Shown: positions 1-64,000 of the stretch, piece by piece
How the letters are laid out: each line of letters starts with the position of its first letter
Numbering within the stretch: position 1 is the stretch's first letter
NCBI GenBank assembly: GCA_001244265.2
Contig: CDLV01000005.1
Location: forward strand, 1,240,001 to 1,304,000
Source of the DNA: Microbotryum violaceum
Lineage: Eukaryota
DNA: 64,000 nucleotides
Reading direction: 5' to 3'
Made by a program: the position numbers and the translations under genes
The notes under the pieces: model-generated
The model's database searches: none
Told to the model about the DNA's origin: nothing
The model's input: the letters and a program-made list of their open reading frames with translations, nothing else

Positions 1-147
1 GCTTCGCCCCGTCTTCTTGACCTCCTGCGACCACTTTGATCGCGGGAGGAGCTTCTCGCAGCGCTTGTCAAGTTGCCGGAGTGTTCAGACTGGTTACCGG
101 ACGTCTGTTCCTGGATCTTGGGCTCCTAGACTATACATCCGCAGCCC

Positions 148-2150
148 GTGATGCTCGCTGCACCACCCTCGATGTCCCCTTCGCAGCCAGTGGATGCGCA
201 CACTTTCCCGTCGACGATGCGACCGCAACCACCCCTTAAGCGCGCACACACCACCACGACCCCAACCGAGCAAACCACTACCACCCCTTCACCTCCCACC
301 AAACGTCCCAAACTCGCCACCTCATCCTCAGCAACAGCGAACCCGCTCGAGCTCAAGCCCCTAGGCAATCTCATATTCCGGCCCTCGGCACACCTGACTC
401 GTACACAAGGCTTGGGCATACTTTCGATCCTCCCTGACGAGTTGTTGTTGAGCCATATCTTTTCTGCGCTTGATGGGGAAGATTTGGTCCGGGCACAGGG
501 GGTTAGTAAAGCTTTTTTTGGGTGGACGAGAGTGGAAGGAATTTGGAAGGGGTTGTATATTGAGGTCAGTTGGGGCAGCAAAGAGGTTGCGAGCTCAAGG
601 GCAAGACCGCTCACTTGATTTCTCACACCACAGAGAACACGAGGTCGGCTCCACCGCTGGCGTGGATCCTGGCGGGCGTCCTACGTACGGACCTTCCTTC
701 TTCCTCCGAGCGAATCCTCCGACGGGGATGAACCCCTCCCCACCTCCCTCATCACGACCCCTTCCCATCATTCGGATGTTCTCTTCCAGCCCTGCCTTTG
801 CGCCGCTTTCGACCCCTGTCGTCTCTTCCGATCCAACAATTTCGTCTCAAACATCCCTCGCATCTCGGGAAAGAACCTCTTACCTTCCGACCTTCCTCAA
901 GAACCTTGCATCCTCACAGATCTGATGACCACTTGGTCCGCGATCGACCCTACCTCCACTCATCAATGGACCTTACCCCGTTTAGCCTCACGGTTCCCCA
1001 ACACTCTCTTTCGAGCCGAAGCGACCCTCACGACCCTCCCTTCTTATGAAACCTACCATGACCGCTGCGAACTGGACGAAAGTCCTCTCTACCTCTTTGA
1101 TTCCGAATACGTCAACAAGACTCAATCCCTGGATGCGGAAGGGAAGGATTTAGGTCTAGGAGGGGATTATGAAGTACCCCTTTGTTTTGGGGAGGATCTG
1201 TTCGGGGTGATGGAGGGGGAAAGACCAGATTATAGGTGGTTGATCGTGGGACCGACGAGGTCCGGTTCGGTAAGTGGGAGCCGGGCTCAAGGTTCGGACT
1301 CCTTGAGGCTGACCTTCTCGTTCCTTTTCCCCAAGACATGGCATCAAGACCCTAATGGTACCTCGGCCTGGAACGCCATCACCACCGGTTCCAAAGCTTG
1401 GATCATGTTCCCTCCTTCCCTTACGCCTCCCGGAGTTCATGTTTCGGAAGATCAAGGACAAGTGGAAGCGCCTTTGGCGTTGTCCGAATGGTTCATGAGT
1501 TATTGGGATTATGCGGTGGGGACTTATGGACCGCAGGGGAAGGATGCGGCGCTGAGGGATAAGATGAAGGTCGGGATTTGTAGAGAGGGGGAAGTGTTCT
1601 ATGTGCCTAGTGGGTGGTGGCATAGTGAGTTCCATCCCATTCCCAACGGTTCGGCCCAATGAAACTGATGAGAACCGGAATAATACTCCTTTTTGAAGTC
1701 GTCGTCAACCTCGAACCCTCCATCGCGGTCACGCAAAATTACGTCTCGCAATGCGAACTCGCTTCCGTTCTGCGCTTCATGCGCGATAGACCCGACCAAG
1801 TCTCGGGCTTCAAACGACCGCGAACCGAGCAAGATCAGACTCGAGAACTTGTTCAAAAAGAAGATTGCGATGAGCTTGTTTCGGATGTCTTCGAATTGTT
1901 CGTGCAGGGGTTGAAGAAGGAACATGGGGAGATGGTCGAGAAGGCTTTGGAGGAGATTGGAGGGATGAAGAAAGCGGTCTCGTCGGTCTCGGGGAGAAAA
2001 GAAGGAAACGGGGTGCACGACGAGAAGAGTGGGACGAAGGGCATGTGGGAGAAGGTGAAGGAGGATCAGGGGGACGAAGGCGGATTCTCGTTTGGGTTTG
2101 GTGGGGAGGAGTTTGAAGAGGAGGACGAGGAGGGCGGTTCGAGGTCTTAG
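148..2150 (+). CDS. F-box + JmjC (JMJD6-like) 2-oxoglutarate/Fe(II) oxygenase; 4 exons (introns ~565-633, ~1270-1335, ~1625-1698)
   Basis: F-box-like LSILPDELLLSHIF..L...DLVRAQGVSKAFF. JmjC motifs PLYLFD, RPDYRWLIVGPTRSGS|TWHQDPNGTSAWN (HxD) and GEVFYVPSGWWH|IVVNLEPSIAVTQNYVS. Frames join across canonical GT-AG introns. Confidence 0.9.
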
Positions 2151-2582
2151 TAGCCAGCCCCCTTTAGTGACTGCAAACCGCGCTGCTCTCGATCTCATAT
2201 TCATGTCGAGGCAACCTCGGGGCAGGCGGTCGGATTCGATAGCGAGTATTACAAACAACGCAGCTTACTGATCCAGAATCCCACATACACACATATACAC
2301 ACACACACATGAAGGGCCAAAAGTTATGCCACCCGGCGCACATAAGGGTCGAAGCGATCGCAGCGAATCAACGACGTCCAACCGAAAAAGACAGGATCCA
2401 AAAAAAAATAGGAGCGGAAAGAGAGCGAACTGGGTCTATGCGATATAAAGGGTAGACCAAGAGCTATGATGTGGGGTAGAATGGCGGAGTGTGCGCAAGA
2501 AGAAAGACAACGACGATGTAGATGCGAAACGGGGAATGCGGCCGAATGGCTTTCGGGAAGAGAGAAAGGGTGGTATAGTCCT

Positions 2583-5500
2583 TCACGAAGGACTAGGGAC
2601 TCGGCTATTCGTCGCCGAATGAGTTGTCGACGATGCCGAAGCGGCTTCGGCCCTAGCAGCGGTGGAGGGGTAAGGTCCAATCAATTGGCGCATTTGAACT
2701 CGAGAAGAGGATGAAGGGGTGATGGAGATTGGGGCAGCGGAAGCGCCGACGCTGTTGCGGCGCGCGACGGATCGACCGTGGCTCTTTTTCGTCGCGGACG
2801 GATCTTTAGGACCGCGGGCTCGATTGCGTTTCTGGAGACGGACGAGCAGGAAGAGTCAGTTATCTGTGAAAGATAGTAATACAGCATGTGGGGGCTCGTC
2901 CCTCACCTTAATCACACCAGTATTGAGGTTGGCGGGACGATCAACGCCATGCAAATTCCTGAACAATCCACAGGCGTTGCACAACGGACGCCCATCGGCA
3001 TCACGACGCCAAAGCGGTGTGTTCGTCGTCTGACAGTTCAAACACTTGACGACCTCCGGATCGCCTCCATCCGCAGAAGGTGTAGCCGACGTGGTTCCAA
3101 CGAGTGAAGGCGCAAGAGGTCGAACTTCTGGAATAGAAGTTTGCACCGAGATGGTGTTGCTCCTCGAGTGTGTGCGCGAAGCCGAAGCACCCAGGCCCTT
3201 GGGAAGCTTGGTTGACGTCGCTGATATACTCTCCAAGATGGGTGACAATGCCGCGTGGTGTCCAAGGCTGACGAGGTCAGGAGAGCTGGCAGAGACGCGC
3301 ACGTTCGAGCCCGTTTGAGCCTTGGGCGCCGAGGGCTGTTTGGGTCGACGTGGCACTGCAGTGGAGGATTTGATCGGACCGAGCTTTGAAGGAAGACCAC
3401 TGGCATCCGGCTTGGCGCCAGTTCCAGCCTGCGGTGGGTCCGGCGGTGAGGGCGTGCCGTGGCGCGACGCATCCCCGGGGCTGGTCAAGGCCAACGAAGA
3501 GTCCGAGTCGTAGGCAGCGGGGGTCTGTAGGAGGCTCAAAAGATGCGATGGATTGACATGGGTCATCGAAGCCGAAGGATCGAATGTGCCTTGACCAGCG
3601 GCCGAGGTACCCCCGAGGTAGGGCGATGTGAAGGCCGATCCCGCCGGTGTGCTTGCCAGGTCGGTGCGGTTGTAGTAATCGTAGAACGAGGCACTGTTGA
3701 CATCGGGGGTATCTTGATACAGCGAACCGATCGGGGAGTTGATGAAGCCATTGCCAGGGCCCGGCGCGGATTGAGGGTATGAGAAGGGATGGGGTGCATC
3801 GAATAAGGGTGTTTGCGGTTGCGAGTTGTGGCCGCTGTCGTCACGAGGGGATATTGTGCCCGAGGGTCGAGCGAGACTGAGTCCTGAAGGAGGCGCGAAG
3901 GCGAAAGGGCGCGACGACTGCGCAAGCGTGGCCGCGTTGAGGTACGCGCTCGAGGAAGCAGTCGAAGTCGAAGCTCGCCCCGCGTTCGAAGATTTGCGGC
4001 CCTGCAAGTCGCAACACCACGCCATTCCGTCAGCATCAAGACACCGCCTTTGCCCAATACACCCAACTCAACTCACCACCAAGAATTGCAGCTGCTGCTG
4101 CGCCAAAGAAGCATAGGCGCTATCCCCACTGGCTTTGCGCACTTCCGGGAAATTTGCTTCATCGGACCCAAAGCTCTTGGCCAGGCCAAGAAGACTCGAG
4201 CTTGGCGAGACGTTCGCCGATTGACGGCCCGATGAATGGGACTTTGAGTGGTTGGAGTTGCTCAACGAGTGCAGGTCGATGAGCTGATTAAGCGTGCTTT
4301 CAATCGCAGACAAGTTGGCACTGGCGGCGGGGTTGCCACCCGAGCCGGCCGCAAACGAGAACTGGGACCCCGAGTTGAGCGAGTTGCTTGTTGTCGCCGA
4401 GACCGTCGAGGTGCCCGAGATGGGGATAGCAGGCGCGCTTGGGTTCGAAGGAGCGGCAGGAGACCCGTGCGAGCCACCAAAGTCGGTCGAAGAGAGGTCA
4501 AAAGAGCTGAACATGTCGTCTGTCGCGCTGAGGCCGAGGGATGCGGCGAGCTGTACGTGAGCGGTCTGAGCCCCTGGGGGGTTGGAAATCGGGGTACTGT
4601 CGCCATAGAACCGGGAGAAGTTGGCAGTGGCAGTGGCAGAGTCGACAGTCGGAGGGGCGACCGAGACCCGGAAATCGGGTGCGCGAGAGCGGGACCTCGA
4701 GGCCGCTCGCCAGTCCATCGCATCGGGGGCTCTGGAACGGGATCGGGATTGCGACTTTGCTCGCCAATCCATGAAATCACTGTGGAGGCAAGACACGGGT
4801 CAGCTAAGGCATGCGAAGAGTGTAGGTTACGTTTGCGTCGGTACTCACTCCTCTTGTGCATTCTCGGGACTCTCACTCGCACTCGCCGAAGCCGTACCAG
4901 GTCCTGATCTCCCTCGACGACCCCTGGCCTCCTCTTCCAGCACGTCCCCCACAGGTCCGGACTTGGGCAGTCGAGCCGCTTCGTTCCGGCTGCGCAACTC
5001 CAAAACATCATCCTTTGCTTCTTCCCGTTCGGCTTCTGGTGTACTGATCGTCACGCCCGTCAAAGTCGGCGGGGGCATCGCTAGGGTATCCGCGTCCATC
5101 GTCGCAAAGGCGTTGGCTTCCGCCTCAGCTGCGGCCGTCTCTTCTCTCCGCTTCTTCAATGTCATGCTCATCAGCCTCCACGTCAAGTTCTCCATCCGCG
5201 CCCCGTTCGGCAACGTGTTCTTGGCCTTATTGAACATGCGCCAAACCTGGGCTGCGATCGGATCTTGACGACTCAACGCCTCTGCATTTTCGTCGTCGAT
5301 GATGGTCGAATCGGTCGGACTCGGCATCGAACCCAGGCCCGTTGCGGCTGGACTGGCTTTCCGACTTGTCGAACCGGCGTTGGACGTCTGGAGCAAGGCG
5401 GCGAAATCGATCGGGCTCGCTTCGTTCGAACTCGTAGTCCGCGAGGCCGGGGAGGCAAAGACGCTCTGGCCCAGCACCTCGGCAACGACCTTGGGGCTCG

Positions 5501-7328
5501 GCGTCGATTCGGCCGCGACCGCATTGGGTGATTGCGGTGATCCGTATCCACCGACCCCGTACGCGCCCACGCCCGTATGTCCTCGACGCGTCCTCGTTTC
5601 GGTCGACATCGCTGCTGCAGCGGCGGAAGCAAAGCCCATAGACGAGAATTGTTCCAAATCGTGCTCGAGCGACGAAAAGTCATAGTCGACGGGTGGTGGT
5701 GATCCGGCTTGCTGTGCTGAGGCAGACGCCGAAGCGGAAGCGGGAGCCGAAGCGACGGGTTTGGGTGATACCGGACGGGACAGGGGCGGGGTGGGGACCA
5801 CGGGAACAAAATGGGCCGAAATAGATGCCGCGCGTGAGTGGGCCGGAGACGTTTTCGTCGACAAGGACCCGCGCGGAAGCGTGGGAGGATTGGGGCCGGC
5901 GAACTCTGTCGAGGGTGAGGTTGTGGAGGGCGAGGCGAGGGGTGAGGCAGAGAAAGCGCCGGAGGTGCTGAGGCTCGGTGCAGTGCGTTGACGAGAGTGC
6001 GCGGCGCCACCATTTGCACCATTTGCACCTGCAGTCGACGCGGACATACCTCTTGCCGCCTTGATGAACGAGCTCGTCCGTCGTGGCCTCCCTTCGCCTC
6101 GGTTCGGTAAGTTGGAGCTTTGCGGGAGCGAACTGGACAGGAACGCAGCCCCTGCGCCATTGTCGGTCAGAGGTGAACCAACTGGTGACTGTGCGGCCGA
6201 AGATGTAGTCGAATACGCCTGTGACCGTCGTTGGGCTTCGAGACTGGCGTGCAGGGCGTACATGCTCGGGTCCATCAGCGGGTTCGCCATCGGAGATTGT
6301 CTGGGTGTGCCAAATGGCGAAGGGTATTGAGGTACGATTGGTGACGCATAGGGCGAATGGGAATGTGCGCGGGAATATCCGTTGTAGAGAGGGTACGGTT
6401 GAGCCATGGAAAGCCCCTGCATCGCCAAAGGCGGCAGCGGGCCGCCACGACCAAAGGCAGCGGCGTAGTTCGCAGCCTGGGCTTGGGCTGCGATCCACTC
6501 GGATTGACTGTAAGGTGAGCCCGCCGAGAGTGCCGAAGGTGTTCCTGGCGTTGTACTCGGTGGGGACAGACCTGCGCTAATGAGGGAAGCCGAAAGGGCC
6601 TGCATGTATGCTGCTTGCGCTGCGAGCTGGGCGTTGTAAATTGCCGCATCGATGGGGTCGAGTGCGGCTCGCATCATGTCTGGCATCGGAGCGGTACGGG
6701 TGGAATTCTGCTGTTTTGGTGCACTTGTTGTGGTTGCTGCTGCTGCTCCGCCTCCGGCGTCGACGGTGAACGGTGGCACGGCCGATGTCTTGCCTGGCGC
6801 CGACGGTGGTCCACTCATGTCGCACTGCGTCGAGTTCGCCGGCAGTTGGGGAAAGAAGGCCTTGCTCGCGAACGGGGGCGAGGTCGAAGGTGTGGACTCG
6901 GAGGTGGTGGTGAGGTCGTACGAGTCGACTGTGGGGGCGCCGACGGAGGAGAACGGGGATCCTGAATGGTGAGGCGAGTCGGTAGAAGCGGATGACCCCT
7001 CCGGCGTCGCGCCCGAGAAGCGCGAGCCGAGCAACACCGACGAAGCGTTAGGGATCGACGCCAGGAACGCAGCCGTCGAAGCGTTAGACGATGACGAAGC
7101 CTGTTGGTGGCTCAACGAGTTCGTGTCCGAGCCTACACCACCTTCTACGGTCGTCGTCGGTTGGGCGCCGCCGTCGCGAAGCGAGTCCGTCGAGTCGTGA
7201 ATGAAGGCGGAGAAATCAACGTCGCCTTCGTCGTCCTCGGATGCCGCAGCGTCGACGAACAGCCGATGCTCGTCACGAGTCGGCCGACCGACGCCCCAGC
7301 CTAATGCTTCGTACGACAGCGTCGCCAC
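2583..7328 (-). CDS. GAT1: AreA/Gat1-type GATA zinc-finger nitrogen regulator. The first AUG is at 6818; the coordinate given uses a proposed near-cognate GTG start at 7328.
   Basis: DUF1752-like [37 protein letters not shown] finger [50 protein letters not shown]. Last intron 2906-2832; TGA at 2585-2583. The 5' end is uncertain. Confidence 0.88.
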
Positions 7329-8554
7329 GATGTCGGAGCTCGAGAAAGCGGTTGCCAGTTGGAGGCGTTCGCTCGTCGGCGGTCGCAGCGGCGCAAGCGA
7401 GCAAGCAAGCTGGGCAAGCAACGGCAGTCAGGGCGGCGACAGCGGAAGCGGGTCAGTTTCAGTCCAGCTCCGACGTTGTTTGAGATACTCGACCGAGTCT
7501 CGGCACAGGGAGGTGCTCACTGTGTTTCAATCAAAGCCCACTTGCAAGGTCGTATGTCCTGAGCCAAGGTGATGTATGGAGAGCCTTCCGCGTTACTAAT
7601 ACCGATCGGTGGCCAGGTGAGACTGTCTTGAGATGGTTTGAGCAGGACCGTTGCCCGAGCCCATCGCCGCGGCCAGGCAGCTCTACCTGCGTCTGCCTGC
7701 ATAGGCATGCATCTGCCACAGCCTACTGCCAGCCTCTGCCAGCCTGAGGCTTGCTCGCGCGCCCGCGCCCACGGGCCACTCGCCCCACTGTGACTGCACG
7801 CAACAGGTGCTTTGTGCCTGGCCAACGGCCTTGATCGAGCTTCCCTGAAGCCGTGCGCATTGAGCGCGGTGGGAAGCTGGAGATGGCCACTCCCAAGTTG
7901 GAGTTGTAGGCAACTTTCCTCACAAGATGTGCTACTTTGAGGGCTGAAAACCCGAAAGGATCGTCTATTCGACCTCTTCTTCTAAGAAAAGAGGAAAAAC
8001 CCCGTGACTCCTTACGCCTCTCTACACGCCTGCCAGCTGGTGGAGTTCGCCATGTCCAGAGCGGAGCAGCAAATTAAACCGATCACCGGTTCCAGAGCTG
8101 CAGAGGGCGCCCGGACTTGTGCTGGCACCACTGGTAATGACAAGAGAATGCGGGTCCCAAAAGCATTCACTTGATTCATCCTTGTAGGTAACATGAGAAT
8201 AAAGGTAACCAAAGTTGTCCCAGACCGGCCTGCACACTCACCGAAGAAAGAATAGCGGATATCATCCCGACTCACACCGATACAGCGAGCTGCATGCACG
8301 CTGCGAGCGATCTGGTTGAGGATAGGAATCGGGCCAAGCCGGGTGGTATCTTTGACCGGGTAAATGACGGGCCGCCCAAACTCACCATGTCTTGAAGAAC
8401 TGGCAGTCCTCGAATCTCATTAAAAGCTCTACATCATTATGGGCGCTTTAAACCCAACTCCATTTTCCGGTGTAGGTCTAGACTCCTGAGCTAGTCTTAC
8501 CCCATGCCAATCGACTCGGGGGCCACCGGCAGCTAGGCAGCTCGCTCACCCGCT

Positions 8555-10123
8555 TCAGTGGAACGACACCTTTACGCCGACACCGAGTTGCTCCGCCATC
8601 TCGACCATCAACGCCGTGATCCCCACATCCATCCCACCGACCCCAACGCACTTGAACAACGACTTCCCATCTTGCCCACTCTTCAACCTGGCGATTAGGT
8701 CACACGCGTCGGCCGTCAAAGGGTTGCCGAGGACATCGACGATCTGGCCGAGCTCGATGCAGTTCTCAGGTACTATCCCGGCCGAGATCAGTTCGCCGGC
8801 TTCGGAAAGACAAGCGGGACGAGAGTCGACAAGGATGTAGGGGATGGGTGTCGGTGTTGTAGATGGTGAGACGAGCGAAGGGGGGAACTCGTGCATCGAG
8901 GGCATGTATGATCCGACTGCGCCGTCAGAGGAAGAAGAACAGGGGAAGAAGCCAAGCGCAGGGGGGTCAGCCACGCGAGACATCGAAGGAAACGGATATT
9001 ATTGCCTGCAAATAAGAACAAAAGGCGCAACTGGCATTGATGTGAACATTCGCTTTAAGATCCTTCGCCTCAAAGATCGGCGCTTTCGAGGGCACGCAGC
9101 TGAGCGAAGATATCTCATCAGCAGGAGTTGGGGGATCAGAGCTGGCCACGACTAACAACATCGCTCACCAGCAAATGATATCGGCTTGCTGTACACATTC
9201 GCTCGTCTTGTCGGTTCCAAGCACTTGGCTCTTGACGGTGGGGAATTGCCGACTGAGTTTTTCTATCAGCTCGGATGACCTTGATGAGGGGGATCGAACG
9301 ATGAAGCTGGCATGATTGATGGAGGGGAAGAGCTCGAGGATCAATCGAGCATGATAGTACGCCTGCGTCCCCGACCCGAAGACAACCAGCTGCTGGGATG
9401 TTGGCGCTGCCAAGATCAATGTCGCGAGAGCGGAAGCAGCACTGTGAAACGCGCATCGATCAGCGCGTCGAACTTTGGAAAGTTGCGCTGCTTTCACTGA
9501 CGCTGTTCGAAGTCCTGTCAGGGTGCTCGAATTGACCATAGCTTTGACTTGACCGGTTGATTCGTCCAGCAAGAGCGTCGTCCCAGGAAGGCCGACCTGG
9601 GCGTGGGGGGATTGGCTGTCGGGCACCGAAACGATCTTGACCGCGGTCATGGAGATGTTTTGCGATGTCGTCAATCGCGAAGGCATGTATCTGTAAGGAA
9701 ACGGGGGTTGATTCTCAGAGCTCAGTATTCTACGCTGGTACTGGACCGGCGCCTGTCAAATTGCGAACAGGGTTTTATGAAACTCCGACTGGGTAGCAAT
9801 GCGGAGTGGATTCTGCACCGGAGGTACGCCTTCGACGGGGGTCTCGGCCGCTTTAGTGATGGCGTGCATCGTTCTCCCGATCAGGTTGGCCTAAAAGAGA
9901 GTGCTGCTTCATCGTCAGTTCAATGAACCACGATGTAATCGTCGGTCCCAGGCACTGGTCAGCATCGCTCGACCGCCGCCGGGACCCGTGTGGAGCCACA
10001 GCTGCCGCAAGTCTGGCCATTTGTAGACTCAAGGAAGGGGCATGTGCGACTAACCAATGCTGATGCCGTGAGCGACTCGACAAGATCCGCGACATGTTGT
10101 GCGGAGAGCACCAGAACGGACAT
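8555..10123 (-). CDS. Ornithine cyclodeaminase / mu-crystallin (ketimine reductase) family protein, multi-exon
   Basis: MSVLVLSAQHV start; YMPSR...AVKIVSVP; LTGLRTA-AASALAT; Rossmann-like VVFGSGTQA; HINAIGSYMPSMHE; EAGELI; SLFKCVGVGGMDV at the C-terminus. Confidence 0.88.
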
Positions 10124-10402
10124 GGTCGATGCGATGGTGTGGTGGTGAGTCAAATCGAAAGCGCGCTGACGAGATCGTCATCAAGCCGGATCAAGGTTCG
10201 GCGCGCAAGGGCGCGCACTGTGCCCACGCGTCGCGTCGTGTTAGCGCCGGGCGACGGCCCAAGCTCAAGCTCCGACCAGCCGCCCCTTTATATGTGGCCT
10301 TTCCCCCCCCCCCACGGGATCCCCCTAGCTTCTTTTCATCCACGCCACAGCATCCACCGTCTTGATTTCCGAGAAGAAGCCCAGCTCAGTCATCTCACAG
10401 CC

Positions 10403-11853
10403 ATGTACGTTCCCGGACTGAATTCAGCCCCGCAGCTGATCTGCCCGGACCAACCTCGCCTTACGCGACCTCCGCCGTCACGCGCTCGATCCTCCGCCGC
10501 CGCACGACCACTAACCTAACTCATCTTTTCTCTCGCTGCTCGCAGGTCCGGATTTCTCTCTTCGATGGGAATTGGTGCGAACCGATCCAACTCCAAGTCC
10601 CCCTCGGTCCGACCTCAAGCGTTGCCAACAGGCAACTCGAGCAACGCGCCGTTCACCAACTCTGCCAACCCCGCCGGAGGAGCTACACGGGGGCAACAGC
10701 AGAATGACCGACTGTACCTCTGCTTGCCCTTCGTCAAGGCCGCTCTCGTCAAGGGCAACTTCAAGACGATCGTCGCTCTGCCGAAATGTGAGCCGGCACC
10801 ACCCACCACCCCGCATTACCCGTCGCGGCGCTGGGCAGCGAGGGCTGCCACGTACACTGGATCGGTTGGAAGTCGGTCCACTAATTCGGAGTGAATGCCT
10901 CTCTTTGATGTCAGATGTCGATGTCAATGAATGGGTTGCTGTCAACCGTGAGTGTGATAATGCCTCATCGCACACCTGTACCAGAGCTTGGTGCAGCGAT
11001 GTTCGAAGCTTCTGCGCGCTGCCTTCACACAAATTTAATCAAAATTACTGACCCCTCCTCGAGCACATTCAATCGATGCGGCAGTTGTCGACCTGTTCAA
11101 CAACCTCAACTTGTTCTACTCGGTCGTGACCGAATTCTGCACGATCGAGAATAATCCGACCATGTCGGCAGGCCCAGGGTCGGTGGTGAAGCTTTCTGCA
11201 TAGGCGGGGCGAGAGCCAAGCTGATCTTGCTATGCTCTTGAATCGTGAGGATAACAGGATGGACTACACGTGGATCGATGCGAACCGAAAACGCGTCAAG
11301 CTGCCCGCGCCTCAGTACATCGACTACGTGCTCACATGGGTCGAAGGTTTGATCAAGGACGAATCAGTATTCCCTACCAAAGCAGGTCAGTGCTATTTAG
11401 CTCAGCTCACGCGAATACCCATAGAGCTTGTGTTGACTCTGCTTCGCGATCACTTGGAATATTCGTTCGATCGTTTTAGGACGTGAATTCTCGCCCAACT
11501 TCCCCTCGGTCGCCCGACACATCTACACCCAACTGCTTCGCATCTTTGCCCACCTCTACCACGCCCACTATCCAATCTTCCTCCACTTGTCCTCAGAGGG
11601 ACACCTCAACTCTTTGTTCGCCCACTTCTTGACGTTCGGCAGGGAGTTCGATCTCTTGGAGGAGAAGGAGACTAGGGCACCCAAAGAGGGCTGGCCCTTT
11701 GTGATTGGGGATCTGATGGATGTGAGTCGACCCCTTCAGTCTCAGACCTTGGCGACAGGAGGCGCAGTGAGCTGACCCCAAATCATGTCTCGGCCTTGCC
11801 TCACCGAAACCGAACATCAGGCCTGGAAAGGACTCGGTATCCTCGAACCCTGA
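10403..11853 (+). CDS. MOB2: MOB kinase activator (Mob2/Cbk1-activator type), multi-exon
   Basis: LYLCLPFVKAALVKGNFKTIVALPK|YVDVNEWVAVN; PTMSAG; KLPAPQYIDYVLTWVEGLIKDESVFPTKAG; EGHLNSLFAHFLTFGREFDLL. Start codon is split AT|G by intron 10405-10545. Confidence 0.9.
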
Positions 11854-12909
11854 CTGTCCAAAAATTTGACCTGCATCCGTTCTACCGTCTTCGCATTATA
11901 CTACCTTATTCGTGTACTGTTACCTCGCAAACACTATCGTTCTTTTTCTCTTGGGACCCTGTGCGGCGCGTGAGCCCTCGCCTTGCTCGGGCGGCGGCCA
12001 TTCCCTGCGGTGCTCTGAAGATCGATCTGGATTGACAAGGTGATTGCCTCGCTTGACTTCGTATGTCCGAGATATTTTCCGATCGCCTACCCGCCTGGAA
12101 ACGATCGAGGCTTGTGAGCGGGCCCAGAACGAACACCGTGAACTGGAACGAAATGATTGCAGTGCAGCCGCCGTGGAGGGTCTTGCCTTACGCATTCGCG
12201 GCCCCTGTGCCAGCGACATTTCTTCCTCTTGTCCAGTCCCGCTCGGCGTCAGCCTGGTGAGCGGGGCTCAAGGAAGCGGTACGAAAAGTGTGGCTTGGGC
12301 AAAGTTTTCACTTGCTCCGGTACCTCCTCTGGGAAAGAGCATGTACGTCGTTTCGACGATACCGGCGCCGAAGGCTAGGTCCTACGACCGGACCACGTGC
12401 ACGTGTACGTGCAAAGAGGAATTCGCTCTTCCTACTTCGCCACAGAGCCAGGCGCCTAATTTTGCAGACTTTTTATTCTGGGGCGTTGTTTCGGGTGTTT
12501 CAAAAATAGGGTCGGCCCCGGGGCTCGGTTGTGGATCATGGCCTACCGCCGAGGCTGACAACCTATTAATGGGCTTGGACCGCCATAACCGACGAGGTTG
12601 GCCGGACTGGTAACCGCAAACAACCGCTGTGGCCATGGTCGCGATTGCGCAAACGCGACCCGGCGGCTAGTACGCCCGCCCGGCCTGACGCCGGCGGTGG
12701 GCCGCGACTGGTCCCCCCTGACATAACCACGACGGTCCCCGTTGCCCTATTTGGATTCGAGTAGACTGCGAAAGTGGTCGGAACCCTTTGCCTTCTGTTG
12801 GATTTGGTGTAGCTACAACAGGTCACCCACGACATCTCCTTGTTTCTGCCTCTTCACCTCCCTCACCCCTCCCTTCCTTCACCCGTTCCACTCACAGTAG
12901 TAATCGAAG

Positions 12910-14744
12910 ATGGTGAGTCTGCTCGATCAAATCGCTGCCGCACCTCCGCTTTATGGCGTTTGCGGACGCTTCGCAGGCTCAGGCTCAGGCGTTCTCGAGA
13001 TGCTGTAGCTCCTAAGCGGCAACGCTTGGCGTTCCGAGTCCCGGCGTGCCGCTCTTCAATGCTTTGCTCTACTCCAGACCGAAGTTGACTGTTCGTTCTC
13101 CTTCTCACTCCCCTGTCATGCCTTTGCTCCGTGCGCGTACGCTTCGCCGGAACTGCTCGCGCGGTCGCACTCCGCCGTCCGTCCTGGTCTTAATTCGACG
13201 ACGTCCAATCAACAGTCGGCAGACAACTCCACCCTCACCGCCGACGCTACCGAGTCTTGCGCTGGACCCAACACCTTCAACGGCAAGCTTGACCTCCGTA
13301 TCGCTTCCGTCTTTGTCATCCTTGTAAGTCGTTAACCCCTCTTGACCCTGGGCTCGGTGATTCGGCTCGAGCGCACGTGTAGGCACAGATCCAAGGCAAG
13401 GCCGGCCCACCGTGCTGCATTATACTGACAGGTCCAATCTTCCCACCCTAGGTCACCTCCCTTTTTGGTACCTTGCTTCCGATCGTGTCCCGCAGGCTCA
13501 AATCTGTTCCCGATGTTGCGTACCGGATCGTCAAATACTTCGGTTCGGGTGTCATTATCGCGACCGCTTTTGTGAGTTGGCGTCAGATTCTTCTCCGGTG
13601 GTCCCTCGTCACCTCCTAGGCGTTTCTTGCTGACACAAGCACATTACCAGATTCATCTCTTGGCTCCGGCATGGGACGCCTTGACGAGTCCGTGCTTGCA
13701 ATACGGCGTTTGGGTCGAGTACGACTGGGCACCGGCAATCGCCATGATAAGCATGTTCTCGTGAGCATCGCAACCGGCTGGCTTACTCTAGACGTATCAG
13801 ACTCAAGTAGCCACCCTTTTTTTTTTTTTTTTTTTTTCTCAGCCTGTTCCTCGTCGAATTGGTCGCTCACCGAGCCGGTGCTTCCTATCTCGCCAAGCGC
13901 GGTCTCCGCGCTGTCGATGCCCACTCTCAAGGCAACAACCAGCCTAGCCATTCGACCCACGGTGCCCACATCGATGACCGCGTCGCCGTTGCCTCGTCAC
14001 CCTTGGAGGATCTCGAAGGCAATACACGCAAGGAAGGCCTGCTCTCTGATGACGAGAGCGAGGAGACGGCTAGTCTCACGGACGAGGCCGTAATGGCCCG
14101 CATCATCGGTGTCGCCATCCTCGAATTCGGTGTCATCTTCCACTCTCTGATGATTGGTTTGACTTTGGCTGGTGAGTTCGAGTCGGCGAGTTGGAGTTGT
14201 AATAGACCAGATTGTGCGAACTACACTAAAGCCGCCTGCCTTCTCGCCTATCTCAGTTGACCCCGACTTCTCGACCCTCTTCGTCGTGCTCATCTTCCAC
14301 CAAATGTTCGAGGGTCTCGGTCTCGGTTCGCGGTTGTCTGCCCTCCCTCTTCCCCATGCCTACCGCTGGGTTCCGTACATCGCCGGAACCGTCTACGCTT
14401 GCGTGACCCCTCTCGGTATCGCTATCGGTCTCGGTGTTCGTACGACCTACAACCCCAACACGGCCACGGCCTCGATTGTCTCCGGTGTCCTCGACGCTAC
14501 TTCCGCCGGTATCCTTCTGTACACTGGTCTCGTTGAGCTTCTGGCGCACGATTTTATCTTCAACAAGGAGATGGCTAGGGACGCGAGCAACGTCAAGGTC
14601 GCTGGGTCTGTGTGAGTACCTCGTGGACACTCCTCCGTTCCCTTCTGCGGTGACCAAAAAGCTGACTTTGACCCTTTGTTACCCCTCAGGCTCTGTGTTC
14701 TCGTTGGTGCTGGTATTATGTCGCTGCTGGGACGATGGGCATAG
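12910..14744 (+). CDS. ZIP-family (Zrt1/Zrt2-like) zinc/iron transporter, multi-exon
   Basis: LRIASVFVIL|VTS; KYFGSGVIIATAF; His-rich loop AHSQGNNQPSHSTHGAH; ILEFGVIFHSLMIGLTLA; FHQMFEGLGLGSRL; GILLYTGLVELLAHDF; ends MSLLGRWA*. Confidence 0.95.
13816..13837. repeat. poly(T) tract in a ZIP-gene intron
   Basis: Run of about 21 T just before the CTCAG acceptor. Confidence 0.9.
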
Positions 14745-15330
14745 ACTGCGAGAGCGCCTCGCCATCGCTTCAAAGGGAAGAAGGGAACAAGATCAAAAAA
14801 ATACAGATGGTCTCCTTTTGCCTGACGCTTGAACCTCATTATTTGGTGCTCCCTAGTACCGCATGTCGTCCTATAGACTTTCTTCCTCTCTATCTATAAA
14901 GTAGATGATGTAGTGCATCAATTCTTAGTTGTTCCCTCGACCATCATTTGCTCGAACTCACAGCAGCCGCGCACTCGGAGCTTCGGAGAGACGCCTCCGT
15001 CAGTCGGTGACCCACCCGTTCCCGACAGCCAACGGGTCACCGACGTCCCCTCTCGCTCCTGCCTGTTGCTGGGCAGTGGAAGCCTGACGAGAGCTCGTTC
15101 CAGGGCACCTCGCAAAACAACGAATCAAAACCTGGCTCAAGACCAACACGCGCCGTCTACCCACACCACTGGCTAGGACGTATGGGATGGGCGTGCCCCT
15201 GTTGCTGTCCAAGACGACGGCCGGCGCAGCGCACTCGCTGTTGCGGCCACCACATGCACTCGGCAGTCACAGTCGTCAGATCCTAGTTCGTGCGGATGGA
15301 TCTGCATTTGCTACCGGATCATCTTCGCCG

Positions 15331-18019
15331 ATGAAAGCGGTAAGTGTAGTTCTCCCCGCGAATTCTCCTCGCGCTGCTCGTCGCCGTCCACAAGCTCATC
15401 TCCGAGCGGCTTTGCACGTCCTCAGTTCGCCTCACGCTTCACCTTCTCGACCGGTACAGCGCCATGGTCACCTCTGGGATCTTCCTTATCGAATTCTGCC
15501 AATCGAGCACTTTCACGCCGGTCCTTCTTCTCTCGATACACGTGGGGAACGGTGGCAGCAACATCCTCGAGTCGAAGCGCCTCGACCCTCAGACATGCTC
15601 CTCACTTCTTTGAACGAGCGACGCCCCACCCCACCAAATGTAGGTGGTCCAACCCTTGTGCACTCCATCACGAACCCAATTCGCGCCCCAAGGACGACCG
15701 ATGGAGATGCCGATTCCGATACCGAACGCGTGGAGCCCACGCACACTCGGACCGACGTCCCTTTTCACTTGACTTCGATACGCGGCACAAGACCGAACGG
15801 TGGTTCAAGTACATGCATCGCATGGATCGACTCCGTCATCGTCGACGCAAGCGCCATCATCTCTCGCATGCGCCCAAGACGAGCATTGTCAATCGGCACA
15901 AGCCTTGGAAGCATTTCTCGACCGGTATCATCTATTTCTCGACCACGACTGGCCCGCAACGAGGGCCGAGGCCGACGAGGAAGATCAACCTCAAGTTCGT
16001 GGCTCGAGTTCATCTTGATCAACCGAGGCCCCTCACGACACCTTTGTTGGCCGTAGAAAAGACCCCGTTTCCTCCTACCGCCCTTTACATTGCGCGTCCT
16101 ACTGGGTGTTCACCCGGCTCGTTTTCGCACTCGTTTCGAGGATCTCTTCCCCAAGCAACCTCGATCTTGCCGCCCACTGCGTCTCTTGTGAGGATGTTCA
16201 CTACTTCAAGACGCGCTCACGAGTTATCCGTGGATCCATTACAAGCGCGCGAAGCCGGCTTCCCGTTCTTGCTCCCACTCGCTACACTGCTCAAGTCATC
16301 CGCCGCGCTTCACACCCTCAACATCGTTTCCCGCGTCGCACTCACGATCTTGCCCTTTTCCGTACGAGCCAAATATTTTGGTTCGCGCAATGCTGCGGTC
16401 GCGGGAGCCAATGTCGCGGCTGCAACCTCAAGCTGGGCCTCGCGAATCATGTCGTCAGGTGCGACGGGTTCGTTCGGGACACATTACCTCGCTCCCTTAC
16501 TGGCTGCGATTCCTATCGTGTTGCTCGGTGGAATTGTACTTGCTTCGTTGGAGCAGACGCCCATCACTGGTCGCTGGCGAATGGTAATGCTCTCACCCGC
16601 CGAAGAAGCCGAGTTGATTTCGTCTGTACTGGGCACGAGCGAAGATTCGAACGTCCAGAAACGGGACTGGGTCGGTATCCTTCGTTCGGTGCTCGAGCTT
16701 GAGGATGAAGGCGTCTCTCCGACGACGGGAAGAAGGATCCTGTTGGGTGGTGAGGTCCTGGATGAGCGTGACTGGAGGGTGCGATGGGCGGACGCCGTCC
16801 TGCGTGCGCTCGAACATGGCGTACCTTCGCTAGGAATCGGATCGCTCGAGCTGGACTCGGCTGCATCGGAGGATCCAACCATCTTACAAGCTCCTCCGAC
16901 TCGATATCCTCTTCGACCTCGCTTGTCGACAGAGTCGGTTTCAGATATGGGATGGCTCGGTCACCTTTTCCTGGGGAAGCATGCGAATCAGTCACAGGAG
17001 GACGCGGCGGATGCCTCCCTCGACGTGGGGTACGAATTGATCGTCATCGACCGCGCGGAGGCGAATGCGTTCTCGTTCGGTTTCGCACCCGAGATCGCTT
17101 CAGATTCCCGCTCGAGTGATCGAAGAGGCGTAATCGTCGTATATGCAGGCTTCATCGATCAGATCCTAGGCTCGAACGCACCGAGCCAACAACAACAACC
17201 GCCTGCTCCCGCTCCACGTTCGTCACTCTCGAGTTACTTTACCTCCAAGCCCCCCGAGCCAACGTTGCCGAACCTGGTTCCCACGACACTCCCTACGCGA
17301 GAGCAGACGCAGGCGATGGCCGTGTTGCTGTCGCATGAGTTGTCGCACCTCTTGTTGAGTCATAGTATTGAGTTGCAAGCCTCGACGTCGTTGTTGCTCA
17401 AGCACGTTTCCAAGCTTGCTGTCGATGGTGAGTTCCCTGCGCTATTCGCGTTTGAAATTTTTCTCATGTACTGAATTTATGATGTCTCCCCTCAGTGATC
17501 CGAACGATCACCTTCCCCCTCGTCGCGATGCTCGGCCCCTTCCTCTCGGACGCAATCCATTCCTCCACCAAAGTCGGCGTCTCGACCAGTTGGAACTACG
17601 TCGGATCGGCGATGCTGGCCTGTCAATCGAGATTGCTGGAGACCGAAGCTGATCTGGTTGCTTTGAGGTTGTTGGCTTGTTCGGGGATCGATCCGAGGTT
17701 CGCGTTAAAGTTTTGGGAAGGGAGGGTCGAGAGGGATCGGCAAGGGGAGGCTGAAGGGAAGGGGATGAGGATGAAAGAGGGTCAGAAGGTCCAGATGCAT
17801 TCTCCTGCTTCTGGAACTGCGGAGTCGGAGGGGAAGAGGGAGGAGGAAGAAGACCAAAATGCTTCGAAACCCAAGACCACGGCGGCGTGTTGGATTATGG
17901 ACTCGCACCCCGTTGAAGAGGAGAGGGTCGAGAGGATCCGCAAGGAGTTGGCGAGGTGGGAGAGGTATAGAGATGAGCAGGCGTTTATGAATGGGAGGAG
18001 GGAGCAGAAGAAGGTGTAG
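15331..18019 (+). CDS. OMA1: Mitochondrial metalloendopeptidase Oma1-like (peptidase M48); exons 15331-15339, 15426-~17428, ~17496-18019
   Basis: MKA|FASRFTFS, an Arg/Ser-rich presequence-like start. LEQTPITGRWR; ANAFSFG; zinc motif HELSH; SRLLETEADLVALRLLACSGIDP; MDSHP...RVERI. Confidence 0.88.
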
Positions 18020-18228
18020 AATTTAGTTTTTCGAATCGAACGGGCTGTCTTTCTGTTGTAGTGACTTCATTTCTTTAGTTGTTGTGCGGGCAACCCTTAT
18101 CTCGAGGCGCCTTTCCAGTTTTTGTTTTCGTGTTCTCTCGTGACTTTCTCTCGCCCCTCCATTCGCAGTGATCTACTTTGACAGCCTATCTCTATGTTGT
18201 ACTTTCTACGCCATACAGCATACATCTA

Positions 18229-19660
18229 TCATTCCTGCAGCACCCAATCAACGACCTTGTCGAAACTCTGCCCACACCATTCCGGATCCTTGTTCTGTCC
18301 ATCGGAAGAAGAGAGACGGCGTTCGTCCCCGGGTCGGTATTTCCCTGTGTGGACGAGGAAACGATGAAGACCTAGGTTTTGGACGACGAGGCCTGTGTCT
18401 TGACGATAGTCGTCGCCGACCTGTGGGAGGAGGGGGTTGGGTGAGTTGGTTGAAAAGGAAGGAGGGTTCATCTCGCCGAATCATGTAGGGGAAGACTGAC
18501 CATGCCTACTTGGGGCCACTCGTCGGGACTTATCCCTTCAAGGGCCAAGGATTCAAGAGCAAGCTCGAAGAATTTTCGTTCTGGTTTACCGACTTTTCGA
18601 CGTATCGAGACGAGATGATACGTCAGCTGAGACGATACGGTCATCTCGCAAAGGCTCGATCGTCTTTACTCACCGACCTCCGCTTTCACCCCCGAACTCT
18701 CCTCCAAAGCCGTGACGAACCCACCGGGACCCAACGACAAAGATCCGTCTTTATCCCTGACGTACAACGCTCGATGCGTAGCGATCAAGCGAGGCTGAGG
18801 TTTCTTATCGTCGATTGCGGTGTCCTCTGGTCCCGAACCCGCCGAGGAGGAAGAAGGATCTCTCTCACCTGCCAGCAAGCGGAAAGCTTTGTTGAGGGTT
18901 GGGTAGTCGAATGAGGAAAGGGATAGACCGATGATGACGCTGTCGAGGTCTTGGAGTGAGGTTGAGGAAGGGGTGGGGAAGTCGGAGAGGGCATCAGGGG
19001 AGAGGAGGTAGAATGGTCTGGGAGACAGATCAAGGGATTTGGTATTAGTCTGAGCGGTCTGGGCGATTGTATCGGCGATATCTTTCAGGTACTAACTTGA
19101 GGTTCTCTGAAACGACGATTTGTCTTACGGCTGAGAGAGAGGTGAAGAGCTATGATAAGAAGAATCCGATGCCCACGTCTCATCAGTCCGACTCAAAGGT
19201 GCCCACATCAGGCGCATACGTGGTGTTGAGGCTGACCTCCGACTCCCTGACGTCCAGGTTCATCTTGTGCAGTTTTGCGAGAAGTGAAGTTTCTGGTTGA
19301 TGAACCGATTGATTTCGTCGCATGATGATCGAGACGAATTTCGGAAAACGTTGCTTTTTTTGCCGAGGTCAGAACCCGCTGATGGATAACTCAATGGGCC
19401 TCCTCGATCGTACGCACTTGACTCTTTGGAGGTGTTGGATACCCATCTGAGGACGATGCCCGCCTTGCGCAGCCTCTGTATTGCCTGAGCGGCGTTAGGG
19501 GTGGGCTGATCCGAGACGTGGATCGTCCCGGACAGATCGATCAGCAGCGCGCGCAGTCTACAAGCGGCGGAGACGGGGGGGGGGGGGGGGGGGGGCCGGT
19601 CAATGACAAGTGAACAGGAATGGGGTCGGACTCGGGAGCTTAGTGGACTTGCCTTGCCAT
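18229..19660 (-). CDS. HAD-superfamily class IIA hydrolase (HDHD2/LHPP-like), multi-exon
   Basis: MAR|LRALLIDLSGTIH (HAD motif I of the HDHD2 type); VSNTSKES; DKDGSLSLGPGGFVTALE; VGDDYRQD; LVHTGKYRPGDE. Confidence 0.88.
19574..19594. repeat. poly(G) (+) / poly(C) (-) tract inside intron 1 of the HAD gene
   Basis: About 21 consecutive G on the + strand. Confidence 0.9.
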
Positions 19661-19844
19661 GCTGGTCGATGGGCAAGCCTTGAGGCAGTGATCCGGTGAG
19701 CAATGGGATTGGACGAGACGTCGCTGGCTGAGCGCTGTAATGGAGACAATTGCGCGTTAGTACTTGTTAGTATACTGTTGAGACGATGCGCCCCACTTTT
19801 TGGGGGATTGCGACCTGCAGCTGGCTGTGCTTAACCGTTTTTCG

Positions 19845-19847
<3 letters not shown>

Positions 19848-19890
<43 letters not shown>
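19848..19890. repeat. (CT)n microsatellite in the 350-bp divergent spacer between the HAD and RGG-protein genes
   Basis: About 21 perfect CT units ~120 nt upstream of the ATG at 20010. Confidence 0.95.
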
Positions 19891-19894
<4 letters not shown>

Positions 19895-20009
19895 ACCCCA
19901 TCCCACCCGCTTCGACCGCTCACTCCCCTCAGAAGCACCCAACCCAAAACACCCCAACACCCAACACCCGATCAACGCGGCCGAGAAAGCCACGCCCGTC
20001 GCCGCAAAC

Positions 20010-22298
20010 ATGTCATCGTCCAAGGAGACCAAGGAGCCGTCGATCCTCACCTCGATCGCGCGCCACATCCCCGGCCTGTCCATCTCGTCCGGCACCGGCC
20101 CCGGCCCCAGCTCCGGCACCTCCACCTCCACCTCGAGCGCCAACAAGAAGAACCGTGGTCGCAAACCCAAGTCGCAGCCCATGACCACCTCCGTCTCGGC
20201 TGCGGCTTCAGCCTCGGACAAGCCTGATCATGCCAACGCCCAGGTCGAGCCAGCCGCCGCTCCCTCCGCGTTTCAGGTGCCCGTCAACATATCCGAGGTC
20301 GAGGCGTTGGGAGAGGTGGAGGAGAAGAAGACGAGTGGTGAGTTGCCGTGTCGCATGTGCACTCCCGGCGATGAGCGATGGGAGAAGAGTGTAGGCCTGC
20401 GCCGCGCACTCCGTACCTCGACTCGGCTCAACGCCGCTCGACTTGGGTGTCCTCTGTCCTGCCTCCTATTCTGCATATACATCGGCTAATACCGGTATGC
20501 GTTCTCCGCTCTCACAGCCGTCGAGGCGTGCCAAAAGCGCATCCGCGCCGCCAACAAGAAGATTGTACGTGGCCCTGTTGCGCGCACCCCCAAGCGGGGC
20601 AAGGCGCAATCGCTTCCATTACCCGCACCTCCAATCGGACCCTAGCTCACCCTGTCCACCTCTTGCAACAGCAACGCATTGTAACCTACGAGGAAAAGAC
20701 CGAAGCACTCAACGCCGACCAACAACGCGCTGTCGCTTCAAAGCCCGCCCTCGTCGCCGTCGCCAAAGAGCTCGAAGAGCTGCTCGTGATCCTCAAGGTC
20801 AGTCGCGCCTCTATAAGCAATATTTTCGTCTTACTCACCATCCCAAGCGTGATCCGCATTACAGGCCGAAGAAGCCGAGGATGAAGCCCGTGATCAACGC
20901 AATGCCTCGCTGGAGGAGAAGAGGCAGGCTCGAGCAGTTGAAGCCGCCGTCGCCTCGGCCCACTCCACGACCGACTCCAAGCTCCTCATCCTCTTGCAAT
21001 TCCTCCACCTTCACGGCCTCTACACCGAACAAAACACCGGCTTCGCACCGCCCGTCCTCCCTCCCATCGTCGCCAATGCTACGGGGCAAGAGGTCGCCGC
21101 GGTCAGGATGCTCAAGGAACGATTTACTAGCGGCCCTCTGCTCGGTGGCCACGGCGATGCCGTCGAGGCGCTTGACAAGATCGCCGCCGAGTCGTCCGAG
21201 GAAGCTCTTCCTGGTGTGCCTTGTGAGTATCAGCAGTTGAGCCTAGACTTGCCACGTCCTCGGCTGATCCATAAATCTATCTATTTGCGTGCTCCAGACT
21301 CACGCATCAAGGAGCTCATCGCCGGACTCACCTCCACACCCGCCGACGAGCCCTTGGCCGCTTCCAACCATCGAGACAACATTTTTCCCGAATCGAACGC
21401 TCCTGCCGGCCCCTCGGATTCTGTCACCGCTCTCGTCGACGGAGCCACCGACGCCCCCGCCCACGACGCCCCTTCGTTCCTCAACGCGTCCGAACTCGAA
21501 CAGGTGCCTTCGTCCGAAGCCAAAGTCGCATCCTGGGCCGACGAGGTCGAAGCCAACCCCGCTGTCGCTTCCGTCGCTCGCGAACCCGCTTCCACTCCTA
21601 CTCCCGCTCCTGCACCTGTCGAAGAACCCGCCGCGGCGGCTCCCGCTGTCCCTGCTGCTGATGCATGGGGATCCACGACCGGCGGGACCGTCGATTGGGC
21701 GACCGAGGATTCGGGCGCTTTACCTTCTTTGCCTGAACTTCAACCTACGGCTGGGGCTGCACCCATTGCTGGTGCAGGACACGGAGCGTCTTTGAGCGTC
21801 GATGCGGATGGTTTCCAAGCCGCTCGTCGAGGGGGACCCGCACACGGCCAAGGACAAGGACAAGGCCGTGGCCCTCGTGGTCCCCCCGGTGGAGGACGTA
21901 ACGGGATGCGTGGCATTGGTGAGGAAGGTGGTCGTGGTGGTGGACGAGGTGGAGGGCAGTTCAGGAGTCGCAGCGATGGGAATTGGGAACGACGTGGTCC
22001 TCCTCCTTCTTCGCAAGGCCAGGGACAGGGCCAGAACGGACCGAGAGATGATGGGTTCACCCAGGTCACTCATCACAACGGAGGAGATGGCGGTCATCGT
22101 GGTCGTGGAAGGCCTCATCGTGGTGGGGAGGGAGGAGGCAGGGGTGGAGGACGTGGACCGAGAGAAGGTGGGTTCAGGGGTGGTCAGGGTCAGGGTCAGG
22201 GTCAGGGTCAGAACAAGGTCGAACGACCCGTCGATGGGGATGCACCTGCTGCCAACGTGTCGGCCGCAGCACCTGATGCCCCGACTAACAGGTGGTAG
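20010..22298 (+). CDS. Caprin/YAG7-like coiled-coil protein with a C-terminal RGG/GQ low-complexity tail (probable RNA-binding protein), multi-exon
   Basis: Spliced helical region AVEACQKRIRAANKKI|QRIVTYEEKTEALNADQQRAVASKPALVAVAKELEELL resembles the caprin N-terminal coiled coil. Also SWADE and DDGFTQV motifs, many RGG repeats and (GQ)n. Family assigned by resemblance only. Confidence 0.7.
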
Positions 22299-23213
22299 AC
22301 GAACAATGGTTCCATAACCAAAGACCAAAGTGTTCTAACGTCAAAAAACTAAAAAGAATAGCTGGCGGTACGTATAGCATAGCAACGAGCCTTGAAGATT
22401 CCATTGCCTTTTTGGAGCTGCGCTCGTCTACAATCCTCGTTCTTTTCTTGCCTCCTCCCCTTTTCAATGAGCGCCCTTTTTCCTTTGAAATCAAGAATAC
22501 CTACCCAAGCCTAGTTGAGAAAGATGTATTCAGGTACGCCTATCATGGACGCCGAAACTGACAGCCCGGAGAGGTCCTGGAGAAGGGAGTTCATGAGCGT
22601 TCATATCATGCCCGACGAAAGCTGCCTCGGCAGCGTCGCGAAACAAGCAAGGCTTGACGTTAGTAGCGTGGGCGGGCCCCAGCCACAGTAGTAGCCAACG
22701 CCGAAACAGAAGTTGTGGGTAGAAAGATATAATTTCGTGTTATTGATCAAATATGTACAAAAGAGTGTTGTGTGGGGTTCATACTTTATACAAAGGGGCA
22801 CAACTGTGGGAGAAAACGAAAGAGGAAGAAACGTGGACATGCCGTCCTGAAAGACAGAAACTGAACGTCCGGGAAGGAGGTATCTCGGAGGTCACCGAAC
22901 GAATTTTTGGGAAATTGGTGCTGGTGGGAAAAGATGAGGGCGAATGTTGCGAAGGCGATGGGGAACAGACAGGATAAAGGCGAAGAATAAGGAGAAGTAC
23001 AGATGCCGACAGGCGTTCAACGTGGAGGATCGTGACCAGAAAGTGTCCGAATAATTCCACGCGCAAGGGGGGTTGGTGAATCCGGGACAAGATACGGAAG
23101 GGTTGCGAGGGACGAACGAGGAAAGCGAACGCGATAGACATAATTACGTATGGACGTGTGAATAAGTGGCGCGAACGGGAATGCAAGGACTCGTGCGGGT
23201 ACTAAGCACGGGA

Positions 23214-25748
23214 CTAGAGAACGAACAAGCTCGCGGGTTCAGCGCGTTCTGCGCCTTCTCCCCGGGCTACGGAGGACCATGTAGGCACGGGGAGGCCTAG
23301 TCGTGAGGACGGGTGCGAGCTGACGGTCCCGGCTTGAGCGTCGAGAGGGACTTCAGCGGGCATATAAAATGCTGGCGACGACGAGGTCTGCGAGCGCTTG
23401 TAGGCGTTAAGCAAGAGCTGCGTTGTGGGATCCGCCATGGCCGACTCGGGTCCGGTCGTGAGGCCGAGGCCGTTAGGCATCGTCATCATCGAGGGGAACG
23501 ATGAAGCGTAGGCCAAAGCGAAAGCCGAGTTCAAGGAAGCCGATTGTGAGCTAGGAGTCGAATTCGAAGGCGATGCCGAGGGCATCGAGACCGATGGCAA
23601 CGTTTGGGGAAGAGAGTTGGTAGGCGATGAGAGATTGACTGGGGCGACCGAGGGGGAGTTGAGGTTCAAGAGGGGGATGTTGTAAGGTGCGCAGGAAACG
23701 AAAGGGTTTGCGACCGAGTTGAGCTCGCCCAACGCTAATGGCACAACGCGCGCAGTCGGGACCTGCTGCGCGGCCTGATGGAGGAACTGTGCTGCCTCCT
23801 CTCGAGTCGCCTGCTCGCGACGCTCACGGTCTGCAGCCTGAAACGAGGCCGCGAAGTCGAACTCGACTGGCGGGACGTGGGGCTGGAGATGGGCCTGGAG
23901 AGCCGACGAGGGGGGTGTCGGGTACCGTTCCTCGGGCGACTTGACCCTACTTTCACCACCGAGCAGGTCATCCAAAATACCGTGCCCAGGGTTCTCGACC
24001 GATGCCGCAAAGGAATCAAAGTCGAAGCCGTCCTCTGGGTTCGCGGCGCCAAGTCGGAAGTGGGTCGTGTGAGCCAGTGAAGAATGCAGCGGGTCGTTGG
24101 CGAGGATGGCCTCAAGATCGCTAAGCGTGTCACGATGTAGATCCACAGGCGAACATGACGTGAACACCGGCGAAGGATACTCACTTGCGACCCGATGCTC
24201 GAACGACAGCAGTTTTCTGTCATGACCGTGGGTTGTCGAGTTGGTCTGCGAAGATTCATCGTCACTTCCATCGTCATCGTCGTCATCGTCGCTCTCCACA
24301 TCGTCGCTGTCCGACTCGCCAGACGAGCTCGCGATCCCGTTCGACTCGGGACTCCCTACGAGCGAGAAGGACCCCAATGCCTCGGGAAGTCCAGCCAGCG
24401 TATGGGCACGAGGCCTCCGGACGTTGGGGGCCATCGAGGCGAGCGTCATGACGTTGTCAGAATAGCGCCGCTGCGGAAACACCGTCGGCTCGTGCGCCAG
24501 ATCGAGGAGGCCCGACAGGAGCTCCGCAGGCTTAGAGTAAGCCGGGAACGACGGTGGGACGACGACCTTGGGGACGAGCGGGAAATTGAAAGGTGCGAGG
24601 CCCGGATTGTTCGGTGGCGGCGCCGGCCCGGGTGCAGACTTGTTCGCTGCAGCAGAGGGCTGAGTCTTGGTGTTGGCGCCGCTCTTGAGGGACGGAGTTT
24701 TTTCGAGTTTCTTGTTCGACACGGTCGGGGGCGACAAGGTCGACGTGCGCTTTTTTCGAACCGCCTTTGTTGCCGAAATGTCCTCGGCTTTCCGATCGTG
24801 CAGGCGAGCATGCCGGTTCAACGTGTCCCTGTGGGCGTATAAACCGTGCGCCAGCGTCAGTCAGGCCATCACCCTCGACATGCGCCATTTGTATGGGTGT
24901 GTTGGACCTCCTCGTGCTTTTGAGTGCAGGCGAGAGCGTAACACAGGAGCACGTGCGTCTAAAACTCCGGGGGCGGACCATGAAGCCCAATGGATTTTCA
25001 CTACTGGTCTCACGCCAGCGCGCGGCCGGGTTTCAAATCGGCAGCTGACCTCGAGTCGACGATTTGGATGACGGCTGGGCGAGCGCGCGCGCTTCTCTAC
25101 GAGATGGCCCTCCGAGGCCGAGCCCCCGACGCCAGCCGCCAGTTGGGCAGCGAGGCAATGATTGAGGGCAGTACCTGAGCACTTACTGTCGCGCAAAGGT
25201 CTTGCGGCACGTCGAGCAAGCATAAGGTCGATCAAGAGTGTCTGTAGGGAGAGGATGCATGTTGTGAGCAGGTGTTTGGCGTGCCCATGTCCGATCAACA
25301 AGTCGACGGGCTTCGCGGCGGGGTGGTATGCACTGCGCGGTGGTTCTCTAGCTTCCACCCGCGGGCTCGTGCCGCTGATCGGAAGTCGTTTCCCCCAACT
25401 TTCCTGCGGCGAAATCGGCCGGGGCCCCCCGATCTGGTGCGCATCCCCGGCTGAAAAATGTGGCGGTCGAAATGCGAGTTCTGGAGCTAGTGTGGGCCCA
25501 AAGACGACCGACGAAGAAGGAACCACTCACGCGTTCGTTCGTGGCGTTGAGCATGCTCGAGCTTCTTAAACGACTGTAGAGTGGTGTACCAATCGTCAGC
25601 GTCGGCTCGTGGCTCCCACAACCCCGACTGCGCTCGCGTTCGGCACCGGGGTCGGCCTGCGCACTCCAGAGGCGGCGCGGGTCATGCGACGACCTCGGAC
25701 GGGCATCAAAGGGGGACTGACCATGGGGCAGTACGCGCAATATGTCAT
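23214..25748 (-). CDS. C2H2 zinc-finger transcription factor with two N-terminal fingers; exons 25748-25722, 25573-25531, 25241-25187, 24828-23214
   Basis: Spliced N-terminus MTYCAYCPM|SFKKLEHAQRHERT|HTLDRPYACSTCRKTFAR|QDTLNRHARLH gives two C2H2 fingers with a TGEKP-like linker, followed by an acidic, Ser/Pro-rich region. An in-frame upstream ATG at ~25844 is an alternative start. Confidence 0.88.
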
Positions 25749-27047
25749 CTTGGGCTCTCGAGTTGACGAACTCGTGGTCCATGGACCAGACACTGTAGCC
25801 GAACTGGGGTCATGAGCGACAGAAGCCTTCGTCGCCGACACCATACTGCAAACGCCCACGAGGAGTCGAGTCGAGTCGTCTTTGGGCCGATCGCGAGTCG
25901 TCGCGCAGACACTCGAGTCGACGAGATGATCAAGGGAGACCGGAAGGGGGCACGAGAAAAGGACGCCGAACGAGCCGTGGTCGAGCAAAGGTCGCTATTC
26001 GTCTACGGTGGCCCAGGTCGTGTCGAGTCGAAAGGGTGGTGTGTCGTCAGGTGACAAACGTCAATGCAGCCCTGATGCAGTGCCAAGTTGCGCGACGCAC
26101 TGGTGGTTTGGAGGTGAGACCGGGGAGCGCCTGAGGCGCTTGGGGCTTCTGCTGCCGTGCTCTCGCCTGCAAATGGGCGAGCGAGCAAACGAAGGCTCAG
26201 GCTGTCCAAGGGTAGGTAAACGACCTTCTCTCGGAACCGATCTTCTATGCGCGCGCAAGCACTTCGGCTTCGAAGACAGTCCGAACATCGCAGACTCGTC
26301 TGTCATGTCACTTTCAGCTGTTCGGTTCGGTTAAATTTCCCGACCATTTCGAGCCCAGGCTCGGTTGCTTCTTTCTGTTCAATCAGGAGTCAGAGCAAAT
26401 GTAGCACTCCTGTTCCACGGGCCCACGGCGATCGAGTGGCGCCCGTCGCGATTTCCCGAGGGATTTCAGTTCAGCAGCGTCGGAACGGGAACACGCAACA
26501 CGACTTTATGTGTATCTGAGTTACGGTGAGCTTTCATTGACTGTACGACGAGCATCACTTGCCGATGGGTGTCTACGGCGTCGCGCTGATGCCTGAGAGA
26601 GGGATCTTTTTTTTTTAGGTAGTTCAGAGCCAATTCGGCCGCTTCGCCCGGCCGATTAGCCGCGCGACCGTCGAGCCTTCGCCACTACTCGGACAGACCT
26701 CCTTAAACACGTGGGAATGTCGAGCTACCTATTACTCACGATCAGGCCCTTCATGGCTCAGATAAAGATTTCGTGTTTTTGTTTTGTCGACGCACCAGTA
26801 GAGTTGCGGCTCGAATGCGAGCAGAATTTATAATTGTCAAAAGAGTTCCTTCATCAACAGTCAATTTCGAACCGGTCAAAATTGCCGAAAATAGCCACGT
26901 TTAGGTGCCCGCGCGACGCCGACGACCCAAAGAAAAAGGATATTGCCAGGCACGCCGGACCCAATCTCGGAACGGCCCCGTGACTTGGCCCAAGTCGAAT
27001 TGATCGTCCGGCCTCCGCGCGCGTCGCACGCCTTGCTGCCGGCTACT

Positions 27048-27066
27048 GCAGCAGCAGCAGCAGCAG
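27048..27066. repeat. (CAG)6 microsatellite, intergenic
   Basis: gcagcagcagcagcagcag. Confidence 0.85.
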
Positions 27067-28716
27067 TGCAAGCAGTTGCAGGTTCGTACATTCTTGCCCC
27101 CTTGCTAATGCAAAGCTCAAAATTCACTTCTGAGCCGTCTGGACGCTAACCGCCGTCCAGAACCCCATTACTAGTAAGCACACTGCTTGATCTCGATTCT
27201 CTACAGGACGATAGGATAGTATACTGTCCGCCCATGTAGACACCATTAGACACCAAGGTATACTCTCAAATTGCTTTACGGTAGGGTTTATCAACTTCAA
27301 ATGGTAGATGGTGTTAACCTAGCGAGCAAGATATTCTTTCGAGCTTGGGTGAGCGGATTGTGAGGGCCAGACGCAATTCGAAATTGCGAAGCGGCGATCA
27401 CAGGGCGAAGTCGACGAACGACGAAGAAAAAGACGGTGAAACGCTTGAGTTGAGTTGCAGGGGATAATGCAACTACAGTCGGTAGATAAGATGTGTACGA
27501 GACGGATCGGTAACTAGGCGAGGTGTTGAGTTCAGTTAACGATGACCGAAAGATTGAAAGAGGAAATTGGAAGGTAGTCCGTTAAGTTCGGACGAGACGG
27601 CGGCCTCACACAGACCTTTCCGCCCTTTATGACGCTTGCCAACCCTCGAAACTGCTACAGCAACAGGTAGGTAGTCAATTACTGGATGCAAGATCTCACA
27701 CGAGTGTACCACAGGGCTGGAATCCCAACTGTGCCTCGTACCAAAGTATCATCTTGTGGCGTCCCCCCCAGTTCGACGTCACCGACGTGGGCGCATAACG
27801 TAGGCCGCAGCGCGCAGCAGCCTCTGGAACCGCTGACTGCGGTTCGGCTTCAAATTAAGCCCGCCTTTCCCGCCTTTCACTTGGCCACGTCAGCGTCTCC
27901 GAGACGTCGTCAAGACTCGGAGCCGAGGAGAACTTCTTAAATAGCGACCTGGTACTTATTTTATTTAAGGTACCTAGACAGGCGGCAATCGTCTGCAGTG
28001 CTGGGATGTGCCAGAGGGTATATGACGTGAGGCTGCGCCCGTTGCTAGCCACTACATTTAACGGTGGTCTGAAATGAATTGAATACACGATGTCCTCACC
28101 ACTGAACACGCTCACACACTACCTTTTTAGCTTGCATCAGGCTCCCGAGCAAGGCAATTAATAAAGGTAAAGCCCACCACCCTGTTATAGAACGACCGAC
28201 TAAGCACCACGTGCCTGGCGCGACCCCCGGAACTTCGTCGACTGGCAGGAGGCACAGGGGTTGACCTTCATTCTGATCCCGGCTTGCCGACTTGGTTCGC
28301 TATTCACCATCAGCTGGTGACACTGCATGCGTGAGTTATCCCTTGACATGGCTGTGCAGTCTTGGGCATGAGGGTAACTGATATGAAAAACAGACATTGG
28401 ACGTCAGTGACACAGCGGAAGGATTGACTTCGTACGGTTGAGAATCCGGGTTAATTTCGCACCTCCCTGGGCCTTTGTAACTTGAATTTTACCAGCCACA
28501 TCCGGCAGAGGCTACAGTGTATCTGCTCACTCCTCGTCCCGGATCGTCAATTCATCTCGAACGATCAATGGCAGGAAGGCCCGAAAGGGCCTGACCTGAG
28601 CGAGGTAGGTATCCCCAACAGACCCGAACACTTCTGTGTCGCGTCGTCGTATCCAACACAGTTCAAACATTATTGGAGGTGAGTGCCGTCCTCGTGCGAC
28701 TCCACTCCGAAGAACA

Positions 28717-28814
28717 CTCGGACGTACGGTCACCTCGGACGTACGGTAACTCGGACGTCGGCGGTGTCAGCGTGACCGAACGAGCCGCGACTCTCTCGTC
28801 GGATGCTTCCGAGG
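28717..28814 (+). promoter_or_regulatory. Tandem CTCGGACGTACGGT repeats with CCTCGG/CCGAGG motifs, ~340-430 bp upstream of the HSDL2-like gene
   Basis: 14-mer at 28717-28730 and 28734-28747, partial third copy from 28750; CCTCGG 28733-28738; CCGAGG 28809-28814. Function is inferred. Confidence 0.45.
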
Positions 28815-29149
28815 AACGATCCGGGCGCGCCGACATTACATTAGCACTTGCCTTACTAATGAAAGCTCGTGGTTTTGCACGTGATCCGAGACGCCGATCC
28901 AGAAGCATCCCATCCAGGGTATTCTGTGGGAAGAACCTACCGGCTTTCTTGCCTCACTCTGCGACGAATCCCAACCTCTTCAACAGCGGATCACGGTCGC
29001 CGCCGGACTGCACCGGTACCCCGCGTCCTCAAACTCCGGCCCCGCTTGCCGCCCTCTCAGCCCCCACATCGACTTCCCAAGGACGACCTTCCTCTGGCTT
29101 CTCAGACCTTTCAAATTGATTCCCTACATACCTCTGGTCACTTGAAGTC

Positions 29150-30580
29150 ATGTCGCTCGCTAAAGCTCCTGTCGTCTTCATCTCGGGTAGTAGTCGAGGT
29201 ATTGGACTCGCTGTGGCGTTGGCTTTGGCTCGTGTTGGAGCTAAAGTGACGATCGCTGCCAAGACGTGAGTCGCATGCGGGGTAAGTGGAAATGCCTAGG
29301 AGTGAATGAGGAACTAATTCTCGAGCTTAATTGTAGAGCCACTATTCATCCCAAGTTACCGGGGACGATCTACACCGCTGCTGAAGAGGTCGAGAAAGCC
29401 GGAGGGCAGGCGTTACCGCTCGTCGTGGACATTCGATCTAATGAGGCTGTTGAAGAGGTGGATATTCACGGCTCGCGGGGAATTAGGAGGAATGGACTCC
29501 TAAATGTTTTCTCGTTTTGCGGACAGGCTATGGAACAGACAGCATCCAAGTTCGGTGGGATCGATATCGTCGTCAACAATGTAAGTCGCTCTGGACGCTG
29601 GTTGGGACCGACTGGGAAGAAGCGAACTGAACCTTGGGAACTTCTTTACGGGGTATGCGAAAAGGCTTCGGCCATCTCCTTGACGACGAGTGACAAGACT
29701 TCAATGAAGACTTATGATTTGATGAACTCGATCAACTCGCGCGGAACTTATCTCGTCACCAAGGTCAGTCTTACCCAACTCGCGACGAGGAGAGCTAAAA
29801 CTCTGACCTCCCTTCTACCAACGAAACCCACAGACGGCCGTCCCTCACCTCCTAGAATCCGCCAAAAAGGGTCGCAACCCACACATCCTGACCTTTTCCC
29901 CACCTCCAGAAGGAAATCTTACCCCTGAAGCTCTAGGTCCGATGGGTGCTTACGCCATCGCCAAAGTCGGCATGTCATTGGCTACGTTGGGTTTTGCGGG
30001 AGAATTGAAGGGGAAGGTCGCTTCGAATGGTACGCCACGTTGACGTGCGATTCTCAATCCTTCCTGAATTAATAACTCACTTTGTCGGATGTTCTCGGAG
30101 GTCAGCACTCTGGCCACTCACGTACATCTCGACGGAAGCGATCCGCCTCATCATGAGTGAAGAAGGACGGCAATTGGCGAGGGATCCAACCATCATGGCC
30201 GATGCGGCGTTCGCGATGCTCAACAAGCCCAGCGCTTCTTATACGTCAGTATCAGTATTTTGAGAATTGAGTGGATGAAATGAGGGGCAGGAGGCTGATG
30301 GTTTGGTGTTTTGGCTTGCCTACTAGGGGTCAATTCGAGATTGATGAGATCTTCCTTCGGAGGGATCAAGGGTACGTCTAAGTTCTACATCTCCTTCCCA
30401 AACCCGAAACTCAAGCTCATCCCAAGCATTTCTTTTCGTCTCAGGTACAACTCCAAAAAGCTCTCCAAATACGGTCGCGTACCCTTCGCCGAATTACAAG
30501 AAGATTTGTTCATCCCTCAATGGGTGAGGGATCAAGTTCAACGTCTTCGGGAGGACGATCCGACGTCCAAGGGGTTGTAA
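29150..30580 (+). CDS. Short-chain dehydrogenase, HSDL2-like (no SCP2 domain), multi-exon
   Basis: VVFISGSSRGIGLAVALALARVGAKVTIAAKT|ATIHPKLPGTIYTAAEEVEKAGGQALP is characteristic of HSDL2. Also FGGIDIVVNN|ASAISLT, YDLMNSINSRGT, catalytic YAIAK, and R.PTIMADAA. Confidence 0.92.
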
Positions 30581-30746
30581 AGGGAGGATTGAATTGACGA
30601 CATATGATAAGTTGGCAGATTTTGGTTGTTGCGATAAGAATGCATTTTTTACTTCATTACACGGCGTAGAACCAGAAACTGCGGATGGCTGAGAATGATA
30701 TACAGGATAAACCAAGACTCGGTGTCATCACTCTAACACAGCCTTC

Positions 30747-33242
30747 TTAACCATCGAGTTTATGTAAAGCGATGTAACAAAATATCTGATCCCTCGGTGG
30801 GGTGTAAGCGAGTTTTGACGTCTCGGTCACTTCACCTTCGATACCATCCGGGACCGCATCGATTTTCTATGGGCCGAACCAAAGGAGGACGTGGTCAGCT
30901 TGAGAGCAGAATAGTGTAGGCTTGCCGTCGTGCACGTAATCAGTACTGACCATAGTCAAGAAAGGTTGGAAATCGACCGCCGAATCTCGCTTGCACATGG
31001 CGAAGATTTGGTTCCGCACATGTTGACAGACCAGTCTCACGGCCCAACGTGGTTCAATGTTGCGTTCCCCTGGACCGACTGTCATCACGAACAAGAGTTC
31101 GTGAGTCAATGTCAGTTCCTGGTTTGGGATGGAAGACCAGAGGGAGCAGGAGAAGACGTACAAATTTGCTCAGTGTAAGAATAGGCCCGTTCGGCCGTGG
31201 ATGCTCGGTCAAAGAGTTCAGCCAGGGTCATGGAGACGCCTGCTCGGAGGTCGTAGATGAGAGCGCAGTAAAGGAATCCGGGTCGTTCGGGGCAGTCGAG
31301 GGGGAGGGTTTTGGCGGCTTGAGCGTCTGGTTATACGAAGGCCAGGATGAGGACGGTCAGATTATGAAGAGCGATCAATGGTTTAGTGAACAACGTACAC
31401 ATCTTTGCCGCGGCCAAACTCATCTCCTTATGATAAAACCAATAAGGCCCGACATGCCTCCGATTTTCCCTCATCCTCGCCTTCTCAGCCAAGACATACC
31501 CGACCATAGCCCCCGCCGATGCGATAGGCATCGATTGGTAGCCGTAGAACTCTCGAGGGTCTTGCTGGGGGTTTATTTGGCCGGACGTGGAGGCGCATTC
31601 GTCGATGATGGCTTCGGCGACGACCGTGAGGTCTTCGAGGGAGATGGGGGTGCCGTCGCGCCATTTGCGGGCTTGACGATGCGCTTTTTGGAGGGCTTCT
31701 GTTCGTTACCTCAGGGGCGAGAGATGTTGTGTGTGTCAGTTCAAGTTCCGGTGGATACGTGTGAGGAGGGAGATAGAGATGTGCACGAACGCATGTAGAT
31801 GCATCGGACCTTCCTCCCCCACGTGTAATCGAAGATGTCGCTGACGCCTTGCGTCGCTTCGGGGATCTGGGCCCATCGAGTCGAAACGGTCGTGAGGATG
31901 TTGAGGATCTGCTCATAGATGTAAATGGCCTCGATGCTAAGCGAAGAAGTGAGACATGACAAGAAACGTCAGAACTGAGGGTTGGGGGAGAGGGCGTGGT
32001 AAGCAAAGATCGGCATGCTCACAGATTGTTGTTGATGTCTTTGAGCCAAGCATGTACGAGCTGTGTTCGTAGATAGGCCGCAAGGCCCGTTCTTGGACTG
32101 CACGAGAGAGCGCAAAAATCAGCATCGTGATGCCATGAACCGCGCAATGGCCAGTACTGACTTTGTCCAATCGCCATTCGCCTTGCTGACCCGCTCCTCG
32201 ACGTCCTCGAGGATAGCCTCGACGGTATAAGGAGCTTGTGCCGGCGGTTGCGGTTGATCCTCCGTAACAAGAGGTCCCAATCCTGCCCAATCTGCCGTTC
32301 GTTCGCCCATGAGGTCCATCCTGACCTGTAGGCTGAGGGTTTCGAAGAAATCGTGCACCGCACTGACGGACGCTCCGAGAGGGGGATGGAATCCGCGTGG
32401 GTTGATGATCAGGGATTGTGCGAACCTCGATACGGCCTGATGCGGGATGACGTGAAAACCCTCTTCCGATTTCTGCTCCATCAGTCGTAAAACAGCGTAT
32501 TGACACCAATCAAAGGCATCGGCCATGGAAGCCGCTGCGGGAAGTTGGGATTCGACTCGTAGGACGGCTTCCAGGCCTTTGTCTTCGTTGACGAGTTTCT
32601 GGTAGCGACCGTAGGGACTATCTTCTAGATTGTCGTAGAGGATGTCGGGTCGTTGGGAGAGGAGGAGGGAGGCGCGGGCATGTTCCTTGACGGCGCTTCG
32701 GGATTGACAGAGACGAGTTTTGGTGGGTTCATCCGGGGCTCGTTTGATCGCTTCATCGTCTGTGGGGGGGCCGGCAAGCACGAGGGTGAGCACGCTGGGA
32801 AGGAATTGCGGATGATGTAATGTACTCTGTCCTCACACGCGGCTACTGCGTCGTCAAAGTCATGCAACTGAGCCAAGGCCTCTGCCCTCCTAGCCCACGG
32901 TCTGGCCCAGTCCGGATCGCAAGTGGCTGCCATTCCCGCAGAGAGCAGGGCGAGATCATGCCGGAATGCATGCAAATCCGACGCGGCCCTGTTGGACCAG
33001 AGCATGGACCGCTGCTTGAACAAGGCGACGCCCCTCTCAAAGTCCTCTCGCTTGTTGGCGTGGACCTGGACGTCGAGCACGGTGTCCGAGTTGAGTTCCA
33101 AGGCGGAGATGTAGTGCGAGACGGCTCGGTCCCATTCGCCGCGTCGGAAGGCGACGTTGCCCCGTTCTTTGTGTTGCTCGATCGTCGCATGGGCTGCGGC
33201 GAGGGATTCTGCTGTTGGTGGAGTGTCGGGTGTGGGCTCCAT
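30747..33242 (-). CDS. TPR-repeat protein with an unrecognised C-terminal region, multi-exon
   Basis: TPR helices HKERGNVAFRRGEWDRAVSHYISALEL, LWSNRAASDL and DPDWARPWARRAEALAQLHDFDDAVAA. The 3' exons splice in frame to KIDAV...LHKLDG* (TAA 30749-30747). Middle exon boundaries were not all traced. Confidence 0.75.
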
Positions 33243-33659
33243 GCTGCGTTGGAGGTTGGGGTACGGCGGAGTCTTGTCTCCCCGGGGCGGTGAACGGGTG
33301 ATGTCAGGCTCAGGCTCCGGTGTGGGATGCAGGATGTGAATATTCACGTGGTGCGGAAGTCTTGCGAACGAGTCCAAAGTCCAAAACTGAGCAAGCTGCC
33401 TCGTCGGCACCGGTATGGCTGTTTGTGAGCTCTGATGGAGCGACCTATTCCCTATTTAGCTAGGCAAAGTTCAGTTCCTGCGGGCCATCCATGGAGCACG
33501 AGTCGAGTTCCTATACGCGAGAGTACGCAAGACGCGAGGGGGAATAAAGGAAGGAGGAAGAAGCCACAAGTGCCAGTCAAAAGTGCCCTCGCTCAGCGCT
33601 CATCTGCGTTCCCCATCTGTACCCAAGCTCACACAGCCCCCCCACCTCGCTCTGGGACG

Positions 33660-35538
33660 ATGTTTACGCTCGACACCTACCTGGGCCACGTGCAGCGACT
33701 GTACGCCTCGGCTCCGACTGAGCTCGTGCAGCTCATCTCGTTCGACGGCGAAGCTGCGATCGTCCAACAACTCTCCCAGTTGCTCAACGTTAGTACAGCC
33801 CCTCCTCGAACCTCCCTTCTTGAACCCAATTCACTTCCTGGTGTGATCGCCTACAGAGCACTCCGGCCTTACGCTCAACGTCCTACAGCTCGCACGTTCG
33901 TTCATTCTTCTCTGACTCGCGCCCGTTCGCCGACTTGATCGCTGCCTATCTCTTGTTCTGTCGGGATGCCCCACCCCCTGACGAAGCCGATGATCCGACT
34001 GCACTCAACACTTCCTATTCGCTACTTGAGGATTGCTACAAGTGCGTACAGCGTCGCCCTAGGCCCCGTCCCCTCGGCGGTTGCGCTCATGTGGGGGTCG
34101 TCCTTTTCCCTTTTTACAGACAAGCGGACAAGCTCTTTGCGCAGGGCGACTCGGCATGGTTTGTCCCCATACTAAGGTCCTTGACTTCGACCTTGATCCA
34201 AGTTGCTCTCAAGGTCCGTTTTCGCTCTTTATAAGAATACCCTGAGGGAACTGATCACCCTCGAGTTTTCGACCAAGGCCGGAACGATTATGGGCGATCG
34301 CAAGTTGATCAAAGCGGGCGAAGCAGCAAGATTACTTTCCCGACCCATGGGAGTAGCTGCTTCCGATAGGTACGTCGACGCATCTTAGTAGTCGTACCCT
34401 TAAACCTCCCACTATGCCTAAAGCGCCTCCCCCCCTCCTTCCCCACAGGTCCAAAGAAACCCCCTCTAAACGTTCCGCGCTCTTCTTCCTCGTCAACTCG
34501 ACCTTCAAAGTCTATTTTGCGATGCACAACCTCCGACTGTGCGACACAATCTTATCCAACACCTCCAACGCGGTAGGCGGTTCGTTTTCGGAGGAGAGAT
34601 TTTACCCTAAAAGCGATCGGGTGACGTTCGCTTATTATAGGGGGAGGGTATGGTTGTATCAGAGGAGGTTGCCGTTGGCGAGGAATGAGTTGAGGAAAGC
34701 TCTAGGCTTGGTCGAAGAACAGGCTTGGGGGAATACCAGGTCAGTACGAAAACAGATGGTGGCTAGAACATCAGAGGGAAATTGACCCCTTCATTCTTCT
34801 CCTAGATTGATTTTGATCTACTTGATCGCCGCTTCTTTACCGCTCGGAATACTTCCTACCGTCCATCTTCTTCGAGAGTACGACCTCGACGATCAATACG
34901 AAGGCCTATTGCTCGCACTGACAGTAAGTGACTCTGGTCACTTGCTCTTCCCCGGACGGAAGGGCTGATTGCATCCCACTCTTTCCTCTCTACAGAAAGG
35001 CAACTATGTCCAAGTGCTTGCCGAACTGGACCGCCATCGCGCATGGCACCTCTCAAAAGGAAACTACCTCCTACTAAAAGAAAAACTCCAAGTCATTTGT
35101 TGGCGCAACCTAGTTCGAACGACGTGAGTCGACAAAAGTCATCGCTTCCTAGGAGCCATTCCGGAAAGCTGACGTGTGAAAGGAGATCGTCACGACTCGC
35201 CAGTTTGTTGATCATGACCCATGGCAAACCTTTACCCCCTTCGGGACCACCTACCTTGTCGTTGAATGCGCTGGTGGTGACGGCTAGAATCGCGTTTGGG
35301 GATCAGAGTTTGGATTTGGATGATGTTGAGGGGATGTGTACTTCGTTGATGGATCAGGTGGGTTGCAGTTCTTGTCGGATCGGGGGGAGCGGTTCGAGCT
35401 GACGCTGTATCGATTCAAATGCTTTTCTGATTTGCTCAGGGTTATCTCAAAGCCTACATCATGCACTCGAAAGTGTTGTTGGTATTGCAGAAGTCGGCGT
35501 CGTTTGGATTCCCTCTCATCTCGAGCGTACATCCCTAG
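33660..35538 (+). CDS. PCI-domain protein, CSN12/PCID2/Thp1-like, multi-exon
   Basis: SKRSALFFLVNSTFKVYFAMHNLRLC; YPKSDRVTFAYYRGR; LILIYLIAASLPLGILP; LLLKEKLQVICWRNL; DDVEGMCTSLMDQ|GYLKAYIMH...VLVLQK...GFP. Confidence 0.88.
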
Positions 35539-35978
35539 GACGCATTGCAGTGCGACGTCTTGGGGAGAGACGTTTAAAGGCGGCGGGCTGACTCGGAGGA
35601 TTGTTGCTACCCACTGGGTTCTACTTGGACCTGTCGGACTACTTTGACCACGAAAGAAATATGTTGTAATCTTGTACCCATGAACGATGACAGCGAACGG
35701 TACCAACCATACAAATCGGGACAAATTCACGTGTGATGCCGGTGCCTTACTACTAACTTGATCGATGCGGCGCTCCACTTTTTTTTCGCAGCCTCAGCCT
35801 GCGTCGGCCCGTTAGCCTCCGTTATTAGCCCTCGTTAGCCGCTCAAAGGTCCGTCCGGTCCGCGCCCACACCAGCCGACACCCCTTTCTTCTCGACCCCG
35901 TCCTGGCCTTTTCTTGCTGTGTCGCTCTTTGCTTCCCTCCCACACTCTCCTCCTCTTTCTCGAGCAACATTCGGGAAT

Positions 35979-37926
35979 ATGGCCAACGTAGGCGATTTCT
36001 TCGCCTTTGGCAGCATCATCCTCCTCGCGACGCTGACAATATACAGTGCGAGTTATGCGAGTTTGAGGATGCCTAGAGAGGCCAAGAGGAGGTGGAGGAA
36101 AGCGCGGGGGCAAGAGGAGGATGAAGAGGAAGATGAGGAAGATGAGGAGGACGAGGTGGTGGATCGGTTGACTGTAGGTCTTTGACGCTCGTTGGATGGG
36201 GAGGGAGAAGGGCCGTAAAGGGGTGACGTGTCCGCGACCCCCTCTTTATTGCTTGGGCTTCAACGTGCGATGGAGCATGACGCACTCCCTACGACTCTAC
36301 GCATAAACGTTTGACTCGCTATTTACATGTACCCTCCCCCAGGCCCAAGACGCCTACCTATTCCCCATCCTAGGCTCGGTCGTGCTCTTTAGCCTCTACC
36401 TCGCCTTCACCTTCCTCGACAAGGAGATGATCAATCGCATACTCGGCGCCTATCTAGCTTTGATGGGTGTAGGAGCAATGGCCAAAGTCTTGGTTTCCGG
36501 GATTAAGTTTGGGTTGGGGACGAAAGTGACGAAGGGTTTGGTCAAAGTCAGTTCTTGGCCGAATCAGGATGTAGATGCGATATGAGAGGTTGGGGTTTGC
36601 TGACGTGTCAAGTTGGGTCCGATCTCGACAGTGGAAAATCTCGATGCACAAGGCCAAAAAAGGTGGGAATCAGGGACACTCTATGAGCCCACGTAATCCG
36701 TCGAACTGAACATCTCTCGTTTCTCGCAGAGTACGCCTCGTTGGGCTTCACCGTCCTCGACCTCGTCGCTTTGGTCTTGGGACTGGGTCTGCAAGTGCTG
36801 CAGCTTTACAAGCCTTTTTGGATTCTTGTGAGCTCTTGCCTCAGACCTACCTTGCGGAGTATCTCGGGGTCTCACAATCGCCGATTTCCTTGTGAGGATT
36901 TCTTCAAACCCCGACTGACCGCCCCGTCCACGTGACCAAACAGTCCAACCTCGTTGCCCTTTCATTCGCTTTCGGTGCCGTCTCGTTGATGCGACTCGAC
37001 TCATTCTGGACCGGATCCGCCTTGCTCGCGTTGTTGTTTTTCTATGACGTGTGGTGGGTCTTTGGATCCAACGCCGTATTCGGGGTGAGTCTCGTTTCTC
37101 TCTCGGGGAGCGGCTCCATTCACGGACCCAAGAGGTCAAAATCGCTTGAACGATCTCCTAACCTAACTCCTCGCCCCTCATCTCTCCCAGGCCAACGTCA
37201 TGGTCACCGTCGCCACATCCTTCGACGCCCCCATCAAAATCACTTTCCCTCGAACGTTCCTCTACCCTCTTTACACACTTCAAGGCAAAGATTTCATGCT
37301 CCTAGGATTGGGGGATATTGTCCTACCGGGCATTTTCGTGGCGCTGAGTTTGAGGTGGGACTATCATAGGGCTTTGAAGAGGGTGGAGGGACCGCCCAAG
37401 CCGGAGATGGGGTGGGGCAGGAAAGGGAAGGGGTGGGGGAGACCTTATTTCAGGGCTTCTCTGGGGGCTTATGTTCTTGGTCAGTTTGACGAGAATGAGC
37501 GTCGAGAAAGAGAAGCGTATGTTGATGGAAAGCGATTTATGTCGGACAGGTTTGATCACGACCATCACGATGATGCATCAATTCAAAGCCGCGCAACCGG
37601 CCTTGTTGTACCTTTCTCCGGCTTGCATCATCGTGCGTCTCATCATGCCGAATCTTTTGTTTCCCAAACTATTGGACAAAGTTGATTCGATTCTTCTCCA
37701 GGCCGTTTGTTTTACCGCCTGGCGCCGCGACGAATGGAAGAAATTATGGGCTTTTGAGGATGCTTCGGATGACGAGCCTAGTAAGGACAAGAAGAAAGAT
37801 GAAGCGGTCGAGGCGAAAGGTGAGGGATTCGTCGAGCAGCAAGAGAGTGAGAAGCGGCGTGGGAGCGGTTTGAGAAATCGTGGTTCTGGGGGTGCGGCCA
37901 GTGACGCGGAGGGGGAGAAGGAGTAG
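35979..37926 (+). CDS. Signal peptide peptidase (A22B GxGD intramembrane aspartyl protease), multi-exon
   Basis: DAYLFPILGS; LDSFWTGSALLALLFFYDVWWVFGS (YD); VMVTVATSFDAPIK; LGLGDIVLPG (GxGD); AAQPALLYLSP (PAL). Confidence 0.95.
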
Positions 37927-38089
37927 AGTTGGTCAAGGTATGGAGGCTGGACCATTCCTTGGGTCGTTGGTATATATCCTTCCTTTCAACGCGATCGCGC
38001 CCATATGCATATCGTCCCTCGAGTTCCAATTGCTCTCCTCGTTGCCCTTTGAATAACTTTAGAGTCCATTTACCTCTGGAAAGGGGTTT

Positions 38090-38854
38090 CTATCTCGTCA
38101 CCTGAGCATCAAAGTACTTCTTCACCGCCTCACTAACCCCCTTCCCCGCCATCTTGCCCTTCGTCTTGGCCAACACGACCTTGATGACCCTTCCCAAATC
38201 CTTGACTCCAACTTCCTCCCCTCCTTTCTCAACCTTAATCTCCTCCAAAGCACTTTTGATCACACCCTTCAAGTCCTCCTCACCCATACCTGAAAGCGCG
38301 TCCTCAGTGTTTTGTACGAACTTCTGCAACAGTTGCGCTTCACGCGTATATTGATCGGCTAGATCTTGCCGAGGGGGTATGGAGGTGGTGAACTGGGAAG
38401 CGGCTTCGAGGCGCGTCTTGATCGATTTCAAGAGGACTTTTTGAGGGTTCGGAGGCGAAGCGAGGTGCGAGGTCGTTTGAAGGTCCGCGAGGATCGACTG
38501 CGTTACCCGGGAAGAGCGAGGAGAGGTTAGGTTTAGATGCGGGTTGGGTGAGGATACGAGTCGGGGTTCGTTCTGGTTTCCTCTCGAGGTGGGGAGTGGG
38601 AGTGTGCAAAAGCTCACTTTGATCACCCCCGATTCGAACGTCTGCCTCGACTTCATGTACCCTTTCAAAGCTTGTCGGAGCGTCACATCCAAAGTAGGAG
38701 CTGCGCCTGGTGTTGCAGCAGCAGAGGAGGTGGATTGAGAGCGGAGGGTCAGAAGAAGGATGGGTGAGAGTCTGGTCGTTCGGGTAGGGGTGCAGTTGAG
38801 GGTGGTAGAGCGGAAGGCTCGGGTTGGGTTGAGCATTTTGAGTAAGGAGGTCAT
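38090..38854 (-). CDS. AIM41: YqeY/GatB-like mitochondrial protein (AIM41 family), 2 exons
   Basis: Arg/Thr-rich presequence; LRQALKGYMKSR...VIK|SILADL; KTRLEAASQF...RQDLADQYTREAQLLQKF; KDLGRVIKVVLAKTKG...VSEAVK. In-frame intron ~38617-38498. Confidence 0.78.
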   Translation of the reverse strand: MTSLLKMLNPTRAFRSTTLNCTPTRTTRLSPILLLTLRSQSTSSAAATPGAAPTLDVTLRQALKGYMKSRQTFESGVIKVSFCTLPLPTSRGNQNEPRLVSSPNPHLNLTSPRSSRVTQSILADLQTTSHLASPPNPQKVLLKSIKTRLEAASQFTTSIPPRQDLADQYTREAQLLQKFVQNTEDALSGMGEEDLKGVIKSALEEIKVEKGGEEVGVKDLGRVIKVVLAKTKGKMAGKGVSEAVKKYFDAQVTR

Positions 38855-40019
38855 AGTGTTGGATGCGAGGGTCGGATCGTGCCGGGCGCAGGGTCGGAGA
38901 TACGGACAGGGGGAGTGAGTCGCTCACGCTTCGTCGAGCTCTCCCGCCGGCCGGGGTGGTTGCGAAAGCCGACGAACACGGAGAGGGTGGGGATTGCGAT
39001 ACAGAGAGTGGGGCCATAATCTATTTACTTTAGCAAAAAGGTTCAGGGGCCATTTGCAACGGCTTCGGAGGAGGCAAATCGCACTTGGGTGGTCCGTCCC
39101 TAGCCTGCAGTGTACCGTGATTTGTACAAGTTGATCACGTGATGAGCATCCGGATTCACCAACGCAGCACTGCACCGGCTCTCATATTGTAAAGGACGTC
39201 ATACCAACGCATCGAGCCCTCAAACCGATATCTCAGGTGGAAGATCATGTGACCGAAGTTCGACGGCTCGCTAGGACCAGATTCGTAGCGAAAAATGTCC
39301 GGGCCAAAGTCCTGGCCAGGCGGAGCGACTTCCGACGAAAGCCAGCTCGACGTCTCACATCAGACTGCCTTGGTGCGGCGCATAAAGGTCGGATTCGAAC
39401 GACTCCTCTAAGCAGCCCACGTGGCTTTTACCGTGCCTACCAGTACCTACCTACAAGCCAGAGAAAGTTTGGAGTGTGCAAGCGAGCCTACAAGGTCACA
39501 AGAGCCCTTACTGTGTATAAATGGACAGCATCTTCAAGACGAGTGAGGGGGTGGACAAGCCGGCGCGTCGCGACGCCATTTGCCCCGTCAGACGCGTCGA
39601 GCCACGTCCTCCGTGCTGAGGCGCTCAGCGTGGAGCGGTCGACCCTCTGAGCTAGCGCTCTCAAGCTCAGAGTCTGGCTTCACTGTCACTGCGAGTCGGT
39701 GGTGCAGCTCGCCGAATGGTGTTCGCTCGTCATGCTGATCAGCGGATTATTCACCTGGCACGCCTGGGCCATCTTGGGCATTTCCAGCATTTCTTAGTTA
39801 CCAGGCTGTGACTGGCCAGTGCCAGCACGGATGCAGCGCTCGTTTCGTGCGCGAGCCTATGCATTCGAGTCGCAGGAACACGATATTTGCGGGGCGGGGG
39901 TCTAGAAAAAGGTGATCTTGATAATAACCATTGACTACGTATGAAGAAGGTAGTACACAAACCCTAACCAAACAATGCGATAATCATACGAAAGACAAAT
40001 CACAGGATGTGCACACTCT

Positions 40020-43000
40020 CTAAATCGTGTCACTCGCGCGCGTCTCGGTGTCGTAAAACACATCTTCCTGTGTTCCGTTCGTCGTGACCGACAACGAGGA
40101 CGGCGCCCCCGAGCGGTACTTCGTCCTCGATCCACCGCTGGCGAAATTAGGCGTCGGCGGCGTCAAAGGAACTTGCTCGGGTGTACCAAAGACATCCGTC
40201 GAATGCGAGACGGTAGGCTCGGAATCGGCGCCCTCGCCACCATCCCGGTGGCCGAGCTCGCTCTCGTTATCTGCCTCAGTGTCCAAACTGACACCACCGT
40301 TCATCTTGGCGTGTCGTCCTTCCTCGTCCATGGAGAGGTCGTCGTCCGCGGATTCGAGCATGGCGTCCACTTCTTTTTGCCCGCGCCTGAGCGCCCGCAT
40401 CTTGATCGCAGCCGACAGGGCCTCGATGTAGGTTTGGTATTTGACGATCTCGGCGAGGAGGTACTGCGATTTACGTTCCCAGTTAACAAGGGACTTGACC
40501 GCGTTCGTTGATCGTGGAGAATACTGCAGAGCACGGCCAAGTCCACCCAAGATTTCAGCCAACGCATAACAACGAACTATACAACGTTGCAGCTTACAAG
40601 TCGCATCATCGGGCTTCTCATCACGTTATGCTGCGCCAGATCCTTCTTGACAATCTCGGCATACTTTTTAAGCGCTTCGAGTTGACTCTCCTCGGACAAT
40701 TGACTAGCACCTCCAGGTTGGTTCGGCGGTGTCCAGTCATTGACGACGATGCGGTCATTCGCACTCGTCGTGCCTGGCATGGGTGGAGCGTCTCTCCCGA
40801 GTGCTCCACCCGTGGCGATGGACAATCGACTGGCTCCTCCGCTCGAGCGACCTGATCGAATAGAGGCCGCGTCGGCGTCGCCTCGAGTATTGTTGTAGCT
40901 CGAGGGTGACGTATCGATGGACACTCGACCCCACCCATAGTCCATGTTCGAGACTCCTCCTGCCAGCGGCTCCTTGGACAGCCGAGCGGACCAGTAGTTG
41001 CACGTCGAGACCCATTCGGCGACGAGATCGGGCGTGCCGGCTTGGAAGAAGTAGGAACCTCCCGAGGGCAAAGTGAGAACGAAACAGTGAGGTCGGTCAC
41101 GACTGTAACCCGGTGGAGGCATCGCCGAACACAAGGCGTGAATGAGGGAGACTTCCCCAACGTTTTGAGCGTTTGACTGGAGTGCAAGCGAGGGCCGAAT
41201 GGGTCAGTCTCACCAGTCTTCTAAGCTTTCGACGACCTTCTAGGAACTGACTGTCCAATCTCCGCCGCCCATTCCACCACCCACCCCCCTCATGGATCCC
41301 CCACCTCCTGCATCAAACCGGAACATCTTGACTTGCCCGGCGGATATGACGACGAATGCGTGCAGCCATGACTTCTCCTTGGACCTTTTGCCCGTGCTCT
41401 CCCAGTAGTGTTTCCTCCATAGCAATCCCTCCTTGGCCCACGGCGCACCCAACAAGGCCAATTCCTCGTCCGTCACGGACGTGACCGAGGCACCTCCGTC
41501 CGAAGCGGTTTCGTCTTCTTGCTGTTCCCGAATGATGGTGTGCGACAGCGAGTTGGCGAATCCTATTGTAGGGACGTGATGATGTTGGTGAAAGCCATAC
41601 GTTGAGGAAGAGTATCGACCGTCCGACATCGACGTGGCTGCACTCGGCGTTGGAGAGGTGCTCCTGATGTCCGCGCTTGACGTAGACGCGCCAAGGAAGC
41701 CGCCGAAGCCTCGGATCGATTGACGTTTGAACGCAACCGAAGACGACGACAAGGTCGAGTTGGCGCTACGACGAGAGGTCGTTCGCGCGACACCATCGGC
41801 CCAGGCTGAACAGGGTGAGTTGAGATGTTGTCCGGTCCCAGGGGCTAGCGAGTTAGACGAGAGCGATGCTTCGGCCGATGGACTCGTCGAGGAAAGCGGT
41901 TGGAAGATGGGTTGGGCCTTGATCGCAGCGTACATTTCCTGTTGGAGAGTAAGCAGATGAGCACACGGGGCACCACCTTCCTCCGAGGTCCATGGGCCGA
42001 CGACTCACCTTGAGCATCGGTTCGAGCCCCTCATCAACAAGAGCACCCAGCTTCGTCGAGTTCGTACCAGCACTCTTGACGGTGTTCGAGCTCTCACTTT
42101 TGCTCATTCCAGGACTGTCTTCGTCCGCAGCCTTAACTGTCGAGCCAAAGACGTCCTTTTTCGCCTCGAGTCCTTCCCCATCCACTTGTGCTTGAATCGC
42201 ACTGATCGTGTTCCTGACGAATTGCGTTCTCGTCATCCGATTCGTTGTGTCGACAACATGCAAATCTGTGTTGAGTAGCAAGAGCGAGTAACTCGCCGCA
42301 TGGACGACATCCCTGCTTTTAAACATTTTTCCAAAGTCGTCCGTTGCATGTTGCTCGTAGTACCGTCTCGAGAACTGCTCCAGGATGCGATCGACCTGCT
42401 GCGTTTCGGCCTTGAGGTACAATTTACCGCACAGCTTGCGGAACGCGAGATCGAGGCGCAGGTTTGTAAAGTCGAACCGATCAATGTACAGCGACAAGGT
42501 AAGAGCATTGAGGGGCGAGCCGGTACCTAGCCACTCGGCATATTTCTTGGGTTGGAGAGCGAACGCTTCGTCCTCGTTCCAGATCATCTGGGCGAAGCTT
42601 TGAGCCTTGATGAACAACTCGTCGGGTGTCTGGTAAGTTGTGTCGAGCTTGGCGACAGAGGGTGAGCTATGGAGAGACGTCGGACCCTTGGACCCGCGAG
42701 AAGTGACGCCGAGAAGTGACGTCGACGATCCCGCCGCCTCGAAAGGGTACGCAACGACGCTCGACCTCAAAGCTCGGTTGCGCTGGTTTGAAGGGCGCAG
42801 CTGATCTTGCGACTCGACGAGATGCGCGTGAGCTGGCGAAAGGGTCGACTCAACGTTGAGCGTGAACGACGGAGCCGAGCTCCCTGATCGGACGGTGAGC
42901 GTAGGAGAGTCGGGGAGGGAGCGAGAAGGTGTCTTGATGGTATTGTTCGACAGATCCCACGAATGCCCCGCTTCGGCATAGATGACAAGAGGCGAAGCGG

Positions 43001-45339
43001 AACCCTTAGGAGACCAAGTCAGATCCTGCCCGTTTTCGGCGGTCACACCTGACCGCCATTCGTGCCCTTCCGCTTCATGGCCCGTCGCAGTAGCCGATAC
43101 TAAGCGGATCTTCGGAGCAGCCTCAGCGCCGACCTTCGCTCCCGCATTCCTCATTCCATCACTCGGCGCGGCCACGTTGGGGTTAGGTAGACTCTTGCTC
43201 CTCGTTGATTCCGGCGTGATCATCAAGCCTTCGGCACCGTCGCCCGACTTACTCCTGTGCATGCCGTGGGTCGAGTCCTCATTCCAACTGGGTTGTCTCC
43301 TCCCAATTCGGGGGTCAACCGCCGCTTCCGGAGTTGCAAACATTGGCAGCCCGCTCGGTGTTCCCGCAGATGAGCTCCGACTCATCCCCTCGGTTCTGGT
43401 CGTTGAACGCTTAATCAACACAGGTGTTTTCGTATCCAAGACTCCGTCCGTATTCAACTTCCATTGCTGTAGCTCGTTGACGAGTTGCTCCTCCTCGCTT
43501 CGCCTCACGCTCGCGCTCACGCTTCTCGGAGTTCCCGTTCTGCCGCTTTTCTGGGCTGTTCGGTCCAATTTCGGCGAGGTATCGGGCGAGCCGATGCCCG
43601 AACGCCTTAGGTAGTCCATCGCGATGGCCCCGGCAGACCCAACCGAGAGTGACCGTCTCCGTGACCCTTTCTTGGACATCATCGACGATACAGGCGGCGC
43701 CGAAGGCGAATACTTGGACAATTCCCTCGACGACGAGCAGGTGGAAGAGGACATGCCCGATTTATTGGCCTTGACGGGTGTCCGCTTGATATCGAGGTCG
43801 ATTGACGACGACTGCCTCTCGGCCGATGTAGCCGAAGCGGCGGCTGATGTTCCGTTCGAAGTCGACGGTTTGGGGGGTGTCGCATACGCTGCCGGCACGG
43901 CGGGCACGGCGGGCACGGGCCCCCGGGATGCGAATGTTGACGCGATAGGCGTTGTGGCAGTCATAGCTTGGGGTAGCGATGACTCGGACTGTTGTAGGTG
44001 GCGGTCAAACGTCAGTACATTGGGAAACCTTGACTTCTCCGGCGCGCCAGCGCGCACCTTCATACCCCTCGCACTCGTCCCAAAGTCATTCTTCGCGCCC
44101 GCAGCGCTCGCGCTGGCACTTGAACCCGTGACCATCCTGAAGAAGCGACTCGTCTTTCTCATCGTGTTCCCAAACGATGAAGAAGCAGAGGTCGACCGCT
44201 GCTGCTTGGCCTCCCCGCTCGAGCCCATTACGCCTCGAGTCCCTTTGTTCCCCAGCCCCACTCCAGCTCCATCGCGAGAGGAAGCGTTCCCCACTGATTC
44301 TTTGCGTTGCTTGGAATGGCTATCATACTGATTCTGATCCGAGGGAGCTGCGGACGGTTTGTTCGACATCAACCCATTCTGCACCTGGCCGTAGGGCCCG
44401 CTTGTCGCAGCCGAGATGGAGCGGGGCCGGGTCGGCTCGGTCGACGTGATCGCTGTAGTCGTTGAGCTTGACATGGACGGGTTTCCATAGGTAGGCGGGT
44501 TCGGGGTACTGGACTTGGACTTCGATTGATATGCATCCGGATGCTGAAGATGGTGGTCCATAGGGGTCAGGTTTTGCGGGTCGCGATTCAAAAGTGGGGA
44601 GCTGTCGGGAGTCGTACTCGACAGGAGAGGGGGTAGAGCCGGCAATGTCTTGATCGGCGAGGGCAATGGGCTCACTCGCGGCTATTGATTTAATAAGCAC
44701 TTGAAATTGTCAGCTCGATTGGATTCGGCGCGCAGTGACCAGAACGCACGCGCGGTAGAGAGAAGTCCGTTAAAGTCCGGCGCGTGACGCGTGACGTACC
44801 TGGGACTCGATTGCTGCTGCTCCGGGTCGGATCTCATCCGAATGAGGCAGGCGGGGTGAGCGCGACTTGGGCTGACCCTTGCGACTCGATGCGAAAGGCG
44901 AGGCGGTGGTCGCATTTCGATGGAAGCCTTGCATCGCTGCGCCCATGGCGGTGTTGGCACCCCTCGCCGAACGCGTGGTCCTGGTCGAGTCCGGTGACGA
45001 GTCGACATTCGATGAGTTCCACCCCTCCTCGTCGTCCTCTTCGTCCTCGTCGGTCATATTCCGGTTGCAGGGCCCCCGCGCCGAGGGACTGGTCGATGAT
45101 CGCCCGAGTCGACTTTCGTCCCTGCCCAGCACATGTCGCACAGGGGTCGCGCTGAGCCTCGTCAAGCCAGTGCTCGAATTGGAGCCGCTGCCGCCTGCGC
45201 CGCCGGGCGAGGACGAGGACGACGAGGACGAGGCCGAGGCCGAGGTCGGGGCCATCAGCCGATCAAACTCGACCGTCGACAGCACGCGTGAGACTCTCTT
45301 GCCGCCAGTGCCATTGAGACTGGCTGTGGTCGAGGCCAT
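40020..45339 (-). CDS. Arf guanine-nucleotide exchange factor with Sec7 + PH domains (Yel1/Syt1/EFA6 type), multi-exon
   Basis: Sec7 FDFTNLRLDLAFRKLCGKLYLKAETQQVDRILEQFSRRY and YSLLLLNTDLH...MTRTQFVRNT. PH WAKEGLLWRKHYWE...W and RPHCFVLTLPSGGSYFFQAGT...EWVSTCNYWSARLSKEPL. C-terminal NWERKSQYLL. Start codon approximate. Confidence 0.92.
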
Positions 45340-47629
45340 GCCGCGAGTGGGGCCAGGACCGGGCAGAGAGGGCACTTGCGAGAGAGAACAGAACCGAATA
45401 CGAGGCGCGTGCGCGGGGGTCGGCGCGCGTAATTTCCTTCTTGGGAGTTCATGGGGACAGCATAAGTCTCCTTCGTGAGGACATCAAGAGGTATGGCGTC
45501 CACTGCATGCAGGCACCCGGCCATGCCGAGAAGACAATCAGTTTACAGCTTGAGTAGCCTGTGCAAGAGGTGGGTAGGCGTCCAAATTTTTGGCTTTGGC
45601 GTTCTTCCATGCCTTCGTTCGCAAATCCAAGGAACGATTCTGAGTTCTCCGCCGTCTGAGGCGAAAGAACACGGCTGCCACCGCGCCTCCTGTTCCGCGT
45701 GGTGCAATGTCAGGATGGCCTCGATGCGAAACAGAGCCTGTATACATCCCCTCAGCTCCCAAGGCCAGGTTCCTTCTTTTTCACATATCCCCCAAAAGTG
45801 AAATACAATGCAGAGTAGCTATCATAACAGACTACAAGCCATTCATGACGTCGCTGGAAGAATGAGGGTCCCCTCACTTTGTAACCTATCGTTTCTTGGA
45901 GCGCTTTCCATACCTTCACTTGCCATTACGTTCCAAACGACCAAGTGTCATGGAATTGGCTGACAAAGTGACAGCAGAAGAGTGGGAGAGACTGCAAAGG
46001 GTCTGAGCGCCTTATATTTGTCTTCCGAATGGACTGACTGGTGGCACGTCGGGTCAATCCGTCCATGCCGAATCACTTCCGGCCCCCAACGTGCTTTCCC
46101 ATCGCATTCTCCGGTCCCAAGGCGGCTTCGGGACCGGCAAGGCTGGGGAGGAGGCACGAACAACAATCAACCTTAGAGGTACCCCAGCATATTTTGAAGC
46201 TGACTCAGCTGAGGAGAGACGCCGAGATTTCGGGGGACGATCGACTCACAGCAGCACGATCCGGCTGACACTGCTCGCGCACGAAACAAGCTCGGTGGTC
46301 GTGCCATGCGCCAACAAGGTGATATCCCGCACGAGACGCCCCGTATTCAGGTATACCAAAACGTACAATCGAAGCTGACTTATGAAGAAAAGGAACGAGG
46401 CGTGACTAGAAGCTCCTAAGAGGACCAAAGAGAAAGAGACGGAGAGTGACCATAATGGCCGGGACAGCCGGCAAGGGGAGAGACCGCGAAGCGAGGCCGA
46501 GACGGAGAACGAGACTCTTGAGACTGGAGACCGGAAAATTATCCCGAACTGTTAAGACACCCAGCGAGTGAGAGCGGTGTAAGAGCCGCATCGGTTCCTA
46601 GAAGTGGTCTCCCCGAGAACAAGGAGCACGGCCCCTCGAGACGTCCTCTTCATTCCAATCGCTTCCGCCCCGTTCCCAGTCCCTCCTTTCCCCTTCACCG
46701 GCGCAATCTCTTAGACAGCCGCTCTTGTCGCTTTTCCCTCTTCCGGCCCGCTTTCCTTCGGATTTATACCCTGCTTTTCCGACCATCGCTCGTCCATTTC
46801 CGAGTCTCCAAATCGCAAAAGTGAAGGGCCTTTTCCTAATTACCTCCTCTAACTCCCGTCCGGCCCGGTCGTCCGCGTGCACTTCCGTCGCATGCCTTGT
46901 CGTTAATAGGAAATTCCACTTGAGACATCGAAGCATTGAATCTACCCGGAAGCGCTTTATCGATAAGATATCTGCCGAAGCCGTCGTCGTTGACCTGATG
47001 GGCGGCTTCTGTTCGGCGGCCAGTTTGGGCAAGAGGCCATCTTGCGCCGAGACGACGGTAGCATTCGGTGGCGCCGTCGACGAATAGATGCGAGAAGTCG
47101 AAGTAAGAGGGTAACCCGCATGGGCAGTCAAGCATCGCCTTGGACAAAGCTTCCTCCGCCGGGAGCACACCCATCCGTGGTTTGCGCGCATGGTCGAGGT
47201 CCAATTTACTCACTTCAGTTCTCTCTTGTACCGGGAGAGGTACCTCCCAATCTCCACTCTCATGATAGTCTAGTCGTATGGTAGGAGGATATAAAGATTC
47301 GATCAGATTATTACATGCTCCATCTTTATGCTTTCCCCCCTCGTTTTCTTGATGTCTCGTGTCTGGTAGCAACACAGGATCGCGGTCAATTGTAGGTCTC
47401 GGGTAGCTGACAGACGACAGACGGCTGGATTGCAGATTTGGGCTGATTACGGCCGAGAAGCGCTCTCAGTTTCCTCGCGTGCCACACATTCTTGAGCATG
47501 CACAGAGCACAAGAATTGAACCACCAATGCCCTATTGAAGCTTGTACTACCCTACTGGTCTTGCACTAAGTTGTATTTCTGGGCCCTTCGAGTTCAGGGG
47601 ACCCCCTTTCTCAGACGGACTCGTTCCTC

Positions 47630-49259
47630 CTACGAGTCGTAGTTGCTTGACTTGCCACCGCAGCAGAAGAATCCTCCCGACGACTTCTTGGAATTGTTAG
47701 CCGTAGCAGCGGGGACGGGGACCGGCGCAGGCGCAGCAGAAGCCGAATGGGTGGCCGTGGAAGCGGGGAGGGGCTTTTGTTGCGCCTCGGGCTCAACTTG
47801 GTAAGGGGTCGAGTCCGTAGCCGTAGTCGTCGTGGCGGCGGCAGCTATAATGACCAGAGCATGAAAAGTTTGGTGTTAGTACTTTGGCGTTCGGACTCAC
47901 AGAGCCAAAGAGCCAAGTTTGCCACGGACCCGATGCGGGGACGGCCTTGGCGGCGATGGCGGCGGTGGAGGTTTCGGCGGACTTCTTGGCCAGAGTGTGA
48001 TTTGCCAGACTGTGATTGGAGTTCGGGGAGAAGAAATAATAGGAGAAGAAATGCAGTCATCAGCTTGTATGTTATATCGATCGTGCACAGAAGTTGGGGA
48101 CAGGAAAAACTGGAGTGTTGAATTGGACAAACAAAACACGATGCTACGTTCTTGCACATGCTCTATCCTTGTCCTATTCCTTACGCATTCTAGAGAGTCG
48201 CTGAACAGTGAGACCGCAAGGCGAGGCTTGGACACTTACGCCGATTTACCCGCGACGAAAGTATTGACGAGGTTGGCAAAAGATTTGCCCTGGAACTCGG
48301 CGATGGCGGTCTCCTTCTCGGAGATGGCACGCGAGCCATCACCGGCAGCGACACCGGCAGCACCCCAGGCCGAGCCACCGACGACCTCGGAGAGATCGGT
48401 CAACTGCGGTGCGGCGAACCCGATTGGCACGTATGAGATACCGTGGTGCGCGAAGAAGGGAATCGTTGTCAAAGCGGTGGTCTCTTGTCCGCCATGTTGA
48501 GAAGCCGAGCTCGTAAACACTCCCGCAAACTTAGAGAACAAGGCGCCACGGGCCCACTGGCCTCCAGTTTGATCGAAGAATGCAGACACTTGAGCTGGTG
48601 CTCGGCCCTGGAAGAACGGGCGAGATCGAATAACAGAGGCTCGGCGCGCATCAGTTCCAGTGAGTTCATCTACATGTGTATATCCCATAGACATAATCGG
48701 TACTGTAGATTAAGAGTCAAACTTACATATCGAGTGGGGAAGCCGAGCAAGAAGCCATCGTACAACTCGAGGTCGGCAGGAGAGACGGTCGGGTGCTCGG
48801 TGGACAGGGGCGCGGCGTGCATCTTGCCACGGATCTCCTCGTTCAAGGTTTCTGTTGATGGAATACAGGGTAAGATATTGAGACAAAGTGTGCGTAAGCC
48901 TCAGATACCCACCGGGGAATTGGAGGATGGTGACATCGGCTGTGGCAGAAAAAGAAGATCGGCTGTATTAGTCAGAGGCGGTTTTCCTAACGCTGAACAA
49001 TATGATTAAGCATCTAATTACCTCCAGCCTCCTTGGCGCCCTTCGCTTCAGCCTCAGCAAGCGTGCGAACATGACCGTAGCTGTTGGTTCGAGAGGTATG
49101 TAGTTAGCGTCCGCAGGTACAGGATCTCTAGGGGGTGTGGGGTAAGGGCGCCGCTCGCTCTCCGACCCGCCTGCACGGAGTCCGGTGTAAGCACCATGGC
49201 CTCGGAGACAGACGCAACACTCACGTCGAGTAGTAGATAACAGCGATCTTGGCAGGCAT
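47630..49259 (-). CDS. Flavodoxin-like NAD(P)H:quinone oxidoreductase (WrbA/Pst2/Ycp4, 1,4-benzoquinone reductase family) with an Ala/Pro/Thr linker and a Cys-Cys tail
   Basis: MPAKIAVIYYS|TYGHVRTLAEAEAKG; ETLNEEIRGKMHA; YDGFLLGFPTRY|GRAPAQVSAFFDQTGGQW; SSASQHGGQETT; GGSAWGA...GDGSR. Exons 48009-47930 and 47844-47630 add a tail ending SKKSSGGFFCCGGKSSNYDS*. Confidence 0.93.
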
Positions 49260-49627
49260 GTTGGATTGAAGCTAGTCTGGCTGGAAACGCGCAACCGCAC
49301 GCAGTGAACAGGGCCGTGGAGGTCGAAAAAGCAGTAGGGAGCACCATGTTGACCGATCAAAGGTGGGGCCGGAGAGCGCGGAGGAGGGGTGCCAGGGGTG
49401 TGTACCCGAAATATTCTTGGGCGAGAGTCAGTTTTCATAGGTCAAGCAGCGCGTTGGTACGATATCCTGCTCTAGTCGGTCGGACTCACGTTAGGGTGAA
49501 TGGGATGTGAGTAGGAAGACGTAAGAAGGTGGGAGAAGGCGACACCGTTCACGCCAGCCTTCTTTCTCGCCCACGGGAAGTAAAATCACCGTTCAAATTG
49601 GCAATTCAATTTGCTTGCGCTACCGCA

Positions 49628-49761
49628 TGACTCAGCGAGGCGCGGACGCCGCGCGATTTTGGTGCGCCTGGGCGTTCACGCGTTCAACATTTTGAGCTTG
49701 GTCACGCTCAGACCGTCGTCTGAGACATGGTGTGATGAATCAGATTGTGTGATGAATCAGA
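49628..49761. promoter_or_regulatory. Candidate bZIP (AP-1/Yap/Gcn4-type) sites upstream of the quinone reductase
   Basis: TGACTCA at 49628-49634; 15-bp direct repeat GTGTGATGAATCAGA at 49730-49744 and 49747-49761, each containing TGAATCA. Confidence 0.4.
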
Positions 49762-49945
49762 CTCTGCAAGCTGGTTGCCAAAGTCGACGTGCCCATGCAG
49801 GCATTTGTGGTGGTGCTTACTTCGCAAGAGCCGTTTTTTGTTCTCGAGTACACCGTACATACATGGTAATCAAGCATATCCCAGTGACTCTTGTGACAAC
49901 ATGGGCTAGAGCCTGTGCGGTCTGTAGTTACGATGTCCAGGTCGG

Positions 49946-50263
49946 CATAGCCAGAAACGGGTGCCAAATCCGCGGACTCCTCAGATCCCCTCAGACCAAT
50001 TTCAGACCGAGCTCAGACCGAATTAGCGGTTCAGAGGAAATTAATTCAGACCATTCTGGTGGATCTCGGCGGCACTCTGCCTGTCGCAGAAAAATTGCGA
50101 CGAAATTATGTATGAGAACTTAATGAGAGCGTCCGATAACATGCTCTACTACCTCTGAGATGCAGGTTCAGGTGGTGTCAGACCCCATCAGTCTGAGCTC
50201 TTCTCCCAACAGACTGAGGGCGTCTGATGGGGTCTGACGATTTGGCACCCGTTTCTGGCTATG
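49946..50263. mobile_element. 318-bp non-autonomous DNA transposon (MITE-like)
   Basis: Perfect 25-bp terminal inverted repeat CATAGCCAGAAACGGGTGCCAAATC (49946-49970) / GATTTGGCACCCGTTTCTGGCTATG (50239-50263). Many subterminal TCAGA(C)/(G)TCTGA motifs and no transposase ORF. Confidence 0.8.
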
Positions 50264-51195
50264 TCCAGGAGCTATCGGGCCCACTGCATATGGGCCAGCA
50301 ACGTTTGTTAGATTCTCTCTTTGAACAAGACTAGCTGGAATTTATGACTTGAAAGGTAATATTTCATCTCATCTAATCCCCATCCGTGCCAGGCGGGGCC
50401 CGGGGTACCGCCGTACCGCATTGCAGGACGTAGGTACCCCGCTGGCCAGTCAGGGTTGGAAGGGAATTAGGTAACTTATGACAGGTCAGCTTGAACGTTC
50501 GCGTCCATGGCAATTTGCCGCTCACTGCATTTGCTCACGCCGCCTGACGCCAAGTCCTAAGGTCACGTGATCATGGCTGGGCTGCGGCCGTGACCTGACA
50601 ATTACTGCACCGCGCATACTTCCATCGCGCCCTTGGGGAAACAATCGAATCTGGGCCCGACTTGGTGTCGCCTTAGGTAGTCATAGAAAACCAAGCATAA
50701 AGTTCGGAATTAAAGGTCTTAGGCATTTCACCACAATGACTACTCAGACGACTGCTTTCTGGAAGAAAAACCTCGTTGGAGCTGCTGGCACTGCAGCTGC
50801 GGCTCTGGCGTGGAATTGTGAATCGGGGCAAAGAGCTTTGGAGCAACAGGCCGCTAAATCCCATTCAGTGGTAGTAGAATTAGAAGATCATACCAGTACC
50901 TAGTGGAGAGAGGCGTGGTTATGATGGACAAGTTGAAAGGAAGAGGTTTCCGAGAAAGAGGCGGCAAAACTCTTTGCCGGCCGGCGCAACAAACTGCGCA
51001 TCCCGCATGGTGTGCGCCGACGCGCGCGCAAACCTTTCGCCGAGACGGCCCTCGTCTCCGAACGTACTGAACCCTCATCTCAGGCTCCCTCAGCCCACTT
51101 GGGTTTGACGTCCCCGCCCACTTCAACCTCTCTTATGGGGTTTTGCTTCTTGGCTTCCTCCACAGCCCTCGTCTTCTCGAATAGCATCCCAACAA

Positions 51196-53901
51196 ATGTC
51201 GCCCGCACCTCCCATCCCAGCTTCCCGATATGAGTAAGTCCCATGGACTGGTGTCCAACTTGTCAAAGTCCAGCCTGACTCCGGACTGAAGGGTCCTCAG
51301 TTTGAGTGGCTCGAAGTTCCGTCTCGTCGCCACTTATCGAGATTTCGATCCGAGGAGCTGACTATGCCACTGTCAATGGCTCTACAGCGTTATCGTCGTC
51401 GGTGCTGGACCCGCTGGCGTTATGAGCTCCTTGTGCTACACCACATTCGGGCTCTCTACTCTTCACATTGTTAGTCACGAAGGGGCAGATTCACCCCCAC
51501 ATGTCCGCCCGCCCTCCCTGCGGCAACGCACTGACCCTCTTCAAGTGTCTCTCATCTAGGACGATCGACCTCGCACGACCGAAGCTGGTCGAGCTGATGG
51601 CCTGCAGCCTCGCACACTCGAAGTTTTGCGCAATATTGGATCCGTTAAGGTTCAGGAGGGCAAATCGAGCTTGGCCAAGCGCACGATCGCACAAGGCGTC
51701 CGCGTCTACAGCGTCGCTTTCTGAGTTCGTCTTTTTCGACGCTTCCGCCTAGGGTTTCCCGATCTGGAAGATCGCTGACGTTTTTGCTTCATGCATCCAG
51801 GATCCCACGGCGACCGAGCAATTGTCTCGCACCTCGAGATCTCCCTCGTGCCCCGATTTCATCGATGTGTAAGCTTCCATCGACCCATGTCCGTAGCGTA
51901 TTGGTACTGACATCCGACGATGCCTCCCAACCCCATATCAGTGTCGACAACTACACCCTTTTGCTCCACCAGGGCTTGATCGAGAATGCCTTCCTGGACG
52001 AGACAGAACTTCGACGCGCGCTTCTACCTGCGGACAAACTGATCCCAGCGCCTCACGGCGGTGTGTTCCGCCCTTACACTTTTGTGGACGTAAAGACAGA
52101 CCTCAGCCCCGGTGTCTCGCACCCGGTCACTGCCGTCATCCGCAACGCGGAGACGAACGAGGAGTTCACTGTTAAAGCCAAGTACTTGATGGGATATGAT
52201 GGCGCGCGTTCCAGCGTCCGCAAGGCCATCTCGGGCCCCGAAGCGACCGATGGCGGTGAAAAGGGCAAGATTACCATGGATGGTGATACAACCAACATCA
52301 TCTGGGGCGTAATGGATGTCGAGGTCGAGACCGACTTTCCGGACATTCTCTCAAAGTGGTCAGTCCCTCAATCTCGGTGACTCGGTAGCTCACCGCGAGA
52401 CCTCGTTATCGCTGATAGTGAACATACTCTCTTTCGCGGCACCGAACAGTATGATTCATTCACGGGACGCGGGATCCATTATGGTCATCCCTCGCGAGGA
52501 TAACCTCGTGCGATTGTATGTCCAGCTTAAGGAAGGCGAAGCCGCCAGCTCGCACGTTGAGCGCAGCAAAGCGACATTGGACATTTGTTTCGCGAGGGCG
52601 CGCAAGATCTTTGGGCCCTTCGTTCTCAAATTTGGCCGGGTCGCCTGGTTCAGTGTATACCAGATTAGACAGCGCATCGCGTCTAACTACACGCTCGACC
52701 AGCGCGTCTTCCTCGGCGGTGATGCGACACACACCCATTCCCCGAAGGCAGGCCAAGGCATGGTGAGCACTTCCCGTGCACTTCACTCCACATGGTCTCT
52801 CTGTACTCATCATTGGCATATGTACTCACCCACAGAACATTTCCCTGCTTGATGCCATGTCGCTCGCATGGAAGGTGAACCTCGTCGAGACGGGCATGGC
52901 CGACGCAGACATTCTCTTGCCGACGTATGAGTCGGAGCGTAAAGAGATACGCTCTCCTCGAGTTCGACACGGCCTAATCGCGCCTCTTTTCGGGCCAAGG
53001 CGCCCCCCAAATCGGACCCAAGGCATCCGAAATGGAGTCCGGCGCCCCCAGCTCGAAACTCAACGTCGCAGTTGATCCGCAGCTCTTCATCGAGACGTTC
53101 AAAAAGAACGCCTTCTTCACCTCCGGCTGCGGAGCCATTTACTCGGCGAACATCTTGAATGCGCTTGACGACTCGGACCTGGTGCGAAATTACCCTAAGA
53201 AGGGCGTCTTTAACCCCGCAGGTACGAGGTTAATCGCCGGGCAGCGTTTGCTCCCGGGCAAGGTCACTCGCGCAGTCGATGCGAACCAGGTCAGGATTCA
53301 GCAAGAGGTGAAGCTGAACGGTCAATTCCGGTGAGTCTTCAAACCAGGCTCTCATATGTCAGCAGTCTGCAGGAACATAACTGATCCGCGTTGCCCACAC
53401 GTGTCTCTAGGATTCACATCTTTGCGGGTAACCTGTCCAAGACGCTGCCGCAGCTACAAGCCTTCTCGGAGTATCTCGCCACACCCGAGTCGTTCTTGAA
53501 CGTGCACCAACCTGCCTCAGGTGCCCGAGCCTCCCTTTACCCCGATGCGCCAGCTTCGTCCCGCCACATCGAGCACCAGACAACAAGCGTCCCCGTGAAC
53601 CCCTTTTTCACCTTCCTCACGGTCGCCGCGGACAAGTTCGCCTCGCTCGACATTGACTCGATCCCCTTGGGCCTCCGAAGGAATCGTGACCTCATCTACT
53701 CTGACGATATCTTTGACCGACGATCACCGACGCCGGACAGCGCGGGCAATGCATGGCAAGTACGGTGTAAATGTGGAAAAGGGTGCAATCATTTGTGTCA
53801 GGCCCGATGGGTATGTTGGATGCGTTGTTGCGCTTGGGCGCGCAAGTGGGGAGGCTTTGGGCCAGTACTTCAAGGGCTTCTTGAAGGTGCAGCAAAAGTA
53901 G
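51196..53901 (+). pseudogene. Phenol 2-monooxygenase (FAD-dependent phenol hydroxylase) pseudogene
   Basis: YD|VIVVGAGPAG; GRADGLQPRTLE; LHQGLIE; DGARSSVRK; SIMVIPREDNLVRLYVQ; RVFLGGDATHTHSPKAGQGM|N; VRPDGYVG. Lesions: TGA 51722-51724, frameshift ~52950, TAA 52975-52977, frameshift ~53720-53748. Confidence 0.88.
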
Positions 53902-54324
53902 CGGCGGGAGAGGGGGGTTGCAAGTTCTCGAGACGTGATCTTTCGGTGTGAGTGCGTTTTTTTTTGTAACATAGTGCAGCTTTTCATATCCAGACAGCCC
54001 AAGTCGGAACCTGGATCTCCACCACTGCACAGACCTTTTCCACGAGGGGCAAACAGTGCGATGTCTTTTTTTTTGGCTCAGCTTTTTTGAACACGGGGGT
54101 CAAAGAGACTACTGCGATGTTATTTCTTCGCATATCACGGCATTACGTACATGCCGCTCGGGTTCGCCGCGCTGCAGTTGACCGAGTGCGCCGGTCACGA
54201 GGTCCGTGCGAGTCGACGTTGGCTGCGAAGCTCGGATTCGAGAGCGACGACGGCACGAGAGACGGGAGACTTCGCCCTGCTCCTTCAACAATTCGACGCC
54301 GCCGGCATCGTTGCTCCGAGCACG

Positions 54325-57300
54325 ATGCAAGTTGATTCGCCCATGCATGACATGGTTTTTACATCTACATCTCTGGCTACGATGACCGAAATGGCTGCCC
54401 CTATATCACCACCAGCAGCACCAGCGGCGCCAGCTCCGTCGCTGCAGTCATCGACGGTCCGCTTCCTGCGCGGCTTGGGCATCCTCCCCGTCGAGCCAGC
54501 CTCCGATGCAACTACACCACCAGCTGGAATCGAGCCCAAGAGCATTCGCAACCGACGACACCTCTCGACTCAGGAATGGCTCGGCCTGGTCCCCACATCC
54601 TATGCGATGACCTTGCTGTCGATCGTTCCAGCCCATCTTCGACCTTCGGATACCGTAGCCTCGGCGGAAGCTGCCTCGTCGGGAGCGGTACTGCAAGTCA
54701 TCACTCGGCTTGCGCTCGAGCCGTCGTTGACGCTGGCCGTGCACCGCTTTTACCGCGCTTATGCGCCGCACCTGTGGGGTACTTGGCTAGAATGGCTCGG
54801 CTACGACTTGGCCGAGCCAGGTCAATGGCCAGCCTCGACTCAGGCTGCGGACCAGCTCGACATTGTCAAAGCGATCGATGCCATGGTGTGCGTTTTGCGC
54901 CTAGACCAAAGGGTGTTCCCGTGAGTTTTGATCCCCTAGCTCGCGGTGGACCTATTCCGGGCTGCAACGCACCGAGATTGAGCGCAGCTGCTGAGCCAAT
55001 TTGACGTCGCGCTCTGATTAGATTCTTGGTGACCTTGCTTCGGCACCCTGCCCTGTCGACTTTCCCCATCGACACCTCCAATCCGATCCCTTCGCTCCTC
55101 ACATTGCACTCGTTGCTTCACTATCTTCCGCAACTGCCGACGTCGCACCTTACCACCTCGGCGAGTCGTCCCCTGCCCTGGGCATTTCCCACTGAGGTCG
55201 AGAACCTGCTCAAGTCGCACCCCTTGGCCAAAGTGCGACTCTTGGCGAGCAAGTGCCTCAACAAGTGGTACGGTTTCAACTCCAATACGGGCAAGCAGAT
55301 TGAGCGCACCTACGTTCCGACTTCGAGACAGGAGATGGAGCTTGCCCCGATGCCTGATTATTCAAACGAGATCAAGCTTGACTTTGAGCAATCATTTGGC
55401 GTGCTCGATCGCGAGGAAGGAGACGAATGGATCATTCCAGATTGGGAACAGGAACTCGTTGGCCAGTCCAACTGGGTCGAGGGGGGCGTTCAGGTCCTCG
55501 TCCGAAAAGGTGGCGTTGATCTTTGGATCCTCGAGCTCCTCATGGACATCCGCGACCGAGAAGAGAAGGCTCTGTTTGCTCAGGAGCCCGAGGAGCAGGA
55601 CTTTGAATCCCTCGACTGGGAGTTGAGTAAGATTGTGTGCGAGGTCGAGGGTCGATTGACGTATCGCGAAGGGTTGCTGCCTTCCATCGGCGCCGTTACT
55701 TCGTCTTCATCGGCGTCGACCTCGAGCGCTCGGGAGTTGGCCAAGACACCCCGACCCGAAGCTTTCATCCTCACGCCGTCGAACCGACAACTTATTCGCT
55801 CACTCTCCACTCGCCTCGTGTACCGTCAACCGACCCTCATTACTTCTCCTCCCTCGTCGGGCAAGCTGTCGACGCTCAATCACCTGTGGACACTCGTTCA
55901 TGCCTCAAGCTCCCCGGGGGCCGGACCGACCCTAGCGGCGAGGCAACGCCAGATTGTCATCATCAACCTCGCAGATCGATCACTCGACTCCAAGTCGCTG
56001 CTAGGATCACTCTCATCTGCTCCGACAACATCCGAGTCCACAGCGGGTTCCTTCACCTTTATCGAAGGGCCCCTGACCCGTGCCTTGCGCCAAGGTCGCT
56101 GGCTCGTCTTGACCAACATCGACCAGGCTTCGGTCGAGGTCTTGACAGTCATCAAGAGCGTTGCCGAACGAATGAAGACCTCTAGCGAGACCATGCTCGG
56201 CGGTGCATGGGGCGATGGTGCCGACCAACACAACTTTGGAGTCGGCGTCAAAGTCGGAGGAGGTGCCGGGCGATGGGTCAAGGCCGGAGCGGGTTTCATG
56301 CTCTTCGCTACGAGGTCCACAATCTCTTCTGAGGGGGCCGACTTCTTTGGACAACACTTCTTCAAGGAGTTGAGGTTGCCTGGGTTGGAAGGGGCCGAGT
56401 TGGAACAAGTTATTGAGGGGAGGTTCGAGAAGCTCGGCCAGGGGCTGGGGCGAAAGATGATTGAGGTCTGGGAGAGCGTCAGATCAATCAAAGGGAAGGA
56501 AGTGGGAGGGGGAACGAAACGAGATGTTGGAGTAAGGGATCTCTTGAGGTCAGTTCCAACGCGAAAGAGGCATCATCTGCTTAAAGCGACCGTGTACTGA
56601 CCAGGCGCTTGATTGACAGATGGTGCCGACGAGTCGAAGGTCTGCTACCGACCGGGGTCGTCATCAAATTGATCGAAGCGAACCCTACACTCCAAGAAGA
56701 GATTTTCATCGAGGCTCGCGACGTCTTCCTCGGCTCAATGTCCTTACCTCGTGACACTGGCGTACCGCAGAACGATCGCTATTCGGTCATTGCTCGCAAA
56801 CTCGCCGAGGGCCTGAGTCTGAGCGACGAAAGAGCATACTGGGTGTTGCGCCGTAGGGTGCCCGAGTTCATCGAACCCATCATCGATGTCGCCGACGGAC
56901 ATCTGGTCAACCACGATGGCCAGGGGCATATCCTCAAGATCGGTCGAGTCGGTCTGCCCTATCGACCAGTGCTTAAGAAGGCGGCAGGCAAAACGTATGC
57001 CCACACGAACCCGAGTTTGATCGTTCTCGAAAAGCTCGCCGTCGCCGTTCGACTTTCGGAATCCGTCCTGCTGGTCGGTGAGACAGGCACTGGCAAGACG
57101 GCCGCGGTGGGTCACTTGGCCGACAAGATGGGCAAACGCCTGACCGCGTTGAACTTGTCAAACCAGACCGAAGCTGGCGATCTCGTCGGCGGATTCCGAC
57201 CGATCGATGAACGGGAAGAAGCGAGACGGCACGCGTCGATGCTCTTTAATGCCTTTGTCGAATTGTTTGGCAAGACCTTCTCGCTCTCAAGGAATGCCGA

Positions 57301-60300
57301 ATACGTCTCGCATGCCAAAAAGGCGTTCGAAAAAAAGCGATGGCAGAGGCTGGTCGGCCTGTGTCGAGAAGCAGCGAGGATGGCGAGCGATCGCTTCAAT
57401 GCGCTCGAGGGGCCACCTGAGTCGAAAGACATGGCGACCGACGAGGCCGAACCGAGGAAGCGACGGAAGCTCGAGTCCAAAAGCAAAGAGGATCTGCCCG
57501 GTCAATGGGACGACTTTTTCGCGCGCCTGGGCGAGTTCGATCTGCGGCACGTCCAGAAGGCCGTCAAGGCCAAGTTCGTCTTCTCGTTCGTCGAAGGCCC
57601 GCTCGCCAAGGCGATTCGGGATGGTGAATGGGTCCTGCTCGACGAAATCAATCTCGCCTCGGCCGAGACGCTCGAATCGCTATCAACGCTGCTGCAAGGT
57701 CCCGACTCGAGTCTGGTGCTCACTGAGCAAGGTGACCTCGAGCCTATCCCTCGGCATCCCGAGTTCCGCTTATTCGCCTGCATGAATCCCGCCACCGATA
57801 TCGGGAAACGGGATCTACCGAGTGGACTCCGTGCCAAGTTCTCCGAGGTTTGGGTCCCACCGCCTGATGAGGATCGTGATGCGCTCGTCAAGATCGTCGA
57901 GGGGTACATCGCTCGACACGCCACGTCGGACCTGCCTGTGATTCACCAGACAGCAGATCTCTACTCGGCCGTCAAGCAGCTCGCCATCAACGCGCAGCTC
58001 GCCGATGGCTCGAATCACCCGCCCCATTTTTCGATGCGCACCCTCGCTCGTGCATTGACGTTCGCTGCGGAATTTGCGGAGACTTTTGGTTCGCTACGTC
58101 GCGCGCTCTACGAGGGGTTCCTGATGTCGTTCACGATGTTGCTCGACCCCAATTCGCAAGTTGTCGTCCTCGCATTGCTCAAGAAGCACATCGTCGATCC
58201 TGCGCGCAACGCCAAGTCGCTCTTCAGACTGCCGGTCAAGAAGCCGCCTGCTTCGACACCTGCGGTCCAGATCGCCCCCTATTGGCTCTTGACGGGCGAC
58301 CAGACCCCTGAAATACCGACAGACTACATTCTAACCCCATCGGTGCAGCGCAAGGTCTGCGATCTTGCTCGAGCAGCGTTGACTCGCAAAGTGCCGGTTC
58401 TAATTCAGGGCCCGACCTCGGCAGGCAAAACCTCCGTCGTCGAATACCTCGCCCGACGAACGGGCCACCGCTTCGTTCGTATCAACAATCACGAGCACAC
58501 CGACATTCAGGAATATATTGGCACGTACGTCTCGGATCCGGACTCTGGCAAGCTCGTTTTCCAGGAGGGTGTGCTGGTGCGCGCCCTTCGACGCGGTGAC
58601 TGGATCGTTTTGGACGAACTCAACTTGGCGCCGACGGATGTGCTCGAAGCGCTCAACCGACTGCTCGACGACAACCGAGAGCTCGTCATTCCGGAAACAG
58701 GCGAGCTCGTTCGACCCCACCCTCACTTCATGCTCTTTGCTACGCAGAACCCACCTGGGCTGTACGGTGGTCGCAAGGTCCTCTCGCGAGCGTTCCGCAA
58801 TCGTTTCCTCGAGATGCATTTCGGCGATGTCCCACAGGACGAACTTGAGACGATTCTATGCGAAAGGTGCCAGATCGCCCCCTCGTACGCCAAAAAGACG
58901 GTCGCCGTGTTTGTCGAGCTGCAACGACGACGACAAGCGGGGCGCGTCTTTGAGCAGAAACATGCCTTTGCCACTCTACGTGACTTGTTCCGATGGGGTA
59001 ACCGTGGTTCGGTCGGCTACCAGCAACTCGCCGAGGACGGTTACATGCTTCTCGCCGAACGTGCTCGACGTGCGGACGACAAAGAGGTTGTCAAGGAGGT
59101 GATCGAAAAGGAGATGAAGGTCACGATCAACGCCGCTTCGTTGTACGACTTCTCCCGACTCGCCAAACTCGAGCTTCCCGATCCGAGGAGCGCCCAGGGT
59201 AATCTCGTCTGGACCTCGGCGATGCGACGACTCTACTTCCTCATCGCCGCAGCTCTCAAGCGCGACGAGCCCGTCTTGCTCGTCGGCGAAACGGGAGCGG
59301 GCAAGACATCAGTTTGTCAAACGCTAGCGCTCGCTCTCGGCCGCCAGCTTCACATCGTAGGCTGTCATCAAAACACCGAGACGGCGGATCTACTCGGTGG
59401 TCAACGTCCACTTCGTAACCGAGCGGCACTTCAAGCGGATTTGAAGCGCCGCGCGTTGGCCTTGTTCGAGTCCGTAGGCCTTGCTGCGTCCGCCGCCGCC
59501 GCCGACGACTTTGAGCAGCTCATCGTCGAGGTCGAAGTCCTTCTCCCAAACTTCAACGGAGATGATCTGATCGAGGCCAAGAGCGTAATGGATCGCATGC
59601 GCCAGGCTACGGCTCTGTTTCAATGGCACGACGGTCCCCTCGTGCAGGCGATGGTCGCTGGCGATTTCATCTTGCTCGATGAGATCTCGCTCGCGGATGA
59701 CTCGGTCCTCGAGCGCCTCAACTCGGTCCTTGAACCCTCTCGCACGCTCCTCCTCGCGGAGAAGGGTGGCAGGGATCTCGCTGACATTCAGATCCGGGGG
59801 GCACCCGGCTTCCAAATCCTCGCGACGATGAACCCCGGTGGCGATTTCGGCAAGAAAGAACTCTCACCCGCACTGCGCAATCGTTTCACTGAGATCTGGG
59901 TGCCCAGCGTCGACGACCTCAACGACTTGCGCCTCATCATCTATTCGAGGTGGCAACCTGATCACGAGCAAGAGCTGGCGCAGTTTGGCGACAAGATGCT
60001 CGACTTTGCGCAATGGTTCGCCAAAGCTGCTGGAGCTGCTGACGGTCTCGGCATCGGGTTGCGGGATATTCTGGCGTGGATTGATTTTCTCAACAAGTCG
60101 GCGAGGTGAGCTGCCCTGGACAGAAACGAGCACAATCGAAGTTTGGGGGTGCTGACTCGAGTTTTCACTTTCATGATTACAGCTTTCTCGCCACGGTCAA
60201 GCCTGCCGTCGATGGCACAAATGACGACATTGAGACGGACGAAATCCAAGCTCATGCGTAAGCTGTATTCCGTTTTGATGCGATGGGTTCGGCACATGAC

Positions 60301-63300
60301 TCATTGACTGACGTTCGCGTGGTCACTGGTGCAACAGGGCGAGCGTTCAACCACTTCACCTCGGTGACGCGTTTTGCCAAGGTGCTCTCATGACCGTCGT
60401 CGATGGGCTCGGCGCTCTGCCCTTGACCTCATCGATGTCTCGTGAGGGTCTCGATCGACTTCGGGTGGCGTGTTGGAGGTATCTCGAAACGCTCGTTAGC
60501 GTCACCGTGCCCCCCGAAGCTGTGCCGCTCGATGTGGTTGACTCGCCGACGACATTCGCGATCGGCCCCTTTGGAGTCGAGAAGGGCGCTCTGCCCTCGG
60601 TCTCCAACGGCCACTCGTTGCTCGCACCAACGGCCCGCCTTAACGCGATGCGACTTCTTCGCGCTCTCCAATTGAAGAAGCCCGTGCTGCTCGAAGGTAG
60701 TCCCGGTGTCGGCAAGACGAGTCTTGTAACCGCCATTGCGGCTGCAACCGGCCATCACCTCGTCCGTATCAATCTGTCCGACCAAACCGATCTGATGGAT
60801 CTGCTTGGCAGCGATCTCCCCGTCGAAGGTGGCCAATCGGGCCAGTTCGCTTGGAAGGACGCGCCATTTTTGGCCGCTATGCAAGCTGGTGACTGGGTCT
60901 TGCTGGACGAGATGAATCTTGCGTCTCAGTCGATTCTTGAAGGGCTCAACTCGTCGCTCGATCATCGAGGTGCCGTCTACATCCCCGAGCTCGATCGTAC
61001 GTTCGTTCGTCATCCCGACTTCCGCATCTTTGCTGCGCAAAACCCTCTTGGGCAAGGTGGAGGACGCAAAGGTCTCCCCAAGTCGTTCCTGGATCGATTC
61101 AGCATCGTTCACATGGAGGAACTCGACGCTGTGGACCTCGGGACGATCGCCGGCGCTCTTTACGACGGCATCAATTCAGTCTTGCTGAACAAGATGATCA
61201 GCTTCAACTCAACGATCCATCGCCAGACCATGCAATTGCGCTCGTTCGGAGCAGAGGGTTCGCCCTGGGAGTTCAACTTGCGGGACGTTCTTCGCTGGCT
61301 TGCGCTCGTACATCAGTCCGGAGGCCTCGATCTGCATCCCGGCAATCCGATCGAGTACGTCGGCCTCCTCTATGTGCAGCGATTTCGCAACGCCAAGGAT
61401 CGAGCCCATGTTGCGCGCATGTTCGAAGAGCACTTTGGCGTTTCGATCGACCCTTTGCTGCGCCCGACGCATCTCATCACCGACGGACAGCTCCGTATTG
61501 GGCATTCCTTTATCGAGCGATCGGATGGCGACGTCCTCGAGCGTTCAACGATCGCAAAACCGATACTGCAGCCGTACTTGCAGACTATGGAGGCGCTCGT
61601 CAAGTGCTTCGACATGCGCTGGCTCGCGATTCTTACGGGTCCGAAGGGCTGCGGCAAGACTTCGGTCGTCCGCCAGATCGCTTTCTTCAAGGGCGTCGTC
61701 CTGCGTGAGTTCTCGATGAGCGCTGAGGTCGATACTTTGGAGCTCTTGGGGTCATTCGAGCAGGCCGAGAGATCGCGCGAGCTTGAGAAGGTCGTCGTTG
61801 CCCTCGAGGCCGCGATGCGCGAGCAGCCTTCAACCTTCACTCCTACCTCGCTCGACATCCCCCCTCACGAGCTTTTGGTTCAACTCCGACAGCTTCGCGT
61901 GGACCTTGGATCAGCCGGTGCAGAGGTCTCGGCTCGGCTTGTCGTGTCCTCCCTCCAATCGCTTGCATCGGGTGCATCGGTCGAGACGACGGCGGTCCTT
62001 CACGACTTTGCCTCACAATTTGAACGCGCGATTGCTGTCACGTCGGTCGCGGCGCGCTTCGAGTGGATCGATGGACCGCTGGTGCAAGCGATGAAGCAAG
62101 GTCATTGGCTCTTGATCGAAGACGCCAACTTGTGCAGCCCCTCTGTCCTGGATCGACTCAACTCGTTGTTCGAACCCGAAGGCCGTCTTCAGCTCGCCGA
62201 GCGCGGCCCCGTCAACGGTGTCGTGCAGACTATCGCGCCTCACCCCGACTTCCGTTTGGTCATGTCGCTCGACCCTAGAAACGGAGAACTCTCGCGTGCC
62301 ATGCGCAACCGAGGCATCGAGATTGCCATGCTGCCCGTTGAAGCCGACTCTACTCTGCAAGAACGCCCCCGCTCGAGCACCGTCACCCCCTCGGAGTCTA
62401 TCGCCGACATGATCGAGATCGCCTCTCGTACGCAAGAGCTTTCGCCCCTGGTCGTGGCGCAGACGATGCTCTTGTACCTCAGCCCCTTCCAATTTGGGTC
62501 CGCCCTTCGACTCCTGCGCGCAACGAGACTTTGCGATGTTCCCCCAATCGAAGCTAGTATGCGTGGCATGGCGGCGCACCCACTCGTACCCGGTATTGTA
62601 GCTCGTCGGAACGCCACCGCTCTCCTGCAAGAGGTTCCTGCGCCTCTGCTCGCCCTCGAGCCGATCGATATATCGCTCGTGACGCATGAGGGCACTATCC
62701 AAACGCCCGCCAATTCGGTATTATCGCCGGCTTTGGATGCAGTGTGTTTACTCCTGCTGGTGTCGTCGAACCGCCCCGATCTGCTTTCGCACGTCTTGGC
62801 CAAGCCGAGGAAGAGTCTGAGCGCGTGGGAGCGCTCGCTGCTGGCTCTCCACGGCAAGATGCGACTCGATGAAGACGATGTTGCAACGGCGTCATTGGTT
62901 CCTGTATCGCATGCTTTGACCACTCTGGTGCGACATATGCTCGCCGCCGCCGTCGGAGATTCGACCTTTGAACAACAACAGGTAAGCTGCGGCCGCGCCA
63001 TACTGAGAGCAGGCCAATCCTTACTGACGATTGTGTCAAAATAACAGGAGTGTGTCGAACTTGGCAATCGACTCGGCAGATACGTCGCAGAGCTCGAGCA
63101 TGTTTGTTCAAGCTCAGCGCTCGATTTTTCGAGTATCCAACACGTTGCGGCGTGGATTGCTTCAGAAGTCGGACGAGCCCCTGTGGAGGCCTTCCCCAGC
63201 GCGGCTGCCGTCAAGACGGCACTGACCCCACTGCAGACCTCGCTGGCCCTCACTAGTGGCAAGGCGATGAACAATATTTGGAGGGCTTGCCTGCCTTTTG

Positions 63301-64000
63301 AACCGGCTTCGCCTGCAATCAACTCGGCGTATCGAGATCTGCTTGAGCGTGGCGCACGAACGGACGGGCCGGTTTGGGACCGCGCTCTCGTCGACCTGTT
63401 CCTCGAGATTGCGGTTGCTTTTGGGACTCCGCAATCGCAGCACGGTGTCGGATTCGAGGATGAGGCGTCTGTACTCGCGAGAAAACTCATTGCATCGCTA
63501 CCTCCCGTAACGACCAAAGGGAGCAGCCTCAAGGACGAAAGTACCGCGCTGGTGAACTCGTCTAATGCTGCGAGCGTGCTTGTTGCAGAGCTGGCTGCTG
63601 TTGCCAAGGTCATCACAAATGACTATTCAGTGAGCTTGCACTCTGGTGTTGATGGTGCTACTGGAGACCTACTGATGCGCCAAATGTGTGATAACAGCAT
63701 TCCGCCTCGACGAGCCTGATACGCGTTGTGCACAGGAGTCAAGCACTGTCTCTCGCAAGCATCGTCCCGATTCATCAGCTTGCGTCGTGGCCCCGAGAAT
63801 ATGGCGAGTAAATTTCGTCATCTGAACGATATGCCATCAGTGACTGATTGGTTCCGCCCCTGGCTTCCGATTACGCAGAGGGTGCCATCAGCAGCCAGTC
63901 ATCGGCCCAGTTCAAGACGTTGCTGCTGTGGAATGAGCACCTTGCACTTGGTCTTTCCCAAGTGAGCCCCTCGGATTACTTTGGCACATCAAAAAGCGCC
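54325..64000 (+). CDS. MDN1: Midasin (Rea1), dynein-related hexa-AAA+ ATPase for 60S maturation; runs off the 3' end of the window
   Basis: Six tandem AAA modules: SPPSSGKLS, VGETGTGKT/LLDEINLA, QGPTSAGKT/VLDELNLA, VGETGAGKT/LLDEISLA, EGSPGVGKT/LLDEMNLA, TGPKGCGKT/LIEDANL. Also GGDFGKKELSPALRNRFTEIW. Start codon approximate (ATG at 54151 is also in frame). Confidence 0.97.

What the first reader, a model, noticed from the sequence alone, without database searches (positions are those of the whole stretch)
6816..7664. Probable non-AUG-initiated ~170-200 aa N-terminal extension of the AreA/Gat1 nitrogen regulator
Seen: the minus-strand frame is open for about 200 codons before the first AUG (6818) and reads like real activator sequence ([10 protein letters not shown]...[21 protein letters not shown]...). 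I find no ATG in any minus-strand frame between 6819 and 7661 (~840 nt), where roughly ten would be expected by chance. A well-formed intron (GTGAGC 7520, CTGAC branch, CAG 7410) suggests the region is transcribed. The exon before it has an in-frame TGA (7529-7527), so it cannot supply an AUG. An in-frame GTG at 7328-7326 sits in strong context (gac atc GTG g; A at -3, G at +4), and an in-frame CTG lies 10 codons upstream. Established: fungal cpc-1/GCN4 homologues use near-cognate starts for N-terminal extensions. Inference: leaky near-cognate initiation gives long and short isoforms of the nitrogen regulator, with the ratio set by start-codon stringency. I do not know of this being described for Gat1.
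Basis: partly seen in the sequence, partly recalled or inferred. Interest (0 to 1): 0.75.

Follow-up and report, generated by a model that had tools for sequence, protein, structure and literature searches.

The report
AUG-less conserved N-terminus of nitrogen regulator
The main nitrogen-regulating GATA transcription factor of the anther-smut fungus Microbotryum lychnidis-dioicae has about 170 conserved coding codons upstream of its annotated start, on a spliced leader with no AUG, so a longer protein form most likely starts at a non-AUG codon.

Summary
The gene is MVLG_00964, an AreA-type GATA factor on the minus strand.

- **Open frame and ATG gap:** The frame is open for 203 codons before ATG 6818. 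The 845-nt ATG-free gap is the longest on either strand of the window.
- **Intron:** An RNA contig from a related organism (run X3) joins 7521 to 7409. This confirms the proposed intron.
- **Closed upstream:** A TGA two codons before that junction closes the frame to any upstream AUG.
- **Coding evidence:** The stretch 7343-6819 has GC3 of 0.77 and frame-specific codon usage. It is as conserved among four Microbotryum species as the neighbouring coding sequence.
- **Homology:** It is collinear with the AUG-started N-termini of 9 of 9 Sporidiobolales orthologues, sharing the VDFSAF and TSPPFAS motifs. Their second Met aligns with ATG 6818.
- **Upstream models:** The three other public Microbotryum models each use a different species-specific ATG and reading frame upstream, and converge only at SSDIVAT. 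Two of them need a GAG acceptor that the RNA contig does not show.

Best reading (about 0.6): initiation at the near-cognate cluster ATC-GTG-GCG-ACG-CTG (7331-7317). The TSS and translation itself are untested. This is a new member of a known kind.

The parts
7521..7629 (-). Leader exon 1. It is RNA-supported from 7626; the 5' end and TSS are not mapped.
   Evidence: The RNA contig of X3 aligns 7626-7521 and ends 3 letters further on. No ATG. No coding signal in frame 0.
7527..7529 (-). In-frame TGA two codons before the exon1/exon2 junction. It closes frame 0 to any upstream AUG.
   Evidence: the stop is shown as '*' in the frame-0 tblastn alignment.
7410..7520 (-). 111-nt intron in the leader: GTGAGC donor, CCTGAC branch-like site, CAG acceptor.
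   Evidence: Joint 7521|7409 in the RNA contig of X3, ends GT..AG on the minus strand. Sequence.
7344..7409 (-). 5' part of exon 2. It is open in frame 0 but shows no coding signal and is not frame-conserved with M. intermedium.
   Evidence: Codon log-ratio -3.3, GC1/2/3 = 0.73/0.64/0.64. M. intermedium reads this stretch in other frames.
7317..7331 (-). Cluster of in-frame near-cognate codons ATC GTG GCG ACG CTG, the proposed start region. GTG 7328 has A-3/G+4, ATC 7331 has G-3/G+4, ACG 7322 has G-3/C+4, and CTG 7319 has A-3/T+4.
   Evidence: The residues D-I-V-A-T are identical in 4 of 4 Microbotryum sequences. L (CTG) is Q in 2 of 4.
6819..7328 (-). N-terminal extension, 170 codons if started at GTG 7328. 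Coding signal and conservation run from about 7343.
   Evidence: GC3 0.77 and codon log-ratio +38 / -75 / -114 in frames 0/+1/+2. Identity to M. intermedium is 136 of 174, against 235 of 292 in the next 297 residues. No ATG in any frame.
7194..7238 (-). Acidic-hydrophobic motif [15 protein letters not shown]. It is shared with the extreme N-termini of the Sporidiobolales orthologues.
   Evidence: VDFS(A/D)(F/Y) lies within the first 30 residues in 9 of 9 Sporidiobolales proteins.
6864..6884 (-). Second shared motif, TSPPFAS.
   Evidence: exact in 6 of 9 Sporidiobolales proteins, one substitution in the other 3.
6816..6818 (-). First AUG of the mRNA and the annotated start of MVLG_00964, context gcgacATGa. 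It aligns with the second Met of the orthologues.
2586..6818 (-). Annotated CDS of MVLG_00964 (1338 aa, with introns), carrying a GATA_AreA domain and a GATA zinc finger.
   Evidence: tblastn of P0001, Pfam, and the intron 4848-4780 seen in RNA.
7662..7712 (-). Cluster of four ATGs (7712, 7708, 7702, 7664) just upstream of the ATG-free zone and of the RNA contig's end. With the observed junction they would open only uORFs of 9, 98, 96 and 22 codons.
7339..7372 (-). Two GAG acceptors, with the G of the AG at 7372 and at 7339. Together with donor 7520 they would put ATG 7708 in frame. The one at 7372 is the acceptor used by the public M. silenes-dioicae and M. saponariae models.
   Evidence: reproduces the first 110 residues of P0013 exactly. 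Neither acceptor is seen in the RNA contig.

Best explanation
The AreA-type GATA nitrogen regulator of M. lychnidis-dioicae is made in a long form. Its first roughly 170 residues are encoded upstream of the annotated AUG, and translation starts at a near-cognate codon in the cluster AUC-GUG-GCG-ACG-CUG (7331-7317). GUG 7328 is the best candidate. Shown: the leader is spliced (7521|7409) and carries no AUG from at least 7626 to 6819. Frame 0 is closed two codons before the junction. From about 7343 the frame has coding composition and evolves like the rest of the protein. It also contains the conserved acidic N-terminal motif that orthologues place right after their AUG. Inferred: scanning ribosomes start inefficiently at the near-cognate cluster. 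Those that pass meet no AUG in any frame for 510 nt and start at AUG 6818. This would give a short form that lacks the acidic VDFSAF region, which looks like an activation motif. In this genus a near-cognate start would thus have replaced the first AUG that the Sporidiobolales keep. Any dependence of the isoform ratio on start-codon stringency or nutrient state is speculation.
For: (1) RNA: the X3 contig skips 7410-7520 and, as an internal control, the annotated intron 4780-4848. It runs on to 7626. (2) With this junction, frame 0 carries TGA 7529-7527. The four nearest upstream ATGs give only uORFs of 9, 98, 96 and 22 codons. (3) Coding signal: GC1/2/3 = 0.56/0.60/0.77, and the codon log-ratio is +38 in frame against -75 and -114 out of frame. 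There is none in 7409-7344 (-3.3) or in exon 1 (-16.1). (4) Conservation: the extension matches M. intermedium at 136 of 174 residues (78.2%), against 235 of 292 (80.5%) for residues 204-500. It matches M. saponariae at 169 of 175, against 279 of 297. The only gaps are in whole codons. Against M. saponariae, 7 of 53 leader codons changed and 6 of 175 extension codons changed (Fisher p=0.014). X3 shows 33 substitutions and 0 gaps over 6766-7409. (5) Upstream of SSDIVAT the three other public Microbotryum models (3 of 3) have unrelated N-termini that switch frame relative to the window. (6) Deep homology: the extension is collinear with the N-termini of 9 of 9 Sporidiobolales orthologues. hhalign gives 83 columns, E=1.2e-4, probability 54.5%. 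Their second Met aligns with AUG 6818, and none has a Met in between. (7) ATG avoidance: 0 ATG in 175 codons where the downstream CDS rate predicts 8.3 (P=2.6e-4). This is the longest ATG-free gap in the window. (8) Precedent in a basidiomycete: adjacent ACG-AUU starts for Cryptococcus LeuRS, and repeated swaps between weak AUG and near-cognate starts (PMC7049704, passages).
Against: There is no direct evidence of translation or of the initiation site. The TSS is unknown: the RNA contig merely ends at about 7626-7629, and ATGs lie 35-85 nt further upstream. The RNA comes from a related organism, not from this strain, and contigs drop minor splice forms. The M. intermedium model has an in-frame ATG, homologous to CTG 7645 of the window, and an open path into the extension. 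An AUG may therefore do the job there and may be ancestral. Codon identities at the near-cognate cluster in the other species were not seen; only the residues were. The similarity to the Sporidiobolales N-termini is short and compositionally biased (first hhalign: 13 columns, probability 28%). There is no stabilising hairpin downstream of the cluster (z = -0.53). Of the 12 non-Microbotryum orthologues seen, 3 (P0008, P0009, P0010) lack a clear VDFSAF motif. The Met-free state is shared with AUG-started orthologues, so part of the ATG avoidance may simply reflect amino-acid composition.
Confidence: 0.6

Rival explanations
1. Ordinary mis-annotation. A long form exists but starts at an AUG in an upstream exon that is spliced in frame. 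One route is ATG 7708 with donor 7520 and a downstream acceptor (7372 or 7339), as in the public sister-species models. Another is a far-upstream first exon (ATG 8388|GTGAGT or ATG 8265...|GTGAGT) joined to the acceptor at 7410.
For: ATG 7708 + donor 7520 + acceptor 7372 reproduces the first 110 residues of the M. silenes-dioicae model exactly. Formally, 134 ATG/GT/AG combinations give an open frame. Two of them pair consensus GTGAGT donors (8385, 8241) with the confirmed acceptor 7410. Three GTGAGT lie within 150 nt at 8236-8385 on this strand, against about 0.4 per kb elsewhere in the window. The acceptor at 7339 follows a pyrimidine-rich run and sits where conservation begins. Missed 5' exons are in general far more common than non-AUG starts (general knowledge).
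Against: The only RNA seen joins 7521 to 7409, not to 7372 or 7339. Both alternative acceptors are GAG, the rarest acceptor type (recalled general knowledge). The exon-1 reading frame of these models is not conserved: M. saponariae shifts frame inside it, and M. intermedium shifts several times. The stretch 7409-7344 has no coding signal and is not frame-conserved, which argues against any exon joined at 7410 being coding. Far-upstream exons would need introns of 832-976 nt, whereas the two introns of this gene seen in RNA are 111 and 69 nt. They would also lie in or near the 3' end of the upstream gene's transcript (X3 record 6). This rival does not explain why ATGs are absent in all frames.
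Confidence: 0.17
2. Relic. The extension is the former N-terminus, whose AUG was lost in the ancestor of the M. lychnidis-dioicae group. It is no longer translated, the protein starts at AUG 6818 as annotated, and the stretch is now a long 5' UTR that has not yet decayed.
For: The Broad annotation starts at 6818. The orthologue of Microbotryomycetes sp. JL221 (P0009) is also annotated from the equivalent downstream region. M. intermedium may still have an AUG. The three species without an AUG are close relatives, so little time may have passed.
Against: Within that group the extension is no less conserved than the protein. Against M. saponariae it is 96.6% identical, compared with 94.8% for residues 204 to the end, and it changes less than the leader (p=0.014). 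There are no indels over 644 nt in X3, whereas the CDS shows four, all multiples of 3. GC3 is 0.77 and the codon bias is intact. The complete lack of ATG in all frames is not expected of a decaying sequence.
Confidence: 0.1
3. The long form starts at an upstream AUG in another frame (the 98-codon ORF from ATG 7708, which overlaps 7343-7302). It reaches frame 0 by ribosomal frameshifting or by reinitiation.
For: With the observed junction, the ORF from ATG 7708 ends at about 7304 and overlaps the start of the conserved frame. In M. intermedium the homologous frame is fused to the main frame by indels. The cpc-1 study raised frameshifting from a uORF as a formal alternative (PMC5487733, passage).
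Against: No shift site or stimulatory structure was found. ATG 7708 lies upstream of the RNA contig's end. The prior for such a mechanism is low.
Confidence: 0.03

Closest known systems
Near-cognate-initiated N-terminal extension of Neurospora crassa CPC1 (cpc-1/GCN4 homologue), PMC5487733 (abstract and passages read)
   Same: Both are nutrient-response transcription activators of a fungus with a long leader. In both, a conserved in-frame coding extension lies upstream of the annotated AUG with no in-frame AUG, and near-cognate codons sit in good context. The extension was inferred from the conserved frame.
   Different: CPC1 is a bZIP factor of the amino-acid response, and its leader carries regulatory AUG uORFs that the extension bypasses. 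Here the factor is a GATA/AreA type and the confirmed leader has no AUG at all. Initiation at near-cognate codons was shown in vitro and supported in vivo for cpc-1; nothing has been shown here.
Cryptococcus LeuRS (adjacent ACG-AUU) and ArgRS (AUU) near-cognate starts, PMC7049704 (passages read)
   Same: Both are in basidiomycetes. Both have adjacent near-cognate codons in strong context that give an N-terminally extended isoform by leaky scanning from one mRNA. That paper notes that weak AUGs and near-cognate codons have replaced one another several times in fungi, which matches the AUG (Sporidiobolales) versus no AUG (Microbotryum) pattern here.
   Different: Those extensions are mitochondrial targeting peptides of housekeeping enzymes and are supported by ribosome profiling. 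Here the extension is a roughly 170-residue, low-complexity, acidic-motif region of a transcription factor, and there are no profiling data.
Saccharomyces cerevisiae Gat1 N-terminal isoforms, PMC4615157 (abstract and passages read)
   Same: The regulator family is the same (nitrogen-responsive GATA activator). Two full-length proteins are made that differ at the N-terminus, and the first in-frame Met of the ORF is not used.
   Different: The yeast isoforms start at AUGs (M40, M95) and are explained by alternative transcription start sites. No non-AUG start is involved. The same mechanism, an internal TSS, could also produce the short form here, independently of leaky scanning.
Public gene models of congeners: M. 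silenes-dioicae BQ5605_C019g08966 (P0013), M. saponariae (P0012), M. intermedium BQ2448_4603 (P0011)
   Same: All three (3 of 3) include the same extension in frame.
   Different: Each supplies its own ATG and an N-terminal 57-72 residues that are not homologous in frame to one another. Two need the GAG acceptor at 7372, which the RNA contig does not show.

Membership tests
AreA/NIT2/Gat1-type GATA nitrogen regulators | C-terminal GATA zinc finger (Pfam PF00320) | tested here: met
   P0001 residues 1211-1244, E=4e-13, 49.2 bits against a cut-off of 26.8.
AreA/NIT2/Gat1-type GATA nitrogen regulators | AreA-specific conserved block (Pfam PF08550, GATA_AreA) | tested here: met
   P0001 residues 525-552, E=8.6e-13, 48.3 bits against a cut-off of 20.9. 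The same two families are precomputed for every orthologue except P0016, which lists PF08550 only.
AreA/NIT2/Gat1-type GATA nitrogen regulators | Activates nitrogen-catabolic genes under nitrogen limitation | not testable with these tools
   Needs genetics or expression data. No paper names MVLG_00964.
Non-AUG (near-cognate) initiated N-terminal extensions | In-frame open reading frame upstream of the first AUG, with no in-frame AUG on the mature mRNA | tested here: met
   With the RNA-supported junction, the frame is open for 199 codons after TGA 7529-7527 (2 in exon 1 plus 197 in exon 2), or 203 codons unspliced (7427-6819). The TGA closes it upstream, and there is no ATG in any frame from 7661 to 6819. 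The caveat is that the splice evidence comes from a related organism.
Non-AUG (near-cognate) initiated N-terminal extensions | Extension evolves under protein-coding constraint | tested here: met
   (identity equal to the neighbouring CDS, whole-codon gaps only, GC3 and codon bias, collinear motifs in the Sporidiobolales). A DNA-level dN/dS could not be computed.
Non-AUG (near-cognate) initiated N-terminal extensions | Conserved near-cognate codon in good context at the 5' edge of the conserved frame | tested here: inconclusive
   The window has ATC/GTG/ACG/CTG at 7331-7317, with a purine at -3 for all four and G at +4 for two. The residues D-I-V-A-T are identical in 4 of 4 species. The codons of the other species were not available.
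Non-AUG (near-cognate) initiated N-terminal extensions | Experimental evidence of initiation (initiation-site profiling, N-terminal peptide, isoform on a gel, mutagenesis) | not testable with these tools
   No RNA holder of this strain was listed and there are no ribosome-profiling data.
Ordinary AUG-started gene with a missed 5' coding exon | An AUG-bearing exon joined in frame by a junction seen in RNA | tested here: not met
   The junction seen (7521|7409) leaves all four nearby upstream ATGs out of frame or stopped. The junctions needed (to 7372 or 7339) were not seen. Minor isoforms cannot be excluded from contigs.
Ordinary AUG-started gene with a missed 5' coding exon | Reading frame of the proposed 5' exon conserved among species | tested here: not met
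   Relative to the window, M. saponariae switches frame inside it and M. intermedium switches several times.

The most novel reading that the evidence does not exclude
In the anther-smut genus, the conserved acidic N-terminal (activation-like) region of the master nitrogen regulator can be reached only by near-cognate initiation. The ancestral first AUG, kept in the Sporidiobolales together with a conserved second Met, was replaced by an AUC-GUG-ACG cluster. This would turn a two-AUG arrangement into a switch between a full activator and an N-terminally truncated form. The switch would be sensitive to start-codon stringency and could respond to nutrient or stress signals, through eIF1, eIF5 and eIF2 status, during growth in the host.
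Probability: 0.3. Interest if true: 0.75.

Novelty: new member of a known kind. Interest (0 to 1): 0.6.

Why it matters
If true, the central nitrogen regulator of a model plant-castrating fungus carries a layer of translational control that none of the four public annotations captures. One annotation truncates the protein by 170 residues, and three add species-specific N-termini that are probably not real. The case would add a GATA/AreA factor to the short list of fungal transcription activators with non-AUG extensions; cpc-1 is the studied one. It would also give a clean evolutionary example of an AUG start replaced by a near-cognate start while the protein domain behind it is kept. In practice, knock-outs, tagging and domain studies of this regulator, and orthologue comparisons, should use the extended N-terminus. 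My searches found no report of non-AUG initiation for AreA, NIT2 or Gat1. The library searched excludes most subscription journals.

Tried and rejected
- **Sequencing runs:** no RNA holder was listed for this strain. Among the runs laid, only X3 proved to be RNA, by its two intron joints.
- **X1:** it gave only four short, low-depth pieces (5585-5743, 7749-7933, 8199-8416, 8420-8700). These cannot tell RNA from DNA, and I drew nothing from them. Stretches without cover (X3 has no contig between 7627 and 8497) are not used as evidence.
- **Substitution table:** the table was cut at 40 of 164 rows, ending at 5638. The positions of the 33 X3 substitutions in 6766-7409 were therefore not seen, and I could not run a codon-position or dN/dS test on DNA.
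- **RNA fold of 7345-7230:** -49.2 kcal/mol, z = -0.53. There is no sign of a start-enhancing hairpin.
- **Promoter/terminator scan:** it uses bacterial consensus patterns and says nothing about a fungal TSS.
- **Own genome:** no whole genome is held for this window, so I could derive no genome-wide start-context consensus and no genome-wide null for ATG-free runs.
- **Earlier findings:** nothing was found.
- **Representative search with the 203-aa extension:** only 1 protein (M. intermedium) scored at E<=0.001. The similarity to the Sporidiobolales is too short for a library-wide E-value and was seen only in alignments.
- **First hhalign attempt:** it aligned only 13 columns (probability 28%). 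With nine sequences cut at their second Met it aligned 83 columns (probability 54.5%).
- **Pfam on the extension:** no family matched.
- **Splice enumeration:** I enumerated every single-intron GT..AG combination from the 17 upstream ATGs at 7664-8505, with introns of at least 40 nt and acceptors between 7470 and 7301. This gave 134 formal solutions, far too many to be informative by itself. I kept only those with consensus donors or the confirmed acceptor as rivals.
Full report
**What is there.** The window comes from Microbotryum lychnidis-dioicae p1A1 Lamole. The gene on the minus strand is MVLG_00964 (P0001, 1338 aa; 100% identical to the window translation over the part after ATG 6818). 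It carries a GATA_AreA block (PF08550) and a GATA zinc finger (PF00320), both above Pfam's cut-offs. It is therefore the AreA/NIT2/Gat1-type nitrogen regulator. Its annotated CDS maps to 6818-2586.

**The observation.**
- Frame 0 is open for 203 codons, from 7427 to the ATG at 6818. The other two frames each have 4 stops there.
- No ATG occurs on the minus strand between 7661 and 6819.
- The resulting 845-nt gap is the longest ATG-free gap on either strand of the 64-kb window; the next is 505 nt. Composition predicts 8.7 to 10.5 ATGs, and 0 of 2000 simulations gave none. A model trained on the segment itself predicts 4.4 with P(0)=0.0115, but that model is circular.
- GTG 7328 has A at -3 and G at +4, and CTG 7358 lies ten codons upstream.
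- DNA contigs of two runs (X6, X9) match the window letter for letter over 4600-8700, except for one mismatch in a 65-letter side contig.

**The transcript.** Run X3, from a related organism about 95% identical, contains a 3675-nt contig that skips 4780-4848. That is the annotated intron, so the contig is RNA. It also skips 7410-7520, with GT..AG ends on the minus strand. It continues to 7626 and ends three letters later.
- In frame 0 this exon carries TGA at 7529-7527, two codons before the junction.
- With the observed junction, the four nearest upstream ATGs (7712, 7708, 7702, 7664) open only ORFs of 9, 98, 96 and 22 codons, none of which reaches the main frame.
- So wherever the cap lies, a transcript with this junction cannot deliver an AUG-started ribosome into the extension.
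- The contig's end, at about 7626-7629, lies just inside the ATG-free zone, which begins at 7661. This fits a cap near there but does not map it.

**Is the extension coding?** Four lines of evidence say yes, from about 7343 onward.
- **Composition.** GC at codon positions 1/2/3 is 0.56/0.60/0.77. A codon-usage log-ratio trained on the undisputed exon gives +38 in frame, against -75 and -114 out of frame. The 66 nt between the acceptor and 7344 score -3.3, and exon 1 scores -16.1.
- **Conservation within the genus.** The representative search with the extension found one protein, M. intermedium BQ2448_4603 (P0011; 77% identity, E=5e-69). Cluster and word searches added M. saponariae (P0012) and M. 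silenes-dioicae (P0013). The extension is as conserved as the neighbouring part of the protein. Against M. intermedium it matches at 136 of 174 residues (78.2%), compared with 235 of 292 (80.5%) for residues 204-500. Against M. saponariae it matches at 169 of 175, compared with 279 of 297. Gaps come only in whole codons. In M. saponariae the leader, read in the frames of its own model, has 7 of 53 codons changed, against 6 of 175 in the extension (Fisher p=0.014). The X3 RNA shows 33 substitutions and no gap over 6766-7409. Its four indels in the CDS are all multiples of three.
- **A sharp boundary.** Upstream of the residues SSDIVAT (7343-7320) the three public models have unrelated N-termini. 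Relative to the window, M. saponariae changes frame inside its exon 1 and M. intermedium changes frame several times. All converge at SSDIVAT.
- **Deep homology.** Nine of nine Sporidiobolales orthologues (P0002-P0007, P0014-P0016) start with an AUG followed within 30 residues by VDFS(A/D)(F/Y). About 70-100 residues later comes TSPPFAS or a one-residue variant, and then their second Met, with no Met in between. The Microbotryum extension has the same motifs in the same order ([15 protein letters not shown] at 7238-7194, TSPPFAS at 6884-6864). Its first AUG (6818) aligns with the second Met of the orthologues. The profile comparison is only moderately strong (83 columns, E=1.2e-4, probability 54.5%; a first attempt gave 13 columns and 28%). 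Three further orthologues (P0008, P0009, P0010) show no clear first motif.

**How the long form could start.** The public sister-species models solve the problem with ATG 7708, donor 7520 and an acceptor at 7372. In the window this reproduces the first 110 residues of P0013 exactly. That acceptor is a GAG, the RNA contig uses CAG 7410 instead, and the exon-1 frame of these models is not conserved. I therefore regard these N-termini as products of gene finders that require an ATG.
- Enumerating single-intron GT..AG combinations from 17 upstream ATGs gives 134 formally open solutions.
- The only ones worth keeping pair consensus GTGAGT donors at 8385 (directly after ATG 8388) or 8241 with the confirmed acceptor 7410. 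Three GTGAGT lie within 150 nt there.
- These would need introns of 832-976 nt, and they would make 7409-7344 coding, which composition and the M. intermedium comparison argue against.
- What remains is initiation at a near-cognate codon.
- The 5' edge of conservation holds a cluster: ATC 7331 (G-3, G+4), GTG 7328 (A-3, G+4), ACG 7322 (G-3, C+4) and CTG 7319 (A-3, T+4).
- The residues D-I-V-A-T are identical in all four species, while the Leu of CTG 7319 is Gln in two. The three in-frame near-cognates further upstream (7388, 7376, 7358) all have C at -3.
- Adjacent near-cognate starts in strong context are documented in another basidiomycete, Cryptococcus (ACG-AUU for LeuRS). That study also notes that weak AUGs and near-cognates have replaced each other repeatedly in fungi (PMC7049704, passages). 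Conserved near-cognate extensions of a fungal transcription activator are documented for cpc-1 (PMC5487733, abstract and passages).

**Consequences, all inferred.** Near-cognate starts are inefficient (established generally; the ranking of codons is recalled, not checked here). Most ribosomes would scan on. The absence of any ATG in any frame over the next 510 nt, where 8.3 are expected from the downstream CDS rate (P=2.6e-4), would let them reach AUG 6818. That would yield a short form without the acidic VDFSAF region. The Sporidiobolales proteins have the same Met-free interval and a conserved second Met, so a two-start design may be older than the loss of the AUG. It also means that part of the ATG avoidance may be compositional. 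In S. cerevisiae the two Gat1 isoforms arise from alternative transcription starts and AUGs (PMC4615157, passages). An internal TSS could likewise make the short form here.

**What weakens the reading.**
- There are no translation data and no TSS.
- The RNA is from a relative and is a contig, so minor splice forms are invisible.
- The M. intermedium model has an in-frame ATG (at the place of CTG 7645 of the window) with an open path into the extension. That path is not homologous in frame to the other species and could be fortuitous. It could also be a real, perhaps ancestral, AUG start.
- No downstream hairpin was found.
- I could not see the codons of the other species or compute dN/dS on DNA, because the substitution table was cut and no fungal genomes are held.

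**Novelty.** Searches of the held library found no report of non-AUG initiation for AreA, NIT2 or Gat1, nor for Microbotryum.
- AreA + nitrogen metabolite repression + non-AUG: 0 papers.
- Near-cognate + nitrogen catabolite repression + GATA + isoform: none of the 15 papers listed held both 'near-cognate' and 'nitrogen catabolite repression'.
- Microbotryum with near-cognate or non-AUG: none among the 10 papers listed.
- MVLG_00964: 0 papers.
- A first, unspecific search is.

Most subscription journals are outside that library. The mechanism itself is well known, so this is a new member of a known kind. Its special features are that the only route to a conserved N-terminal motif appears to be a non-AUG start, and that four public annotations disagree about the N-terminus.

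**Verdict.** Confidence in near-cognate initiation of a long isoform is about 0.6. An unseen AUG-bearing splice form is about 0.17, and an untranslated relic about 0.1.

Noticed in passing
window 6766-6774 (minus strand, inside the CDS): M. lychnidis-dioicae lacks 15 codons (45 nt), roughly '...YTVPLDWRTGTQSG...'. They are present in M. silenes-dioicae, M. saponariae, M. intermedium (3 of 3) and in the X3 RNA contig. The site is flanked by a 9-nt repeat, and the DNA contigs of X6 and X9 agree with the window. It looks like a strain- or species-specific in-frame slippage deletion. The JL221 orthologue P0009 keeps a similar segment.
   Followed up: partly
window about 6263-6135 (minus strand): The public M. 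silenes-dioicae model P0013 lacks 43 residues that include the block [10 protein letters not shown]. That block is largely conserved across the orthologues (two invariant and four nearly invariant columns). The model is otherwise 99% identical to the window protein. This is probably a spurious intron in that annotation.
   Followed up: no
window 8236-8385 (minus strand): Three consensus donors GTGAGT lie within 150 nt (8385, 8275, 8241), in the spacer between the upstream gene and this gene. Elsewhere in the window the rate is about 0.4 per kb per strand. The donor at 8385 directly follows an ATG (8388). They could be UTR introns of the upstream gene, alternative first exons, or chance.
   Followed up: partly
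alignment; window 6816-6818: The second Met of 9 of 9 Sporidiobolales orthologues aligns with the first AUG of the Microbotryum gene, and none has a Met between the first and second (second Met at residues 85-128 by my count). Two start sites may be an old feature of this regulator in the Microbotryomycetes.
   Followed up: partly
P0009: An orthologue with GATA_AreA and GATA domains from Microbotryomycetes sp. JL221 is named 'Sodium- and chloride-dependent GABA transporter 1' by its source, which looks like a naming error. Its annotated start lies at the equivalent of the short form, so it may hide a similar unannotated extension.
   Followed up: no
window 8555-8998 (minus strand) and 8498-8700: The same-strand upstream ORF ends at 8555. 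A second X3 contig (depth 243) covers 8498-8700 and then runs on for 164 letters unlike the window, so the 3' end of that transcript differs between the two organisms.
   Followed up: no
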